This document shows positions 1 to 64,000 of a stretch of DNA of 64,000 nt, in pieces (positions within the stretch are counted from its first letter, which is position 1; every line of letters begins with the position of its first letter). Source of the DNA: Vicinamibacterales bacterium (GTDB taxonomy: Bacteria; Acidobacteriota; Vicinamibacteria; Vicinamibacterales; UBA2999); NCBI GenBank assembly GCA_030680175.1, contig JAUXWO010000111.1, forward strand, positions 65,145 through 129,144. The letters are read 5' to 3'. A program made the position numbers and the translations under genes. A model generated the notes under the pieces. The model was not told the origin of the DNA, ran no database searches, and worked only from the letters and a program-made list of their open reading frames with translations.

Positions 1-2
1 GC

Positions 3-206
3 GAGGGCGACTTCGGCCGCCGGTGCCTCGCCGCGTTCGAGCGCTCCGAGATCCGGAAGCAGGGGTTCCTCGACAACGCCTACTTCACCGATCTCCTCAC
101 CCGGCAGATCGACGGGCGGGGCGGCTACAGCTTCCACCTGTGGACCGTGCTCAACGCGGTGCTGTGGCACGCCTCCTGGATCGAAGGACGCGAAGACTGC
201 CTATGA
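3..206 (+). CDS. Asparagine synthase-like amidotransferase, C-terminal fragment (5' end outside window)
   Basis: The frame is open from the window edge to TGA at 204-206. The translation ...GGYSFHLWTVLNAVLWHASWIEGREDCL resembles the C-terminal tails of the complete AsnB paralogs here (e.g. RRLLIWSLLNLETWCETFL, GLWGLLNVELWAQTFL). Its stop overlaps the next start (ATGA). It is absent from the ORF track because it has no start codon. Confidence 0.45.
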   Translation, partial: EGDFGRRCLAAFERSEIRKQGFLDNAYFTDLLTRQIDGRGGYSFHLWTVLNAVLWHASWIEGREDCL

Positions 207-1180
207 GCGATACCCGCACGGACGTCCCCGAGATCAGCGTCGTGCTCCCGGTCTACAACGAAGCGGACGGCTTGCGCACGCTGTACGACCGGCTCGTCGG
301 CGTGCTCGACGGCTTCGGCCGGAGCTACGAGATCATCTTCGTCAACGACGGGAGCCGCGACGGGTCGTGGGCCGGCATCATGGCGCTGGCCAACGCCGAT
401 CCGCGCGTGTGCGGCGTGAACCTGAGCCGCAACTTTGGCCACCAGATCGCCATCACGGCGGGCATGGACCTGAGCCGCGGCCGCACCGTCGTGGTGATGG
501 ACTCGGACCTGCAGGATCCGCCGGAGCTCATCCCCGAGCTGTACGCGAAGTACGCGGACGGCTTCGACGTGGCGTACGCCCAGCGGCGGACGCGCGACGG
601 CGAGACGCGGTTCAAGAAGCTGACGGCCAAGCTCTTCTACCGCCTGATCCGCCGCATGACGTCGATCGACATCCCGGTGGACACGGGCGACTTCCGCCTG
701 ATGTCCCGGCGCGTGGTCGACGACCTGAAGCGGCTGCACGAGCACAGCCGGTTCGTCCGCGGCCTCGTGACCTGGGTGGGCTACAACCAGGCCCCCGTGT
801 TCTACGACCGCAAGCCGCGCTACGGCGGCGTGACGAAGTACCCGTTCGCGAAGATGCTGCGCTTCGCCATCGACGGGATCACGGGCTTCTCGAGCGAGCC
901 GCTGCGGTTCGGGTCGCACGCGGGGCTGCTGTTCGCGATGGCGAGCCTCGCCCTGATGATCGGGTTCATGGTCTACAAGCTGGCGGGCGGGCAGGGCCTC
1001 GTCCCGGGCTGGACCTCGCTCATCGTCGTGCTCCTGTTCCTCGGCGGCGTCCAGTTGCTGGCCGTCGGCATCCTGGGCGAGTACATCGGGCGCATCTACG
1101 ACGAGGTCAAGCGCCGCCCGCTGTACCTCGTCCGCGACGCCGTCAACATCGACGCGCCCGAGCGTCCACCCCACGGCTGA
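203..1180 (+). CDS. Glycosyltransferase family 2, polyprenyl-phosphate sugar synthase type (ArnC/GtrB/DPM1-like), paralog 1
   Basis: ORF 23..1180 trimmed to Met61 (MSDTRTDVPEISVVLPVYNE). GT-A motifs VVLPVYNE, FVNDGSRDGS and MDSDLQDPPE are present. Two C-terminal TM helices are followed by the GEYIGRIYDEVKRRPLY tail typical of this subfamily. ATGA overlap with the upstream stop. Confidence 0.85.
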   Translation: MSDTRTDVPEISVVLPVYNEADGLRTLYDRLVGVLDGFGRSYEIIFVNDGSRDGSWAGIMALANADPRVCGVNLSRNFGHQIAITAGMDLSRGRTVVVMDSDLQDPPELIPELYAKYADGFDVAYAQRRTRDGETRFKKLTAKLFYRLIRRMTSIDIPVDTGDFRLMSRRVVDDLKRLHEHSRFVRGLVTWVGYNQAPVFYDRKPRYGGVTKYPFAKMLRFAIDGITGFSSEPLRFGSHAGLLFAMASLALMIGFMVYKLAGGQGLVPGWTSLIVVLLFLGGVQLLAVGILGEYIGRIYDEVKRRPLYLVRDAVNIDAPERPPHG

Positions 1181-1191
1181 GCCTGCCCGAG

Positions 1192-1878
1192 ATGGAATCG
1201 TTCGATCACTACGCGCCGGGCTACGAAGACAAGCTCCGCGATCCCCTGCGGGATCGCTTCGCCGGTGGTGCCCAGTTCTTCATCGATCAGAAGTGCAAGA
1301 TCGTCCGCGGGCGGCTGCCCGCGCCGGCCGGGCGCCGGCTGCGCCTGCTCGACGCCGGGTGCGGCCAGGGGACCGCGTTTGCGGCCTTCGGCCCCGGCAT
1401 CAAGGTGTTCGGGTCCGACGTGTCGCTGCCGATGCTCGGCGAGGCGGTCGCCCGCGGCCCGGTCGTCGCGCAGGAGCCCTACGACCTGCCCTTTGCCGAC
1501 GGCACCTTCGACGCGGTCTACGCGTTCTGCATCTACCACCACATCCCCGATGAGCACCACGTCAGGCACCTGCGGGAGCTGCGCCGCGTCGTCGCGCCCG
1601 GCGGCGAGGTGATGGTGTTCGAACACAACCCCTACAACCCGGTGACCGCGCGGATCTTCAAGCGCGCGCCCGTCGACGAGGGGTGCCACATGATTGCGCC
1701 GCCCGTCCTGCGCGAGACGTTCCGCCAGGCCGGGTTCGACGACCTCGAGCAGGGGTACTGCCTGTTCGTCCCCGAGCCGCTGCAGCCGGTGCTCGGCTGG
1801 ATCGAGCCGCGACTGGCCTGGCTGCCGCTCGGCGGCCAGTACTTCGTCGCGGGTCGCAAGGGAAGCCCCGCCCGATGA
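1192..1878 (+). CDS. Class I SAM-dependent methyltransferase
   Basis: ORF 367..1878 trimmed to MESFDHYAPGY at 1192. Motif I LLDAGCGQGT, then FDAVYAFCIYHHI and APGGEVMVFEHN. Confidence 0.8.
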   Translation: MESFDHYAPGYEDKLRDPLRDRFAGGAQFFIDQKCKIVRGRLPAPAGRRLRLLDAGCGQGTAFAAFGPGIKVFGSDVSLPMLGEAVARGPVVAQEPYDLPFADGTFDAVYAFCIYHHIPDEHHVRHLRELRRVVAPGGEVMVFEHNPYNPVTARIFKRAPVDEGCHMIAPPVLRETFRQAGFDDLEQGYCLFVPEPLQPVLGWIEPRLAWLPLGGQYFVAGRKGSPAR

Positions 1879-4499
1879 TGCCGATCCGGCTGCCACGTCC
1901 GACTCGAACCGCGATCGCGAACGCGTGTCTCGAAGCCGCGCTCGTGTGCGTCGTGTGCCTCGGGGCGTATCAGGTGGCGTTTCGCCAGGTCGACGCGGTC
2001 CACCAGGCGTCGCTGATCGACTGGGAGGTCAGGCCGGCGATCATGATGGCCTGCGGGTACGGCTTCTCGGAGCCCGCCGAGCGCACCACCGTCGTCTCGG
2101 AGTTCACCACCCGCGCGCGGGAGTCGGTCGGCTGTGAGGAGTTTGCCGGGGCCGGTACGCCCGGACCGGCCGTCTCCATCGCCAACGCCAACCGCTATTC
2201 CATCTACGGTGCGGCGCTGGCCATGCGCATCGGCGGCGTGTCCTGGCGCACGCTGGATGCCTATCTCTCCGTCCTCTTCGCGCTGTCGATGGCGTTCGTG
2301 TACGGCCTGTTCCGACAGGCGACCGGACGGACCGTCGCGCTTGCCGGCGTGGCCGCGCTCGTCTGCTCGCCGATGCTGATGGAGATCGCGTCACTGCGGG
2401 ACTTCATCAAGCTGCCCTGCTTCACGGCCCTGTGGCTCGTCCTGGCGTGGGTGATTCGCCGAGGCCTGGCGGACGGTGCGCGTGCAACGCTGCTCCCGAT
2501 GGCCGTCGCCGGCGCGCTCATCGGGATCGGCATCGGCCTGCGCATGGACGCGCTGGTGCTCGCGCCCGTCTTCGTGCTCGCGGTGATTCTCGGCGTGCCC
2601 GGATTCGGCCGGCCCGACCTGCTGCGAAAGGGCGCCGCCACGGCGCTGTTCGTGGTGGCGTTCCTGATCGCGGGCAACCCGATCCTGCGGTCGCTGTCGT
2701 CGGGGTCCAACTTCCCGCACTTCGTCGTGCTGGGCGCCATGGAGCCATTCGACCGCGGCCTCAGCATCGATCGGGCGCCCTATGACGTCGGGGCGCTCTA
2801 CGCGGATGGGTTCGCGTGGACGGTGATCGCGTCGCACGGCATCTACGCCCAGGGGGCGCGGCTCCCGATCCTGCTGGGCTCGCCGGAGTACGACCGCGTC
2901 GGCATGGGCCTGCTGCGCGAGCTCGGCCTGCAATTCCCGGCGGACGTGATCGCGCGCGCCCTCGGGGCGACGCAGCAGCTCTTCCGGTTCCCGTTCGACC
3001 GGCGCCTGCGGGAGGGCGTGCGGTGGCTGCCCGCGTTCCAGGACGCGCCGTGGAGCGCGACGGTCGTCGAGTGGCGCGCACGGGCGCTCGGGTTCTTCGA
3101 GGGGCGGGAGGTGGCGGCCGCGCTGTTCGTCCTGGCCCTCGCCTCGGCGTTCCACTGGCGGCTGGGCCCCATCGGGCTCGTGCTGGCGCTGCTGCTCTGC
3201 GGGTACTCGATGCTGCAGTTCTCGCGGCGTCACATGTTCCATCTCGATGTCATCCCCATCTTCATGACGATCCTCGCGGTCTCGCTGCCCGTCACGCTGG
3301 CCGTGCGCCTGGTCGTGGCGTTCCGGCAGGGCCGCACGGAGGGATGGCAGGCCGTGCGCAGTCACGGCCGCCGGATGGCGATCGGCCTGGCGGTCGTGCT
3401 CCTGCTGCTGGCCGCCCTGGGGGGCACGCTGCGGGCGGCACAGGCATGGCAGCAGGCCTCCGTGTCCCGGCTCATGACGGCGACCCTGCGCGCCGAGTGG
3501 ACTCCGGCGGCCGTGCACGAGGAATCGCTGGCCCCGTTCATCACCCGGAACGGGGACCCGCTCGCGACGTGGCAGCAGCTGTATCACGCGCGTCCGGACC
3601 TCTGGCGCGACGCGACGCTCCTGCGCGTCGACGGCGTCGTGCCCCTCGGCGAGGAACCCCTCGGATCCGGCGACCTCCAGCAGCAGTACTTCCGGGTCAT
3701 CCTCGAGCCTCGCTGCGACGCGCGCCGCGTCTCCATCGGCCTGACGTACTCCGGCGCCATCGACAGCTTCGACTCGCGGTACACGCGCGTGTACCAGGCG
3801 CGCGTGTCGGACGAAGGCCACACGGAGCTGCTCGTGCCCGTCTACTACCACCTCGGGACGAACTGGACCCGCTTCGACGGGTTCGGCGTGCCGGCGGCGC
3901 AGCGCGCCTGCGTGACGCAGGTGCTCAGGGCGCGCGATCCGGCGGCGCTGCCGATGCCGGTGATGAGCGCCGTCCTGGAGCCTGGGTGGCAGGACCGCCC
4001 GCTGTTTCAGCGGTTGCGCCAGCGGCCGCAGGTGACGGCGGCCGGGACCGCCGTGGACCCGCACCCCGACGACCCGGAGGTGCGGCGCTCCGGCTGGCGC
4101 AGGGACGGCGTCGTTCCGCTCGCGCACGAGGTCCCCCCGCTCGATACGTGGGGGCTCGGAGAGCATGTGACCGTCACCCCGACACCGTCGGGCTTCGAGG
4201 TGCGGGGCAACGACGTGCCGTCCGGCTACCAGCTCGTGGGCCCGCTCATTGCCGTCGAGCCGCGCCAGGTGCTGGCGATCCAGATCATCGGGGCCGTCAA
4301 GACGGGCGAGATGTGCGTCGGCGTCCTGGACGGCGCCCAGCAGCGGTGGTTGATGTCGCCGACCGATGCCAGGATCGGGCTGTTGACGGACACGGCAGAC
4401 GAGACGCATGTGCGGATCGTCTTCTCCAATTGCGCCCATCCGCCGGGGACCTTCGAGGTCCGTGCCGTGACATACGAGACGTTTCCCCGTGAAGAGTGA
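1875..4499 (+). CDS. Large polytopic membrane protein, family A paralog 1 (GT-C-like; putative periplasmic glycosyltransferase/polymerase) with C-terminal GYQ-RW module
   Basis: ORF 1683..4499 trimmed to ATG 1875 (ATGA overlap). About 874 aa; the N-terminal ~560 aa has many hydrophobic segments. Shares motifs PAIMMACGYGF, SLRDFIKLP and LQFSRRHMFHL with CDS 48299 and 50262. The last ~115 aa carry the GYQ...RW module. The biochemical function is inferred only. Confidence 0.55.
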   Translation: MMPIRLPRPTRTAIANACLEAALVCVVCLGAYQVAFRQVDAVHQASLIDWEVRPAIMMACGYGFSEPAERTTVVSEFTTRARESVGCEEFAGAGTPGPAVSIANANRYSIYGAALAMRIGGVSWRTLDAYLSVLFALSMAFVYGLFRQATGRTVALAGVAALVCSPMLMEIASLRDFIKLPCFTALWLVLAWVIRRGLADGARATLLPMAVAGALIGIGIGLRMDALVLAPVFVLAVILGVPGFGRPDLLRKGAATALFVVAFLIAGNPILRSLSSGSNFPHFVVLGAMEPFDRGLSIDRAPYDVGALYADGFAWTVIASHGIYAQGARLPILLGSPEYDRVGMGLLRELGLQFPADVIARALGATQQLFRFPFDRRLREGVRWLPAFQDAPWSATVVEWRARALGFFEGREVAAALFVLALASAFHWRLGPIGLVLALLLCGYSMLQFSRRHMFHLDVIPIFMTILAVSLPVTLAVRLVVAFRQGRTEGWQAVRSHGRRMAIGLAVVLLLLAALGGTLRAAQAWQQASVSRLMTATLRAEWTPAAVHEESLAPFITRNGDPLATWQQLYHARPDLWRDATLLRVDGVVPLGEEPLGSGDLQQQYFRVILEPRCDARRVSIGLTYSGAIDSFDSRYTRVYQARVSDEGHTELLVPVYYHLGTNWTRFDGFGVPAAQRACVTQVLRARDPAALPMPVMSAVLEPGWQDRPLFQRLRQRPQVTAAGTAVDPHPDDPEVRRSGWRRDGVVPLAHEVPPLDTWGLGEHVTVTPTPSGFEVRGNDVPSGYQLVGPLIAVEPRQVLAIQIIGAVKTGEMCVGVLDGAQQRWLMSPTDARIGLLTDTADETHVRIVFSNCAHPPGTFEVRAVTYETFPREE

Positions 4500-5613
4500 A
4501 CCCCTCGCGACCGCCGGCCCCGTGACCGAGCGCACGATCATCCACGTCGTCGGCGCGCGGCCGAACTTCATGAAGATCGCGCCCCTGATGGAGGCGATGC
4601 GGGCCGAGCCGCGGTTCCGGCAGGTGCTCGTCAACACCGGGCAGCACTACGACGAGAAGATGGCAGGCGGGTTCTTCCGCGAACTCAAGCTGCCCACCCC
4701 CGACCGTGACCTGGGCGTCGGCTCCGGCACGCACGCCGTCCAGACGGCGAAGGTGATGGTGGCGTTCGAGGACGCCTGCCTCGAACTGAAGCCGGACCTT
4801 GTTGTCGTGGTCGGCGACGTCAACTCGACGATGGCGGCCACGCTGGTGGCGGCGAAGCTGGGCATTCGCGTCGCGCACGTCGAAGCCGGGCTGCGCAGCG
4901 GCGACCGCACGATGCCCGAGGAGATCAACCGGATCGTCACCGACCGGCTCGCGGATCTTCTGTTGACCCCGTCGCGGGACGGCGACGAGCACCTGCTGGC
5001 CGAAGGGGTCCCCCCCGAGCGCATCCGGTTCGTCGGCAACATCATGATCGACACGCTGCACCGGCACCTGCCGATGGCCACCTTCGATCGCATCCGCGAC
5101 CGGGTGCCGGTCGAGCCGGGGCAGTACGCGGTGCTGACGCTGCACCGCCCGTCGAACGTCGATCACCCGGCGACGTTCGAGAGCATCCTCGCCGCGCTCC
5201 GCGACATCGCCCGCGACCTGCCCATCGTGTTTCCGGTGCACCCGCGCACCCGCGCGCGCATGGCCGAATTCGGCATCGACACGGGCGCCGGCGGGTTCGT
5301 CCTGACCGAGCCGCTCGGCTACATCGACTTCCTGAGCCTCACGTCGCATGCCCGGCTCATCCTGACCGACTCCGGCGGGCTGCAGGAAGAGTCCACCGCG
5401 CTCGGCATCCCGTGCCTGACGCTGCGGGAGAACACGGAGCGCCCCGTCACCATCACGCACGGGACGAACCAGCTCGTCGGGACGCGCACCGAGGACATCC
5501 TCGCGGGCTACCGTCGCGCGACGACGGGGGCGGTGCCGGAGGGGAAGCCGGAGCTCTGGGACGGACGGACGGCGGAGCGCATCACCGGCGTGTTCCGGGA
5601 GTTCCTCCGCTAG
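4489..5613 (+). CDS. wecB: UDP-N-acetylglucosamine 2-epimerase (non-hydrolysing), copy 1
   Basis: Motifs IIHVVGARPNFMKIAPL, VNTGQHYD, HVEAGLRS and DSGGLQEE. The 374-aa length is typical of the family. Confidence 0.9.
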   Translation: MKSEPLATAGPVTERTIIHVVGARPNFMKIAPLMEAMRAEPRFRQVLVNTGQHYDEKMAGGFFRELKLPTPDRDLGVGSGTHAVQTAKVMVAFEDACLELKPDLVVVVGDVNSTMAATLVAAKLGIRVAHVEAGLRSGDRTMPEEINRIVTDRLADLLLTPSRDGDEHLLAEGVPPERIRFVGNIMIDTLHRHLPMATFDRIRDRVPVEPGQYAVLTLHRPSNVDHPATFESILAALRDIARDLPIVFPVHPRTRARMAEFGIDTGAGGFVLTEPLGYIDFLSLTSHARLILTDSGGLQEESTALGIPCLTLRENTERPVTITHGTNQLVGTRTEDILAGYRRATTGAVPEGKPELWDGRTAERITGVFREFLR

Positions 5614-5705
5614 GTGGGATCGCGTCTGCGCGCGGTGGCCCTGACGCTCGGTCGTCTGGATATCGTCCGACCGGATGGCGTCGTCGCGCCGCTGGAGTGG
5701 CGCCG

Positions 5706-7781
5706 GTGACGCCCGCTCGAGCGCTCGCACTGGCCGGCAAGCTCTTCACGAAGCCGCCCGCCTACACGCTGATGCGCGCGCGGCAGGAGGCGGCGCGGGT
5801 GCTGTGGCGGCCGTGGACGCGGGTGCGGCCGGCGCTGTTCGACGAGCGGGCGTTCCTGCGCACGGTGGGGGCGGCCTCCGTCGATGCGTACTGGGAGGCG
5901 CGCGCGGCCGCACCCTTCTTCCTGAACCCGTCCGACCGCGACGGGTGGGCGGAGGCGTTCCGGGCGCGCTGGCCCGGCGCGCAGGCGGAGATCGTCGACG
6001 CCGCCGCACGCGTGCTGCGTCACGAGTTCGACCTGCTGGGGTCGGGCCCGAAGGCGCTTGGCCCACGGTTGCCGTGGCACGAGGACTTCAAGACCGGGCG
6101 CGTGTGGCCGCTGCAGTACAGCCCCGATATCGAGTTCTCCGAACTGGACAAGCCCACCGACGTCAAGGTGCCATGGGAGCTGAGCCGCTGCCAGCACGTC
6201 GGCGTGCTCGGCCAGGCGTACTGGCTGACCGGCGACGAGCGCTACGCGCAGGAGTACGTCGACGAGATCACGGACTGGATCGCGCGCAATCCGTGGGGGC
6301 ACGGCGTCAACTGGATCTGCGCGATGGACGTCGCCCTCCGCGCGGTCAACTGGATCTGGGGCTTCCACTTCTTCGCGGGCAGCCGCGCGTGTGCCGACCC
6401 GGCGTTTCGCGGCGCGCTGCTCCGGAGCCTCCACCTCCACGGCGAGTGGGTGGCGTCTCATCTGGAGAAGGGGCCGGTCAACGGCAACCACTATCTCTCC
6501 GACGGCGTGGGGCTCGTGTTTCTCGGCACGTTCTTCGACGGCGTGGGCGCGGCGGGCCGGTGGCTCGAGACCGGGCGCGCGATCGTCCTCGACGAGATGC
6601 TCGTCCAGGTCACGGCGGACGGCGTGGACTTCGAGGCGTCCACCGCGTATCACCGGCTCGTGATGGAGTTGTTTCTCACGGCGTACCTCCGGCTCCGCCA
6701 CTACGGGGAGACGATTCCCGACGCGCAGTGGACGAGGCTCGAGCGCATGGCGGCGTTCGTCGAGGCGTACGTGAAGCCGGACGGACTGGCGCCGCTCGTC
6801 GGGGATGCCGATGACGGGCGCGTGCAGATCCTGGGGCGGCAGGCGATCGGCGACCATCGGTACCTGCTGTCGACATGCGCCGTGCTCTTCGGCCGCGGCG
6901 ACTTCAAGCGCGGCGCCGGTGGCTTCCACGAAGAATCGTTCTGGATGCTTGGCCCCGCGGGAGCGGACGCGTTCGACGCGCTGGCGGAGGGGCCTGGCGT
7001 ACCGGCGTCGGCAGGCTTTGCCGAGGGGGGCTACTACGTGCTGCGCGACGGCGCCACGCACGTCTTCATCGACTGCGCTGACGTCGGCATGCGGGGGATT
7101 GGCGGACACGGGCACAACGACATCCTGTCGTTCGAGCTGGTGCTCGATGGCGTGCCGGTGGTGACCGACTGCGGAGCCTACCTGTATACTGCGTCGAGGG
7201 AGTGGCGGAACCGGTTTCGCAGCACGGCGTTCCACGCGACGATCCAGGTGGATGGCGAGGAAGTGAATCGCTTTCTCGGGCCCGACGCGCTGTGGCAACT
7301 CCACGCCGATGCGACACCCGACGCGGTGTCCTTCCGGACCGGCCCCGGCGGCGCGCGCGTCCGGGGCGCCCATCTCGGCTACCAGCGGCTGCCGTCCCCC
7401 GTTCGCGTCCAGCGTGACGTGGCGCTCGCGGCCGGCGCGCCGGCGGTGTTCGTGGCCGATGTCCTCGAAGGAGAGGGCCGGCACCGCGTGACGTGGCGCT
7501 TTCCATTGCCGCCCGACCTCGAACCCGTCGTCGACGGGCACGACGTGCGGCTCGCCCGTGGGGCGGCGGAGCGCTGGGTGCTGCCCGTGCGGGGGCACCA
7601 GGGACTCGTCTGGAAGGTCGAGGCCGGCTGGGTCTCGCCGAGCTACGGCGTGCGGCACGAGACGCGCGTGCTGAGACTGGAGGGCGACCTGCAGCTGCCG
7701 CACCGCCTGACGTTGCTGTTTACTACGCGCTGGCGATCCGCACACGAGCGGTCCGCCGATCTCGAGGGACTCGCGGGCTGA
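5706..7781 (+). CDS. Heparinase II/III-like protein, copy 1 (no signal peptide)
   Basis: ORF 5412..7781 trimmed to GTG 5706 (alternative GTG at 5697). Motifs VKVPWELSRCQH, GVNWICAMDVALRAVNW, NGNHYLSDGVGL, FEASTAYHRLV and GHGHNDILSFEL are typical of the heparinase II/III family. The N-terminus is not hydrophobic. Confidence 0.75.
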   Translation: MTPARALALAGKLFTKPPAYTLMRARQEAARVLWRPWTRVRPALFDERAFLRTVGAASVDAYWEARAAAPFFLNPSDRDGWAEAFRARWPGAQAEIVDAAARVLRHEFDLLGSGPKALGPRLPWHEDFKTGRVWPLQYSPDIEFSELDKPTDVKVPWELSRCQHVGVLGQAYWLTGDERYAQEYVDEITDWIARNPWGHGVNWICAMDVALRAVNWIWGFHFFAGSRACADPAFRGALLRSLHLHGEWVASHLEKGPVNGNHYLSDGVGLVFLGTFFDGVGAAGRWLETGRAIVLDEMLVQVTADGVDFEASTAYHRLVMELFLTAYLRLRHYGETIPDAQWTRLERMAAFVEAYVKPDGLAPLVGDADDGRVQILGRQAIGDHRYLLSTCAVLFGRGDFKRGAGGFHEESFWMLGPAGADAFDALAEGPGVPASAGFAEGGYYVLRDGATHVFIDCADVGMRGIGGHGHNDILSFELVLDGVPVVTDCGAYLYTASREWRNRFRSTAFHATIQVDGEEVNRFLGPDALWQLHADATPDAVSFRTGPGGARVRGAHLGYQRLPSPVRVQRDVALAAGAPAVFVADVLEGEGRHRVTWRFPLPPDLEPVVDGHDVRLARGAAERWVLPVRGHQGLVWKVEAGWVSPSYGVRHETRVLRLEGDLQLPHRLTLLFTTRWRSAHERSADLEGLAG

Positions 7782-7835
7782 GGCCTGCGGCACGCGCCTC
7801 GTTCGTCACTGTTCCGGTCCGAAGACACACCTCCC

Positions 7836-10487
7836 ATGCGACAGGTTCTTCTCAACAGCCACGGCGCCGTCGTGGCGCGCGTGCCCCGGCCCACCGTGGA
7901 GCCGGGCACCGTGCTCGTCCGCGTCCACTATTCGCTCATCTCCGTCGGCACCGAGATCGCGCCGCTGCGCTCCACGCTGACCGCGCCGGACGTCACCTCG
8001 GTCGAGAAGGGGATGGCGTACGCGAGCCTCGCGCAGCACTACTTCAGGGCGAGCCTCAGGGATCCACGGAAGGCGGCCTCGCGCCTGAAGCAGATCGCGC
8101 GCCGGCAGATTGCGGCGATGCGCCCCCCCGAGACGCCCGCGCCGGTGCCCGCCGTGGCGCTGGGCCGCGCCGAGTGGACGAAGGCCAGCGAGACCGCCAC
8201 GCTGACCGCGACGGGCGACCGCGTCGAGGTCGTCACCGACAGCACCCCGGCCGGCTACCAGGTGATGTCGCAGGTCTTCGCGGTGCCGGAGGGGCAGGTT
8301 GCCCTCGTGCGCGTGCGCGGCACGATCGAGGGCGGTCCCATCGCCATCGGCCTGCTCAACGATGCGCGCGACCGCTGGCTGCTGACGCGAACCTACGAGC
8401 CCGGTGACTTCGAGGACCAGCTCGTCTGCGAGGCCGGCGCGTCGCCGCAGATCACCGTGGTGGTGACGACGGCCAGCGCCGGCAGGCCCGTGAGGGTCGC
8501 GCTCGATCGTGCGGAGGTGGCGCTGGCCCCGCCCACCGTGGGCGGCCTGCCGCACAGCGAGCTGAACGACACCGGCTGGAACGTCGGCTACTCGGTGGCG
8601 GGCGAGGTGGTGGCCGTGGGACAGGGCATCACGGACCTGGCGCCAGGGGACCTCGTCGCGTGCGCGGGCGCCGGCCAGGCGAACCATGCCGACTACGTGG
8701 TCGTCCGCCGCAACCTCGTGGCGCGCCTGCCGAAGGGCTGCCCGGTGGACATGGCGGCGTCGACGACGATCGGCGCCATCGCGCTCCAGGGCGTGCGCCG
8801 CGCGGCGCCCGAACTCGGCGACCGCATCGCCGTCGTCGGGCTCGGCCTCATCGGCCAGATCACGGTGCAGCTCCTGAAGGCGAACGGCTGCAAGGTGATC
8901 GGCCTCGACCTGGACCCGGGGCGCGTGGCGCGGGCGCGCGAGCGCGGCATGGACGCCGGCGCCAGCGACCCGGCGGAGTTCCTCGGGCTCGTGCGCGACC
9001 TGACGGGCGGGCAGGGGGCCGACCGGACGATCCTGACGGCGGCCACGAAGTCCGACGCCGTGATCAACCTCGGCATGGACGTCACGCGCCGCCGTGGCGC
9101 CGTCATCATCGTCGGCGACGTGTCGCTCAACGTGAAGCGCGAGGTGTTCTACCGCAAGGAGATCGACCTGTTGATGAGCACGTCGTACGGGCCCGGCCGG
9201 TACGACGCCTCGTACGAGGTCGAGGGACGCGACTATCCCTACGCCTACGTGCGGTGGACGCAGAACCGCAACATGCAGGCGTATCTCGAGCTCGTCGCGT
9301 CGGGCCAGCTGCAGATCCAGCCGCTCATCGATCGCGTGATCTCCATCGACGAGACGCCGTCCGCGTACAAGGAGCTGGCGAAGGGCGGCCAGGCGTTGCC
9401 CATGGGCGTGCTCATCCGCTACCCGGACGATGCGCGCGACCTGCCGGAGGCGCTGGATGCGCCGCGGATCACGATCCGGGGGCACCGGCCGCCGCCGGAC
9501 GGCGTGATCAACTACGCGCTCGTCGGCGCCGGCGGGTTCGGGACCGGCATGCTCGTGCCGCAGATGAAGAAGCGGCGCGACCGCTTCTTCCTCCGCGGTG
9601 TGGTCAGTCGCGGATCGGCGGCGTCGGGCAACTTCGCGCGCGAGCACCAGGTCGAGGTGCTCACCACCGACTACGGCGCGATCCTGGCCGATCCGGGCTT
9701 TCACCTCGTCGTGCTCGCCACGCGGCACGACAAGCACGCCGATCAGGTCGTGCGCGGCCTCGAGGCCGGCAAGCACGTGTTCGTCGAGAAGCCGCTGGCC
9801 CTCTCGTGGGAGGAACTCGACCGGGTCGTCGGGACGTACCGCGGCCTCGAGCAGCCGCCGCTGCTGCTTGTCGGGTTCAACCGGCGCTTCTCGCCCGCGG
9901 TGCAGGCGATCAAGGCCGCCACGGCGAACCGCCGCGCCCCCCTCGTCGTCAACTACCGGCTCCACGCCGGCTACCTGCCGCCGGATCACTGGGTACACGG
10001 GCCGGAAGGCGGCGGGCGCAACGTGGGCGAGGCCTGCCACATGTACGATGTGTTCAGGTGCCTGACGGGGGCGCCGGTGCAGTCGGTGACGGCCACCGCG
10101 ATCGATCCTGGCACCTTGCCGTACTTCCGCAACGACAACTTCGCGGCGACGATCGGCTACGCCGACGGCAGCGTCTGCACGCTGACCTATACGTCGCTCG
10201 GGCCGAAGCAGGGGCTCGGCAAGGAGTACATCGAGGTGTTCAGCGACGGCGAGGCGTACATCGTCGACGACTTCAAGAAGCTGACGAAGACGAGCGATCA
10301 GTCCGTGCTGTGGCAGAGCAGCGAGGCCGACAAGGGCCACCGCGACGAGCTGAGCCAGTTCGGAGACGCGATCGCCGCCGGCGCACCGTCGCCAATCCCG
10401 TTCGACGAACTCGTCGAGACATCGGCACTGGCGCTGCGCATCGAGGACCTGCTGCACGGACGCATCGACGACGGGGAGGGGGCCTAG
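7836..10487 (+). CDS. Bi-domain oxidoreductase (MDR/zinc-ADH-like half + Gfo/Idh/MocA half) carrying an inserted ~125-aa GYQ-RW module
   Basis: N-terminal half: VLVRVHYSLISVGTE ... GYSVAGEVVAVG, with Rossmann motif VVGLGLIGQITVQLL. Second half: Rossmann motif YALVGAGGFGTGMLVPQM and HVFVEKPLAL (Gfo/Idh/MocA). Residues ~108-232 form an extra segment between the GroES-like strands. Confidence 0.8.
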   Translation: MRQVLLNSHGAVVARVPRPTVEPGTVLVRVHYSLISVGTEIAPLRSTLTAPDVTSVEKGMAYASLAQHYFRASLRDPRKAASRLKQIARRQIAAMRPPETPAPVPAVALGRAEWTKASETATLTATGDRVEVVTDSTPAGYQVMSQVFAVPEGQVALVRVRGTIEGGPIAIGLLNDARDRWLLTRTYEPGDFEDQLVCEAGASPQITVVVTTASAGRPVRVALDRAEVALAPPTVGGLPHSELNDTGWNVGYSVAGEVVAVGQGITDLAPGDLVACAGAGQANHADYVVVRRNLVARLPKGCPVDMAASTTIGAIALQGVRRAAPELGDRIAVVGLGLIGQITVQLLKANGCKVIGLDLDPGRVARARERGMDAGASDPAEFLGLVRDLTGGQGADRTILTAATKSDAVINLGMDVTRRRGAVIIVGDVSLNVKREVFYRKEIDLLMSTSYGPGRYDASYEVEGRDYPYAYVRWTQNRNMQAYLELVASGQLQIQPLIDRVISIDETPSAYKELAKGGQALPMGVLIRYPDDARDLPEALDAPRITIRGHRPPPDGVINYALVGAGGFGTGMLVPQMKKRRDRFFLRGVVSRGSAASGNFAREHQVEVLTTDYGAILADPGFHLVVLATRHDKHADQVVRGLEAGKHVFVEKPLALSWEELDRVVGTYRGLEQPPLLLVGFNRRFSPAVQAIKAATANRRAPLVVNYRLHAGYLPPDHWVHGPEGGGRNVGEACHMYDVFRCLTGAPVQSVTATAIDPGTLPYFRNDNFAATIGYADGSVCTLTYTSLGPKQGLGKEYIEVFSDGEAYIVDDFKKLTKTSDQSVLWQSSEADKGHRDELSQFGDAIAAGAPSPIPFDELVETSALALRIEDLLHGRIDDGEGA

Positions 10488-10488
10488 C

Positions 10489-13164
10489 GTGCGCTGCCTG
10501 TATCTGACGGCGGGCGGCGACGTCGGCATCGTCGACGAGCCGAGGCTCGCGACGACGACCGAGCGGCACAAGATCGAGCTGCCGGCGCCGGCCTCGCTCA
10601 TGCCGGGGCCGCCGCTGCGGCTGCTGGACCAGGATCCCTCGCTGGCGGGCGTCATCGTGGAGATGACGCTCGGCTTCGCGCCGCGCGCGACCCTGCGCCT
10701 GGCCCGCGAGGTGCTGCGCCGGGGCCGGCGGGTGTGGCTCCACTGGCCCACGGAGACGGCCGTGGAGTGTGTCGACGACGAGCGGCTCGCGAGCCACTGG
10801 CGGCACTGGGTGTTCATCGTGGCGGGGTTCGCCCGCCAGCGGCTGGCGGGCGCCGTCGCCGTCACGCTGGGCCGCATCGCCGCGCGGCTGCCGGGCCGGC
10901 TGAAGCGCCTGATTCCGGCGCGCTTCCACTTCGTGGATACCTGGGCCAGCGACTGCCGCGTGGCGGAGTTGACGGCGCTGCTGGACACGATGGCGCCGGT
11001 CCCGCTGACCCGGGTCGAGCCCGGCGCGTCCGTGGCGGTGCCCGGGACCGGCGCGTATCTCCGGACGGACTTCTGGGCGCGCATCGACTCGGGGGGCAGC
11101 TACGGCCACACGTGCTATGTCGCCAAGGAACTGGCCGCGACGAGTGACGGGTTCGTGTGCTTCATGGCGCATCGGTACTCGCTGCTGGACGAGTACGGCC
11201 TGACGCAGGTGGCGCTGCCGCCGCCGCCGGGCGACGCCACGGAGGACGTCATCGTGAACGCCACCGCGCACTACATGGTGGCGCTCAGGCCCGCGTTCGA
11301 GATCCTGCGCCCGGCGTACATCTACGAGCGGCTCTGCCTGGGCAACTATGCGGGCGCCCTGCTGAGCCGCCAGCTCGGCATCCCGTACATCGCGGAGTAC
11401 AACGGCTCCGAGATCTCGATGCGCCGCAGCTTCGACGGCGTCGGCTATCAGTACGAGCGCGAGTACCTGCTCGCCGAGGCGGTCGCGTTTCGCCAGGCCA
11501 CGATGATCTCCGTCGTGTCCGAGGAAGTCGGCGCGTCGCTCATCGCGCGCGGCGTCGATCCCCGGAAGATCCTCGTGAACCCCAACGGGGCCGACCTCAC
11601 GGCGTATGCGCCCGCGTCTCCGGCGCTGAAGGCCGAGGTGCGGGCCGAGGCGGGACTGGACGCGGACGCGCCCGTGGTTGGCTTCACCGGCACCTTCGGG
11701 GGGTGGCACGGCATCGACGTGCTCGCCGCCGCCCTGCCGCGCCTCTGCGCGCGCGTGCCACGGGCACAGTTCCTCCTGATCGGCGACGGCAACTACAAGC
11801 ACGTCATCGACAAGGCCATCGCCGAACACCAGCTCCAGACGCGCGTGCGCTGCACGGGGCGCGTGCCGCAGGCCGAGGGGGCGAGGCTGCTCAAGGCGTG
11901 CGATCTGTACGTCTCGCCGCACAGCAGCCACATGGTCGACAGCAAGTTCTTCGGCTCGCCGACGAAGATCTTCGAGTACATGGCCATGGGCGGCGGCATC
12001 GTCGCCAGTGACCTCGAGCAGATCGGCCAGGTGCTGTCGCCGGCGCTCAGGGCCGGGGATCTCGCCGATCAGGCGACGACCGCCGGTGAGGCGCGCGCCG
12101 TGCTCTGCGAGCCGGGCAACGTCGACGAGTTCGTGGAGGCGGTCGCCGGCCTCCTGGCCCGGCCCGACCTCTGGCCGGGGCTCGGGCAGAACGCCCGGCG
12201 TGCCGTCGAGCAGCACTACTCGTGGGCGCGCCATGTCGCCCGGCTGTGGCCGTTTCTCGCCGGCGCCACGGCGGAGGCCGCCCCCGTCGATCCGCCGCGC
12301 GAGCGCGCGGCGGCCGCCCCGGCCGCCGACGAGGCCCCGGCCGGCATCGAGACCGGCGATCGGTACAAGGACGAGGTGCAGCGGCAGTGGGACAACGATC
12401 CCGCCGGCTCGCACTACGTCAAGGAGGCCCGGCCGCACACGCTCGACTGGTTCCGGGAGGTCGAGGCGTACCGCTACGATGAGTACGCGCCGTGGATGGC
12501 CGAGACCATGGAGTTCGCGCGTCACGCGGGGGAGCGCGTCCTGGAGATCGGCGCCGGCATCGGCACCGACCACGTGCAGTTCGCGATCAATGGCGCGATC
12601 ACGACCGACATCGACCTGTCGTCAGGACACCTCGAACTCGCGAAGGAGAACTTCAGGCTGCGCGGCCTGCAGGGCACCTTCGTCCACCACGACGCCGAGC
12701 GGCTCCCCTTCGACGACGACACGTTCGACGTCGTCTACAGCAACGGCGTCATCCATCACACGCCGAACACCTATGACGTCGTGCGCGAGATCCGCCGTGT
12801 GCTCCGGCCCGGCGGCAAGGCGATCGTCATGGTCTACGCCGAGAACTCCCTGCACTACTGGCGCAATCTCGTCTGGGCCATCGGCATCAGGGAGCACGCG
12901 CTGCAGCAGCAGTCCATGGGCGACATCATGTCGCGCTCCGTGGAGCGGTCCGACAACGCCGCGGCGCGGCCCCTGGTGAAGGTGTACACCCCGGCGCGGC
13001 TTCGCCAGTTGTTCGGGGGATTCGACGGGATCGAGATCGTGCAGCGGCAGATGGTCGCCGCCGAGAAGCCGCGGCTGCTGCGCTGGGTCCCGCTGCCGGC
13101 CCTCGGGCAGTGGATGGGCTGGAACCTGGTCATCAAGGCGCGCAAGCCGGGAGGCGCCCGCTGA
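10489..13164 (+). CDS. Fusion protein: N-terminal extension + GT4 (GT-B) glycosyltransferase + C-terminal class I SAM methyltransferase
   Basis: GT-B region: GGSYGHTCYVAKEL, EYNGSE, GFTGTFGGWHGIDVL and FGSPTKIFEYMAMGGGIVAS. An Ala/Pro-rich linker follows. Methyltransferase motifs: VLEIGAGIGTD, FDVVYSNGVIHHTP and LRPGGKAIVMVY. Confidence 0.8.
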   Translation: MRCLYLTAGGDVGIVDEPRLATTTERHKIELPAPASLMPGPPLRLLDQDPSLAGVIVEMTLGFAPRATLRLAREVLRRGRRVWLHWPTETAVECVDDERLASHWRHWVFIVAGFARQRLAGAVAVTLGRIAARLPGRLKRLIPARFHFVDTWASDCRVAELTALLDTMAPVPLTRVEPGASVAVPGTGAYLRTDFWARIDSGGSYGHTCYVAKELAATSDGFVCFMAHRYSLLDEYGLTQVALPPPPGDATEDVIVNATAHYMVALRPAFEILRPAYIYERLCLGNYAGALLSRQLGIPYIAEYNGSEISMRRSFDGVGYQYEREYLLAEAVAFRQATMISVVSEEVGASLIARGVDPRKILVNPNGADLTAYAPASPALKAEVRAEAGLDADAPVVGFTGTFGGWHGIDVLAAALPRLCARVPRAQFLLIGDGNYKHVIDKAIAEHQLQTRVRCTGRVPQAEGARLLKACDLYVSPHSSHMVDSKFFGSPTKIFEYMAMGGGIVASDLEQIGQVLSPALRAGDLADQATTAGEARAVLCEPGNVDEFVEAVAGLLARPDLWPGLGQNARRAVEQHYSWARHVARLWPFLAGATAEAAPVDPPRERAAAAPAADEAPAGIETGDRYKDEVQRQWDNDPAGSHYVKEARPHTLDWFREVEAYRYDEYAPWMAETMEFARHAGERVLEIGAGIGTDHVQFAINGAITTDIDLSSGHLELAKENFRLRGLQGTFVHHDAERLPFDDDTFDVVYSNGVIHHTPNTYDVVREIRRVLRPGGKAIVMVYAENSLHYWRNLVWAIGIREHALQQQSMGDIMSRSVERSDNAAARPLVKVYTPARLRQLFGGFDGIEIVQRQMVAAEKPRLLRWVPLPALGQWMGWNLVIKARKPGGAR

Positions 13165-13898
13165 GCGCCGTCGTCTTCGGACGGATCCGCGACATCGACG
13201 CCAGCGCGCCGGCCACGTGGCAGGACGGCCGCGCCTTCCTGACGTTCGACATCGACTGGGCGCACGACGAGGTGCTGGCCGACACGATCGCGATCGTGGA
13301 GCGGGCGGGCGTGTCCGCGACCTGGTTCGTGACGCACGACACGCCGCTGCTCGAGCGCCTGCGTGAGAATCCCGCGTTCGAGCTCGGCATCCATCCGAAC
13401 TTCAACTTCCTGCTGAACGGCGACGCGAGGAACGGCGCGAGCGCCGAGGCCGTCGTGGACGGCCTGCTCCGGATCGTGCCGGACGCGGTGAGCGTGCGCA
13501 GCCACTCCACGATGGTGAGCACGCCACTGCTGGCGCTCTTCGCGAGGAAGGGCCTGCGGTTCGACTGCAACCTGTTCGTGCCGCACACCGCCGGCATCGC
13601 CCTCCGGCCGTGGGCCAACTGGACCGGGGTGACGATGGTGCCGTACTGCTGGGAGGACGATGTGGCGTTCCTGAGCGGAGATACCGCGGACACGGCGTCG
13701 GTGGCGAGGGCAGGCGGCCTTCGCGTGTTCGACTTCCATCCCATCCATGTGTTCCTGAACACCGACGCGGCGGAGCGCTACGACCTGGCCCGGGCCTCGC
13801 TCGGAGATCCCGGGGCGCTTCGGGCGCACCGCCTCGCGGACACCACCGTCGGGACGCACGCGGCGTTGACGCGGCTGCTGGAGGCCGCCACGGCATGA
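13110..13898 (+). CDS. Polysaccharide deacetylase-like protein (WbmS-type); start uncertain
   Basis: Motifs FLTFDIDWAHDEVLADTIAIVERAGVSATWFVTH and GIHPNFN. ATG 13110 would overlap the upstream gene by 55 nt. An in-frame CTG at 13161 would instead give a CTGA overlap. Confidence 0.55.
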   Translation: MDGLEPGHQGAQAGRRPLSAVVFGRIRDIDASAPATWQDGRAFLTFDIDWAHDEVLADTIAIVERAGVSATWFVTHDTPLLERLRENPAFELGIHPNFNFLLNGDARNGASAEAVVDGLLRIVPDAVSVRSHSTMVSTPLLALFARKGLRFDCNLFVPHTAGIALRPWANWTGVTMVPYCWEDDVAFLSGDTADTASVARAGGLRVFDFHPIHVFLNTDAAERYDLARASLGDPGALRAHRLADTTVGTHAALTRLLEAATA

Positions 13899-14818
13899 GG
13901 CTGGCGGTCATCGGGCGGACCGAAGTGCTGCACGCGGCCGCAGAGCATCTGCGCGCGGAGGGACACGAGGTGGTGCTCGTGGCGACGGCCCGGGAGGCGC
14001 CGGAGTCGGCGATGGCCGTCCAGGAGTTCGACGCCTACGCCGCGTCGATTGGCGCGCGCTTCCTGGCCTCGGCGCGCGCGAACGACCTCGTCGCCGCGCT
14101 CGACGCCGCCGGACCGATCGACGTCGGCGTCAGCCTGAACTACCCGGCGGTGATTCCACAGGCGGTCATCGACCGGCCTCGCCTGGGCATCCTCAACGCG
14201 CACGGCGGCGACCTGCCTCGCTATCGCGGCAACGCCTGCCAGGCCTGGGCGATCCTGAATGGCGAGCCGCGCGTGGCGCTGTGCGTCCACCGCATGGTCG
14301 GGGGCGTGGTGGACGCCGGCGACATCGTCGCGCGCGAGTACCTGCCGATCGATCTGCGGACGACGATCACGGATGTGGTCGCCTGGATGTCGGCCCGGAC
14401 GCCTGTGTTGTTCGCCGACGCCATCGCGCGGCTGGCCGGGAATCCGGCGTTCTGTCTCGAGCGGCAGTCGGAGGATCCGGCGGACGCGCTGCGGTGCTAT
14501 CCACGCCGCCCCGAGGATGCCCGCATCGACTGGCGTCAGCCGGTCGTGCCCATCGTCCGCCTGGTGAACGCCAGCACGTTCCCGTACGCGGGGGCCTTCT
14601 GCGAGTTCGAGGGGGCGCGCGTCGTCGTGCGGTCCGCGGCGCCGGTGGTCGACGGCGAGCGGTATCTCGCCGTGCCCGGTCAGATCACGCGGATCGACGA
14701 CGCGGGCATCGACGTCGCCGCCGGCGACGGGAAGGTGCGGCTCACGGCGATCGAGATCGAGGGCGTGGCGGTCTCGCCGCGGGCCCTCGCGCGTTCCATC
14801 CGCCAGCGGTTCAGCTGA
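13895..14818 (+). CDS. Formyltransferase (Fmt/ArnA-N-like; probable sugar N-formyltransferase)
   Basis: ORF 13610..14818 trimmed to MRLAVIGRTE at 13895 (ATGA overlap). The formyltransferase core is GILNAHGGDLPRYRGNACQAWAI, followed by an Fmt-like C-terminal region. Confidence 0.75.
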   Translation: MRLAVIGRTEVLHAAAEHLRAEGHEVVLVATAREAPESAMAVQEFDAYAASIGARFLASARANDLVAALDAAGPIDVGVSLNYPAVIPQAVIDRPRLGILNAHGGDLPRYRGNACQAWAILNGEPRVALCVHRMVGGVVDAGDIVAREYLPIDLRTTITDVVAWMSARTPVLFADAIARLAGNPAFCLERQSEDPADALRCYPRRPEDARIDWRQPVVPIVRLVNASTFPYAGAFCEFEGARVVVRSAAPVVDGERYLAVPGQITRIDDAGIDVAAGDGKVRLTAIEIEGVAVSPRALARSIRQRFS

Positions 14819-14821
14819 GTC

Positions 14822-16810
14822 ATGTGGTCCCGCCTTCGACACCTGCTCCGGCTGCGCGCCGACACGACCGCGCTCGCGACGCCGCCGCCCCCGGCGCCCG
14901 TGCGCTGGGCGCCGCCGGCCGGATGGATCGCGCGGCGCCGGACGCACACCGCCGCATATGCCGGCCTGGACGCCGATGGCGTCGCACGGGCGCGGGCCCT
15001 CGCGCCTGCGGCGGCGCGCCGCGTCCTCGAGGCGGCGGCGCGGGCGCTCCGCCACGAGTTCGACCTGCTCGGCAGCGGCCCCTTCGTGCCGGTCGATCCC
15101 GATCGCCCGGTCCGCGAGGGCTATCAGCCGATCGACTGGTATCTCGACCCCGTGCGGCACCTGCGCTTCCCCAGGGGCGTGCCCCACACGGAGTGGAGGC
15201 TCTACGAGATGCGGCCCGGCAACGCCGACGTCAAGTACCCCTGGGAGCTGGCGCGGTGCCAGCACTGGGTGACGCTGGGTCAGGCGTGGCGGCTCACAGG
15301 TGACGACCGGTTCGCGCGCGAGATCGTCGACCAGCTCGACGACTTCGTGGAGGCCAACCCGGTCGGCATCGGCATCAACTGGACCTGCACGATGGACGTG
15401 GCGCTCCGCGTCGTGAGCTGGGTGATGGCGCTCGACCTCGTGCGGGACTGCGAAGGCATCGATGAGGCGGCACGGGCCCGCGCGTATACCGCGCTCTTCG
15501 ACCACGGGGTGTTCATCCGCGGCAATCTGGAGAACACCTACGAGGTCACGAGCAACCATTTCCTGAGCAACGTTCTCGGGCTGTGGTTCCTGGCGGCTGC
15601 GTTCGAGGACCTGCCGGACGGGCAGGCGTGGGGGGCGTTCGCACGCGAGGCGCTCGAGGCCGAGATCGACGTCCAGGTGCTGCCCGATGGCGCCGACTTC
15701 GAGTCGTCCGTGCCGTATCACCGGCTCGTCGCGGAACTGTTCCTCGGTGGCGCCCGGCTGGCCGACCATCGCGGACAGCCGCTTTCGGCGCACTACCGGG
15801 CGCGCGTGCGTGACATGATCGCGTATCTGGCCGGGGTGCAGCGGCCGGACGGGCTGATGCCGCAATCGGGCGATGCCGATGACGGACGGCTGCACGTGAT
15901 GGGCGGGACGGGGATGACGACGCCGCAGGATCCGAGACACCTGTTCGGACCGGCGGCGGTGATGTTCGACGAGCCGGCATGGCTCGCCGCGGGCGGCGAG
16001 GCCGGTGTGTGGGAGGCCGCCTGGTGGGGGCTGCCGCTGCCGGCGGCCGTGCCCGACGAGGGGCGGCTGCCTCCGGTCACGCGGCTCTTCCCGGACGCCG
16101 GCCACGCGGTCGTGCGGGACGACGGTCTCTACTTGCTCATCACCAACAGCATCGTCGGCACGAAGGGGTTCGGCAATCACAAGCACCACGACCAGCTGGG
16201 CTTCGAGTACCACGTCGGCGGCGTGCCGGTCGTCGTCGACCCCGGGAGCTACGTCTACACGTCCGATGCGGCGGCACGGAACCTGTTCCGGAGCACGCGC
16301 TATCACAGCACGCTGTCCGTGGACGGCGAGGAGCAGCACGAGATGAATCCCGAATGGCTGTTCCGGCTGTTCGAGCAGGGGCACGCCGAGCATCTCTCGT
16401 TTGGCGAGGCCGGCGGCTGGGTGGAGTACCGCGGACGTCACGTCGGCTACACGCGCCTGCCGGCCCCTGTGACGCACGAGCGCCGGATCCGGCTCCAGCG
16501 TGCGACCGGCCGCCTGGAGATCGAGGATGTCCTCAGCGGGAGCGGCACGCACGCCCTGGCGTGGCACTTCCATCTCGCGCCCGGCGTCGAGGCTTCGGTG
16601 GCTGGCGGTAGCGCGCGTCTGGCGACCGGCGCCGGGACGGTCCTGCTGGCCTGGCCGTCCGGCGTGGACGCACGGGTCAGCGACGCCTGGGAGTCGCCGT
16701 CGTACGGCGTGCGTCGCGCCTGCCGCGCCGTGGACCTGTCCGCCGAGGTCTCCCTGCACGGCGACGCCGTGTTCCGCTTCACCATGGCGCCGGAGGCGCA
16801 CGCCTCGTGA
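14822..16810 (+). CDS. Heparinase II/III-like protein, copy 2 (no signal peptide)
   Basis: Motifs VKYPWELARCQH, GINWTCTMDVALRVVSW, TSNHFLSNVLGL, FESSVPYHRLV and GFGNHKHHDQLGFEY. Clear paralog of 5706..7781. Confidence 0.75.
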   Translation: MWSRLRHLLRLRADTTALATPPPPAPVRWAPPAGWIARRRTHTAAYAGLDADGVARARALAPAAARRVLEAAARALRHEFDLLGSGPFVPVDPDRPVREGYQPIDWYLDPVRHLRFPRGVPHTEWRLYEMRPGNADVKYPWELARCQHWVTLGQAWRLTGDDRFAREIVDQLDDFVEANPVGIGINWTCTMDVALRVVSWVMALDLVRDCEGIDEAARARAYTALFDHGVFIRGNLENTYEVTSNHFLSNVLGLWFLAAAFEDLPDGQAWGAFAREALEAEIDVQVLPDGADFESSVPYHRLVAELFLGGARLADHRGQPLSAHYRARVRDMIAYLAGVQRPDGLMPQSGDADDGRLHVMGGTGMTTPQDPRHLFGPAAVMFDEPAWLAAGGEAGVWEAAWWGLPLPAAVPDEGRLPPVTRLFPDAGHAVVRDDGLYLLITNSIVGTKGFGNHKHHDQLGFEYHVGGVPVVVDPGSYVYTSDAAARNLFRSTRYHSTLSVDGEEQHEMNPEWLFRLFEQGHAEHLSFGEAGGWVEYRGRHVGYTRLPAPVTHERRIRLQRATGRLEIEDVLSGSGTHALAWHFHLAPGVEASVAGGSARLATGAGTVLLAWPSGVDARVSDAWESPSYGVRRACRAVDLSAEVSLHGDAVFRFTMAPEAHAS

Positions 16811-17628
16811 GCAACCCCGTGGCAGTGCTGTCGACGGCATCGGTGGAGAGCGCCCGCGTCATCGTGGCCAACCGCGGGCTGCTGGCCGCGATCACGCGGG
16901 TCGAACTGCAGAAGAAGTACGCCGGGTCGGTGCTGGGGCTCGGGTGGGTCTTCCTGCAGCCGGCGCTCCTGCTGTCGGTCTACCTGTTCATCTATCTGGT
17001 GGTCTTCCAGGTGCGTTTTCCGGGGTTCAGCACGTTTGACTACGTGTTGTATGTCTTCTGCGGGCTCGTCCCGTACTTCGGCTTCATGGAGGCGCTCACG
17101 ACGGGGGGGCTGTCGATCCGGCAGAACATCCACCTCGTGAAGAACGTGATGCTGCCGATTGAACTCGTGCCGGTGCGGGCGGTGCTGGTGGGGATGATGA
17201 GCCAGTTCGTGAGCCTGGCGATCGTGCTGCTGATGCTGGCCGCGTCGGGGAAGCTGACGCCGCACGTGCTGTGGCTGCCGCTCGTCGTCGTGCTGCAGGT
17301 GCTGCTCCTCATCGGGCTGACGTGGATCCTGTCAAGCCTCACCGTGGCGCTGCCGGATGTGACGTATTTCGTGAACCTCTTCGTGTTCCTGCTGATGTTC
17401 CTGTCGCCCATCGGCTTCAAGCCGGACATGGTGCCGGCGAACTTCCAGTGGGTGATCTACCTCAACCCTGTCTACTACATGATCGAGGCCTACCGGGATA
17501 GCATGCTGAACGGCACGTGGCCGGATCTGTTTGATTTCACCGTGTACGCCGCCGGCTCGTTGGGGGCGTTCGCCGCGGGGGCGGCGTTCTTCAGGGCGTT
17601 CAAGGGCGTGCTGGTCGACTACGAATGA
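16807..17628 (+). CDS. ABC-2 type polysaccharide export permease (Wzm/TagG-like)
   Basis: 273 aa with about six hydrophobic segments. The N-terminal LQKKYAGSVLGLGWVFLQP signature is that of ABC-2 exporters. GTGA overlap with the upstream gene. Confidence 0.8.
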   Translation: MSNPVAVLSTASVESARVIVANRGLLAAITRVELQKKYAGSVLGLGWVFLQPALLLSVYLFIYLVVFQVRFPGFSTFDYVLYVFCGLVPYFGFMEALTTGGLSIRQNIHLVKNVMLPIELVPVRAVLVGMMSQFVSLAIVLLMLAASGKLTPHVLWLPLVVVLQVLLLIGLTWILSSLTVALPDVTYFVNLFVFLLMFLSPIGFKPDMVPANFQWVIYLNPVYYMIEAYRDSMLNGTWPDLFDFTVYAAGSLGAFAAGAAFFRAFKGVLVDYE

Positions 17629-18704
17629 CGAAGGTCCTGTCGATCGTCGGCGCCCGGCCGCAGTTCATCAAGGCGGCCCCCGTCCATCGCGCGCTCGCCG
17701 CGCGCTGCCAGGTGGTCCAGGTGCACACCGGGCAGCACTACGACGACAACATGTCGGCCGTGTTCTTCCGCGAGCTCGGCCTGCCCGCGCCGGACATCGA
17801 CCTCGGGGTGGGGTCGGGTTCGCACGCCAGGCAGACCGCGGCCATGCTGGAGCGGCTCGAACCCGTGTTGACGGCTGAACGCCCGGACTGGGTCGTGATC
17901 TACGGCGACACCAACTCGACGCTGGCCGCGGCGATCACGGCCGCGAAGCTCACGATGCCCGTCGCGCACGTCGAGGCCGGCCTGCGCAGCTTCAACCGTG
18001 CCATGCCGGAGGAGCAGAACCGCCTGGTAGCGGACCACCTGTCGTCGCTGCTCTTCTGCCCGACCGAGGCGGCGGTGTCGCACCTCAAGGCCGAGGGCAT
18101 CACCGCGGGTGTGCACCTGGTGGGCGATGTCATGGAGGAAGCGCTGGCCGACGCGGTCGTCCGCGCCCGCCAGGAATCGACCGCCATCGAGCGGCTCGGG
18201 CTGGGCAGGAGCCGCTATGCGGTGGCGACCGTGCACCGGGCCGAGAACACCGACAGCCCGGAGCGCCTCGCCGGGATCCTCGCCGCCTTGAACCAGCTGC
18301 GGGACACCGTGGTCTTCCCGGTGCACCCACGCACCCGCAAGGCGATCGACGCCCTCGACTGGACGCCCGGCGCGCACGTGCGGATGGTCGACCCGCAGGG
18401 CTATCTGGACATGGTGCAGCTCGTCTCCGGCGCGAGCCTGGTGCTCACCGATTCCGGCGGCCTGCAGAAGGAGGCATGCTGGATGGGTGTCCCCTGCGTC
18501 ACGCTGCGCGACGAGACGGAGTGGGAAGAGACGGTGAGCCGCGGATGGAACGTGCTCGCCGGCGCCGACACCACCCGCATCGTCACCGCCGCGCGGACGA
18601 TCAAGGCGCCGTCCCCGTGGCCCCCGGCGCGCGGCGCCGGCAGCCCGTCGGCCGAGATCGCCCGGCTCCTGCTGGGAGAGACACAGCGCAGCGTGACAGC
18701 GTGA
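17625..18704 (+). CDS. wecB: UDP-N-acetylglucosamine 2-epimerase (non-hydrolysing), copy 2
   Basis: Motifs VLSIVGARPQFIKAAPV, HTGQHYD, HVEAGLRSFN and DSGGLQKEA. ATGA overlap with the permease gene. Confidence 0.9.
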   Translation: MTKVLSIVGARPQFIKAAPVHRALAARCQVVQVHTGQHYDDNMSAVFFRELGLPAPDIDLGVGSGSHARQTAAMLERLEPVLTAERPDWVVIYGDTNSTLAAAITAAKLTMPVAHVEAGLRSFNRAMPEEQNRLVADHLSSLLFCPTEAAVSHLKAEGITAGVHLVGDVMEEALADAVVRARQESTAIERLGLGRSRYAVATVHRAENTDSPERLAGILAALNQLRDTVVFPVHPRTRKAIDALDWTPGAHVRMVDPQGYLDMVQLVSGASLVLTDSGGLQKEACWMGVPCVTLRDETEWEETVSRGWNVLAGADTTRIVTAARTIKAPSPWPPARGAGSPSAEIARLLLGETQRSVTA

Positions 18705-18711
18705 CATTACT

Positions 18712-18760
18712 GAAAGCCGAAAGCCGAAGGCTGATAGCCGATAGCCGATAGCCGATAGCG
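18712..18760. repeat. Heptanucleotide tandem array A: GAAAGCC x2, GAAGGCT, GATAGCC x3, GATAGCG
   Basis: Read directly from the sequence. Coordinates are anchored by the stop codon at 18702-18704 and the ATG at 18771. TAG triplets at 18735, 18742 and 18749 fall in all three frames. Confidence 0.95.
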
Positions 18761-18770
18761 AAGAAACGAT

Positions 18771-19733
18771 ATGGACCTCAACGGGAAGAAAGTGATGTTG
18801 ATCGGAGGAGCCGGGCTCGTGGGCTCCCACGTCGTGGACAAGCTGCTCGCGCAGCCGGTGGCCGAGATTGTCGTCTTCGACAACTTCGTGCGCGGCACAC
18901 GCGAGAACCTGGCGGCGGCCGCCCGCGACCCGCGCGTGCGGATCGTCGAAGGCTCGATGACCGACCGCGACGGGCTGCGTCGCGCGATGGAGGGCGTCGA
19001 CGGGGTCTTTCTGCTGGCCTCGCTGTGGCTCGGTGAGTGCGTGAACGAGCCGCGCAGCGCGTGGGAAGTGAACGTCATGGGCTCGTGGAACGTGGTCGAG
19101 GCCTGCCGCGAGCTCGGCATCCAGCGCATCGTCTACTCGTCGTCGGCATCCGTCTACGGCAATGCCGTCGTCACGCCGATGACCGAGGAGCACCCGTTCA
19201 ACAACCGCACGACGTACGGCGCCACCAAGATCGCGATCGAGCAGATGCTGCGCGCGATGTACGAGCAGCACAAGCTGCCCTACGTCGGGTTCCGCTACAT
19301 GAACATCTACGGCGTGCGGATGGACTACGAGGGCACCTACGTCAGCGTGATCATGAAGGTGCTCGACAAGCTGTTCGCCGGGGAGCGCCCCGTGATCTTC
19401 GGCGACGGCTCGCAGGTGTACGACTTCATCGACGTCGAGGACGTGGCGGACGCGAACGTGCTGGCCATGCAGGCCGACTGCGTGGATGAGCAGTTCAACA
19501 TCGGCATGGGCGTCGGCACCTCCATCAACGACCTCGTCGGCATGCTGATCGAGCTGACGGGCTCCTCGCTGACCCCCGAGTACCGGGCCGAGGCCCAGAG
19601 CTTCGTGACCCACCGCATCGGAAGCACCGAGAAGGCCGAGCGGCTCATCGGCTTCAAGGCCACGACGCCCCTGCGTGAAGGGCTGCGCAAGGTCGTGGCA
19701 TGGCGGATGGCCCAGCGGGGCATCCACGCATGA
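18771..19733 (+). CDS. NAD-dependent epimerase/dehydratase (extended SDR)
   Basis: GGAGLVGSHVVDKLL (GxxGxxG) and YGATKIAIEQM (YxxxK). Confidence 0.85.
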   Translation: MDLNGKKVMLIGGAGLVGSHVVDKLLAQPVAEIVVFDNFVRGTRENLAAAARDPRVRIVEGSMTDRDGLRRAMEGVDGVFLLASLWLGECVNEPRSAWEVNVMGSWNVVEACRELGIQRIVYSSSASVYGNAVVTPMTEEHPFNNRTTYGATKIAIEQMLRAMYEQHKLPYVGFRYMNIYGVRMDYEGTYVSVIMKVLDKLFAGERPVIFGDGSQVYDFIDVEDVADANVLAMQADCVDEQFNIGMGVGTSINDLVGMLIELTGSSLTPEYRAEAQSFVTHRIGSTEKAERLIGFKATTPLREGLRKVVAWRMAQRGIHA

Positions 19734-20590
19734 TCTGGATCGTCCTGCCTGCCTACAACGAAGCGCAGGCGCTGCCGAAGCTGCTGCCCAGGCTCGACGC
19801 CGTCCTGCGCGAGCGCGGGCATGACTACCGGCTGGTCGTCGTCGACGATGGGAGCTCGGACGCGACCCCGGAGATCCTGGAGGGCTTCCGCGCCACGCTG
19901 CCCCTCGACATCGTCACCCATCCCATCAACCGGGGACTCGGCGAGACGGAGCGCGACGGCTTCGAGTACGTGGCGACACACTGCGCGCCGGACGATGTGA
20001 TCGTGCGGGTGGAGGGCGACGACACACACGACCCGGCGTACATCTTCGTCCTGCTGGAGAAGCTCGCGAGCGGCTTCGACGTGGTCAACACGTCGCGCTT
20101 TCAGCCGGGCGGCGCGCAGCGTGGCGTCAGCACGTACCGCGCCTTCATCAGCCGGTGCGCGAACCTGTTCATGAAGGTGATGTTCCCGATCCCCGGGCTC
20201 TGGGACTTCTCGTGCGGCTTCCGCGCCTACCGCGCCCGCGTGATCATCGATGCCGTCCGGGTGTTCGGCGACGACTTCGTCCAGTTGCGCGGCATGGGCT
20301 TCACGTCGACGCTCGAGATGGTCGTGAAGTTGAGCCTGCTCGGGTGCCGGTTCGCGGAGGTGCCCTTCGTCCTTCGCTACGACATGAAGGAGAGCGGCAG
20401 CAAGATGGTCGGGAGCATCACGACCCTCGGCTACCTGCTGATGGCGCTGCTCTATCACTGGCCGTTCGGCGGGTGGCGCAGCCGCTATCGCGGCCTCGCG
20501 GCGATGTACCGCCAGGACCCCGAGGCCGCGGTCGCCAAGTATCAGAAATCACAGTTGCCGAGACAGACGGCCAGCGGCATCCGTCTCTAA
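19730..20590 (+). CDS. Glycosyltransferase family 2, DPM1/Ppm1-like polyprenyl-phosphate glycosyltransferase, paralog 2
   Basis: ORF 19700..20590 trimmed to MIWIVLPAYNEAQAL at 19730 (ATGA overlap). Motifs VVVDDGSSDATPE and VEGDDTHDP, plus a single C-terminal hydrophobic segment. Confidence 0.8.
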   Translation: MIWIVLPAYNEAQALPKLLPRLDAVLRERGHDYRLVVVDDGSSDATPEILEGFRATLPLDIVTHPINRGLGETERDGFEYVATHCAPDDVIVRVEGDDTHDPAYIFVLLEKLASGFDVVNTSRFQPGGAQRGVSTYRAFISRCANLFMKVMFPIPGLWDFSCGFRAYRARVIIDAVRVFGDDFVQLRGMGFTSTLEMVVKLSLLGCRFAEVPFVLRYDMKESGSKMVGSITTLGYLLMALLYHWPFGGWRSRYRGLAAMYRQDPEAAVAKYQKSQLPRQTASGIRL

Positions 20591-20592
20591 GC

Positions 20593-20633
20593 CACGACCC
20601 ACGACCCACGACCCACTACCACTACCCACTACC
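20593..20633. repeat. Heptanucleotide tandem array B: CACGACC x3, CACTAC, CACTACC x2
   Basis: Read directly from the sequence between TAA 20588-20590 and ATG 20638. One unit is 6 nt long. Confidence 0.9.
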
Positions 20634-20637
20634 CAGC

Positions 20638-22539
20638 ATGTGCGGCATTTGCGGCATCCTCGAGCGTGACCCGGCCCGGCCGGTTGATGAGGCGCGCCTG
20701 CGCGGCATGACCGAGGCGCTGCACCATCGTGGTCCCGACGACCAGGATGTGCACGTGGATGGGGGGCTCGGGCTTGGCCATCGGCGGCTGAGCATCATCG
20801 ACCTCTCCGACGCCGGGCGTCAGCCGATGTCCACGCCCGATGGCCGTCTGTGGATCGTCCTGAACGGCGAGATCTACAACTACCGCGAACTCCGCGTGGA
20901 ACTCGAGGCCGCGGGCTGCCGGTTCCGGTCGCAGACCGACACCGAGGTGCTGCTGCACCTGTTCGATCGCGAGGGACCGGAGGGGCTCCGCAAGCTGATC
21001 GGCATGTTCGCGTTCGCGATCTGGGATGCGCGGGCACGCCGCCTGTTCGCCGCGCGGGATCACTTCGGCGTCAAGCCGTTCTACTACGCCGCGACGGGTG
21101 ATCGATTCGTATTTGCCTCGGAGATCAAGGCCCTGGTCGGCCCCGGTGGCGTGCCCGCCGAGCTGAATCAGGCGGGCCTGGCCGACTACGTCACGTTCCA
21201 GTTCACGCTCGACGACAAGACGCTCTTCAAGGGCGTGCGCAAGCTGATGCCCGGCCACTACCTGGTGGTCGAGCCCGGCGGCGACCCGGTGGTGCGGAAG
21301 TACTGGGACGTCAGCTTCGAGGTGGACACCCATCACACCGAGGCGTACTTCCAGCAGCGGCTCCGGGAGCTGCTCGACGATTCGATCCGGCTGCAGCTGC
21401 GCGCGGACGTGCCGATCGGCGCGCACCTGAGCGGCGGGCTCGACTCGACGACCGTGACGTGTCTGGCCGCCGGGACCGGGGCGCGTCCGTTCCATACGTT
21501 CAGCGGCGGGTTCGCCGACGGCCCGGCGTTCGACGAGACGCGCTACGCGCGGATCGCCGCCGCCGAGGCCGGCACGGTGCATCACGAGGTGTTCCCGACG
21601 GCGGCCGACTTCGTGGAGCAGATGCCGCGCCTGGCCTACGCGATGGATGAACCGGCGGCCGGTCCGGGACTGTTCCCGCAGTACGCCGTCTCGAAGCTCG
21701 CGGCCCAGCACGTGAAGGTGGTGCTCGGCGGGCAGGGCGGCGACGAGATCTTCGGCGGCTACACGCGGTACCTGGTCGCGTACCTCGAGGCCTGCATCAA
21801 GGGCGGGATCGAAGGCTCCCAGGAAGACCACCGCTACATCGTCACCTTCGAGTCGATCCTGCCGAACCTGGCGCAGTTGCGCGGCTATGAACCGATGCTG
21901 CGGCAGTTCATGGCCGAGGGCCTGTTCGACAGCCAGGAGCACCGCTACTTCCGCCTCGTGGACCGCAGCGCCGACATGCTCGGCGCGCTCGATGGCGCGG
22001 CCTGGGAGCAGATGACGCAGGGGTACCGGCCGTTCGAGGCGTTCCAGGCGGTGTTCGACGCGCCCGAGTGCCATTCGCTCATCAACAAGATGACGCGCTT
22101 CGACCTGAAGACGCTGCTGCCGGCGCTGCTGCAGGTCGAGGACCGCACCAGCATGTCGGTGTCGCTCGAATCCCGCGTGCCGCTGCTCGACCATCGCATC
22201 GTGGAGCTCGTGGCGTCGATGCCGCCGATGGTGAAGTTCAAGGGCGGCCGGTCGAAGCACGTCTTCCGCGAGGTGGTCGCGGGGATTGTGCCGGACGAGA
22301 TCTACAAGCGCACCGACAAGATGGGCTTCCCCGTGCCCCTCAACCGCTGGTACCGCGAGGAGCCGGTGCGTGGCTTCGTGCGCGACGTGCTGCTCGGACG
22401 CGCGGCGCGCGAGCGCGGCCTCGTGCGTCCGGACCGGGTCGAGGCGATGCTCGACAGCGAGCGCGACTACGGGCGCGGCCTGTGGGGCCTCCTGAACGTC
22501 GAATTGTGGGCGCAGACCTTCCTTGATGCACACCGCTGA
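20638..22539 (+). CDS. Asparagine synthase (glutamine-hydrolysing)-like amidotransferase
   Basis: ORF 20155..22539 trimmed to MCGICGIL (Ntn-type Cys2). Motifs HRGPDD, RLSIIDLS, LNGEIYNY and the PP-loop SGGLDSTTV. Confidence 0.9.
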   Translation: MCGICGILERDPARPVDEARLRGMTEALHHRGPDDQDVHVDGGLGLGHRRLSIIDLSDAGRQPMSTPDGRLWIVLNGEIYNYRELRVELEAAGCRFRSQTDTEVLLHLFDREGPEGLRKLIGMFAFAIWDARARRLFAARDHFGVKPFYYAATGDRFVFASEIKALVGPGGVPAELNQAGLADYVTFQFTLDDKTLFKGVRKLMPGHYLVVEPGGDPVVRKYWDVSFEVDTHHTEAYFQQRLRELLDDSIRLQLRADVPIGAHLSGGLDSTTVTCLAAGTGARPFHTFSGGFADGPAFDETRYARIAAAEAGTVHHEVFPTAADFVEQMPRLAYAMDEPAAGPGLFPQYAVSKLAAQHVKVVLGGQGGDEIFGGYTRYLVAYLEACIKGGIEGSQEDHRYIVTFESILPNLAQLRGYEPMLRQFMAEGLFDSQEHRYFRLVDRSADMLGALDGAAWEQMTQGYRPFEAFQAVFDAPECHSLINKMTRFDLKTLLPALLQVEDRTSMSVSLESRVPLLDHRIVELVASMPPMVKFKGGRSKHVFREVVAGIVPDEIYKRTDKMGFPVPLNRWYREEPVRGFVRDVLLGRAARERGLVRPDRVEAMLDSERDYGRGLWGLLNVELWAQTFLDAHR

Positions 22540-24208
22540 CGCGCTCGGCGCGCAGGTCGAGGCCGCGGCCGCGCGGGCCCTTGGCGAGCAGGATGCGAAT
22601 CCGCATTCGGCCACCGCGGGCTGCTTCGACCGCCGGTACTGGGCGTGGAAGCTCGTTGACTTCCCGGAAGCCACGTTCCAGCGGCTCGTGCTCCCGCTGG
22701 CCACGCTGTACCGGGACCCCGCCAGCCGCTATCACGGGCAGCCGGAAGTGCTGGCCGCCGTGCGCGCGGGCCTCGCGTACGTCACGCGCATTCAGCACGG
22801 CAACGGATCCTTCGATCAGGCGTTTCCGTTCGAGCAGAGCTACGGCGCCACGGCGTTCCTGCTGTCGCCCATCCTCGAGGCCGCGCGCCTCGTGGACGAG
22901 CACCTGACGCCGGCGGAGCGTGCCGCCATCGAGGGGACGGGACGACGGGCCGCCGAGTTCCTGTGCGGACACGAGGAGCGCCACGGCGTCATCGCGAACC
23001 ACCTGGCGGGGGCCGCGTGGTCCCTTGTCGTGGCGGCCGACCGGTTCCGCGAGCCGCGCTACGAGGAGGCGGCGTCTCGACTGGTGGCCTTCCTGCTCGA
23101 GCGCCAGTCCCCGGAGGGGTGGTGGCCGGAGTACGACGGCGCCGACCCCGGCTACCAGACGCTGTGCGTTGACTACCTGAGCGCCATCGCCGAGCGGCGG
23201 CCGTCGGAGGCGCTGGCGCGCGCGCTCGATCGGGCCGTGGAGTTCCTGCAGTGGTTCGTCCATCCGGACGGGACCTTCGGCGGCGTCTACGGCAGCCGGC
23301 GGACGTCGCTTGTCTACCTCGCCGGGCTGGCGCGCCTCGCGCCGCGTTCGGCACCGGCGGCCGCGATGTGCCGCGCGCTGGCCGCGGCCATGGCCCGCGG
23401 CGACCTCGCGGGGCCTGCCAGCGTGGACGCCGGCAACCTGGCCCCGATGCTCACGAGCACGGCGATGGCCCTGCCGCTGCTGGCGGCCGCTGGCGCGTCG
23501 GATGCGAGCCTGCCGTGCGAACGCACCGAAGTCGTCGCGGATTTCACGTCGGCAGGCCTCCACATCCGAGGGACCGCGCACTACTACGCGGTCTGCGGCG
23601 TGGCCAATGGCGGCACGCTCACCGTGTTCGCCGGCGAACCCCGCCGGCTCGTGCTCGACGATGGCGGCTACGTGGCAGAGATGGAGGACGGCGCGCGCGC
23701 CTCGACCCAGGCCACGCGCCGTGAACAGCCGGCGACAGTCGAGCAGGAGCGCATCGAGCTGACCGTGCCGTTCGTGCGCATGCCGTCGGCGCTCCCGACG
23801 CCGGGGCGGTTCGTCGCGTTGCGCCTGCTGAACCTGACGCTCATGCGCAGCATCGCGGCCGGCAACTGGGTGAAGCGGCGGCTCGTCGGGCTGTTGATGG
23901 CGGGTGGCGACGAGGTGGCCCTGACGCTGACCCGGCGCATCACGTTCGGCGCGGAGGCGGTCGAGGTCACGGACCGCATCGAGAGTCCCGGGAACCTGGC
24001 ATTGCGCGCGCTGACAGGCGGGCAGCCGTTCTCGAGCATTCACATGGCCTCCGCAGGGTACTTTCACGGTGCGCGCCTCGGCACGGCGCGCCCGGCCACG
24101 GTCGTGGACCTCGAGCGGCTGTCGCGCGAGGGCGTGGTCGAGCTGACCACCCGTGTCGATGTGGTGCCGGGCACCGAAAACCGATCGCCGACAGCCGATA
24201 GCCGGTAG
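22526..24208 (+). CDS. Hypothetical protein; predicted alpha/alpha-toroid N-half and beta-rich C-half (lyase-like architecture inferred)
   Basis: Long ORF that overlaps the upstream stop by 14 nt. Repeated motifs HGNGSFDQAFPFEQSYGATAF, SPEGWWPEYDGADPGYQTLC and HPDGTFGGVYGSR suggest toroid repeats. No named family is recognised. The last ~10 codons lie inside array C. Confidence 0.5.
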   Translation: MHTADALGAQVEAAAARALGEQDANPHSATAGCFDRRYWAWKLVDFPEATFQRLVLPLATLYRDPASRYHGQPEVLAAVRAGLAYVTRIQHGNGSFDQAFPFEQSYGATAFLLSPILEAARLVDEHLTPAERAAIEGTGRRAAEFLCGHEERHGVIANHLAGAAWSLVVAADRFREPRYEEAASRLVAFLLERQSPEGWWPEYDGADPGYQTLCVDYLSAIAERRPSEALARALDRAVEFLQWFVHPDGTFGGVYGSRRTSLVYLAGLARLAPRSAPAAAMCRALAAAMARGDLAGPASVDAGNLAPMLTSTAMALPLLAAAGASDASLPCERTEVVADFTSAGLHIRGTAHYYAVCGVANGGTLTVFAGEPRRLVLDDGGYVAEMEDGARASTQATRREQPATVEQERIELTVPFVRMPSALPTPGRFVALRLLNLTLMRSIAAGNWVKRRLVGLLMAGGDEVALTLTRRITFGAEAVEVTDRIESPGNLALRALTGGQPFSSIHMASAGYFHGARLGTARPATVVDLERLSREGVVELTTRVDVVPGTENRSPTADSR

Positions 24209-24245
24209 CCGAAAGCCGAAAGCCGAAAGCCGAAAGCCGAAAATG
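24176..24245. repeat. Heptanucleotide tandem array C: GAAAACC GATCGCC GACAGCC GATAGCC GGTAGCC GAAAGCC x4 GAAAATG
   Basis: Read directly from the sequence. It contains the upstream stop (TAG 24206-24208) and ends with the downstream ATG (24243-24245). Confidence 0.95.
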
Positions 24246-25187
24246 CCCGCCCTGCCTGGCGCCATCTCGAGTGACATCGACACGCTGCACTCCCTCTACA
24301 AGGGGCACGGGCTGCGGCGTGACGGGTACACCTACGCGGAGATGGCCATTGGCCTCGAGAACTTCTCGCGGTTCCTCGAGCCGTACGGCGTCAAGGCCAC
24401 GCTGTTCATGGTGGGGCACGATTTCCTGCAGCCGCAGAATCACGCGCCGATCCGCGCGGTCGCGGACGAGGGCCACGAGATCGCGAACCACTCGATGACG
24501 CACGCGCAGGGCTTCCGGTTGCTGCCGCCCGCGGAGATGGAGCGGGAAGTGGCCGGCATGGAAGAGGCATGCGAGGCGCTGCTGGGCCGGCGCCCGACGG
24601 GCTTTCGGTCGCCGGGCTGGAACATCGGCGACCAGGCGATCGAGATCCTCATGCGCCGCGGGTATGCCTACGACTCGTCGGTGCACCCCACGTCGCTGAT
24701 GCCGCTCTTTAAGCTGCTGCACTGGCGGAACACCACGCAGCGGACGGGCGGGGACCGCACGGCGATGGGGCAGCTCGACTACATGTGCGCGCCGATCTCG
24801 CCGTACCGGTCGTCGCGCGCGCACCTGCGCCAACGCGGCGCCGACGGCATCGTGGAACTGCCCGTTACCGTCGTGCCGGTGATCCGGCTGCCGTTCTGGG
24901 CCACCTTTCTGCTGGCGACGGGACTCGGGCCCTTCACCGCCAGCCTGGCGCTGCTGCGATCGTTCGGCGTGCCCGTGCAGTTCCAATTCCACCTGTCCGA
25001 CTTCGTCGACTTCAACCACCCGGAGTTCGCCGACCAGGTGCCGCGTCCGGGAGACGGCGTCTACGTCCCGCAGGCCCTGTGGACGCCGCTCGAGGCCAAG
25101 CGCGAGATCTTCACGCGGGCGATGGACCGGCTCGCCGAGCACTACACCTTCACGACGCTCGCGCAGTGGGCGGAGGGCGTGGCGTGA
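24243..25187 (+). CDS. Polysaccharide deacetylase (CE4 / NodB-homology domain)
   Basis: ORF 24153..25187 trimmed to MPALPGAISSDIDT at 24243. Motifs ATLFMVGHDF, HEIANHSMTH and GFRSPGW. Confidence 0.8.
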   Translation: MPALPGAISSDIDTLHSLYKGHGLRRDGYTYAEMAIGLENFSRFLEPYGVKATLFMVGHDFLQPQNHAPIRAVADEGHEIANHSMTHAQGFRLLPPAEMEREVAGMEEACEALLGRRPTGFRSPGWNIGDQAIEILMRRGYAYDSSVHPTSLMPLFKLLHWRNTTQRTGGDRTAMGQLDYMCAPISPYRSSRAHLRQRGADGIVELPVTVVPVIRLPFWATFLLATGLGPFTASLALLRSFGVPVQFQFHLSDFVDFNHPEFADQVPRPGDGVYVPQALWTPLEAKREIFTRAMDRLAEHYTFTTLAQWAEGVA

Positions 25188-26395
25188 TCCCGCGCCTTCG
25201 CCCCGCGTTCGGCCTCGGCGAGCTGACCGCCGCGATCCGGCCGGGATCGCCGGCGGACGTCGAGGCGTTCGAGCGCGACTTCGCCGCGCGGTTCGAGGCC
25301 GCCGAGGGGGTGGCGTTCCCGTACGGCCGCGCCGCGCTGGCCGCCTTCCTGCAGGCCGTGGGCCTGAAGGACGCCGAGGTGATCGCGCCGTCCTACACGT
25401 GCGTGGTCGTGCAGCATGCCACGGTGCTCAGCGGCAACGTGCCGCGCTTCGTGGACAACACGCTGACCGACTACAACATGGACCTCGACCAGGTGGCCGC
25501 GGCGATCTCGGAGCGCACCGGCGCGATCGTGGCCACGCACCTGTTCGGCTTTCCGCTGGACCTCGATCGGCTGCACGCGATCGTGCGCGACGCCGAGCAG
25601 CGCTTCGGGCGAAAGATCTGGGTGATTCAGGATTGCGCCCACTCGTTCGGCGCACGGTGGCAGGGACGGCTGGTGTGCCGCGAAGGCGACACGGCGCTCT
25701 TCGGGCTGAACATCAGCAAGGTGCTGTCGTCGATTTTCGGAGGCATGCTGACGTTCAACGACGCGGCGCTGGCGGCGACGGTGCGCGCCTGGCGGGACGC
25801 CCACCTCACGCCAGCTGGCGGGCTGAAGCCGGCCCTCCGGCTCGCGTACCTCGCCGCCACCTATCCGGCGTTTCACAGCCTCCCCTACGGGTTCGTGCAC
25901 TGGCTGCAGTACAAGACGTCCGTGCTCGACCGGCTGACGAAGGCGTACCATCTCGATGAGGCCATCCGGTTCCCGCCGGACGCCGGGGAGCGGATGCTGC
26001 CGATCGAGGCGCGGGTGGGGCGCGTGCAGCTGGCGAAGTACGACGCCCTCGTCGCCGCGCGCCGCGCGAACGCGGCGCACTACACCGAGGCGCTTCAGGG
26101 GATTCCCGGCTGGGTGCTGCCGCCGCTCGTGGAGGGGGCGACGTGGTCGCACTACCCCGTGCGCGTCCCCGACCGGGACGCGGCGGTGCGCCACTTCGCC
26201 GGGCACGGGGTGCATGTCGGCGAGGTCGTGGAGTACAGCGTCGCGCACCTGCCGTCCTACGCCCAATGGGCGGCCGGGCAGGAGCTGCCCAACGCGCTTC
26301 TCTGCAGCCGCCACATGATCAACCTGCCCGTGCACCCGCAGCTGACGGAAGCGGAGCGCGCGCGGGTGGTCGCTGCTGCGCGGGGCAGGGCGTAG
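25184..26395 (+). CDS. DegT/DnrJ/EryC1/StrS-family aminotransferase, copy 1
   Basis: Starts at GTG 25184 (GTGA overlap). Motifs FPYGRAALAAFLQAVGL, VIQDCAHSFGA and FGLNISKVLSS (candidate PLP lysine). Confidence 0.8.
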   Translation: MIPRLRPAFGLGELTAAIRPGSPADVEAFERDFAARFEAAEGVAFPYGRAALAAFLQAVGLKDAEVIAPSYTCVVVQHATVLSGNVPRFVDNTLTDYNMDLDQVAAAISERTGAIVATHLFGFPLDLDRLHAIVRDAEQRFGRKIWVIQDCAHSFGARWQGRLVCREGDTALFGLNISKVLSSIFGGMLTFNDAALAATVRAWRDAHLTPAGGLKPALRLAYLAATYPAFHSLPYGFVHWLQYKTSVLDRLTKAYHLDEAIRFPPDAGERMLPIEARVGRVQLAKYDALVAARRANAAHYTEALQGIPGWVLPPLVEGATWSHYPVRVPDRDAAVRHFAGHGVHVGEVVEYSVAHLPSYAQWAAGQELPNALLCSRHMINLPVHPQLTEAERARVVAAARGRA

Positions 26396-26455
26396 TTCTT
26401 AGTCTTTAGTTCTTAGTCTTTAGTTCTGAGTTCTGAGTTCTGAGTTCTGAGTTCC
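26393..26455. repeat. Heptanucleotide tandem array D: TAGTTCT TAGTCTT TAGTTCT TAGTCTT TAGTTCT GAGTTCT x3 GAGTTCC
   Basis: Read directly from the sequence. The first triplet is the TAG stop of the upstream aminotransferase. TAG triplets at 26393, 26400 and 26407 fall in all three frames. Confidence 0.95.
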
Positions 26456-26512
26456 CGGTTGGTTCTTGGGTCTGGAAACGCGTAGCCAAAGGAACGCGGT
26501 TGGGGCTGAGCC

Positions 26513-26875
26513 GTGCAGGATCACCGGCAGCTTGACGTCTGGCACCGCGCGATGGCGTACGCGACGGACGTCTACAAGTTCACTTCTGGCTTGCCGGTCG
26601 AGGAGAGATACAATCTCATGATCCAGATCCGCAAGGCGGTCGTCTCTGTGCCTCTGAACATCGCTGAGGGCGCCGGTGCGACGACGGGCGCGGAGTTCAG
26701 CCGGTTTCTGGGTTATGCGTACCGGTCCGCCAAAGAGGTTGTGACCTGTCTGGAGTTGTGCCAGCGCCTGTATCCGGAAGTCGGCGCGTCCACCCGTCCC
26801 GCCCTGATTGACGAGGGTGAACAGATCGCACGGATGACGCGCGCATTGATGCAACGCCTGAACACTCCGCACTAA
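26513..26875 (+). CDS. Four-helix-bundle protein (23S rRNA intervening-sequence protein / Avd family, PF05635-TIGR02436 type)
   Basis: 120 aa. The sequence LDVWHRAMAYATDVYKFTSGLPVEERYNLMIQIRKAVVSVPLNIAEGAG...FSRFLGYAYRSAKEV matches the family signature. It has visibly more A/T-ending codons than its neighbours. Confidence 0.9.
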   Translation: MQDHRQLDVWHRAMAYATDVYKFTSGLPVEERYNLMIQIRKAVVSVPLNIAEGAGATTGAEFSRFLGYAYRSAKEVVTCLELCQRLYPEVGASTRPALIDEGEQIARMTRALMQRLNTPH

Positions 26876-26921
26876 TAACTAATAACCAATAACTAATAAC
26901 TAACAACTAATAACTAACAAC
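26873..26921. repeat. Heptanucleotide tandem array E: TAATAAC x2, CAATAAC, TAATAAC, TAACAAC, TAATAAC, TAACAAC
   Basis: Read directly from the sequence. The first triplet is the TAA stop of the four-helix-bundle gene. The array ends 4 nt before ATG 26926. TAA triplets fall in all three frames. Confidence 0.95.
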
Positions 26922-26925
26922 CTCC

Positions 26926-28101
26926 ATGCACATCCCCATCACCAAGCCCGTCTTCGGCGCTGAAGAGCGCGAGGCCGTTCTGCGCCCGCTCGAGACCGGC
27001 TGGGTCGTGCAGGGCCCGTTCGTGGCGGAGTTCGAGGGCAAGTTCCGCGCGTTCAGCGGGGCGGATCACGCCGTGGCGGCCAGCTCCTGCACGACCGCGA
27101 TGCACATCGCCGTGGCGGCGCTCGGCCTGAAGCCGGGCGACGAGGTCATCGTGCCGGCCTTCACGTGGGTCTCGACGCCGAACGTGGTCGAGTACATGCA
27201 CGCGCGGCCCGTGTTCTGCGATGTGGACCTCGACACCTTCAACCTGAACCTCGAGCACGCCGCCTCGCTCGTGACGTCGCGCACGGTGGGGATCCTGCCG
27301 GTGCACCTCTTCGGCCTGTGCGCCGACATGGACGGGGTGCTGGATCTGGCGCGTCGTCACGGCCTCTGGGTCGTGGAGGACGCGGCGTGCGGGTTCAACG
27401 CCTGGTACAAGGGCCGCCACGCCGGGGTCTTCGGCGACGCGGGCTGCTTCAGCTTCCATCCCCGGAAGGCCATCACGACGGGCGAGGGGGGAATGATCAC
27501 GACGGCGAACGCGGAGCTGGCCGGGCGGTCGCGGTCGCTGCGGGACCATGGCGCCTCACGCTCGGACCTCGCGCGTCACACGGCCTCGGCAGCCTTCCTG
27601 CTGGCCGACTACGATCAGCTCGGGTTCAACTTCCGGATGACGGACCTGCAGGCGGCGGTCGGCTGCGCGCAGATGGACCGCGCGCCGTGGATCGGCGTGG
27701 AGCGGACGCGTGTGGCCCGGGAGTACGATCGCGCGCTGGCGGATCTGGCATGGCTGGCGCTGCCGCGGGTGCCGGACGGGTACGCGCATGGCTACCAGGC
27801 CTACGTGTGCCTCTTCCAGCCGGAGCCGCCGTCGTTGGATAACGTCGATCGACTCCACGCGTGGCGGAACCGGCTGATGACGCGGCTCGAGGAGCGCGGC
27901 ATCGCGACGCGGCAGGGGACGCATGCGCCGGTGCTGCAGGGGTTCTACAGGACGAAGTACGGATTCGCGCCGGCGGACTTCCCGCACGCGACGATCGCCG
28001 ACCGGCTGTCGCTGGCGCTGCCGCTCTATCCCGGCATGACCGGCGAGGAGCAGGCGTACGTCGTGACCGAGCTGCGGCAGGCGTGTGATGCGACGCGGTA
28101 G
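26926..28101 (+). CDS. DegT/DnrJ/EryC1/StrS-family aminotransferase, copy 2
   Basis: Motifs ITKPVFGAEEREAV, AASSCTTAMHIAVAALG, VVEDAACGF and FSFHPRKAITTGEGG. Confidence 0.9.
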   Translation: MHIPITKPVFGAEEREAVLRPLETGWVVQGPFVAEFEGKFRAFSGADHAVAASSCTTAMHIAVAALGLKPGDEVIVPAFTWVSTPNVVEYMHARPVFCDVDLDTFNLNLEHAASLVTSRTVGILPVHLFGLCADMDGVLDLARRHGLWVVEDAACGFNAWYKGRHAGVFGDAGCFSFHPRKAITTGEGGMITTANAELAGRSRSLRDHGASRSDLARHTASAAFLLADYDQLGFNFRMTDLQAAVGCAQMDRAPWIGVERTRVAREYDRALADLAWLALPRVPDGYAHGYQAYVCLFQPEPPSLDNVDRLHAWRNRLMTRLEERGIATRQGTHAPVLQGFYRTKYGFAPADFPHATIADRLSLALPLYPGMTGEEQAYVVTELRQACDATR

Positions 28102-28112
28102 GGTGAACTGAC

Positions 28113-29987
28113 ATGTGCGGCATCGCCGGATTCTTCGCGCTCGACGGCCAGCCCGCCTCGCCGGTCGTGCTGCGCCGGATGACCGACGCCGTGGCGCATC
28201 GCGGCCCCGACGGCGAGGGCGTGTACACGGACGGGGCGCTTGGCTTCGGGCACCGGCGCCTCGCGATCATCGATCTGTCCCCGGCCGGGCACCAGCCCAT
28301 GCAGTCGTCGGACGGCCGGTACGTCATCACCTACAACGGCGAGGTCTACAACTTCCAGGAACTGCGCGTCGAGCTCGAGGCGCTCGGGTGGCCGTTCCAC
28401 TCGCGCACGGATACCGAGGTGCTGCTGCACGCCTATGCGCAGTGGGGCCCGCGTGCGGTCGAGCGCTTCAACGGGATGTTCGCGCTGGCGATCTGGGACC
28501 GCCAGGAGCGGCGGCTGTTCCTCGCGCGCGATCGCTACGGCATCAAGCCGCTCTACTACGCCTGGGCCGGCAGGACCTTTGTGTTCGGATCCGAGGTGAA
28601 GTCGCTGCTCGAGCACCCCGGCATGGACGCCGCCCTCGATCAGGAAGCCCTCGTCGAGTACCTCACGTTCCAGAACTACGTCACGCCGCGCACGCTGTTC
28701 GCCGGCGTGCGGCTGCTCCCGGCCGGGACGCACCTGACGCTGACGGCGGGCGACGGCGACGCCCCCGCCCCCGTCCAGTACTGGGACTTCGACTTCCGGG
28801 AGCCCGAGACGCCGGGCGACGATCGCGAGTACGCGGAGGAGCTGGACCGGCTGTTCCGGCAGGCCGTGCGCCGGCAGCTCGTGAGCGACGTCGACGTGGG
28901 CGCCTACCTGAGCGGCGGCATCGACTCGGGCTCGATCACGGCCGTCGCGGCCGCCGAGCTGCCGCGGCTCAAGACCTTCACGTGCGGCTTCGACCTGAGC
29001 TCCGCCTCGGGCCTCGAACTCGGCTTCGACGAGCGCGCCAGGGCCGAGCGGATGTCGTATCTGTTCGGCACCGAGCAGTACGAGATGGTGCTCAAGGCCG
29101 GCGACATGGAGCACGTGATGCCGCGCCTCGTGCGGCACCTCGAGGAGCCGCGGATCGGACAGAGCTACCCCAACTACTACGTGGCGCAGCTGGCCTCGAA
29201 GTTCGTCAAGGTCGTGCTGTCGGGGTCGGGTGGGGACGAACTCTTCGGCGGCTACCCGTGGCGGTACGCGCGCGCGCTGGCGAGCGACGACTTCGAGGGC
29301 TACGTCGATCAGTACTACGCCCACTGGCATCGCCTGATGCCGAACACGGTGCTCCACGACGTGCTGCAGCCGATCTGGCCCGACGTCAAGCACGTGTGGA
29401 CGCGCGATCTCTTCCGCCAGGTGTTCCCGGCAGACGTGTCGCGCCTCGAGACCCCCGAGGCCTGCATCAACCACTCGCTCTACTTCGAGGCGCGCACCTT
29501 CCTGCACGGCGTGCTGCTCGTCGAGGACAAGCTGAGCATGGCGCACGGCCTCGAGACGCGCGTGCCGTTCCTGGACAACGATCTCGTGGACTTCGCCATG
29601 CGCGTGCCGGTGCGGTTGAAGCTGGCGAACCTGGCCGAGACGGTGACCTTCAACGAGAACGAAACGGGCCGGAAGACGGAGCAGTACTACGGCCGGACGC
29701 GCGACGGCAAGCTGCTGATGCGGCAGGTCATGGCGCGGTACGTGCCGGCCGAGGTCAGCGAGGGCGACAAGCAGGGCTTCTCCGCGCCGGATGCGAGCTG
29801 GTTCAAGGGCGAGAGCATCGACTACGTGCAGCGCCGCCTGCTGCAGGGGCGCCCGCGCATCTACGACTACCTGGACCGGCCGACCGTTGAGCGCCTCGTC
29901 CACGAGCATACGAGCGGCGCGCGCAACCGCCGCCTGCTGATCTGGTCCCTGTTGAACCTCGAGACCTGGTGCGAGACCTTCCTGTGA
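28113..29987 (+). CDS. Asparagine synthase (glutamine-hydrolysing)-like amidotransferase
   Basis: Motifs MCGIAGFF, HRGPDGEG, RLAIIDLS, YNGEVYNF and the PP-loop SGGIDSGSI. Confidence 0.9.
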   Translation: MCGIAGFFALDGQPASPVVLRRMTDAVAHRGPDGEGVYTDGALGFGHRRLAIIDLSPAGHQPMQSSDGRYVITYNGEVYNFQELRVELEALGWPFHSRTDTEVLLHAYAQWGPRAVERFNGMFALAIWDRQERRLFLARDRYGIKPLYYAWAGRTFVFGSEVKSLLEHPGMDAALDQEALVEYLTFQNYVTPRTLFAGVRLLPAGTHLTLTAGDGDAPAPVQYWDFDFREPETPGDDREYAEELDRLFRQAVRRQLVSDVDVGAYLSGGIDSGSITAVAAAELPRLKTFTCGFDLSSASGLELGFDERARAERMSYLFGTEQYEMVLKAGDMEHVMPRLVRHLEEPRIGQSYPNYYVAQLASKFVKVVLSGSGGDELFGGYPWRYARALASDDFEGYVDQYYAHWHRLMPNTVLHDVLQPIWPDVKHVWTRDLFRQVFPADVSRLETPEACINHSLYFEARTFLHGVLLVEDKLSMAHGLETRVPFLDNDLVDFAMRVPVRLKLANLAETVTFNENETGRKTEQYYGRTRDGKLLMRQVMARYVPAEVSEGDKQGFSAPDASWFKGESIDYVQRRLLQGRPRIYDYLDRPTVERLVHEHTSGARNRRLLIWSLLNLETWCETFL

Positions 29988-30727
29988 GTGCCGCCCAGTA
30001 CGAGGACTTCACGGAGGCCGCGTATCGCGGGCTGGTCGCCGAGGCGCGCCAGCGCTACACCTGCCTGTCGTTCGAGGAGGCCGCCGCGGCCGAGTCCGGC
30101 GTGCTCTGGCGGCACGACATCGACATCTCGGTACACCGCGCGCTCGCCCTCGCGAAGATCGAGCACGAGGCCGGCCTCCAGGCCACGGTGTTCGTGCACC
30201 TGCACAGCCGCTTCTATAACGCCTTCGAAGGCGACATCGCTGGCCGCCTCCGCGCGATCGCGGATCTCGGCCACCTGATGGGCTTGCACTTCGATCCCCA
30301 CGCGCACGCGCTGGCGCCAGGTGACGCCGTCGCCCTCGAGCGCGCCGTCGCGGCCGAGGCCGCGGCGCTGCAGTCGCTCGCCGGCGTCACGCCCGTCGCC
30401 GTCTCGCTGCACGACCCCGACCTGCGGGGGTGGGAGACGATGGACGCGGAGCGGCTGGGGGGGCTGCCGAACGCGTACGGCCGGACGATCAAGGCGCGGT
30501 TCGCCTACTGCTCCGACTCCAACGGCTACTGGCGCTTCACGCCGCTGGCCGACGCCCTGACGGCGGGCCACGCGCGCCTCCATGTGCTGACCCATCCCGA
30601 GTGGTGGGTCCCGGACGCGATGCCGCCCCGCGCGCGCATCCAGCGGGCCATCGACGGACGGGCCGCCGCCGTCGCCCGCACCTACGACGAGATCCTGGCG
30701 GCGATCGCCCGCGAGAACCTGCACTGA
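29984..30727 (+). CDS. Polysaccharide deacetylase-like protein (divergent; tentative)
   Basis: Start placed at GTG 29984 (GTGA overlap); the ORF track starts at 29969. LWRHDIDISVHRALALAKIEHEAGLQATVFV resembles divergent deacetylase-fold proteins of O-antigen loci. The family assignment is tentative. Confidence 0.45.
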   Translation: MSAAQYEDFTEAAYRGLVAEARQRYTCLSFEEAAAAESGVLWRHDIDISVHRALALAKIEHEAGLQATVFVHLHSRFYNAFEGDIAGRLRAIADLGHLMGLHFDPHAHALAPGDAVALERAVAAEAAALQSLAGVTPVAVSLHDPDLRGWETMDAERLGGLPNAYGRTIKARFAYCSDSNGYWRFTPLADALTAGHARLHVLTHPEWWVPDAMPPRARIQRAIDGRAAAVARTYDEILAAIARENLH

Positions 30728-32463
30728 TGAGTATCCCTTCGGGCCGTGTGATTCTCGGTCTTTCCTACAGCTACGACTCCGGCGCCGCCCTCCTTGTCGA
30801 CGGCCGCATCGTCGCGGCGGTCAACGAAGAGCGGATGAACCGCGAGAAGTGCTACGCGGGCTTCCCCGCGCTGGCCATCGCCGAGTGCCTGCGCATCGCC
30901 GGCCTCACGGCCGGGGACATCGAGCGCGTCGCGGTCGGCGGGCTGATGAACTTCCCGTACGAGAGCGGGCTCACCACCGGGGCCAGTGCCCGGTACCAGC
31001 TCTCGAACCTGCTGTCGCGCCTTGGGCTGCTGCGGCTCCTCATCGGCACGCTCCCGTTCGCCTACGCCCTGCGCGCGTTCTTCGGAAACCGCTTCAACCC
31101 GGTGTTCAACCGGCACGCGGAGCTCACCTCGCGGCTGGCCGGCATGGGCATCACGGCCCCGGTGGCGTACTTCGATCACCATCTGTGCCACAACGCGGGC
31201 GCCTACTACGCATCCGGCATCGACCGCTGCCACGCGGTGTCGATCGACGCCTTCGGCGACTGCTTCTCGTCGCGGATCTATGCGTGCGAGGGCGGCCGGA
31301 TGCAGCTGCGGAAGACCGTGCCCGCGTACCACTCGCCGGCGCATCACTACGCCTACGTGACGGCGCTGCTCGGGTTCACGCCGACGCGGCACGAGGGCAA
31401 GGTGACGGGGCTGGCGGCGTTCGGCGACCCGACAGAGACGGCGCGTATCCTGGGCGAGCGCATCGCGTACTCGGCGTCGCGCCGGTCGCCGTTCGTGCGC
31501 GGCCTCTACCAGCGCCCGGAAGTGGAGTACCTGCGCACGGCGCTCGCCGGCTTCTCGCGCGAGGACATCGCCGCGGGCGTGCAGCAGGTGCTCGAGGACG
31601 TGGCGACGCGCTATCTCCGCGACAACGTGCCGGACATTCCGTCGACGTCGATCGTGCTGAGCGGCGGGGTCGCGGCCAACGTGCGGCTGAACCAGAAGAT
31701 CCGCGACCTCGGCTTCCGCGACGTGTTCGTGTTTCCGCACATGGGCGATGGCGGCCTGGCGGCGGGCGCCTGCTACGCGGCCAACGCTGGTGCCACGGGT
31801 ACGTCGCGCAACCAGCCGATCACTGACGTCTACCTCGGGTCCGGCTACACCGACACCGAGATCGAGGCCGCCCTCCAGGCGAGCGGCTTCGAGTGGCATC
31901 GCGCCGGGCAGGTCGAGCGGGAGGTGGCAGAGCAGGTGGCCGCGGGGAAGATCGTGGCGCGGTTCGCCGGGCGCATGGAGTACGGGCCGCGCGCGCTCTG
32001 CAACCGGTCCATCCTCTACAAGGCCGATGATCCGGAAGTGAACACCTGGCTGAACCACCGGCTGAAGCGCACGGAATTCATGCCGTTCGCCCCGGTGCTG
32101 CTTGCCGAGGACGCACCGCGCTTCCTGAAGGACTACGACGAGGCGCGCGCGATCGCGGCGCGCTACATGACCGTCACCTACGACGTCACGGATCTCTGCA
32201 AGGCGCAGGCGGCCGCGATCGTCCACGTCGACGGCACGGCGCGTCCGCAGATCGTCCACGAGGCCACGAACCCGTCGATGCACGGCATCCTTACCGAGTA
32301 CAAGCGTCTGCGCGGGTTCTCGGTGATGGTCAACACCAGCTTCAACATGCACGAGGAGCCCATCATCCGCACGCCGGAGGAGGCCGTCGAGTCGGTGAAG
32401 CAGGCGGGCCTCGACGTGCTGGCGATCGGCCCCTACATGGCCTTCAACAGGGTCGAGGCGTGA
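30727..32463 (+). CDS. Carbamoyltransferase (NodU/CmcH family)
   Basis: ORF 30430..32463 trimmed to MSIPSGRVILGLSYSYDSGAALLVDGRIVAAVNEERMNREK. Later motifs are HMGDGGLAAGA and NTSFNMHEEPII. Confidence 0.85.
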   Translation: MSIPSGRVILGLSYSYDSGAALLVDGRIVAAVNEERMNREKCYAGFPALAIAECLRIAGLTAGDIERVAVGGLMNFPYESGLTTGASARYQLSNLLSRLGLLRLLIGTLPFAYALRAFFGNRFNPVFNRHAELTSRLAGMGITAPVAYFDHHLCHNAGAYYASGIDRCHAVSIDAFGDCFSSRIYACEGGRMQLRKTVPAYHSPAHHYAYVTALLGFTPTRHEGKVTGLAAFGDPTETARILGERIAYSASRRSPFVRGLYQRPEVEYLRTALAGFSREDIAAGVQQVLEDVATRYLRDNVPDIPSTSIVLSGGVAANVRLNQKIRDLGFRDVFVFPHMGDGGLAAGACYAANAGATGTSRNQPITDVYLGSGYTDTEIEAALQASGFEWHRAGQVEREVAEQVAAGKIVARFAGRMEYGPRALCNRSILYKADDPEVNTWLNHRLKRTEFMPFAPVLLAEDAPRFLKDYDEARAIAARYMTVTYDVTDLCKAQAAAIVHVDGTARPQIVHEATNPSMHGILTEYKRLRGFSVMVNTSFNMHEEPIIRTPEEAVESVKQAGLDVLAIGPYMAFNRVEA

Positions 32464-33503
32464 GCCGCGTCGAGACGCGTGGCTGGACCGCCGGCGACGA
32501 GCCGGAGGTGGAGCGCTTCGTCGCGGGCCACCCGGAGGGGCTCGTGTACTACCTGCCGGCGTTTCGCCGCTACCTGCTGGCGGTGGCTGGCGGCGAGTGC
32601 CGGTCGCGGCTCGCCTTCGAGGACGGGCGGCTCACCGGCGTGCTGCCGGTGCTCGTGCTGAAGGGCGCCCATGGGGATATCCTGAACAGCCAGCCGTTCT
32701 TCGGGAGCAACGGGGGCGTGCTGGCGACCACAGCGGCGGCCGAGACGGCCTTGCGCGGCGAGTACGAGCGGATGGCCGCGGCGTGCGCCGCCGCGACGTG
32801 GGTGTCGCATCCGTTCACGGACGTGACGGCGCCGGCGCACGACATCACCGACGAACGGATCGCGCAGTGGACGGATCTCGGCGGTGGGGAGGCGGGCCTG
32901 ATGGCGGTCATCGAACCCTCGGCGCGCCGCAACATCCAGAAGGCCCGGGCCGAAGGCGTCGTGGTGCGCGAGGCGGCCGATGCGCTGCCGTTTCTCGAGG
33001 CCACGCATCGCGAGAACATGGCGGCGATCGGCGGGCGGGCGAAGCCGGCGGCCTTCTTCTCCGCGCTCGGAGAGACGATGACGTTCGGGCGGGACTGGCG
33101 GTTGTACGTGGCGGAGCGGTTGGGCGAGCCGCTGGCGGCGCTCCTGACGTTCGAGGCGGCGCGCACGGTCGAGTACGTCATGCCGGTGGTGAAGGAGCCG
33201 GCGCGGCCGCTCCAGCCGACCGCCGCCGTCCTGGCCCACGCGATGGGGGACGCCGCGGCGCGCGGGTTCACGCGGTGGAACTGGGGGGGCACGTGGCTCA
33301 CCCAGGAAGGCGTGTACCGCTTCAAGAAGAAGTGGGGCGCCCGGGAGCGCCGGTACCAGTACTTCGTGACGGTGAACGACCGCTCGCTGCTGTCGCGTGG
33401 CGCAGCGGAGCTCTCTGCCGCGTACCCCTGGTACTTCACGGTCCCCTTCGGCGCCCTGGCGCCGGCAGCCCTGAGCGGAGTCGAAGGGCAGGAGCAGACA
33501 TGA
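32460..33503 (+). CDS. FemAB-like / GNAT-fold acyl- or aminoacyl-transferase
   Basis: 347 aa with a GTGA overlap. The C-terminal NWGGTWLTQEGVYRFKKKWGA motif resembles FemAB/BioF2-like acetyltransferase domains. Confidence 0.55.
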   Translation: MSRVETRGWTAGDEPEVERFVAGHPEGLVYYLPAFRRYLLAVAGGECRSRLAFEDGRLTGVLPVLVLKGAHGDILNSQPFFGSNGGVLATTAAAETALRGEYERMAAACAAATWVSHPFTDVTAPAHDITDERIAQWTDLGGGEAGLMAVIEPSARRNIQKARAEGVVVREAADALPFLEATHRENMAAIGGRAKPAAFFSALGETMTFGRDWRLYVAERLGEPLAALLTFEAARTVEYVMPVVKEPARPLQPTAAVLAHAMGDAAARGFTRWNWGGTWLTQEGVYRFKKKWGARERRYQYFVTVNDRSLLSRGAAELSAAYPWYFTVPFGALAPAALSGVEGQEQT

Positions 33504-34156
33504 GCAAGGTCGTCGTCTTCGGCACGGGCAGCTTCGCGGAGCTGGTGCACTACTACCTGACCCACGACAGCGAGCACGAGGTGGTGGCCTTCACGGCCAG
33601 CGCTGACCACGTCACCACCGACACGTTTGCGGGCCTGCCGCTCGTGCCGTTCGAGGAGGTGACGCGGCTGTACCCTCCGGACACCCATGCCATGTACGTG
33701 GCGGTCGGCTACCGCCAGGTGAACCGCGTTCGCGCCGGCCTCTACGCCGAGGCCAAGGCGAAGGGCTACACGCTCGTCTCCTGGGTCAGCTCGCGGTGCA
33801 CGAACTACGCGGCGAGCATCGGCGACAACTGCTTCATCTTCGAGGACAACACGCTCCAGCCCTTCGTGACGATCGGCAACGACGTGGTACTCTGGAGCGG
33901 CAATCACATCGGCCACCACAGCACGGTCGGCGACCACTGCTACATCACGTCGCACGTGGTGGTGTCCGGGCACTGCCACGTGGAACCGTACTGCTTCCTC
34001 GGGGTGAATGCGACGCTGCGCGACAGCATCACAGTGGCCGAGTCGTGCGTGATCGGCGCGGGCGCCCTCATCATGAAATCAACGACCCCGAAGCAGGTCT
34101 ACCTGGGCGAGCGGACGAAGCCGTACGCGAAGTCCAGCGACCAGATCAACCTATGA
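33500..34156 (+). CDS. Sugar N/O-acetyltransferase, NeuD/PglD family (left-handed beta-helix)
   Basis: Trimmed to MSKVVVFGTGSFAELV at 33500 (ATGA overlap). Hexapeptide repeats: IGDNCFIFEDNTLQPFVTIGNDVVLWSGNHIGHHSTVGDHCYITSHVVVSGHCHV. Confidence 0.85.
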   Translation: MSKVVVFGTGSFAELVHYYLTHDSEHEVVAFTASADHVTTDTFAGLPLVPFEEVTRLYPPDTHAMYVAVGYRQVNRVRAGLYAEAKAKGYTLVSWVSSRCTNYAASIGDNCFIFEDNTLQPFVTIGNDVVLWSGNHIGHHSTVGDHCYITSHVVVSGHCHVEPYCFLGVNATLRDSITVAESCVIGAGALIMKSTTPKQVYLGERTKPYAKSSDQINL

Positions 34157-34806
34157 GCGCACCGCCAGACGACTCGTCGATCCCGAAAACGCTGGACGGG
34201 ATCCGGGATCTGTACACCGGGAACCTCGCCGAACACGGCGTGAATTCGAAGAGCGTGGGATGGCGCGACGAGGCGACGCACCTGCTGCGTTTCGACCGTC
34301 TTGCGCGCCTCGTCAACCCCACCGTGCCGTTCACCGTGAACGACTGGGGGTGCGGCTACGGCGCGATGTGCGTCGACTTCGAGCAGCGGTTCGGCGCCGC
34401 GATGACGGGGTTCACCGGCTACGACATTTCGCGGGAGATGCTCGACGCGGCGCGCGCCGCGGTGCGCACGCCCGGCGCGCGGTTCGTGCACGGCTCCGAC
34501 GTCACCGAGGAGGCCGATTACACGTTCGTGTCCGGCACGTTCAACGTGAAGCTCGAGTCCACGGACGCCGAGTGGGCGGCCTACGTGACGTCGCGTCTCG
34601 AGGCGCTCTGGGCGGTCTCGCGCCGCGGCCTGGCGTTCAACCTGCTCACGAGCTATGTGGACTGGAAGGAGCCCCACCTCTTCTACGGCGACCCCCGCGA
34701 CTTCTTCGATGTCTGCAAACGCCGGCTGTCGAAGTACGTCACGCTGCTGCACGACACGCCGCTCTATGAGTGGACGATCCTCGTGCACCGGGAACCCGGC
34801 GCATGA
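34153..34806 (+). CDS. Class I SAM-dependent methyltransferase
   Basis: Trimmed to MSAPPDDSSIP at 34153 (ATGA overlap). Motif I is VNDWGCGYGAM. 217 aa. Confidence 0.65.
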   Translation: MSAPPDDSSIPKTLDGIRDLYTGNLAEHGVNSKSVGWRDEATHLLRFDRLARLVNPTVPFTVNDWGCGYGAMCVDFEQRFGAAMTGFTGYDISREMLDAARAAVRTPGARFVHGSDVTEEADYTFVSGTFNVKLESTDAEWAAYVTSRLEALWAVSRRGLAFNLLTSYVDWKEPHLFYGDPRDFFDVCKRRLSKYVTLLHDTPLYEWTILVHREPGA

Positions 34807-35549
34807 GCATGGCCAGCGGACGGGAGTCCGGCCCGGCGCCCGCGCTGACGGTCGTCATCCCCGCCTTCAACGAGGCGGCGAACGTCGAGCCGGTGGTCGC
34901 CGAGACGCTCGAGGTCCTGCGCGGCACGCCCTGGCTCGCCGGGTTCGAGCTCGTGCTCGTCGACGACGGGAGCCGGGACGGCACGGGCGAGGTGATGGAC
35001 CGGCTGGCGGCCGCGCACAGCGAAGTCGTCGTGGCCCATCACCAGGCGAATCGCGGCTTCGGCGCGGCGCTGACCACCGGCTACCGGCGCAGCCGGGGCG
35101 ATGCGGTCACCTTCATCACCGCGGACGGTGAGATTGGCGTCGACCAGCCGCTGCGCCTCGTCAGGGAGATGGGCGACCGTGACCTGATGTTGAGCGGACG
35201 GGTTCGGTCGGTGGGCGCGGGGCGCGGATTCCTCACGTGGGGCGTCAACTGGACGTCCCGCATCATCCTGGGCTTCTGGCCCGACGACTCCGTGGGGATC
35301 TACGTGGTGCGGGGGGACGTGCTGCGGCGCATTCCGTTGCACTCCACCACCGGGCTGGCCAACCTCGAGATTCTGCTTTACTGCCGGGCGCACCGCCTGA
35401 ACATCGCCATGTCGGGCGTCACCGAGGCGAAGCCGCGGCTGAGCGGCGAGTCGAAGGTCACCAACCTCCGGACGATCGTCAAGACGCTCTGGGAGATGCT
35501 CAAGCTGCGCGTCCGGACCCGGGGCGAGCAAGAGGAGGGCGGACGATGA
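34803..35549 (+). CDS. Glycosyltransferase family 2, DPM1-like, paralog 3
   Basis: Trimmed to MSMASGRESG at 34803 (ATGA overlap). Motifs LTVVIPAFNEAANV, LVDDGSRDGT and FITADGE. Confidence 0.8.
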   Translation: MSMASGRESGPAPALTVVIPAFNEAANVEPVVAETLEVLRGTPWLAGFELVLVDDGSRDGTGEVMDRLAAAHSEVVVAHHQANRGFGAALTTGYRRSRGDAVTFITADGEIGVDQPLRLVREMGDRDLMLSGRVRSVGAGRGFLTWGVNWTSRIILGFWPDDSVGIYVVRGDVLRRIPLHSTTGLANLEILLYCRAHRLNIAMSGVTEAKPRLSGESKVTNLRTIVKTLWEMLKLRVRTRGEQEEGGR

Positions 35550-36106
35550 CCGCGCAGGCAAAGAAGCGGAAGGCGGCACCGCTGGCCGCCAGTGCGCCGC
35601 GCGTGGGGCTGACGCCCATCACGCGCGACGACGCGCCGCAGTTGTTCCGCTGGATCAACGACCGTGACCTCGTCCGCTTCAACTCGGCATACCAGCCGGT
35701 CCACGAGCCGACCCACATGCAGTGGCTGGAAGGGCTCACGCAGCGTACGGACCTCGTGGCCTTCGCCATCCGGATCCGTCGCACCGGGCGCCTGATCGGC
35801 GTGTGTCAGCTGACCGCGATCAGCCGTGTGCATCGTTCGGCGGAGTTGCAGATTCGCCTGGGTGACGCGGCGGCGCGCGGGCGTGGCTACGGCAGTGAGG
35901 CCGTGCGCCTGCTGCTGGACCACGCCTTCCACGATCTCAACCTGCATCGTGTCTCACTGCAGGTGTTCGACACCAATGCCGCCGCCATCCGCACCTACGA
36001 GCGCGCGGGCTTCCGGCATGAGGGCCGGCTGCGTGACGCCGCCTTCATCGGCGGTGAGTACGTGGACGTGCGGCTGATGGGCATCCTGCGTGAGGAGGCC
36101 GTCTGA
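35546..36106 (+). CDS. GNAT N-acetyltransferase (RimJ/RimL-like)
   Basis: Trimmed to MTAQAKKRK at 35546 (ATGA overlap). Motifs RGRGYGSEAVRLLLDHAF and IRTYERAGFRHEGRLR. Confidence 0.85.
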   Translation: MTAQAKKRKAAPLAASAPRVGLTPITRDDAPQLFRWINDRDLVRFNSAYQPVHEPTHMQWLEGLTQRTDLVAFAIRIRRTGRLIGVCQLTAISRVHRSAELQIRLGDAAARGRGYGSEAVRLLLDHAFHDLNLHRVSLQVFDTNAAAIRTYERAGFRHEGRLRDAAFIGGEYVDVRLMGILREEAV

Positions 36107-36849
36107 GCGAAGGACCGCGCCCGGCGGGTGGCCGGGTCGTAGCCATCCATCAGCCCAATGTCTTTCCCTGGCTGGGTTACTTCAACAAGATCGCCCGGTC
36201 GGACGTCTTCATCGTCCTGGACCATGTGCAGTTCCCGAAGTCCCGCCCTGGCAGCTGGACGAACCGCGTGCAGCTGGCGGTCAACGGCGCGCCCCACTGG
36301 GTGACGGTGCCCGTCAGTCGCGCCTTCGAGGGCGTGCGGCGGATCGACGAGATCCGCATCGACGACAGCACCCCCTGGCGGCGCAAGCTCCTCCAGCTCC
36401 TGCGCTCGAGTTATGGCCGCGCCGGCCACTTCCCCGAGGTCTTTCCCGTGGTTGAGTCCTGTGTGATGGACGGGGCGCCACTGCTGGCCGACTACAACCT
36501 CGGCGCGATCACCGCCATCGCCGCGCGGATCGGCGTGCCGACGGCGCACTGCGTGCGAAGCTCGACGCTGGGCGTCGAGGGTGCGAAGACGGACCTGCTC
36601 GTCTCGCTCGTGCGGCGCGTCGGCGGCACCGCGTATCTGGCCGGTGGCGGGGCGGGCGGCTACCAGGACGACGGGTGCTTTCAGGCGGCGGGGATCGACG
36701 TGCAGTACCAGGACTACACGCCGGCGCCATACCCGCAGCGCGGCCGGGATACGTTCCTGCCCGGCCTCTCCGTGCTCGATGCGTTGTTTCACTGCGGATT
36801 CGCCGCGACCGGGCGGCTCGCGCGCGGCGTCGACGGAGGTGCAGGGTGA
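36103..36849 (+). CDS. WbqC-family protein, copy 1; apparent non-canonical CTG start
   Basis: The ORF track starts at GTG 36226. However, 41 upstream in-frame codons (…RVVAIHQPNVFPWLGYFNKIARSDVFIVLDH) align with the N-terminus of WbqC copy 2 (TLGIMQPYFLPYLGYWQLLARVDAFVVYDN). Between the frame stop at 36091 and 36226, the only start-like codons are CTGs, at 36103 and 36172. Only CTG 36103, within CTGA, retains the conserved N-terminus. Confidence 0.65.
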   Translation: MSEGPRPAGGRVVAIHQPNVFPWLGYFNKIARSDVFIVLDHVQFPKSRPGSWTNRVQLAVNGAPHWVTVPVSRAFEGVRRIDEIRIDDSTPWRRKLLQLLRSSYGRAGHFPEVFPVVESCVMDGAPLLADYNLGAITAIAARIGVPTAHCVRSSTLGVEGAKTDLLVSLVRRVGGTAYLAGGGAGGYQDDGCFQAAGIDVQYQDYTPAPYPQRGRDTFLPGLSVLDALFHCGFAATGRLARGVDGGAG

Positions 36850-37871
36850 GCGGCCCGGCACCCTCCACCCGCCGGCCGCCGCCGTGGCGCGTGGTGCTCG
36901 CCTTCGCCATCGGCATCGTCCTGCTGGCGCTCGCGGTGCGTCAGGTGGACTGGGCGCAGGTGCTGCAGGCCCTGCGCGGCGTATCGCCGCTGTGGCTGGT
37001 CGGCGGCGCCGCGGGGTTTGCAGCCACGCACGTCATGCTGGCGCTCCGGTGGCGCGCGCTCGTGGAGTCGGACGAGCCGATCCCCGTCGCGGATGCGTTC
37101 GACTTCGTGATGATTGGCGCGGCTGCAGGGCTGGTGCTGCCGGCCCGCCTGAACGACGTGGCCCGTGCCGTGGCCGCCGGGCGTTACCATGCGCTCAGCG
37201 CCAGCCGGCTGCTCGGCACGATCGTCGTCGAGCGGCTGCTCGACGTGGTGGCGATCCTCGGGTTTGGCGTCGCGTTGTCGGCCCTGATGCGGATCCCGCC
37301 GTTTGTTCAGGGGGCGCTGACGACGTTGTTCGCCGCGGCGGTCGCGGCCACCGTGGTGCTCTGGCTTGGCGAGAATGGCCCGCTGGGGATGATCGCGCGT
37401 GGCGTGGCGCGGTGGCGCGGCCCGTTGTCGCGCACCCTGCCCGTCTTCATGCGCTTCCTGGCCGGCGTCGGGGTCATGCGGCAGCCGCGGCGCCTGCCCG
37501 TGGCGCTCGGGGCCGCGATCGGCGCGTGGCTGTGCTCGGCGGTGGCCGCCACCTGCAACGTGGCCGCGTTCGGCTTCGACGTGCCCTGGTACGCTGGCGC
37601 GTTCGTCGTGCTCGTCATCAACCTCGGCGGGATCATCCCGGCGCCGCCCGCCGGTGTCGGGGTCTACCACTACCTGGCGATGCTGGCCCTGTCGCCGTGG
37701 GTCGAGGATTCGAGCGCGGCGTTCGCCTTCGCCCTCGTGGCGCACGCCTCATCGTTCGCCAGTACGCTGGTGCTGGGCAGTGCCAGCCTGGCGCGCAAGG
37801 GCATGTCACTGGCCGGGCTGCGGCGCATGGCCGCAGCGGGCGCCGACGCCGCCGATGGACGCCACGGATGA
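36846..37871 (+). CDS. Polytopic membrane protein, flippase-like (LPG-synthase-TM/UPF0104-type) domain
   Basis: Starts at GTG 36846 (GTGA overlap). About 8 hydrophobic segments. The overall pattern resembles 'flippase-like domain' proteins. Motif-level call only. Confidence 0.6.
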   Translation: MSGPAPSTRRPPPWRVVLAFAIGIVLLALAVRQVDWAQVLQALRGVSPLWLVGGAAGFAATHVMLALRWRALVESDEPIPVADAFDFVMIGAAAGLVLPARLNDVARAVAAGRYHALSASRLLGTIVVERLLDVVAILGFGVALSALMRIPPFVQGALTTLFAAAVAATVVLWLGENGPLGMIARGVARWRGPLSRTLPVFMRFLAGVGVMRQPRRLPVALGAAIGAWLCSAVAATCNVAAFGFDVPWYAGAFVVLVINLGGIIPAPPAGVGVYHYLAMLALSPWVEDSSAAFAFALVAHASSFASTLVLGSASLARKGMSLAGLRRMAAAGADAADGRHG

Positions 37872-39789
37872 CCTCATGAGTCGAAACGACATGCGCATGT
37901 CCGCGCCCGGGGATCGACGCCGGACGGCCGCCATCGTGGCCGGTCTGGCCGCGCTGCTGGCCGCCAATCTCTTCCTTCGCCACGTCCTCGAGGACGCGCC
38001 ACGCTACCTCTACTCGTTCCTCGACACGTTCTATCCGAACGAGGTGCCGGTCATCTTCGGCGAGCTGCCCCGATGGCGGCTGCTGCTGCCGCTCAGGGAG
38101 CTGACGGGGGCGTGGGCGGCGACCACGCTGCTCACGACCTGGCTCGTCGAACGCGTGCTGTCGCCCGCGGGCGCCTGGTATCTCTTCAATGCCGCGTCGA
38201 TCCTCGTCGCGTTTGGCACGTCGTGGGTCCTCTTCCGGTCGGCGGTCTTCAGCTTCACCTTCGCGATCGCGATCGGCTTCGGTACGCACTACTACCACGC
38301 CTACGCGGTCACCGGGGGCATCGCGTCATACCTGCTGATCTCGTACAACATGCTGCTGCTCTTCACGTTCGCGCAGCTCGTGCGCGGCGCCGGCCCGCGC
38401 CCGCTGTGGGGGGCGGCGTTTGCGGGCGCGATGCTGCTGAACTTCATCGGGTACGAGGGCTGGCTCGACGTCCTCGTGGCCGTGTGGGTGGCGAGCCCGC
38501 TCGTGTACCTCGGACTCCGGCGGATGTCGTGCGACGCGGAGGCGCGGCGCCTCGTCACGATGACGGCGCTCCTGACCGCCATCGGCGTCGTCTACGTCGT
38601 CATGAAGGTCACCCTCGGGTTCGGCCAGACTCAGGGGTCTGAATCGGACGTGGTGTTCAACTACGACCGGCTCTGGCCCGTCGTCGATGACGTCGTGTCG
38701 AACGCGTTCACGCATGCGTACATGAGCGTCAGCAACTTCCTGCCACCGTCGCTGGCCGGGGCGTCGGCGATGTACCGGCTCGGCCCCGACTACCTGATCG
38801 ACGCGCAGCACGGGTACCACGACCAGTTCCTCTACCTCGTGCCGATGCACCAGGTCTTCCACTGGCGCTACTTCGCGGGCGTGGCCGTCACGCTGCTGGT
38901 GGGGGGGCTCGGCCTCGTGGCGCTTCGGTTCTGGCGTGAGCCGTCGCCGTGGCTCCTCGCCCTCGGGGTGTTTCTGGTGCTGGCGCTCGTGGCCGGACCG
39001 ACGCACACGCTCATCAAGTTCCGTCCGATGAAGGCGATGCCCGTCATGACGTACCACATCACCGTGGGCGTCATCGGCATGTCGCTGGCCATCGCGTGGC
39101 TGACGACGACGCTCTTCCGGCGGTGGCAGGGGCGGCCTCGTGCCGCGGTGTGGGTGGCGGCGGTCTGGGTGTTCATCCTGTATGGCGCGCTCGAGCGGCC
39201 GGCCTATCTGGCCCACATGTCAGCGCAGGTGGGGCTCGGGGAAGGCATCTACCCGAACCCGATGCGTGCGCTGGTGGAGCGTCTGGGGTGGACGTACGAC
39301 GCTCCGCGAGGCCTCGCGGCCTACCGGCTTGCCCCGTACCGCGCCGACGCCGTCCAGGCACAGGCACGAGCCGTGCTCGGGCCGCTGCCGGGCCCCCTGC
39401 CACCGCTGTCGGAGTGGCAGGCGCCCGGAGGGGCGACCGTGACCGAGGTGACCGGCGGCGTGCGCGTGGACGGAGATGCGACGCAGTTCGGATATCAGTT
39501 GATGAGCCCTTCCGTTGGCGTGGCCCCGGGCACCACTTATCTCTTCCGGGTGCGCTACGACGTGGAAGCCGGGCGCGTGTGCGCTGGCATCCTCACCGGG
39601 GATCAGCAGCGGTGGGTGGTGCCGCCCGATGGAAGCGCCCCGGAGTACCTGTTCACGGCGGGCGACTACGACGCGGTGCGCGTGGTGCTGGCCAACTGCC
39701 ATGCCGTCGACGTCGGCAACCTGCCAACGCGCGCGACGGTGCGGGGAGGCTCCTACGCCATCCTGACGGCGCCTGGAGTGTCACCGTGA
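37855..39789 (+). CDS. Large polytopic membrane protein, family B paralog 1 (GT-C-like) with C-terminal GYQ-RW module
   Basis: ORF 37399..39789 trimmed to ATG 37855 (alternative ATG at 37876). The N-terminal ~480 aa are multi-TM. The C-terminus reads FGYQLMSPSVGV...GRVCAGILTGDQQRWVV...LANC. Confidence 0.55.
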   Translation: MDATDDLMSRNDMRMSAPGDRRRTAAIVAGLAALLAANLFLRHVLEDAPRYLYSFLDTFYPNEVPVIFGELPRWRLLLPLRELTGAWAATTLLTTWLVERVLSPAGAWYLFNAASILVAFGTSWVLFRSAVFSFTFAIAIGFGTHYYHAYAVTGGIASYLLISYNMLLLFTFAQLVRGAGPRPLWGAAFAGAMLLNFIGYEGWLDVLVAVWVASPLVYLGLRRMSCDAEARRLVTMTALLTAIGVVYVVMKVTLGFGQTQGSESDVVFNYDRLWPVVDDVVSNAFTHAYMSVSNFLPPSLAGASAMYRLGPDYLIDAQHGYHDQFLYLVPMHQVFHWRYFAGVAVTLLVGGLGLVALRFWREPSPWLLALGVFLVLALVAGPTHTLIKFRPMKAMPVMTYHITVGVIGMSLAIAWLTTTLFRRWQGRPRAAVWVAAVWVFILYGALERPAYLAHMSAQVGLGEGIYPNPMRALVERLGWTYDAPRGLAAYRLAPYRADAVQAQARAVLGPLPGPLPPLSEWQAPGGATVTEVTGGVRVDGDATQFGYQLMSPSVGVAPGTTYLFRVRYDVEAGRVCAGILTGDQQRWVVPPDGSAPEYLFTAGDYDAVRVVLANCHAVDVGNLPTRATVRGGSYAILTAPGVSP

Positions 39790-42356
39790 GCCCGTCGTCC
39801 CGGGCGCGGGTGATGCACGGGCTGGTCTGGCTGCCGGTGCTCGCGTACGCGCTGGTCGTCGGCCGGCAGTTCTTCCACTACGCCGATGCGGCCATCTCTC
39901 TGGCCAGCGATGATGGGGTCGGGAACATCGCCTACGCCCTTGCCACGGAAGGGCGGTACGGGTTCCTGAGCAGTCCTATCCTCGCGGGCCTTCCCCGCGA
40001 CGACGGTCTCTTCAGCTACGGGCCGTTCTACTTCTACGCTGGCGCCGCGCTCATCTGGCTGTTCGGCTACAACCTGATGCTGCTCCGCTTCATCCACCTG
40101 GCCGTGGTGCTGGCGATCGCCGCCGCCGCACGGCGGTGGTTCGGTTCGGCGGCCGGTGGCGCGGCGGGCGCGTTCGCGGCGATCGGCCTGCTGATGGCGT
40201 TCGAGCGCGCGCAGTGGCCGATGGTGCGACCCGACAGCATGGTGTCGCTCTTCGCGGTGGTGCTGGTCATCAGCGCCGGCCTCGCCATCCGGACGGGCGC
40301 CGGGCGCTACTGGTGCATCGCCGGATTGGCGGGCGCGTGCGGCGCGTTCACGCACCTCGTGGCCTGGAGCCTCGTGCCGGCGGTCGCGGCGATCCTCGTG
40401 CTGGGCCTCCTCGTCGACGCGCGTGACGAGGAGGGACGGTGGCGGCGTCCCGTGCGTGTCTGGTTTCCGCTGGCGCTGACGGCCGCCGGGGGCCTTGCGG
40501 GGACGTTCCTCTTCTATGCCTCGTTCGGGTTCCGATTCGCCGAGCAGTGGCATTTCCTGCTGGACTACCAGCGCTTCACCGGCAGCATGGGCGGCGGCGC
40601 GTCTCCCGGGTTCCTGGCCCTCGTGCTGGCGCATTTCGAGCAGGCCTATTGGTATCTGCCGTACCCGCTCGCCTACGGCGTCTGGGCGACGCTGGCTGCG
40701 GCCGTCGTCGTCGTGCCGGCCGTGCTCGTGTTCGATCGCGGGCCGCGGCGTCGCGAGACGCTGGCCTGGGTCGGCCCCCCCACCGTCGTCTGGGTCGGCT
40801 ATCTCCTCAGCCTCGGCACGTACAACAACTTTCATGCCGGCTACGCGATGCTGAACCAGGTGATGTGGCTGTGGACGGGCGCCGCGCTCGTCGCTGCCGG
40901 CCTGGCCGGGGTCCGCGTTCGGCCCGCGCTCGGGGTGATGGCGGAGAGGCTCGCGTGGACGACGGCAGTGCTGCTGGGCATCGGCATGCTCACGGTGCTG
41001 GCGGCGCGTACGGACTTCCGCGCGCTCGATGCCGCGGCGCGAACGCCGGCCCGCGAGTACAGCGAGCGCGTGCTCCACGCGCTGCCGGTCCGCGCGCGTG
41101 CCTGGGGGTCGGTGGAGCTCGGCATCGAGCATCCGAGCCGCATCCAGCTGGTCCAGTTCTGGGACGCGATTCGCGTGGTCGAGGCGATCGACCCGCCGCG
41201 CCGGCCGCCGCTGGCGCCCGACTATCTGGTGTGGGGGCACGTGGAGAACGGGGGCAGCACGCGCGAAGTGCTCGCGATGGCCGACCGGGAGGCGCACGGC
41301 GTCGACGGGCGCGAGATCCATGTGGGGCCGCAGCGGCTGCTCGATGCGTTCCCGGACGCGCGCTACACGCTCGTGTCCCTCGTGGCTGCGCCGCCCTACG
41401 GGGTCACGCGCGTCTATGCGTGGGCGGGCGGGGCGCACGCGTTCTCGAGGCCGCTGCTGAGCGTCTTCGATCCAATCGCCCGTCAGTGGAGCAGTGCCGC
41501 GGGACCTGCGGTCCCAGTGGAACTGCAGGAGTCGGCGCCCGCCACGCTCCGCATCGGTGTCGAGCCGGCCGCCCCGGCGCGTCAGGCGAGGCAGACCCTC
41601 CGGGGCGAACTACCTCCAGGCCACTACCTCCTGCGCATCGCGATGGCACCAGACGGCGGCGGCGGTGACGCGGTCGTCGTGCTGGCGTCTACGGCGGCGG
41701 AGATCACCGAGGACATCACGGACGCGCGGCGCGGCGTGGACGCCAGCCCTCGGTTTGCCGGCGAGCCGGCCGTGTATCTCGTCCACCGGCACCCCGGAGG
41801 GCCGCTGTACGTGAGCCAGTTCGGCACGGGGCCGTCCGCCATCGTCGGGGTCGAGGCGATGTCGATTCTGGCGCTGCCTGACTACGCCGGACTCCGGCGC
41901 GCGCCGGTCGAGCACCCGCTCCCGGCCTCGAGCTGGACGGCCGCGTTTCCGGCCCTCTCGGTGAGCCCGGCTGGCACCGGGAACGCGTCGGTGCGCGGCG
42001 ATGAGACGCAGTTCGGCTATCAGGCGTACGGCCCCAGGATCCCGGTCCAGCGCGGTCTGCGCGTGCGGATTCGCCCGGCGATCACGATTCAGGCCGGACG
42101 CGCCTGCTTCGGCGTGCTCGACGGCACGGAAGAGCGGTGGCTCGTGGCGCCGGATGCCTTGCTCCCCGAGTACGAGTTCGTTGTCAACGACAGCGCGACG
42201 GTCAAGCCCGTGCTCGCCAACTGCAACGGCACGCCCGAGGGCATCGTCCCGACGGAGGCGACGATTGGCGACGGCAGTTACGCGCTCTGGCCCGAGCGGG
42301 AGGGCCTGTACGTCGACGAGTTGATGCGCGAGTTCCGCAATGCGACGCCCCGGTAG
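39786..42356 (+). CDS. Large polytopic membrane protein, family B paralog 2 (ArnT/PMT_2-like GT-C) with C-terminal GYQ-RW module
   Basis: Starts at GTG 39786 (GTGA overlap). The first TM segment is followed by an acidic loop, SDDGVGNIAYALATEGRYGF. The TM block LLRFIHLAVVLAIAAAARRWFG...MVRPDS resembles PMT_2/ArnT spacing. The C-terminus reads FGYQAYGPRIPV...GRACFGVLDGTEERWLV...LANC. Confidence 0.55.
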   Translation: MSPSSRARVMHGLVWLPVLAYALVVGRQFFHYADAAISLASDDGVGNIAYALATEGRYGFLSSPILAGLPRDDGLFSYGPFYFYAGAALIWLFGYNLMLLRFIHLAVVLAIAAAARRWFGSAAGGAAGAFAAIGLLMAFERAQWPMVRPDSMVSLFAVVLVISAGLAIRTGAGRYWCIAGLAGACGAFTHLVAWSLVPAVAAILVLGLLVDARDEEGRWRRPVRVWFPLALTAAGGLAGTFLFYASFGFRFAEQWHFLLDYQRFTGSMGGGASPGFLALVLAHFEQAYWYLPYPLAYGVWATLAAAVVVVPAVLVFDRGPRRRETLAWVGPPTVVWVGYLLSLGTYNNFHAGYAMLNQVMWLWTGAALVAAGLAGVRVRPALGVMAERLAWTTAVLLGIGMLTVLAARTDFRALDAAARTPAREYSERVLHALPVRARAWGSVELGIEHPSRIQLVQFWDAIRVVEAIDPPRRPPLAPDYLVWGHVENGGSTREVLAMADREAHGVDGREIHVGPQRLLDAFPDARYTLVSLVAAPPYGVTRVYAWAGGAHAFSRPLLSVFDPIARQWSSAAGPAVPVELQESAPATLRIGVEPAAPARQARQTLRGELPPGHYLLRIAMAPDGGGGDAVVVLASTAAEITEDITDARRGVDASPRFAGEPAVYLVHRHPGGPLYVSQFGTGPSAIVGVEAMSILALPDYAGLRRAPVEHPLPASSWTAAFPALSVSPAGTGNASVRGDETQFGYQAYGPRIPVQRGLRVRIRPAITIQAGRACFGVLDGTEERWLVAPDALLPEYEFVVNDSATVKPVLANCNGTPEGIVPTEATIGDGSYALWPEREGLYVDELMREFRNATPR

Positions 42357-42362
42357 CCCACG

Positions 42363-42776
42363 ATGTTGCCCGACGCCGTGACCGCGCTCATCAGGGAGGA
42401 ACAGGCCCGTTCGGGAGGACGGTTCATCGCCCGTCCGGACCTCGACGCCTATCTGGACAAGCTTGGCCGGCACGCCGACGCGCTCATCGACCTGCGCGCA
42501 GGACGCTGCCTCGGGGTCGTCGCGTACTACGCCAACGATGTCGAGAGCCGGCGGGCGTTCATCCCACTTGTCCTCGTGGCGCCGGACGCGCGAGGGCAGG
42601 GGCTCGCGGGCCTGCTCGTCGGTGGCGTGCTCGACCTCTGCCGTGCGCGGGGGTTCACCCGCTGCGGACTGGAAGTGCGCGCCGACAACCGTGCCGCCCT
42701 GTCCGCCTACCGCCGCCTCGGGTTCGAGATGGTCCGCGAACGTGAGGGGATCCTGCTGATGGAGGTCGCCCTTTGA
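42363..42776 (+). CDS. GNAT N-acetyltransferase
   Basis: Motifs VLVAPDARGQGLAGLLVGGVLDLCRARGF and ALSAYRRLGFEMV. Confidence 0.85.
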   Translation: MLPDAVTALIREEQARSGGRFIARPDLDAYLDKLGRHADALIDLRAGRCLGVVAYYANDVESRRAFIPLVLVAPDARGQGLAGLLVGGVLDLCRARGFTRCGLEVRADNRAALSAYRRLGFEMVREREGILLMEVAL

Positions 42777-43738
42777 CGTACCAGTGGACCAAGCTCGGAC
42801 GCGTCTTCGACCCCGCATCGCGCCCCCGGCCCGAGTGGCTCCGCGAGTTTGCGCAGGCGCCGGCCACGCTCGTGCTCGACGACGTCGTGCGCGTCTACTT
42901 CTCGTGCCGTCCCGGACCGGACGCCGAGGGACGGTACGTGAGTCACGCGGCGTACGTGGATCTGAACCGCCGCGACCTGTTCGAGGAGGTCGGTCTGTCG
43001 CCAGAGCCCGTGCTCCCGCTCGGCGGCCTCGGGACGTTCGACGAGTTCGGCACCTATCCCACGTCGGTGGTCCGCCATGGTGACCAGGTGTGGGCGTACT
43101 ACGGCGGATGGACGCGCTGCATCTCGGTGCCGTTCGACGTGGCCATCGGCCGCGCGGTCAGCCACGATGGCGGCCGCACCTTCGAGAAGGCGGGGCGCGG
43201 CCCCGTGCTCGGCGCGTCGCTCGGGGAGCCGTTCATCATGAGCGGCCCGAAGATCCGGCGGTTCGGGGACCGCTGGTATCTCTTCTACATCGCCGGCGTG
43301 AAGTGGATTCCGACGGGGAGCCGCGCCGAACCCGTCTACCGCATCCGGATGGCGACGTCGGACGACGGCGTGACCTGGACGCGTCACGGCCGCGAACTCA
43401 TTCCGCCCCGGATCGAACCTGACGAGTGCCAGGCCAGCCCGGACGTGATCGAAGCCGGCGGCCGGTACCACATGTTCTTTTGCTACCGCCACAGCCTCGA
43501 CTTCCGCAACCGCGACCGCGGCTACCGGATCGGCTATGCCTCGTCGACCGACCTGGTGCACTGGGAGCGCGACGATGCGCGCGCGGGGCTGGGGGTGTCG
43601 GCGGAGGGCTGGGACTCCGAGATGGTGAGCTACCCGCACGTGTTCGTGCTCGACGGCGTCACCTGGATGTTCTATCTGGGCAACCAGGTGGGCCGGCACG
43701 GCTTCGGGCTGGCACGGCTCGAGGGGAGCCTCGCGTGA
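42773..43738 (+). CDS. Predicted five-bladed beta-propeller protein (GH32/43/130-like), paralog 1; no signal peptide
   Basis: TTG start within a TTGA overlap. Repeated blade-like motifs: VRVYFS, GTFDEFGTYPTSVV, AIGRAVSHDGGRTFEK, RMATSDDGVTWTR, GYASSTDLVHWERD and FYLGNQVGRHGFGLA. The fold is inferred. Confidence 0.5.
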   Translation: MTYQWTKLGRVFDPASRPRPEWLREFAQAPATLVLDDVVRVYFSCRPGPDAEGRYVSHAAYVDLNRRDLFEEVGLSPEPVLPLGGLGTFDEFGTYPTSVVRHGDQVWAYYGGWTRCISVPFDVAIGRAVSHDGGRTFEKAGRGPVLGASLGEPFIMSGPKIRRFGDRWYLFYIAGVKWIPTGSRAEPVYRIRMATSDDGVTWTRHGRELIPPRIEPDECQASPDVIEAGGRYHMFFCYRHSLDFRNRDRGYRIGYASSTDLVHWERDDARAGLGVSAEGWDSEMVSYPHVFVLDGVTWMFYLGNQVGRHGFGLARLEGSLA

Positions 43739-44691
43739 AGTGGGTGAAGCGGGGGCTCTTGTTCAACCCCGAAGAACACCGGCTGCCGGCCGGGTGCACC
43801 GGCTTCGCGCAGTCGCCGCAGGCGCTCGTCTGCGACGACCACGTGCGGATCTACTTCTCGACGCGGCGGGCCGAGTCCGGCGGCCAGTTCCTGAGCCATG
43901 TGGCGTGGGTCGACGTGGACCGCGAGGTCCGCACGATCCTCCGGGTCGGCGAACGGACGGCGCTGCCGCTCGGCGGGCTTGGCTGCTTCGACGAGCACGG
44001 CATTTTCCCGTTCAACGTCGTGCGGGATGGCGACGCGGTGCGCGCCTACACCTGCGGGTGGAGCCGGCGCGTCTCCGTCCCGGTGGAGACGGCCATCGGA
44101 CTCGCCGTCAGCCGTGACGGGGGAGAGACGTTCGAGCGCACCGGCCGCGGGCCGGTGATGGGGCCGACGCCAGACGAGCCGTTCCTGGTGGGCGATCCGT
44201 TCGTGCTCAGGCACGAGGGACGCTGGCACATGTGGTACATCTACGGCACGGCGTGGGCGCCGGGTGGGCCGGCCGATCCAGGTCCCGCGCGCGTCTACAA
44301 GATCGCCTACGCCTCGTCCCCTGACGGACTGTCCTGGGAGCGCGACGCGCGTGCCATCGTGCCCAGCCGCGTGGGCGACGACGAGTGCCAGGCGCTCCCG
44401 ACGGTCTTCGCGTGTGACGGACGCTGGCACATGTACTTCTGCTATCGTCATGCCACCGACTTTCGCACGAACCCCGCGCGCGCCTACCGTCTCGGCTACG
44501 CGTGGTCCGAGAACCTGCGCGAGTGGGTGCGCGACGATGCCTCGGCGGGCATCGACGTCTCGGCGTCCGGGTGGGATGCGGAGATGCAGTGCTACCCGCA
44601 CGTGTTCTGGTGCGGGGACACGGCGTTCCTGCTGTACAACGGCAATGCGTTCGGCCGCGCCGGATTCGGCGTGGCCGTGCTGGAGCACTAG
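43735..44691 (+). CDS. Predicted five-bladed beta-propeller protein, paralog 2
   Basis: Starts at GTG 43735 (GTGA overlap). Collinear with paralog 1: VRIYFS, GCFDEHGIFPFNVV, AIGLAVSRDGGETFER, AYASSPDGLSWERD and LYNGNAFGRAGFGVA. Confidence 0.5.
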   Translation: MKWVKRGLLFNPEEHRLPAGCTGFAQSPQALVCDDHVRIYFSTRRAESGGQFLSHVAWVDVDREVRTILRVGERTALPLGGLGCFDEHGIFPFNVVRDGDAVRAYTCGWSRRVSVPVETAIGLAVSRDGGETFERTGRGPVMGPTPDEPFLVGDPFVLRHEGRWHMWYIYGTAWAPGGPADPGPARVYKIAYASSPDGLSWERDARAIVPSRVGDDECQALPTVFACDGRWHMYFCYRHATDFRTNPARAYRLGYAWSENLREWVRDDASAGIDVSASGWDAEMQCYPHVFWCGDTAFLLYNGNAFGRAGFGVAVLEH

Positions 44692-44800
44692 TGGGGTGTA
44701 GCTACGAACGCACTGGCGTGCCGCGCCGTTGGCGCGACACGGAATTCATCGTCGAAGGCTTGTCTAGCGCACCACCGATTCAGTTGATACAGTCCGTTAG

Positions 44801-45553
44801 ATGAGTGCACCCGAGCGCGACTACGACCGCGAATTGCGGGACACGCCCGACCACAAGTACGCCTACACGTTCGACCTCGACGTGATGCACCCGTTCATGC
44901 TGCGCTCGTTCGAGCCGTTCTGCGGCGACGGCAGCGTGCTCGAACTCGGCAGCTACACGGGGGAGTTCACGGGCCGCCTGGCCGGGCGGTTCACGGACAT
45001 CACCTGCGTCGAGGCCTCCGGGGAGGCGGTGGCGCAGGCGCGGGCGCGGCTGGGAGACCGGGCGCGAATCGTGCACGGCACCTTCGAGTCCGTGCGGCTC
45101 GAGCGCCGGTTCGACCACATCGTGCTGACCCACGTGCTGGAGCACCTCGACGACCCGGTGGGTGTCCTGCGGCGTGTCAACGACGAGTGGCTCAACGAGC
45201 GGGGGCGGCTGTTCCTGGTGTGCCCGAATGGCAACGCCGCGTCGCGGCAGATCGCGGTGCGGATGGGCCTCATCCCGCACAATGCGGCGATCACGCCGGC
45301 CGAGCGCGAGCACGGACACCGGATCACCTACACGCTCGACACGCTCGAGCGCGACGCCCGCGCGGCGGGCCTGCGCGTCGTGCACCGCTCCGGGATCTTC
45401 TTCAAGGCGCTGGCGAACTTCCAGTGGGACCGGCTGCTGGCGACCGACATCATCTCGACGGAGTACCTCGAGGGGTGCTACCAGCTCGGGCACGTCTACC
45501 CGGACTTGTGCTCGAGCATCTTCCTGGTGTGCGAGCGTGGGGAGGCGGCCTGA
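44801..45553 (+). CDS. Class I SAM-dependent methyltransferase
   Basis: Motifs VLELGSYTGEFTGRLA, IVLTHVLEHLDDP and GRLFLVCPN. Confidence 0.8.
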   Translation: MSAPERDYDRELRDTPDHKYAYTFDLDVMHPFMLRSFEPFCGDGSVLELGSYTGEFTGRLAGRFTDITCVEASGEAVAQARARLGDRARIVHGTFESVRLERRFDHIVLTHVLEHLDDPVGVLRRVNDEWLNERGRLFLVCPNGNAASRQIAVRMGLIPHNAAITPAEREHGHRITYTLDTLERDARAAGLRVVHRSGIFFKALANFQWDRLLATDIISTEYLEGCYQLGHVYPDLCSSIFLVCERGEAA

Positions 45554-45559
45554 TCCCGC

Positions 45560-46264
45560 ATGACGCTGGGGATCATGCAGCCGTACTTCCTGCCGTACCT
45601 CGGCTACTGGCAGCTGCTGGCGCGGGTGGACGCCTTCGTCGTGTACGACAACATCCAGTACACGAAGAAGGGCTGGATCAACCGGAACCGCTACCTCCGG
45701 GATGGCGAGCCGGCGTGGTTCACCGTGCCGCTGAAGAAGGCGTCGGACTATCTCGATGTGCGCGAGCGCGAGGTGGCGCCGGACTTCGATCGCGCCAAGC
45801 TCCTGCGCGCGCTGGCGTCGAGCTACCGCACGGCGCCGCAGTTCGACGCGGTGTTCCCGCTGGTCGAGCGCGTGGTGCGCGCGCCGAAGGCCCATCTTTT
45901 CGACTACGTCCACCACAGCCTGATCGAGACTGCGGCGTTCCTCGGCGTCGCCACGCCGATCGTCGTCTCGTCCACCGTGGCCATCGACCATACGCTGGCG
46001 GCGGAGCGCAGGGTGCTGGCGCTCTGCGAGGCGATCGGCGCGGAGGCCTATCTCAACCCGGTCGGCGGGCAGGCGCTGTACTCGGCCGCGGCGTTCGCGG
46101 CCCGAGGCGTGCGGCTCCAGTTCCTGCGCCCGCAGCTGCGCGAGTATCCGCAGTGCGGGCGCCCTTTTGTGCCAGGCCTGTCGATTCTCGACGTGCTGAT
46201 GTTCAACTCCCGGGACACCGTGCGGGAGATGCTGAAAGAGTGTGATGTCCTCTCCGCGGTTTAG
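45560..46264 (+). CDS. WbqC-family protein, copy 2
   Basis: The N-terminus MTLGIMQPYFLPYLGYWQLL...QYTKKGWINRNR is the characteristic WbqC N-terminus. Confidence 0.8.
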   Translation: MTLGIMQPYFLPYLGYWQLLARVDAFVVYDNIQYTKKGWINRNRYLRDGEPAWFTVPLKKASDYLDVREREVAPDFDRAKLLRALASSYRTAPQFDAVFPLVERVVRAPKAHLFDYVHHSLIETAAFLGVATPIVVSSTVAIDHTLAAERRVLALCEAIGAEAYLNPVGGQALYSAAAFAARGVRLQFLRPQLREYPQCGRPFVPGLSILDVLMFNSRDTVREMLKECDVLSAV

Positions 46265-47375
46265 CGAGCCCATCTACGTGACTCGGCCGCTGCTGCCGCC
46301 GCTCGACGCCGTGCAGGCGCGGCTGGCGGAGGTGTGGACGGCGCGCTGGCTGACCAACGACGGTGCGCAGACGGTCGCGCTGACCGAGGCCATCGCCGGC
46401 CATCTCGGCGCGCCCCACGTGTCGCTCTTCAACAACGGCACGATCGCGCTGCTGGCCGCCGTGCGTGCGCTGGGGCTCACCGGCGAGGTCATCACGACGC
46501 CCTTCACGTTTCCGGCCACGCCGCACGCCGTGTCGTGGAGCGGCGCGACGCCGGTCTTCGCGGACATCGATCCGGTCACGATGACGCTCGATCCGGTGGC
46601 CGTCGAAGCGCTGGTGACCCCACGGACGACCGGCATCCTCGCCGTCCACGTCTACGGCATTCCCTGCGACGTGCGCGGCCTGCAGACGGTCGCGGATCGC
46701 CACGGCCTGAAGGTGATCTACGACGCGGCCCACGCATTCGGGACGACGATCGATGGCGTGGGAATCGGGACCTTCGGGGATGCGTCGATGTTCAGCTTTC
46801 ACGCGACGAAGCTGTTCCACACCGCGGAAGGCGGCGCGCTCGCCTGCCGCGACCCGGAGACCAGGGCGCTCGTCGACCAGCTCAAGAACTTCGGCATCCT
46901 CAACCAGGAGGAGGTCGGGCCGGTCGGCATCAACGGCAAGATGAACGAGCTGCAGGCCGCGCTCGGGCTGGCCGTACTCGACTGCGTGCCCGAGGAGTTG
47001 CGCAAGCGCCAGGCGATCATCGCCCGGTACCGCGAGCGGCTGGCCGGCGTGTCAGGCGTCACGCTGATGCCCGAGCCGTCCGGCGTGCGGAGCAGCGGCC
47101 AGTACTTCGTGATTCGCATCGACGCGCAGGCGTTCGGCCGCTCGCGCGACGAGGTGCACGAGGCCTTCAAGCGCGAGAACGTGATGACGCGGAAGTACTT
47201 CTTTCCGCTGTGCACGGACTATGCCTGTTACCGCGATCTGCCCTCGGCCGCACCCGGGCGCCTGCCCGTGGCGGGCCGGGTCGTGCAGGAGGTGCTCTGC
47301 CTGCCGCTCTACGGCACCCTGGCGCTGGACGATGTCGACGCCATCTGCGATCTGCTGACTGGTTTCCGGCGGTAG
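46245..47375 (+). CDS. DegT/DnrJ/EryC1/StrS-family aminotransferase, copy 3
   Basis: Starts at ATG 46245 (the ORF track GTG is at 46242). Motifs LFNNGTIALLAAVRALGL, VIYDAAHAFG and FSFHATKLFHTAEGG. Confidence 0.9.
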   Translation: MSSPRFSEPIYVTRPLLPPLDAVQARLAEVWTARWLTNDGAQTVALTEAIAGHLGAPHVSLFNNGTIALLAAVRALGLTGEVITTPFTFPATPHAVSWSGATPVFADIDPVTMTLDPVAVEALVTPRTTGILAVHVYGIPCDVRGLQTVADRHGLKVIYDAAHAFGTTIDGVGIGTFGDASMFSFHATKLFHTAEGGALACRDPETRALVDQLKNFGILNQEEVGPVGINGKMNELQAALGLAVLDCVPEELRKRQAIIARYRERLAGVSGVTLMPEPSGVRSSGQYFVIRIDAQAFGRSRDEVHEAFKRENVMTRKYFFPLCTDYACYRDLPSAAPGRLPVAGRVVQEVLCLPLYGTLALDDVDAICDLLTGFRR

Positions 47376-47377
47376 CC

Positions 47378-48298
47378 ATGCCCACACTGTCCTTCGTCAT
47401 TCCCGTCTACCGGAACGAGCGTGCGGTCACGCTGACCTACCAGAAACTCTGCGCGATGCAGGCGGCGGACCTCCCCGGCTACGACCGCGAGTTCGTCTTC
47501 GTGGACGACGGGTCGGACGATGGGTCGCTGCAGGAACTGCTCGGGCTTCGGGCCGGCGACCCGACGGTGCGGGTCGTCTCCTTCACCCGGAACTTCGGCC
47601 AGATGGCGGCGATCCTGGCCGGGCTGAAGCACGCCACCGGCGACCTGGTGCTGCACCTGTCAGCCGATCTGCAGGATCCGGTCGAGCTGATCCCCCAGAT
47701 GGTGCGCGCGCACGAGGCTGGGCATGAACTGGTCGTGGCGTATCGTCAGAGCCGCGAGGACAGCTGGACGGCGCGGATCACGTCGCGCCTGTTCTACGGC
47801 CTGGTCCGGCTGTCGTTTCCGCAGATGCCGCCCGGCGGGTTCGACTACGTCTTGATGGACCGGCGTGTCGTCGACGCGTTCAACCAAGTGGAGGTCCGGA
47901 ACCGCTTCTTCCAGGGCGACCTGCTGTGGCTTGGCTACCGCACGACGTTTCTGCCCTACACACGGGCGAGACGCGAGATCGGGCGGTCGCAGTACAACTT
48001 CTGGAAGCGGCTGAAGAACTCGCTGGATGCGGTCCTGGACGCGTCGTTCCTGCCGATTCGCGCCATCAGCCTGGCGGGCGTGTTCACGGCGCTCGTCGGG
48101 TTCGCGTACGCGTTGAACATCATCTACTACCGGCTGGTGCATGGCGCGCCGTTCCAGGGGTGGGCGCCCATCATGGTGGTCACCCTGGTCATCGGCGGCG
48201 TCATCATGATGATGCTGGGCATCATCGGCGAGTACGTCTGGCGCATCTTCGACGAAGTGCGCCGCAAGCCGAACTACGTCATCCGCGACATCTACTGA
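47378..48298 (+). CDS. Glycosyltransferase family 2, polyprenyl-phosphate sugar synthase type (ArnC/GtrB-like), paralog 4
   Basis: Trimmed to MPTLSFVIPVYRNE at 47378. Motifs FVDDGSDDGS and LSADLQDP. Two C-terminal TM helices are followed by a GEYVWRIFDEVRRKPNY tail. Confidence 0.85.
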   Translation: MPTLSFVIPVYRNERAVTLTYQKLCAMQAADLPGYDREFVFVDDGSDDGSLQELLGLRAGDPTVRVVSFTRNFGQMAAILAGLKHATGDLVLHLSADLQDPVELIPQMVRAHEAGHELVVAYRQSREDSWTARITSRLFYGLVRLSFPQMPPGGFDYVLMDRRVVDAFNQVEVRNRFFQGDLLWLGYRTTFLPYTRARREIGRSQYNFWKRLKNSLDAVLDASFLPIRAISLAGVFTALVGFAYALNIIYYRLVHGAPFQGWAPIMVVTLVIGGVIMMMLGIIGEYVWRIFDEVRRKPNYVIRDIY

Positions 48299-50272
48299 GT
48301 GCGTACCTTCGTCCGCCGCGAAGCCGTGTGGGTGGCGCTCCTCGTGGTCTGTGCCGCCGCCTGGGGCGCGAGCTACGTGCAGCGCTGGCGAGACGCCGGA
48401 CGGGCGCAGAGTTTCTACCAGGAGTACTTCGAGCCGGCGGTCATGATTGGGTGCGGCCGCGGGTTTGTCGCCGCGGAGGTCACGCCCGCGGAGGTCAAGG
48501 CGTTCCTCGAGCAGCGGGCCGATGCGGTGGACTGTGCCGCGCTTCCAGACGGCATGCCCGTCGTATCGACCGGCCTGTACCAATACGCATGGTTCTACCT
48601 GATGTGGATGGTCGGCGCGTTCTGGATGATGGCGGGAGTGTCGTGGAGCGGGCTCGTGCCCCTGTTCGGCGCCCTCTTCGCGGTCGTGATCGGCCTCGCG
48701 TACGCGATTGTCCGGCTGGTGGTTCCGCCATCGGTGGCGTGGGTGGCGGCGGCGGGGCTCATGGCCTCGTCGCTGCATCTCGAGAACCTGCCTCACCTGC
48801 GCGACTACGCGAAGGCCCCCTTCGTGCTTGGCCTCCTGCTCATTCTCTTCGCCATCGTCCGGCGGCCCACTCCGTTCAGAGTGATCGCGTTGTCGGGCCT
48901 GTACGGCCTGGTACTCGGTATTGGCTACGGCGTTCGGACCGACTTCCTCGCGCACATCCCGCTGCTGCCAATGGCGGTGCTGGTGTTCGTGCCGGGATTC
49001 GACGCGCGGGCGTTGGCCGCAAAGGCGGCCGCGCTCGTCGCGGCGGCCGTGATGTTCGTCGTCGCGTCGTGGCCAGTCGTGTCCTATGTCGTGAATCAGG
49101 GCGGCTGCCAGTGGCACGTGGCGCTCGTGGGGCTCGACCACCAGTTCACCAGGGATCTCGGCGTCGCGCCGTCGTACTACCAGTGGATCTCGCGCTCGTC
49201 GGACGAGTACGTGCACGCCGCCGTGAACGGCTTCGCCTACCGGACCGAGGGCGCGGCGCCCGTTCCGTACTGCTCGGCGGAATACGACCGCGCGTCGGGC
49301 CGGTACCTCGCGTCCATCGCGACCGCGTTCCCGGCGGACGTGCTCACCCGCGCCTACGCCTCGACGCTCCGAATCATCGACCTGCCGCTCTTCCAGTGGA
49401 CGGCGGGGCCTGGCGCCGAGCGCAGCACGGTGGGCCATGCCATGACGTACTTCGTCGGAACGGCGCGGCTCGCGACGATGGCGGCGGTGCTGGCGCTCGG
49501 CGCCTGGAGCTGGAGGGTGGGGTTGTTCGCGCTCGCCATCGTGCTCTACTGCGGCGCCTACCCGTCACTGCAGTTCGGATCGCGGCACTTCTTTCACCTC
49601 GAGTTCATCGGCTGGGGCGCCATCGCTTTCGTCGTGTGGCTCGGCGTCTCGGCGGCGCGGGCATGGCGGGGACGGGAGACGCCGCCCTGGCGCGGCCACG
49701 AGGCGGCGCTCACGCGGCGCGCGGTCCAGTTCGCAACGGTCGCCATTCTCGGCCTGCTGACGCCGCTGTTCATGGCTCGGGTGTACCAGGACGCGAGGTT
49801 CCTGCAGCTTCGGACCGCGTTGCTGGAATCACCACGAGTGCCTGTGGCCATGGCGCCTGACGCTGATGGCGCGTTCCTCCGCGTGTCCGACCAGGCGGCG
49901 CTCGACACAGGGCCGGACGAGACAGGCACCGTCTATCTCGACATCCAGCTCGATCTCGACGCGTGCCCGGAGGGCGTGCCACTCGCCACGCGTTACGAGG
50001 TCGAGAACCCGGTCTTCGACTTCTCGTGGCCGATCCAGCCACAGCCGGCGACGGCCGTGCCCGCGCGTGTGCTCCTGCCGGCATACGAGGGCTTCGCGGG
50101 CCTGGCGCTGAACGGCGCGCCGGCGCGCTGCGTGACGTCGGTGCACCGTGTCCCGTCGGCCGAGCGGCTGCCGCTGCTGCCGATCCTGACGCTGCCGGCC
50201 GAGTGGGAACGACGCCCCGCGCACCAGCGTGTCGGGGGGATGGCACTTCGTCTGGGGTGGTATGGCCTCTGA
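48299..50272 (+). CDS. Large polytopic membrane protein, family A paralog 2 (GT-C-like)
   Basis: The GTG start directly abuts the upstream TGA. Motifs PAVMIGCGRGF, HLRDYAKAPF and LQFGSRHFFHL are shared with 1875..4499 and 50262..52778. Its C-terminal soluble part differs from the GYQ-RW module. Confidence 0.55.
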   Translation: MRTFVRREAVWVALLVVCAAAWGASYVQRWRDAGRAQSFYQEYFEPAVMIGCGRGFVAAEVTPAEVKAFLEQRADAVDCAALPDGMPVVSTGLYQYAWFYLMWMVGAFWMMAGVSWSGLVPLFGALFAVVIGLAYAIVRLVVPPSVAWVAAAGLMASSLHLENLPHLRDYAKAPFVLGLLLILFAIVRRPTPFRVIALSGLYGLVLGIGYGVRTDFLAHIPLLPMAVLVFVPGFDARALAAKAAALVAAAVMFVVASWPVVSYVVNQGGCQWHVALVGLDHQFTRDLGVAPSYYQWISRSSDEYVHAAVNGFAYRTEGAAPVPYCSAEYDRASGRYLASIATAFPADVLTRAYASTLRIIDLPLFQWTAGPGAERSTVGHAMTYFVGTARLATMAAVLALGAWSWRVGLFALAIVLYCGAYPSLQFGSRHFFHLEFIGWGAIAFVVWLGVSAARAWRGRETPPWRGHEAALTRRAVQFATVAILGLLTPLFMARVYQDARFLQLRTALLESPRVPVAMAPDADGAFLRVSDQAALDTGPDETGTVYLDIQLDLDACPEGVPLATRYEVENPVFDFSWPIQPQPATAVPARVLLPAYEGFAGLALNGAPARCVTSVHRVPSAERLPLLPILTLPAEWERRPAHQRVGGMALRLGWYGL

Positions 50273-52778
50273 CCTGCCGGAGGTCGCGGAGCGCCGTGGA
50301 CATCGGCGACGCGCCACGCTCGGAGAGGCGGCGGCCGTGCTCACGCTGGTCGTGGTCGCAATCTGGTATGGCCGCTTCGCGTTCCTCCACCAGGTGACGC
50401 CTCCCGATTACCACTACTTCGGCCCGGCGGTCATGCTCGCGACCGGCCAGGGATTCATGGCGCCATTTCCAGAGGCAGGAACCCCCTTCGGCGCCTTCCT
50501 GTCCGGCGAGGCGTCCGCGCTGAACGCGTCGGAGGCCGTCGCGGAGACCGTGGGGGCACCCGATCAGTTTCACCACTCCATCCGCTATCTGCTGTATGTG
50601 ACCGCCTACTGGTGGCGCCACACGGGCATTTCGTGGGCGGCCCTTGCGGATATCGCCGGAGCGCTGCACGCGCTTGCCGCGCTCGGCGTCTACTTCACGG
50701 CCCGCCTCTTCGTGCCCATGCCGATGGCCCTCGGCGCGGCGCTCTGGATTGCCGTCTCACCCTGGCAGCTGAGCATGGTGGCGCACGTCCGTGACTACTC
50801 GAAGGGCGCCTTCATCGTTGCGGCGCTGCCGTTGATTCTGCTCATGGCGCTGCGGGTGCCCGCGCGCGCCAGGTTTCTCGTCGCGGCGGCTGCCGCCGGC
50901 GTCGTGCTCGGCGTCGGGTTCGGGTTCCGGCGGGACATCCTCGTGATGATCCCCATCACCGTGGCCTGCCTGGTCCTGTGCCGCGGGCGGTGGCCATGGA
51001 GCGACGCGCTGAGCAAGCTGCAGGGCGTCGCGACCTTCCTCGCCGCCTTTCTCCTCGTCTCGGCTCCCGTGCTCGTGCCCCTCGTGCAAGGGGGATCGCA
51101 CACCATGCACGTGATCCTCCTCGGTCATGCCCCCGGCTTCGACCGCGCGCTGGGGATCGACGCCCCGGGGTATCGCGCCCTGCCGTTCTACGACGACGGC
51201 TACGCCGGGATGGTGGTGGACGCGCACAACGCGGCCGTGGGGGGAGCGCCGATCCTGACCAATCCGTCGGTGGAGTACGACGCGGCGGGTCAACGGCTGA
51301 TGCTGGCGCTGCTCCGGCACTTCCCGGCGGACATCTTCGTGCGCGCGCTGGGGGCGGGGAACACCATCCTCAACATGCCCTTCGCGAGCCCGGATCCCGT
51401 GTTCCTGACGCGTCCGCTCCCGCTGGCGGACGCGACGGCGCGCCTCCATGCCGGGCTGTATGCGCTGAACGGCCTCGGGGGGTGGCTCGGCGCGGCCTTC
51501 GTCGTCCTCGCCACGCTCGCGGGCCTGCGCGAGGGACTGCTCGCCGGTCTGCTGGTCCTGGTCCTGACGGGATACTCCTCCCTGCAGTTCGACTTGCGAC
51601 ACTACTTCCACTTGCAGGTCGTGCCTGTCATCGTGCTGGTCGTCCTCGCGTGGGCCGTCATGCGTGGTGTCGTGGCCCTGGTTGACCGTCGCGGTGCGGT
51701 GGCACCAACCGGGCTCCGTGTGGTCAACCGGCGCCGCCTCGCGGGCCATGCGACCGCAGGTGTCGTGGTCGTGCTGCTGCTCACGGCGGTGCCCCTGTCC
51801 GCGCTCCGCCTGTATCAGGGGCGGCACGTGACAGGCCTTGTGGAGGCGTACCTTCGGGGGCCGCGGATACCCGTCGTGACCGAACCGGTGGCGCTCGGGC
51901 AGGGGGCGACGCTGCTCGAGTGGCGTGACGCGCCTCCGGAGATGCACGCCGGATCCGGCCAGCGCTCGGCACACTACCTGGCGGAGTTTCGCGGAGGGCA
52001 GGCCCCCGTGACGGTCGCCGTCCGCTATCGCCCGAACGCCGCCGGCGTCGACTTCTCGCGCGTGATCGCCGTCGCCCCTGGCGAGGGGACGACGCGGGTG
52101 GGCTTTCAGGCGTTCGACCTGCCCGGGATCGCCGAGTTCATCGGGGTGGAAGTGGGCCCCGAGGCGCGCGACAGGCTCATGGGCCTCTACCGGGTCTCGG
52201 ACGGCGGACCGGCGCAGCTGCCGCTCGACATATCGTTGCCTCCCGACTGGACGGAGCGGAGGCTCTATCAGCGTCTTCGTGCCGAGCCGGCCGATCCTCG
52301 GGCGTTCGTGCCCCAGCAGGTGGTGTGTGCCGCCGACCACGGCTGTCACGGCCGTCTCGGCGCGATCGAGGCGTCGACGACGCTCGGGCGCCCGCCCCGT
52401 CAGGAGGACGTGCGAACCATCCACGCTCCGTCGGTCCAGTTGACGGCGAGCGGTCTCGCCGTGGACGGCCGCGCCGAGTCGGAATCGGCGTATCTCGTCG
52501 AGTGGCATCCGGTGTCCTTCGTCCAGGGAGGCACGCTCGTGTGGCGCGGACGGCTCGACGAGGGCGGGTTGCTGGTCGGACTGCTGCACGACGGTCGCTG
52601 GCATTCCCAGGCGACGGTGCGGACGCCGGGGGTGTTCACGATCGTGGTCCCGGTCCCGGCCGGCGGCGAGTACGTGCCGTTGATGACCAACGCGCTGCCG
52701 CCGGGACAGCGTCACATCAGGTTCGCGATCACATCAATGGTGTCGCTGCCGCAGGCGCCCGTCGAGGAGGGACGCTAG
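50262..52778 (+). CDS. Large polytopic membrane protein, family A paralog 3 (GT-C-like) with divergent C-terminal GYQ-RW-like module
   Basis: ORF 50229..52778 trimmed to ATG 50262. Motifs PAVMLATGQGF, HVRDYSKGAF and LQFDLRHYFHL. The C-terminus ...GGLLVGLLHDGRWHSQ... matches the module only weakly. Confidence 0.55.
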   Translation: MASDLPEVAERRGHRRRATLGEAAAVLTLVVVAIWYGRFAFLHQVTPPDYHYFGPAVMLATGQGFMAPFPEAGTPFGAFLSGEASALNASEAVAETVGAPDQFHHSIRYLLYVTAYWWRHTGISWAALADIAGALHALAALGVYFTARLFVPMPMALGAALWIAVSPWQLSMVAHVRDYSKGAFIVAALPLILLMALRVPARARFLVAAAAAGVVLGVGFGFRRDILVMIPITVACLVLCRGRWPWSDALSKLQGVATFLAAFLLVSAPVLVPLVQGGSHTMHVILLGHAPGFDRALGIDAPGYRALPFYDDGYAGMVVDAHNAAVGGAPILTNPSVEYDAAGQRLMLALLRHFPADIFVRALGAGNTILNMPFASPDPVFLTRPLPLADATARLHAGLYALNGLGGWLGAAFVVLATLAGLREGLLAGLLVLVLTGYSSLQFDLRHYFHLQVVPVIVLVVLAWAVMRGVVALVDRRGAVAPTGLRVVNRRRLAGHATAGVVVVLLLTAVPLSALRLYQGRHVTGLVEAYLRGPRIPVVTEPVALGQGATLLEWRDAPPEMHAGSGQRSAHYLAEFRGGQAPVTVAVRYRPNAAGVDFSRVIAVAPGEGTTRVGFQAFDLPGIAEFIGVEVGPEARDRLMGLYRVSDGGPAQLPLDISLPPDWTERRLYQRLRAEPADPRAFVPQQVVCAADHGCHGRLGAIEASTTLGRPPRQEDVRTIHAPSVQLTASGLAVDGRAESESAYLVEWHPVSFVQGGTLVWRGRLDEGGLLVGLLHDGRWHSQATVRTPGVFTIVVPVPAGGEYVPLMTNALPPGQRHIRFAITSMVSLPQAPVEEGR

Positions 52779-52779
52779 C

Positions 52780-54711
52780 ATGTGCGGCATTGCCGGGGCC
52801 CTTGTCTTCGACGCCGGGACATTCACCGTGACGGAGCCCTACCTGTGCGCCATGCGCGACGTGATGGCGCACCGCGGGCCGGACGGTACCGGTTTCTGGA
52901 TCGCACCGAGGGGACAGGTGGGCCTTGCACACCGCCGGCTGTCGATCATCGACCTCAGCGAAACGGCCGCGCAGCCGATGGGCAACGAGGACGGCACGCT
53001 GCAGGTCGTCTTCAACGGCGAGATCTACAACCACGCGGAGATCCGGCGCGACCTCGAGGCCCTCGGCGGGCATCGGTGGCGCACGGACCACTCAGACACC
53101 GAGGTCATCCTCCACGCCTTCGAGACCTGGGGCATCGACTGCCTCCACCGCTTCCGTGGCATGTTCGCGTTCGCGTTGTGGGACGCGCGCGAGAATGAGC
53201 TGTGGCTGGTGCGCGATCGGGTCGGTATCAAGCCGCTCTACTGGTCCGCGCATCATGGGCGCCTCACGTTCGCCTCCGAGATCAAGGCGCTGCTCGAGGA
53301 TCCCGACCAGCCCCGCGCTGTCGATGACGAGGCGCTCTACCACTACCTGTCGTTCCTGACGACGCCGGCGCCGCAGACCCTGTTCGCGGGGATCCGCAAG
53401 CTCCCGGCCGGCACGTGGATGCGCGTGCGGGCGAACGGTGACATCGAGACCAGGAAGTACTGGGACGTGTGGGACCACGTCTCGCCGCTCACGGGCGAAT
53501 CGGAGTCCGCGATCGCCGAGCGCATTCTCGAGACGCTCCGCACCGCCGTCCAGTACCGCAAGGTGAGCGACGTGCCGGTCGGCGTGTTCCTGTCCGGCGG
53601 CATCGACTCGAGCACCAACGCCGCGCTCTTCTCGGAAGGGGAGTCGTCGCGGGTCAAGACCTTCTCGGTGGCCTACCGCGACCAGTTCGCCAGCTATCCA
53701 AGCGAGCTGCCCTACGCCCGGCAGATGGCGGCGCTGGTGGGCGCCGAGCATCACGAGTACCTGATCAGCACCGAGGATCTCCGGTCGTTCCTGCCGCGCA
53801 TGGTGCACCTGCAGGACGAGCCGATCGCCGATCCGGTTTGCGTGCCCGTCTACTACGTGTCAAAGCTGGCGCGGGAGCACGGCGTCACGGTGTGCCAGGT
53901 CGGCGAGGGCGCCGACGAGCTGTTCATCGGTTACCCGAACTGGAAGGCCATTCTCGACCGGCAGGCGTGGGCCGACCTCCCGGGCGCCGGACTGGCGGCC
54001 GCGGCGGCCACGCCGCTGCTTCGAGCGGCGGGGTACGGGCACACCTACCAGTTCGAGGCGATCCGCAGGGCGTCGCAGAGCCAGCCGCTCTTCTGGGGTG
54101 GCGCCGAGGCATTCACCGAAGGCGAGAAGGCGGCCCTGCTTGGCGGCGCCGTGCGCGAGCGGCTCCGCGGAGTGAGCTCCTGGGACGTGATCCGGCCGGT
54201 CCGCCAGCGATTCGAGCAGGCCGCGTGGGACCAGGCGCACGTCAACTGGATGAGCTACGCCGACCTGAACCTTCGCTTGCCGGAGCTCCTGCTGATGCGC
54301 GTCGACAAGATGAGCATGGGGGTGAGCCTCGAGGGGCGCGTGCCGTTCCTCGACCACGAATTCGTGTCGCTCGCCCTCAGCATCCCCTCATCGATGAAGC
54401 TCGGCGGCGGCGAGCTGAAGCACATGCTCAAGCGCGCCGTCCGCGGTCTGATTCCAGACGCGCTGATCGACCGCAGGAAGCAGGGGTTCGGCGTGCCGGT
54501 AAACGAGATGCTGCCGGGGCCGCTCCTGGCGATGGCGCGGGCCGAGGTCGCGCGCTTCACACGCGACACCGGCCTCCTCGACCCGAAGGCCGCCGATCGC
54601 GTCATGACCACGGCCGACGGCTCGAAGGTGTGGTACCTGATGAACCTCGCGATGTGGTGGCGCCACTTCATCGCGCGCGAGCCGCTGGCGCTCGAGGAAG
54701 GCGCGGCATAG
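52780..54711 (+). CDS. Asparagine synthase (glutamine-hydrolysing)-like amidotransferase
   Basis: Motifs MCGIAGAL, HRGPDGTG, RLSIIDLS, FNGEIYNH and the PP-loop SGGIDSSTN. Confidence 0.9.
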   Translation: MCGIAGALVFDAGTFTVTEPYLCAMRDVMAHRGPDGTGFWIAPRGQVGLAHRRLSIIDLSETAAQPMGNEDGTLQVVFNGEIYNHAEIRRDLEALGGHRWRTDHSDTEVILHAFETWGIDCLHRFRGMFAFALWDARENELWLVRDRVGIKPLYWSAHHGRLTFASEIKALLEDPDQPRAVDDEALYHYLSFLTTPAPQTLFAGIRKLPAGTWMRVRANGDIETRKYWDVWDHVSPLTGESESAIAERILETLRTAVQYRKVSDVPVGVFLSGGIDSSTNAALFSEGESSRVKTFSVAYRDQFASYPSELPYARQMAALVGAEHHEYLISTEDLRSFLPRMVHLQDEPIADPVCVPVYYVSKLAREHGVTVCQVGEGADELFIGYPNWKAILDRQAWADLPGAGLAAAAATPLLRAAGYGHTYQFEAIRRASQSQPLFWGGAEAFTEGEKAALLGGAVRERLRGVSSWDVIRPVRQRFEQAAWDQAHVNWMSYADLNLRLPELLLMRVDKMSMGVSLEGRVPFLDHEFVSLALSIPSSMKLGGGELKHMLKRAVRGLIPDALIDRRKQGFGVPVNEMLPGPLLAMARAEVARFTRDTGLLDPKAADRVMTTADGSKVWYLMNLAMWWRHFIAREPLALEEGAA

Positions 54712-54720
54712 GATCACGCC

Positions 54721-55533
54721 ATGAACCCTGAGTACGCCGGCGCCCGCGCACGCGAATACGACCACGGGATGGACGTGCTGTTCCAGACCTTCGGTGTGGA
54801 CGAGGCCGCGCTGCGGGAGGAGATGGTCGCGCTGCTCCGCCTCCCGCAAGGCGCGCGCATTCTGGAGACAGGATGCGGGACCGGCAGGGATACGGTCCAT
54901 CTGGCCACCAGGGCCGGTGTCGTGTATGCGACCGACCTGTCGCCGGACATGATCCAGGTGGGCCGCGCACGCCTGGCGGAGGCGGGCGCCACCGCCGCGT
55001 CTGTCCGGCACCTCGTCGCGGACGCGACCGCGTTGCCGTTCTCGGATGGCAGCTTCGATGCCGCGTACCACTTCGGCGGGCTCAACCTCTTTCCCGACGT
55101 CCGGCGGGGCCTTGCCGAGATGGCGCGGGTGGTGAAGGTCGGGGGCCGCGTCGTGTGCGGCGACGAGGGCGTGGCGCCGTGGCTCACCGAGAGCGAATTC
55201 GGGAAGATCCTCGTCAACTCCAATCCGTTCTACCGCCATCAGGCCCCGCTCCACCTGCTCCCCGTGGCCGCGCGGGACGTGGCCTGCCGCTGGATCCTGG
55301 GCGGGGCCTTCTACCTCCTGGACTTCACCGTCGGCCAGGGCGAACCTCCGCTCGATCTCGACGTGGAGTTTCCCGGGGCCAGGGGGGGGTCCCACCGCAC
55401 GCGCTACTACGGACGGCTGGACGGCGTGTCGCCGGACCTCAGGCAGCAGGTCATGACACGGGCGGCCGCCGACGGCCTGTCGCTCACCGCGTGGCTCGAG
55501 AAGGCGCTCGCGGAGAAACTCGCGGGCCGCTGA
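54721..55533 (+). CDS. Class I SAM-dependent methyltransferase with C-terminal ribbon-helix-helix-like tail
   Basis: Methyltransferase motifs ILETGCGTGRD, FDAAYHFGGLNLFPD and KVGGRVV. The last ~40 aa (YYGRLDGVSPDLRQQVMTRAAADGLSLTAWLEKALAEKL) follow an RHH strand-helix-helix pattern. Confidence 0.7.
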   Translation: MNPEYAGARAREYDHGMDVLFQTFGVDEAALREEMVALLRLPQGARILETGCGTGRDTVHLATRAGVVYATDLSPDMIQVGRARLAEAGATAASVRHLVADATALPFSDGSFDAAYHFGGLNLFPDVRRGLAEMARVVKVGGRVVCGDEGVAPWLTESEFGKILVNSNPFYRHQAPLHLLPVAARDVACRWILGGAFYLLDFTVGQGEPPLDLDVEFPGARGGSHRTRYYGRLDGVSPDLRQQVMTRAAADGLSLTAWLEKALAEKLAGR

Positions 55534-55537
55534 GACG

Positions 55538-56473
55538 ATGAGCGTGCCGATGACACCGATGACCTGGGAGAAGCACGGGCTGATCTTCCGTCCCGACCCC
55601 TCGCGGCCGTGGATGCGGAGCCACGCCGCCGTGCCCACACCGCTGCAACTGGACGGCAGTCTGTACCGCGTCTACTTCTCGAGCCGCGACGAGCGGAACC
55701 GATCGCACGTGGGCTTCTTCGAGATCGACCTTGCCTCGCCGGAGCGGATCCTGGCAGTGTCGCCGGAGCCCGTTCTTGCGCCGGGTCCGACCGGATGCTT
55801 CGACGCCGACGGCATCTATGCCGAGTCCGTCGTGCGGGTGGGCGACGAGGTGCGGCTCTACACGATCGGCGTGACCACGGGGCACACACCGCCGCTCTTC
55901 TACGCGGCCATCGGCCTGGCGACGAGCCGGGATGGCGGCGCGACGTTCGCCAGGCACAGCGCCGCGCCGATCATGGGGCGCTCTGCGCACGATCCCTGCC
56001 TCGTGACCGCGCCCTTCGTCCTCCGGGACGGGGACCGCTGGCGCATGTGGTACGTCTCCGGGACCTCATGGACGGAGGAGACGCACGGATGGCAGTCGCA
56101 CTACCACGTGAAGTACGCCGAGTCGGCGGACGGCGTGACGTGGCTGCGCGACGGGCACAACTGCATCGCGCCGCAGGACCCGCGCGAGAACAACATCGCG
56201 CGGCTGTGGGTGGTCCCCGACGGGGAAGGCTACCGGGGGTGGTACTCGGTCAACGCCGGCGAGGGCTACCGGCTGGGGTACGCGGAGTCGCGCGACGGAT
56301 ACGACTGGAGGCGTCTGGATCATCTGACGGGGATCGCGTTGTCCCCCGACGGCTGGGACGCGCAGGCGCAGGCATATCCGGCGGTGGTCCGTCACGGCGA
56401 CCGTTGGTTCATGTTCTACAACGGCAACGGGTTCGGCCGCGACGGGGTCGGCCTGGCGATCGCGCCCGCGTGA
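55538..56473 (+). CDS. Predicted five-bladed beta-propeller protein, paralog 3
   Basis: Collinear with 42773 and 43735: YRVYFSS, GCFDADGIYAESVV, AIGLATSRDGGATFAR, KYAESADGVTWLRD, GYAESRDGYDWRR and FYNGNGFGRDGVGLA. Confidence 0.5.
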   Translation: MSVPMTPMTWEKHGLIFRPDPSRPWMRSHAAVPTPLQLDGSLYRVYFSSRDERNRSHVGFFEIDLASPERILAVSPEPVLAPGPTGCFDADGIYAESVVRVGDEVRLYTIGVTTGHTPPLFYAAIGLATSRDGGATFARHSAAPIMGRSAHDPCLVTAPFVLRDGDRWRMWYVSGTSWTEETHGWQSHYHVKYAESADGVTWLRDGHNCIAPQDPRENNIARLWVVPDGEGYRGWYSVNAGEGYRLGYAESRDGYDWRRLDHLTGIALSPDGWDAQAQAYPAVVRHGDRWFMFYNGNGFGRDGVGLAIAPA

Positions 56474-58092
56474 ACACCCTCCTCACGATCGTGCGTCACG
56501 GCGCCCCGGCGCCGGCGCCCCGGTCCGGCGAGACCGTGATCACGACGGACGAGTTGAAGGCGTGGATCCGGTCGGGCCGTGTGGTCTCCGGCGTGCGCGG
56601 CTACGACGCCGTCAGGCTGTTCACCGACAGGGTGGGCGCGCTCGGTCGTCCGCTGCCTGCGGCCCTGGCCGCACGATGGCTCTCGCGGGGGCCGTGCTAC
56701 GCCGAGGACGCCGACGGCGGCACGCGTGACCTGTCGTTCGATTTGCTGGCGCGGTGGACCGTGCGGCTCCTGGCCGAGCCGATGATGCGCCGCGCCTTCA
56801 TCAGGCAGATCGAGGCGGAGGTGATCCGGCTCGAGCGGGACGCCGAGGGGCCTGGGGCGGCGGCCTTCGACCGCGCGCGGGCGCCGCTCTACCTGCGCGC
56901 CGATCTCAGCTTCGGCTTGAAGGCCGGGGGATCCGTCGGCCACACCGCCGGGGTCATCAACCATCTGGGTGATGTCGCGGGCCCGCCGATCGTCATCACG
57001 TCGGACCGCGTGCCGACGATCCGTCGGGACGTGGAGGCGCACACCATCGATCCGGACGAGGCGTTCTGGAACTTCCAGGAGCTGCCGTCGTTCGTGATGA
57101 ACCGGACGCTCGCTCGAGAAGCCGACGACATCGTCAACGAACGGCCGCTGGCCTTCATCTACCAGCGCTACACGGTGAACGGCTACGCCGCCGTGCAGCT
57201 CGCGCGCCGCTGGAAGGTGCCGCTCGTCACCGAGTACAACGGGTCGGAGGTGTGGGTGGCCCGTCACTGGGGGCGGCCGCTTCGCTACGAGGCGCTGTCG
57301 GCGCGGATCGAACGCCTGAACCTGCACGCCGCACATCTCGTCTCGGTGGTCAGCGAGCCTCTGGCCGACGAAGTGAGGGCGCTCGGCGTGGACCCCCGCC
57401 GTGTGCTCGTGAACCCGAACGGCGTGGACCCCGATCGATACACCCCGGATCTCGACGGTGGTCCGGTGCGCGCGCGCCTCGGTCTGGGCGACCGCACGGT
57501 AATCGGGTTCATCGGCACCTTCGGTCCCTGGCACGGCGCCGAGGTGCTCGCGGAGGCCTTCGTCTCGCTGCTCCGTTCGCGCCCTGATCTGCGTGACCGC
57601 GTGCGCCTGCTCTGGATCGGCGACGGCGTGACGCTGCCGCGCGTGCGCGCCATCGTCGAGCAGGGGGGCGTGGCGGAGGCATGCGTCTTCACCGGGCTCG
57701 TGCCCCAGGAGGAGGGGCCGTCACACCTGGCCGCGTGCGACATCTTCGCGTCCCCCCACGTCCCGAATGCGGACGGCTCCCCGTTCTTCGGATCGCCGAC
57801 AAAGCTGTTCGAGTACATGGCGATGGGACGGGGCATCGTGGCCTCGTCGCTCGATCAGATTGCGGATGTACTCGAGGACGGCCGCACGGCGCTGCTGACG
57901 ACGCCCGGGGATGCCGACGCGCTTGCGGCCGGACTCACCCGTCTCGTGGACGCCCCGGGACTGCGCAACGCCTTGGGCGCGGCGGCGCGGGAAACGGCGC
58001 TGGCACGCTACACCTGGCGGGCGCACGTGCAGCGCACGGCGGAGGCCCTCGCGGCTCTCGTTCCGACGCGCGTCCCGGCGGGCGCGCCGTGA
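56470..58092 (+). CDS. GT4 (GT-B) glycosyltransferase with N-terminal extension; paralog of the GT domain of 10489..13164
   Basis: Starts at GTG 56470 (GTGA overlap). Motifs GGSVGHTAGVINHL, EYNGSE, GFIGTFGPWHGAEVL and FGSPTKLFEYMAMGRGIVAS. Confidence 0.85.
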   Translation: MNTLLTIVRHGAPAPAPRSGETVITTDELKAWIRSGRVVSGVRGYDAVRLFTDRVGALGRPLPAALAARWLSRGPCYAEDADGGTRDLSFDLLARWTVRLLAEPMMRRAFIRQIEAEVIRLERDAEGPGAAAFDRARAPLYLRADLSFGLKAGGSVGHTAGVINHLGDVAGPPIVITSDRVPTIRRDVEAHTIDPDEAFWNFQELPSFVMNRTLAREADDIVNERPLAFIYQRYTVNGYAAVQLARRWKVPLVTEYNGSEVWVARHWGRPLRYEALSARIERLNLHAAHLVSVVSEPLADEVRALGVDPRRVLVNPNGVDPDRYTPDLDGGPVRARLGLGDRTVIGFIGTFGPWHGAEVLAEAFVSLLRSRPDLRDRVRLLWIGDGVTLPRVRAIVEQGGVAEACVFTGLVPQEEGPSHLAACDIFASPHVPNADGSPFFGSPTKLFEYMAMGRGIVASSLDQIADVLEDGRTALLTTPGDADALAAGLTRLVDAPGLRNALGAAARETALARYTWRAHVQRTAEALAALVPTRVPAGAP

Positions 58093-59399
58093 GGCCCGAG
58101 ACGGCCGGGCGCCTCCTCGCCATCTCCTGGGAGATGCCGCCGCTCTCGGGCCCGCGCGCGGTCCAGGTCACGCGGACGCTCGTCGAACTCGGCCTCCGCG
58201 GCTGGCGCTCGCGCGTCGTCTGCTTCGGGCCGCGGTCGACGCGCTACCAGCAGGACTTCACGCTCGATGTCGAGGCCGTGTCCGAGGGCGTCGTGCGGCT
58301 CGTGCGCGTGGCCTCCCCCGAGGAGGCGTTCTTTTTCCGGGCGCTGTGGCGTCTGGTCCCGCCGGTCAAGCATCTGCCCGACGAGAAGCGCGTGTGGGTG
58401 CCGCGCGCGCTGGCCGCGGCGAGACGGCTCCTCGCCGAGGAACCCACGGACGTGATCGTCAGCTTCGCGCGGCCCTGGTCGGACCATCTCGTGGGGCTGC
58501 AGCTGCACCGCGAGACCGGGCTGCCCTGGGTGGCGCACTTCTCGGACCCGTGGGTGGACAACCCCTACGAGCGCGGCCCGGCCTGGCAGCGCCGCCGGTG
58601 TGCGGCGATGGAGCGAGCGGTCATCGAGGCGGCGACGCAGGTGGCGTTCGTCAACCGTCAGACGGCTGACCGCGTCATGGCGAAGTACCCGGACGCCTGG
58701 CGGTCGAGGGTCCACGTCGTGCCGCAGGGCTTCGAGCCCAGGCCGGCCGCGGTCTCGCGGGTCACAGGGCGTTCCGTGACCGAGGCCGCAGGGCTTGCCC
58801 TGAGCGAGCCCGAAGGGCGAGTCGAAGGGCTGCGCATCGTCTACACGGGGCGCTTCTACGATGGCATCCGCACGCCGGAGGCGTTCCTGCAGGCGCTGGC
58901 GGCGCTTCACCGCGAGGCCTCGCTCGACGGGAGGCTGACCGTCGAGTTCGTGGGCGCGGGCATGGACGGCTACGAGCGCCGCGCGCGCGAACTTGGAGTG
59001 GATGGGCTGGTGCGCTTCGCAGGCCGCATGCCGCCCGAGGCGGCGCAGCAAGCGGCCGCCGGCGCGGACGTGCTCCTCGTCATCGATGCCCCCAGTGACG
59101 GCCCCAGCCTCTTCCTGCCGAGCAAGCTCGTCGACTACCTGCCGCTGCGCGTCCCCATCCTCGGCATCACGCCGCCCGAGGGGCCGACGGCCGATCTGCT
59201 CGCGGCGCTTGGCTATCCCGTGGTGGCGCCGGACGATGTCGCGGGCATCGGGCGGGCACTCGCCCAGCTGCTCGACGCGCAGGCGGCAGGCACGCTCCGC
59301 GCGTCGGCGCAGCATGACGAGGTGTCTGCCGCCTACGACATCCGGGAGACGACCCGTGCGTTCGCGGAGGTCCTCGACACCGCGCGAGGCGCCCGGTGA
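58089..59399 (+). CDS. Glycosyltransferase, GT-B fold (GT4-like)
   Basis: Starts at GTG 58089 (GTGA overlap). Motifs RIVYTGRFYDG, VRFAGRMP and LPSKLVDYLPLRVPILG. Confidence 0.7.
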   Translation: MRPETAGRLLAISWEMPPLSGPRAVQVTRTLVELGLRGWRSRVVCFGPRSTRYQQDFTLDVEAVSEGVVRLVRVASPEEAFFFRALWRLVPPVKHLPDEKRVWVPRALAAARRLLAEEPTDVIVSFARPWSDHLVGLQLHRETGLPWVAHFSDPWVDNPYERGPAWQRRRCAAMERAVIEAATQVAFVNRQTADRVMAKYPDAWRSRVHVVPQGFEPRPAAVSRVTGRSVTEAAGLALSEPEGRVEGLRIVYTGRFYDGIRTPEAFLQALAALHREASLDGRLTVEFVGAGMDGYERRARELGVDGLVRFAGRMPPEAAQQAAAGADVLLVIDAPSDGPSLFLPSKLVDYLPLRVPILGITPPEGPTADLLAALGYPVVAPDDVAGIGRALAQLLDAQAAGTLRASAQHDEVSAAYDIRETTRAFAEVLDTARGAR

Positions 59400-60580
59400 C
59401 CACGCCGGCGGGCCGCGGCGGCGTGCTGATGGTGACGGGGGCGTACCTGCCTGAGCTGAGCGGCGGCGGCCTCCAGTGCCGGACGATGATCCATGCGCTC
59501 CGCGAGACGATGCGCTTCGAGGTGCTGACGACGTGCACGGACCCGGCGCTGCCCGGTCACGAGATCGTCGAGGGCATTCCGGTGACCCGCGTGTTCGTCG
59601 ACGTCCGGCGCTGGCGCACCAAGGTCGCGGCGCTCGTCCGTGTCACGCGCTTCTTCATCCGCCATCACGCGCGGTTCGCCGTCGTGCACCTGCACGGCTA
59701 CTCGCAGAAATCCGCCGCGATCATCCTGCTGGCCCGCCTCTTCGGGAAGAAAACCGTCCTGACGATTCACACGGCCGGGCATGATGAGGCGTCCGGTGCG
59801 CGCGCCATGGGGCGCGTGGCCTCCTGGGGCTACGGCCAGGTGGACCGCTACGTGGCCATCAGCACGCGGCTCGCGCGGAACTACCTGGAGGCGGGCCTGC
59901 CGCCCGAGCGCCTGCACGTGGCGCCCAACGGCCTCGACATCACGCGCTTTCGTCCGCCGGAGGCCGGCGAGTGTGAGGAAGCACTCCACGCCCTCGGTCT
60001 ACGAGACGACGTGCGATGGATCCTGTTCGTGGGGTTCTTCTCACGCGAGAAGGCGCCGGACGTGTTGTTTGAGGCGTGGCTGCGTCTGCGGGAGACGGAG
60101 TCGACGCCCACGGGCCTCCTGCTCGTCGGCGCCACGGAGGGCGTGTACCACGAGGTGGATGCGACACTGGCGCGCGACATTCAGGCACGGGCCGCGGCGC
60201 TGGGCCTGACGGATCTCGTGCGCATCACCGGCCCGCGGGCGGACATCGAGCGCGCCTACCACGCGGCGGACGTCCTCGCGATGCCCTCGACGCGCGAGGC
60301 CTTCGGGATGGTGCTGGTCGAGGCGATGGCCTCCGGCCTGCCCGTGGTTGCCACCCGGCTCGAGGGGGTCACCGACGAGATCGTGGAGGACGGCGTCACA
60401 GGGTGGCTGGTGCCGCCCCGCGATCCCGAGGCGTTGTCCGAGGTGCTGGCGCGTGTGTGCGCGGACTCGGCCGCGGCCCAGGCAATGGGCGCCCGCGGCC
60501 GAGAGGCCGTCGTCGCGAGGTACGGCCTCGAGGCCGCGCGCACCCGCTGGCTCTCCCTCTACCGGGGTCTGGCACCGTGA
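59396..60580 (+). CDS. GT4 (GT-B) glycosyltransferase
   Basis: GTG start within a GTGA overlap. Motifs LMVTGAYLPELSGGG, FVGFFSREKAPD and MPSTREAFGMVLVEAMASGLPVVATRLEGVTDEIVEDGVTGWLV (E-x7-E region). Confidence 0.9.
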   Translation: MTTPAGRGGVLMVTGAYLPELSGGGLQCRTMIHALRETMRFEVLTTCTDPALPGHEIVEGIPVTRVFVDVRRWRTKVAALVRVTRFFIRHHARFAVVHLHGYSQKSAAIILLARLFGKKTVLTIHTAGHDEASGARAMGRVASWGYGQVDRYVAISTRLARNYLEAGLPPERLHVAPNGLDITRFRPPEAGECEEALHALGLRDDVRWILFVGFFSREKAPDVLFEAWLRLRETESTPTGLLLVGATEGVYHEVDATLARDIQARAAALGLTDLVRITGPRADIERAYHAADVLAMPSTREAFGMVLVEAMASGLPVVATRLEGVTDEIVEDGVTGWLVPPRDPEALSEVLARVCADSAAAQAMGARGREAVVARYGLEAARTRWLSLYRGLAP

Positions 60581-60731
60581 CATCGAAAACGGCGCAGGAT
60601 CTGCCACATCACGGGGGCTGTGGGCTCGTGCCTGTGCATGGACGTGGCGGGTGCCGACCCTGGGATATCCACCCCCCCGCCCCCCCTGTGGCAGAATCTG
60701 CGCCTTTTTCGATGTCACGGTGCCAGACCCC
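60564..60731. repeat. 44-bp imperfect inverted repeat (41/44 matches) with an 80-nt spacer; candidate long RNA stem / terminator / MITE-like element
   Basis: The left arm (60564-60607) is ggggtctggcaccgtgacatcgaaaacggcgcaggatctgccac. The right arm (60688-60731) is gtggcagaatctgcgcctttttcgatgtcacggtgccagacccc. The mirrored peptide APFSMSRCQTP appears in ORF-track entries on both strands, which supports the repeat. The left arm covers the last 5 codons plus the stop of 59396..60580. The right arm ends 5 nt before ATG 60737. Confidence 0.9.
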
Positions 60732-60736
60732 ATAGA

Positions 60737-62587
60737 ATGACCGTAGTGCGCCGCCCCGACATCGTCTGTATCTCGTCCATCGACTGGGACTTCATCTGGC
60801 AGGGCCACCAGGAGATCATGTCCCGGCTCGCGGCCGAGGGGCATCGGGTCCTCTTCGTCGAGAACACGGGCGTCCGCCCGCCGCGCCTGAGCGACCTGCC
60901 GCGCCTGCGGCATCGCCTGACCAACTGGCGGCGCGGCACCAAGGGCTTCCGCGAGGAGCGGCCCAACCTGTTCGTCCAGTCCCCGCTCGTGCTGCCGCTG
61001 CCGTACTCGCGCGTGGCCCGTTGGGTGAACCGGATGGTGATGGTCCGCGGGCTGAACCGCTGGATGCGCGCCATCGGCTTCTCCCGCCCGATCGTCTGGA
61101 CGTTCCTGCCGACGCCGCTGGCGCGCGAGGTGATCGCGGCGCTCGACCCCGCGCTCACCGTCTACTACTGCATCGACGACCTGGCTTCGAGTTCGCCGGA
61201 GGCGCGCCGCATCGCCGCCAGCGAGCGACAGCTCTTCCGCGATGCCGACCTGGTGTTCGTGACGTCCGAGAAGCTGCGCGCGCGCGCGGCCGAGGACAGC
61301 GAGCGTGTGCACCTCTTCCCGTTCGGCGTGAACCTGGCGGCGTTCGAGCAGGTCCGCACCGAGGACGCCCCGATCCCGGAGGATCTGGCGGCGCTCCCGA
61401 GACCGGTGGCGGGGTATGTCGGCGGGCTCCACCAGTGGGTGGATCAGGATCTGCTCGCGGCTGTCGCCGAGCGCCTGCCGGACGTAAGCTTCGCCCTCGT
61501 CGGCCCGGCGCAGGTGGACGTGTCCCGCCTCGCACGCCTGCCGAACGTGCACCTGCTCGGCCAGCGTGCGCACGCGGAGGTGCCGCGTTATGTGAAGGGC
61601 TTCGATGTCGGCCTCGTGCCGTACCGCATCACCGAGTACACCGCCAACGTCTACCCGACGAAGCTGAACGAGTACCTGGTGATGGGCACGCCCGTGGTCG
61701 CGACCGATCTCGCGGAGATCCGGCGCTTCAACGCCGAGCACGGCGATGTTGTCTCGATCGGCACGACCCCCGACGAGTACGCCGCGGCCATTCGCCGCGC
61801 GATCGCCGGTGCACCGGCCGCGGAGGTCGCGCGCCGGATCGAGGTCGCCGAATCGAACAGCTGGGAGCGCCGCCTCGACGCGATGCGGACGCTGATCGAC
61901 GAGGCGCTGACCGTGCGCGAGGCCAGCCGGCCGGACTGGGAGGGACGGCTGCGCCGGCTCTACTCCGGGGCACGGCGGCGCACGGTCGAGGGTCTGGCCG
62001 CACTGCTGGTGGCGTACCTGCTCGTGTTCCACACGCCGCTCGTCTGGTGGCTCGCGTCGCCGCTCACCGTGACCGCCCCGCCTCAGCCCGCCGACGCGAT
62101 CGTCGTCTTCGCCGGGGGCGTGGGGGAGTCGGGGCGCGCCGGCGGAGGATTCCAGGAGCGCGTGACGCAGGCCGTCGAGCTCTACAAGGCGGGCTACGCC
62201 CCGCGCGTGGTCTTCTCGTCGGGCTTCGTCTTCACGATGCGCGAGGCCGAGGTGATGCGCGCGGTCGCCGAGGCCAACGGCGTCCCGCGTGACGCGATCG
62301 TGCTCGAGGAGCGCGCCGCCAACACGTACGAGAACGTCGCGTTCACCCAGGACATCCTCGAGGCGCGTGGCTGGCGCCGCATCCTGCTCGTGAGCTCCCC
62401 GTACCATATGCGCCGCGCGCTCCTCACGTGGCGTCACGTCGCGCCCGGGACCGAGGTGGTGCCGGCGCCGGTGCCCGAGAGCCAGTTCTACGCACGCGAC
62501 GGCTGGGGCATCTCCCTCGAGCAGATCCGCGGCCTGATCCACGAGTACGCCGCGATCCCGTACTACTGGTGGCGCGGCTGGCTGTAA
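60737..62587 (+). CDS. Fusion protein: GT-B glycosyltransferase + TM segment + YdcF/ElyC (DUF218) domain
   Basis: ORF 60620..62587 trimmed to MTVVRRPDIVCISSIDWDFIWQGHQ at 60737. GT-B C-terminal motif: NVYPTKLNEYLVMGTPVVAT. Hydrophobic segment: LAALLVAYLLVFHTPLVWWLA. DUF218 signature: ADAIVVFAGG...VVFSSG...ANTYENV...ILLVSSPYHMRRA. Confidence 0.8.
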   Translation: MTVVRRPDIVCISSIDWDFIWQGHQEIMSRLAAEGHRVLFVENTGVRPPRLSDLPRLRHRLTNWRRGTKGFREERPNLFVQSPLVLPLPYSRVARWVNRMVMVRGLNRWMRAIGFSRPIVWTFLPTPLAREVIAALDPALTVYYCIDDLASSSPEARRIAASERQLFRDADLVFVTSEKLRARAAEDSERVHLFPFGVNLAAFEQVRTEDAPIPEDLAALPRPVAGYVGGLHQWVDQDLLAAVAERLPDVSFALVGPAQVDVSRLARLPNVHLLGQRAHAEVPRYVKGFDVGLVPYRITEYTANVYPTKLNEYLVMGTPVVATDLAEIRRFNAEHGDVVSIGTTPDEYAAAIRRAIAGAPAAEVARRIEVAESNSWERRLDAMRTLIDEALTVREASRPDWEGRLRRLYSGARRRTVEGLAALLVAYLLVFHTPLVWWLASPLTVTAPPQPADAIVVFAGGVGESGRAGGGFQERVTQAVELYKAGYAPRVVFSSGFVFTMREAEVMRAVAEANGVPRDAIVLEERAANTYENVAFTQDILEARGWRRILLVSSPYHMRRALLTWRHVAPGTEVVPAPVPESQFYARDGWGISLEQIRGLIHEYAAIPYYWWRGWL

Positions 62588-63804
62588 GCGCGGCGATCCG
62601 GAAGGCGGTCCTCATCGGCCTGCCGGCGCTGCTGGCCGCCCTGATCATCTCCATGGCGCTCGTGGAAGCCTGGGTGCGCCTGCAGTGGGACGATCAGCGT
62701 GGACGTCCCGGCTTCTACCTGAGCGATCCGGTGCTCGGCCAGCGTCTCTCGCCCGGCTACGACGGATGGTTCGCCGGGGTCCCGGTGCGCGTCAACCGCC
62801 TGGGGTTCCGCGACGACCGGGACTACGCCGTGGAGAAGGCCCCAGGGGTGTTCCGCATCCTCGTCCTCGGCGACTCGGTGACCTTCGGGCACGGCACGAG
62901 CGGCGACACGACGTATCCCCACCTCCTCGAACAACGCCTGCGCGCGTGGCAGCCGGATGTCGCGTGGGAGGTGTGGAACCTCGGCGTGCCCGGCTACGCG
63001 ACGAGCCAGGAGCTCGCCTATCTGCGACAGGTCGCCGATGAATGGCGCCCCGACCTCGTCGTCGTCGGGTTCTTCCAGAATGACCTGACCGGCAACGAGC
63101 CCGAGGGAGCGCCATCGGTGTCGCGCCGCGCCCGGAGCGCCGTGCAGCGCGTGATGCAACGCCACCTCTACTCGTACGAGTTCTACAAGCGGGCGTACCT
63201 CACGTTGCGGTGGCGCCTGCTGACCGACGAGACGGGCCGGGAGCGGCTCGAGCATCTCGTCAACGAGGAGGCGCAACTCGGGCGGCAGGACTTCGCCGGC
63301 GAGCGTGGATCCACGGCGCTGACGCCGGTCGAGATCGTCGACGAGGACGAGGTCGCGCGCTTCCGGTGCGAGAGCCAGCTGATGCCCGACCTGCGGCGGG
63401 CCGAGACCCTGCGCGCAAGGCTGGCGCAGCCGGATGTGGGCATCCGCGCGTGGACGGATGCGGTGCGCGGCTTCCACGATCTGGCGCGCGAGTCCACGTA
63501 CCCGATCGTGTTCTTCATCAACATGGCGCCCGAAGCCTGCCCCGAGGCCGACCGTTTCTTCGATGGCGGCACGCTGGCGTTCGACGACCTGCTGCAGGAG
63601 ATCCTCGGCGCGGGCGCACCGGTGGTCAGCAGCGCCCGTGCGTTCCTGCGGTACCGCCCGTCGGAGATGCCAGGGGCGTCCGGCCACGCCGTCGGCAACG
63701 CGAACCAGGTCAAGGCCGGCGTCCTGTTCGACTACCTGGTGGCGCACGTCCTGGAGCGCGGCGAGATCCCGGACGGTCGCGCTGGCGACGAGCGGCGTCC
63801 ATGA
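62569..63804 (+). CDS. SGNH/GDSL-family hydrolase with N-terminal membrane anchor
   Basis: ORF 62428..63804 trimmed to GTG 62569, which keeps the hydrophobic segment AVLIGLPALLAALIISMALV. Block I is FRILVLGDSVTFGHG, followed by NLGVPGY and VVVGFFQNDL. Confidence 0.75.
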   Translation: MARLAVSAAIRKAVLIGLPALLAALIISMALVEAWVRLQWDDQRGRPGFYLSDPVLGQRLSPGYDGWFAGVPVRVNRLGFRDDRDYAVEKAPGVFRILVLGDSVTFGHGTSGDTTYPHLLEQRLRAWQPDVAWEVWNLGVPGYATSQELAYLRQVADEWRPDLVVVGFFQNDLTGNEPEGAPSVSRRARSAVQRVMQRHLYSYEFYKRAYLTLRWRLLTDETGRERLEHLVNEEAQLGRQDFAGERGSTALTPVEIVDEDEVARFRCESQLMPDLRRAETLRARLAQPDVGIRAWTDAVRGFHDLARESTYPIVFFINMAPEACPEADRFFDGGTLAFDDLLQEILGAGAPVVSSARAFLRYRPSEMPGASGHAVGNANQVKAGVLFDYLVAHVLERGEIPDGRAGDERRP

Positions 63805-63835
63805 CTCTCGTACGGACGAGCGGCGACTAAAGACG

Positions 63836-64000
63836 ATGTGTGGCATCTGCGGAGAACTGAGCCTCGAGTCAGGCCGGCCGGTGGCCGGGACGGCCATGCG
63901 CGCGATGGCGGACACGCTCGCGCATCGGGGACCGGACCACGCTGCGACGTTCCTGTCCGCGGATGGCGCCGCCGGCCTGGGCTTCCGCCGGCTGAGCATC
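63836..64000 (+). CDS. Asparagine synthase-like amidotransferase, N-terminal fragment (3' end outside window)
   Basis: ATG 63836 is followed by MCGICGELSLESG...LAHRGPDH...GLGFRRLSI, the same Ntn-amidotransferase signature as the three full copies. The frame is open to the window end. Confidence 0.8.
   Translation, partial: MCGICGELSLESGRPVAGTAMRAMADTLAHRGPDHAATFLSADGAAGLGFRRLSI

Follow-up and report, generated by a model that had tools for sequence, protein, structure and literature searches.

A palindromic element separates two glycosyltransferase genes

In the window analysed here, the whole 64,000-nucleotide stretch of DNA under study, a 168-bp element (60564-60731) lies between two glycosyltransferase (GT) genes, and its parts and the two genes are given on the plus strand. 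The upstream gene (59396..60580), which encodes a GT4 N-terminal domain and a Glycos_transf_1 domain, had its C-terminal tail replaced by the insertion. Specifically, its present stop codon, TGA at 60578..60580, occupies positions 15-17 of the element, and the residues GLAP that end its product are element-encoded. The downstream gene (60737..62587), which encodes GT4 domains together with DUF218, starts at ATG 60737, or at GTG 60746 according to the alignment with relatives, and no Shine-Dalgarno-like motif is visible before the start of this gene, either in the window or in relatives. Between the element and this start lies a TAG (60733..60735), the probable ancestral stop of the upstream gene, which is now out of use. 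A first-pass annotation of this DNA had assigned the TGA at 60578-60580 to the end of CDS 59396..60580 and had placed the ATG at 60737, 5 nt past the right arm of an inverted repeat; both assignments are confirmed. The 4-nt overlaps that it had described in the operon are likewise seen at the upstream junction, where 59396 and 59399 mark an overlap of 4 nt.

The inverted repeat itself, originally given as arms of 44 nt matching at 41 positions, is real. A repeat search delimits the two arms at 60564-60608 and 60687-60731, each 45 nt long and 93% complementary (42/45), with 78 nt between them. The left arm (60564..60608) opens with 19 nt, GGGGTCTGGCACCGTGACA (60564-60582), that constitute an invariant family terminus, and carries a mini-hairpin, GCAG-GAT-CTGC, at 60594-60604, while the right arm (60687..60731), its reverse complement at 42 of 45 positions, closes with the same invariant terminus, TGTCACGGTGCCAGACCCC. 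The central loop (60609..60686; 78 nt) is specific to this copy and contains the previously noted palindrome, GGATATCC (60663-60670), and the C7-G-C7 tract (60672-60686), as well as CTGTG-type family motifs at 60618-60624 and 60632-60638. The last base of the loop begins another CTGTGG (60686-60691), which otherwise lies in the right arm, and the resulting C7...CTGTGG arrangement is this copy's version of a family motif in which a C-run is followed by CTGT(G/T)GA. Folded as RNA, 60550-60745 reaches -125.9 kcal/mol, compared with -75.3 +/- 4.4 kcal/mol for shuffled sequences (z = -11.6; none of 200 shuffles folds as well), and the inner stem by itself folds at -67 kcal/mol. In shuffled windows the expected count of the 19-mer terminus is 0.00. 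Of all family termini, 88% have flanking A/T bases, which this copy lacks. The sole Rfam match in 60300-61000, to the adenovirus VA RNA, scores 30.7 bits against a gathering score of 62 and was rejected as a spurious long-hairpin match.

The element belongs to a dispersed family of hairpins

A BLAST search with the element against its own 4.98-Mb assembly returned 128 matches on many contigs. Searching with the arm only gave 76 matches, comprising 31 inverted pairs (71-225 nt) and 14 unpaired or contig-end termini, and an exact-pattern census counted GGGGTCTGGCACCGTGACA 75 times in the 4.98-Mb genome, mostly in inverted pairs. The first-pass annotation had put forward a BLASTN copy count as a test for a miniature transposable element (MITE), and many dispersed copies are indeed present: the 75 termini define about 40 loci, spread over more than 25 contigs. 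Several of the copies are found at contig ends, which suggests that they break the assembly. Beyond this genome, the GGGGTCTGGCACCGTGACA census yields five occurrences in the only same-genus genome, and each of the other 59 relatives contains between zero and two near-matches (2 mismatches). A scan of a genome contig collection for the 19-mer found only four single matches in MAGs, two of which are labelled Acidobacteria/Acidobacteriota, so that in this collection hardly any occurrence of the family lies outside this lineage.

The copies share a common architecture. Positions 1-19 of the terminus are essentially invariant, and the base just outside (-1) is A in 64 of 73 termini. Inward of the terminus comes a linker that varies, then a GCAG-NNN-CTGC mini-hairpin that is conserved; the centre is heterogeneous and usually contains the C-run and CTGT(G/T)GA motif, about 170-fold enriched over the genome. 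The consensus of the 73 termini places AAAA before and TTTT after an inner GC-rich stem and lacks a GTAG or CGTC tag. The smallest copies, of 71 nt, are perfect hairpins of 34 bp. No direct target-site duplication was found around the family copies; instead, their flanks are complementary, mostly GA...TC, and merely prolong the inverted repeat, and TA...TA flanks occur in one of the 31 inverted pairs.

Comparisons within and between genomes bear on how the family evolves. At the variable arm positions, identity is 85% within one element versus 59% between elements, and 25 elements carry 24 arm haplotypes. One copy in the sister genome (G001 C24) sits between genes whose orthologues in the present genome meet in an element-free ATGA overlap (C143:677-692), the two sequences of this empty and filled pair (G000/G001) being too diverged for breakpoints to be defined. 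Another sister-genome copy is orthologous to C23:19357-19477, which makes this insertion older than the divergence of the two species. Between these orthologues a compensatory double change is seen (CTGCAGCCC/GGGCTGCAG versus CTGCCGCCC/GGGCGGCAG), and their central loops lie in opposite orientation. As judged from these comparisons, the family elements evolve as hairpins, move and persist.

Two family termini enclose a Y1/HUH transposase gene

At C62:98173 and C62:98979 lie two family termini that are otherwise unpaired; the 807 bp that they delimit contain an intact ORF of 194 aa, and no coding sequence other than this Y1 gene was found between two family termini. This putative master copy (C62:98173-98979) is bounded by 19-nt perfect inverted termini, and its arms have no GTAG head. 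The 194-aa ORF matches Pfam Y1_Tnp at 2.8e-12, above the family cut-off, and the E. coli TnpA-REP structure (4ER8) at E = 0.004; its score against the NCBIfam model for REP-associated tyrosine transposases (NF047646) is 67.3 bits, below the cut-off of 80. It carries a HuH motif (NHWH) and a tyrosine motif (RYVEANA), and NHWH and RYVEAN(A/P) are kept in 12 homologues. No C-terminal HTH-type domain (Bac_DnaA_C, HTH_23 or HTH_28) was detected in the 194-aa protein, in which Y1_Tnp is the sole domain at E <= 0.01, and the last approximately 50 residues are conserved among homologues.

Of 61 related genomes, 23 encode homologues of the Y1 protein that are 40-49% identical to it. Most of the 11 homologue loci examined have flanking GGGG(T/A)C-headed inverted repeats of their own, with the heads GGGGTCTG, GGGGTCGG, GGGGTCAG or GGGGACAC. 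A paralogue at C142 (head GGGGTCAG) and several relatives (GGGGTCAG, GGGGACAC) fit the published head GGGGWSAS exactly, and the terminus head of the present family, GGGGTCTG, matches it at seven of eight positions. Additionally, the master has two different arm variants, and both recur in similar form in the arms of a 225-nt copy 3 kb away (C62:102090-102314), which therefore looks as if it arose directly from the master by internal deletion. Loop homology between the copy at 60564-60731 and the master is limited to a short CCCCCTGTGG(AAA) motif.

Taken together, these findings suggest that the element was probably spread by a Y1/HUH transposase encoded elsewhere in the genome. We propose that each family copy consists of a TIRtron's terminal repeat present twice, in inverted orientation, the master TIRtron being C62:98173-98979. 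As its protein family would suggest, the transposase would act on single-stranded DNA, recognising the folded ends there and copying or moving the hairpin.

The element interrupted the tail of the upstream gene

The same-genus genome was considered as an empty-site control and set aside, its GT homologue being only 45% identical and its downstream gene different; the comparison was made with metagenome relatives of the gene pair in its place. Their upstream genes are 59-61% identical to the one in the window, and their downstream genes about 70%. In three of them (L033, L039 and L036) the two genes are adjacent and the element is absent, the upstream gene ending in ...IYA(E/Q)ALHS-TAG and the next gene starting 6-7 nt further on. 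Since the stop-start distance is a few bases and a Shine-Dalgarno-like motif is lacking, the ancestral gene pair was probably translationally coupled.

The TAG that lies just past the right arm in the window (60733-60735) is separated from the conserved CGCCGCCCCGAC by 13 nt, the same spacing as that of the functional TAG in L033 and L039, and this match indicates that the element interrupted the C-terminal tail just before the old stop. Comparison with the relatives thus places the insertion within the final codons of the upstream GT gene, before the ancestral TAG, and shows that the in-element TGA now serves as the stop. No exact target site or target-site duplication was found at 60564-60731, and joining the two flanks without the element leaves the old TAG out of frame. 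Insertion, or a later event, must therefore have removed or altered some bases of the tail. For annotation, this means that the stop codon and the last four residues of gene 59396..60580 derive from a mobile repeat. The earlier suggestion of a 168-bp MITE-like insertion that supplied the present stop is borne out by the family census, by the Y1 gene bracketed by the same ends and by the retained ancestral TAG.

Family copies lie at gene ends

Genes read into 42 of the 75 family termini. Nine of the termini entered in this way supply the in-element TGA as a stop, eight complete a TAG in which the gene contributes TA and the element its first G, and at five the stop directly abuts the element. 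The copy at 60564-60731 is therefore not special within the family, the same in-element TGA being used by nine genes in all; eight other genes in this genome likewise end at the TGA of a mobile repeat. Among 27 complete internal copies, 25 touch a gene 3' end. Their settings are convergent genes (11), stop-to-start junctions (8), a one-sided gene end (6) and divergent genes (2), and in the stop-to-start junctions the start lies 6-53 nt beyond the far terminus. At the sister genome's dapF-like junction, the GTG of the terminus seems to be used as a start.

The association with stop codons and stop-to-start junctions raises the question of how compact operons tolerate such insertions and whether the hairpin preserves coupling. 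One conceivable answer is that family hairpins are tolerated or even favoured at operon junctions because the stem brings stop and start back together, so that termination-reinitiation coupling survives an insertion of 120-170 nt, and that the termini have been shaped to donate codons. The termini would do so through the TGA at positions 15-17, through the A(-1)G(+1) pair that can complete TAG or TGA and through a GTG usable as a start. We regard this idea as quite unlikely.

Predicted effects on expression and alternative explanations

A partition-function model gives 95% pairing for the 25 nt that precede ATG 60737; with 60558-60593 held open, which mimics a ribosome at the stop, they become 41% unpaired. 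The model suggests that the hairpin probably masks the downstream start. The likeliest consequence is that downstream translation would now depend strictly on upstream translation, that is, on ribosomes reaching the upstream stop and melting the base of the stem. The long stem may possibly also attenuate the transcript or cause its processing. The first-pass annotation had argued that the stem, if transcribed, would bring stop and start together and be melted by the terminating ribosome, and had seen in this a plausible, dedicated long-distance coupling device. The geometry and the melting hold, the latter within the fold model; the dedicated function is not supported. Many dispersed copies had been named beforehand as the result that would speak for a mobile element over a dedicated regulator, and 75 termini at about 40 loci were found, so that the dedicated reading fails this test; in addition, close relatives of the gene pair lack the element.

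A softer version of that reading holds that the hairpin was exapted as a coupling bridge, being kept at this and other operon junctions since its stem joins stop and start; termination-reinitiation coupling would thereby be preserved across 156 nt, the ribosome that terminates upstream melting the base of the stem. The short gap of 6-7 nt without a Shine-Dalgarno motif in the relatives speaks in its favour, as do the modelled masking and its relief by a ribosome at the stop, the eight of 27 complete copies with a start 6-53 nt past the far terminus, and the ATGA overlap whose place is taken by the sister-genome copy. However, the family is dispersed and its commonest setting, convergent genes (11/27), is one in which coupling is meaningless, and the closest relatives of the gene pair do without the element. 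Moreover, a palindrome inserted at such a junction will always produce this stop-start geometry, which is no evidence of design. We consider an exapted bridge very unlikely. The hairpin could alternatively act mainly as a REP-like 3'-end element, either as a (bidirectional) terminator or attenuator or as a stabiliser of mRNA 3' ends, as has been reported for some REP and other palindromic repeats. In line with this, 25 of the 27 complete copies abut at least one gene 3' end, 11 of them between convergent genes, the consensus AAAA and TTTT flank the inner GC-rich stem (GCGCC-TTTTT in the copy at 60564-60731), and the inner stem folds by itself (-67 kcal/mol). Yet scans for terminator patterns (a compact GC-rich hairpin with a loop of 3-8 followed by a U-rich tract) called no site in 60300-61000 or in the locus of a 71-nt member (L008), and promoter scans at the element and at the 71-nt member also gave no site. 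The T tract, of only 4-5 bases, is paired to the A tract when the full stem forms; as terminators, the eight copies within apparent operons would have polar effects; and the 3'-end bias could equally arise because insertions are tolerated there. A main role at 3' ends is thus unlikely, and the intrinsic, possibly bidirectional terminator proposed earlier looks weak, given the negative scans and the position of the A4/T4 tracts within the long stem.

As to the origin of the family, long terminal inverted repeats, small size, many copies and heterogeneous interiors would also fit a classical MITE of a DDE-type insertion sequence, moved by cut-and-paste with target-site duplication and flanking the Y1 gene by coincidence. 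Against this, direct target-site duplications are missing and the flanks prolong the inverted repeat (A at -1 in 64/73 termini, mostly GA...TC); the Y1 gene is the sole coding sequence found between two family termini; its homologues at most of the 11 related-genome loci possess GGGG-headed inverted repeats of their own; and the 225-nt copy 3 kb from the master bears the master's two different arm variants. A DDE-type origin is accordingly highly improbable. An integron attC-type site was rejected in view of the dispersal over more than 25 contigs, the invariant 19-nt sequence and the tie to a Y1 gene, not to cassette arrays.

We therefore propose, with high confidence, that 60564-60731 is a non-autonomous hairpin, derived from a TIRtron with a Y1/HUH transposase (RAYT/TIRYT type), that inserted in the tail of the GT gene and supplied its TGA, with any effects on expression as side effects. 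Insertion in the last codons of the upstream gene made translation end at the terminus-borne TGA and gave the new tail GLAP; the resulting transcript would form a stable RNA hairpin in which the 25 nt before the downstream start are locked. The element is an ordinary selfish repeat, not a purpose-built regulator.

Comparison with known systems

In phage MS2, long-range pairing makes replicase translation depend on translation of the coat gene. The arrangement predicted here by the fold model is similar: ribosomes translating the upstream cistron would open a stem that otherwise conceals the initiation region of the next. Structures of the MS2 type, however, are locus-specific and conserved for regulation, whereas the present stem is mobile and absent from close relatives. 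Correia elements of Neisseria, ERIC, RUP and the Rickettsia RPE are likewise palindromic repeats of about 100-170 bp that are co-transcribed with their neighbours; they can form long RNA stems, extend across gene ends and contribute stop or start codons. Their sequences are unrelated to the present family, and they show TA target duplications and/or DDE-type mobilisation. For Correia and similar hairpin MITEs, processing by RNase III and roles as promoters or terminators have been demonstrated by experiment.

The family also resembles REPIN-RAYT systems (Bertels & Rainey 2011; E. coli REP/BIME with TnpA-REP, PDB 4ER8). Both comprise a single-copy Y1 transposase flanked by its own repeats and a non-autonomous inverted doublet that folds as a hairpin and whose arms change symmetrically through compensatory substitutions, and in both the copies are extragenic, biased towards gene 3' ends and persistent at orthologous sites. 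Unlike REPINs, the family has no GTAG or CGTC tag, its unit is a terminal inverted repeat (TIR) of 19-45 nt instead of a REP palindrome of 20-40 bp, and its transposase scores under the cut-off of the NCBIfam RAYT model.

The closest counterpart is the TIRtron. Di Nocera et al. 2013 described RAYT-like genes flanked by TIRs with a GGGGWSAS head, including a well-defined acidobacterial group, and found the TIRs sometimes amplified as dimers (PMC3733652); Quentin et al. 2018 placed most TIRYTs in TnpA-Y1 subclass 2.1 and reported a C-terminal HTH domain in most of them (PMC6006769). As in TIRtrons, the RAYT-like Y1/HUH gene here lies between terminal inverted repeats instead of GTAG-tagged REPs, the first bases of the TIR head are GGGG(T/A)(C/G), and amplified TIRs occur at other places in the genome, both singly and as inverted dimers. 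The present system differs in its head (GGGGTCTG, agreeing with seven of the eight positions of GGGGWSAS), in its short protein (194 aa) with no C-terminal HTH/DnaA-like domain detected, in dimers that are long, perfect hairpins with a CTGTKGA motif in the loop and a mini-hairpin, GCAG-NNN-CTGC, that is conserved, and in its host, an uncultured lineage of Vicinamibacterales type. The element is a TIRtron-derived, REPIN-like palindromic repeat, and its layout is already known from both of these studies, also for Acidobacteria (PMC3733652). What the present genome adds is a clear case, in a little-studied acidobacterial lineage, of TIRtron ends amplified into about 40 hairpins, supported by an empty site, by an old insertion common to two species and by a likely deletion intermediate beside the master.

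Variation at gene junctions occupied by the repeat family

Insertion or turnover of sequence has recurred, across relatives, at the junction that lies between the two GT genes in the window. This junction holds a spacer of approximately 290 nt in relative L034 (2906-3200), a spacer of approximately 430 nt in relative L018 (2680-3100) and, in relative L038 (697-2260), a stretch of approximately 1.5 kb that includes an opposite-strand ORF. Just past the far terminus of three family copies located at stop-to-start junctions, in the window (60732-60739) and on contigs C1 (48523-48547) and C98 (87070-87099) of the same genome, lies the motif TAGAATG, which in the window and apparently on C98 looks like an old stop codon followed by a start codon. 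Because the ATG on C1 is out of frame, the recurrence of TAGAATG may be partly due to chance.

In the sister genome G001, a 124-nt element (L125:3685-3808, contig C24) has as its counterpart in the window's own genome an ATGA stop/start overlap (C143:677-692) that precedes a dapF-like gene. At the filled site, the stop codon of the upstream gene reads TA|G, with the G being the first base of the element, and the sole in-frame start candidate of the downstream gene is a GTG within the right terminus of the element.

Two further copies, L126:3418-3537 (G001 contig C22) and C23:19357-19477 (own genome), are orthologous between the two species, sharing their flanks, the in-element TGA stop and the arm mismatches. 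Their central loops (CCCTGTTGA..GGCAACC) lie in opposite orientations relative to the flanks. This opposite orientation suggests either that the loop inverted between the arms or that an element re-inserted at the same site. The public record of G001, the same-genus genome whose contig C22 is also L030, is titled "uncultured Bifidobacteriaceae bacterium"; it is probably a mislabelled MAG, because two of the remaining three matches to the 19-nt invariant terminus of the family bear Acidobacteria/Acidobacteriota labels (the third is labelled Rhizobacter).

Copy number and a family member near the master

Family copies lie at the starts of contigs C6 (1-87), C22 (1-69), C43 (1-92), C49 (1-62) and C102 (7-34) of the own genome, and at the far ends of C23 (54670-end), C65 (132130-end) and C101 (59797-end). 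Since so many contig ends carry family copies, the short-read assembly seems to be interrupted at these hairpins, and the real copy number is probably somewhat above the count.

Outside the window, 3 kb from the transposase-bearing master on C62, lies a 225-nt family member (C62:102090-102314), whose two arms each carry a different one of the two linker variants of the master and are thus not self-complementary. This member is likely a direct deletion derivative of the master, still short of the palindromic state.

Comparison with known Y1 transposase systems

Also outside the window, the own genome encodes another Y1 transposase paralogue (C142:68542-69623), with 36% identity to that of the master. 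It is bracketed by perfect 47-bp inverted repeats, each of which folds as a hairpin by itself and begins with the head GGGGTCAG, an exact match to GGGGWSAS, the published TIR head of TIRtrons (PMC3733652). Since these repeats occur only twice genome-wide, this is an unamplified TIRtron, coexisting with the amplified one on C62.

In the clade formed by the master ORF (C62:98312-98893) and its homologues L114-L124, the HuH motif is H-W-H or H-F-H. Tryptophan is absent from the middle residues that PMC6006769 gives for class 2.
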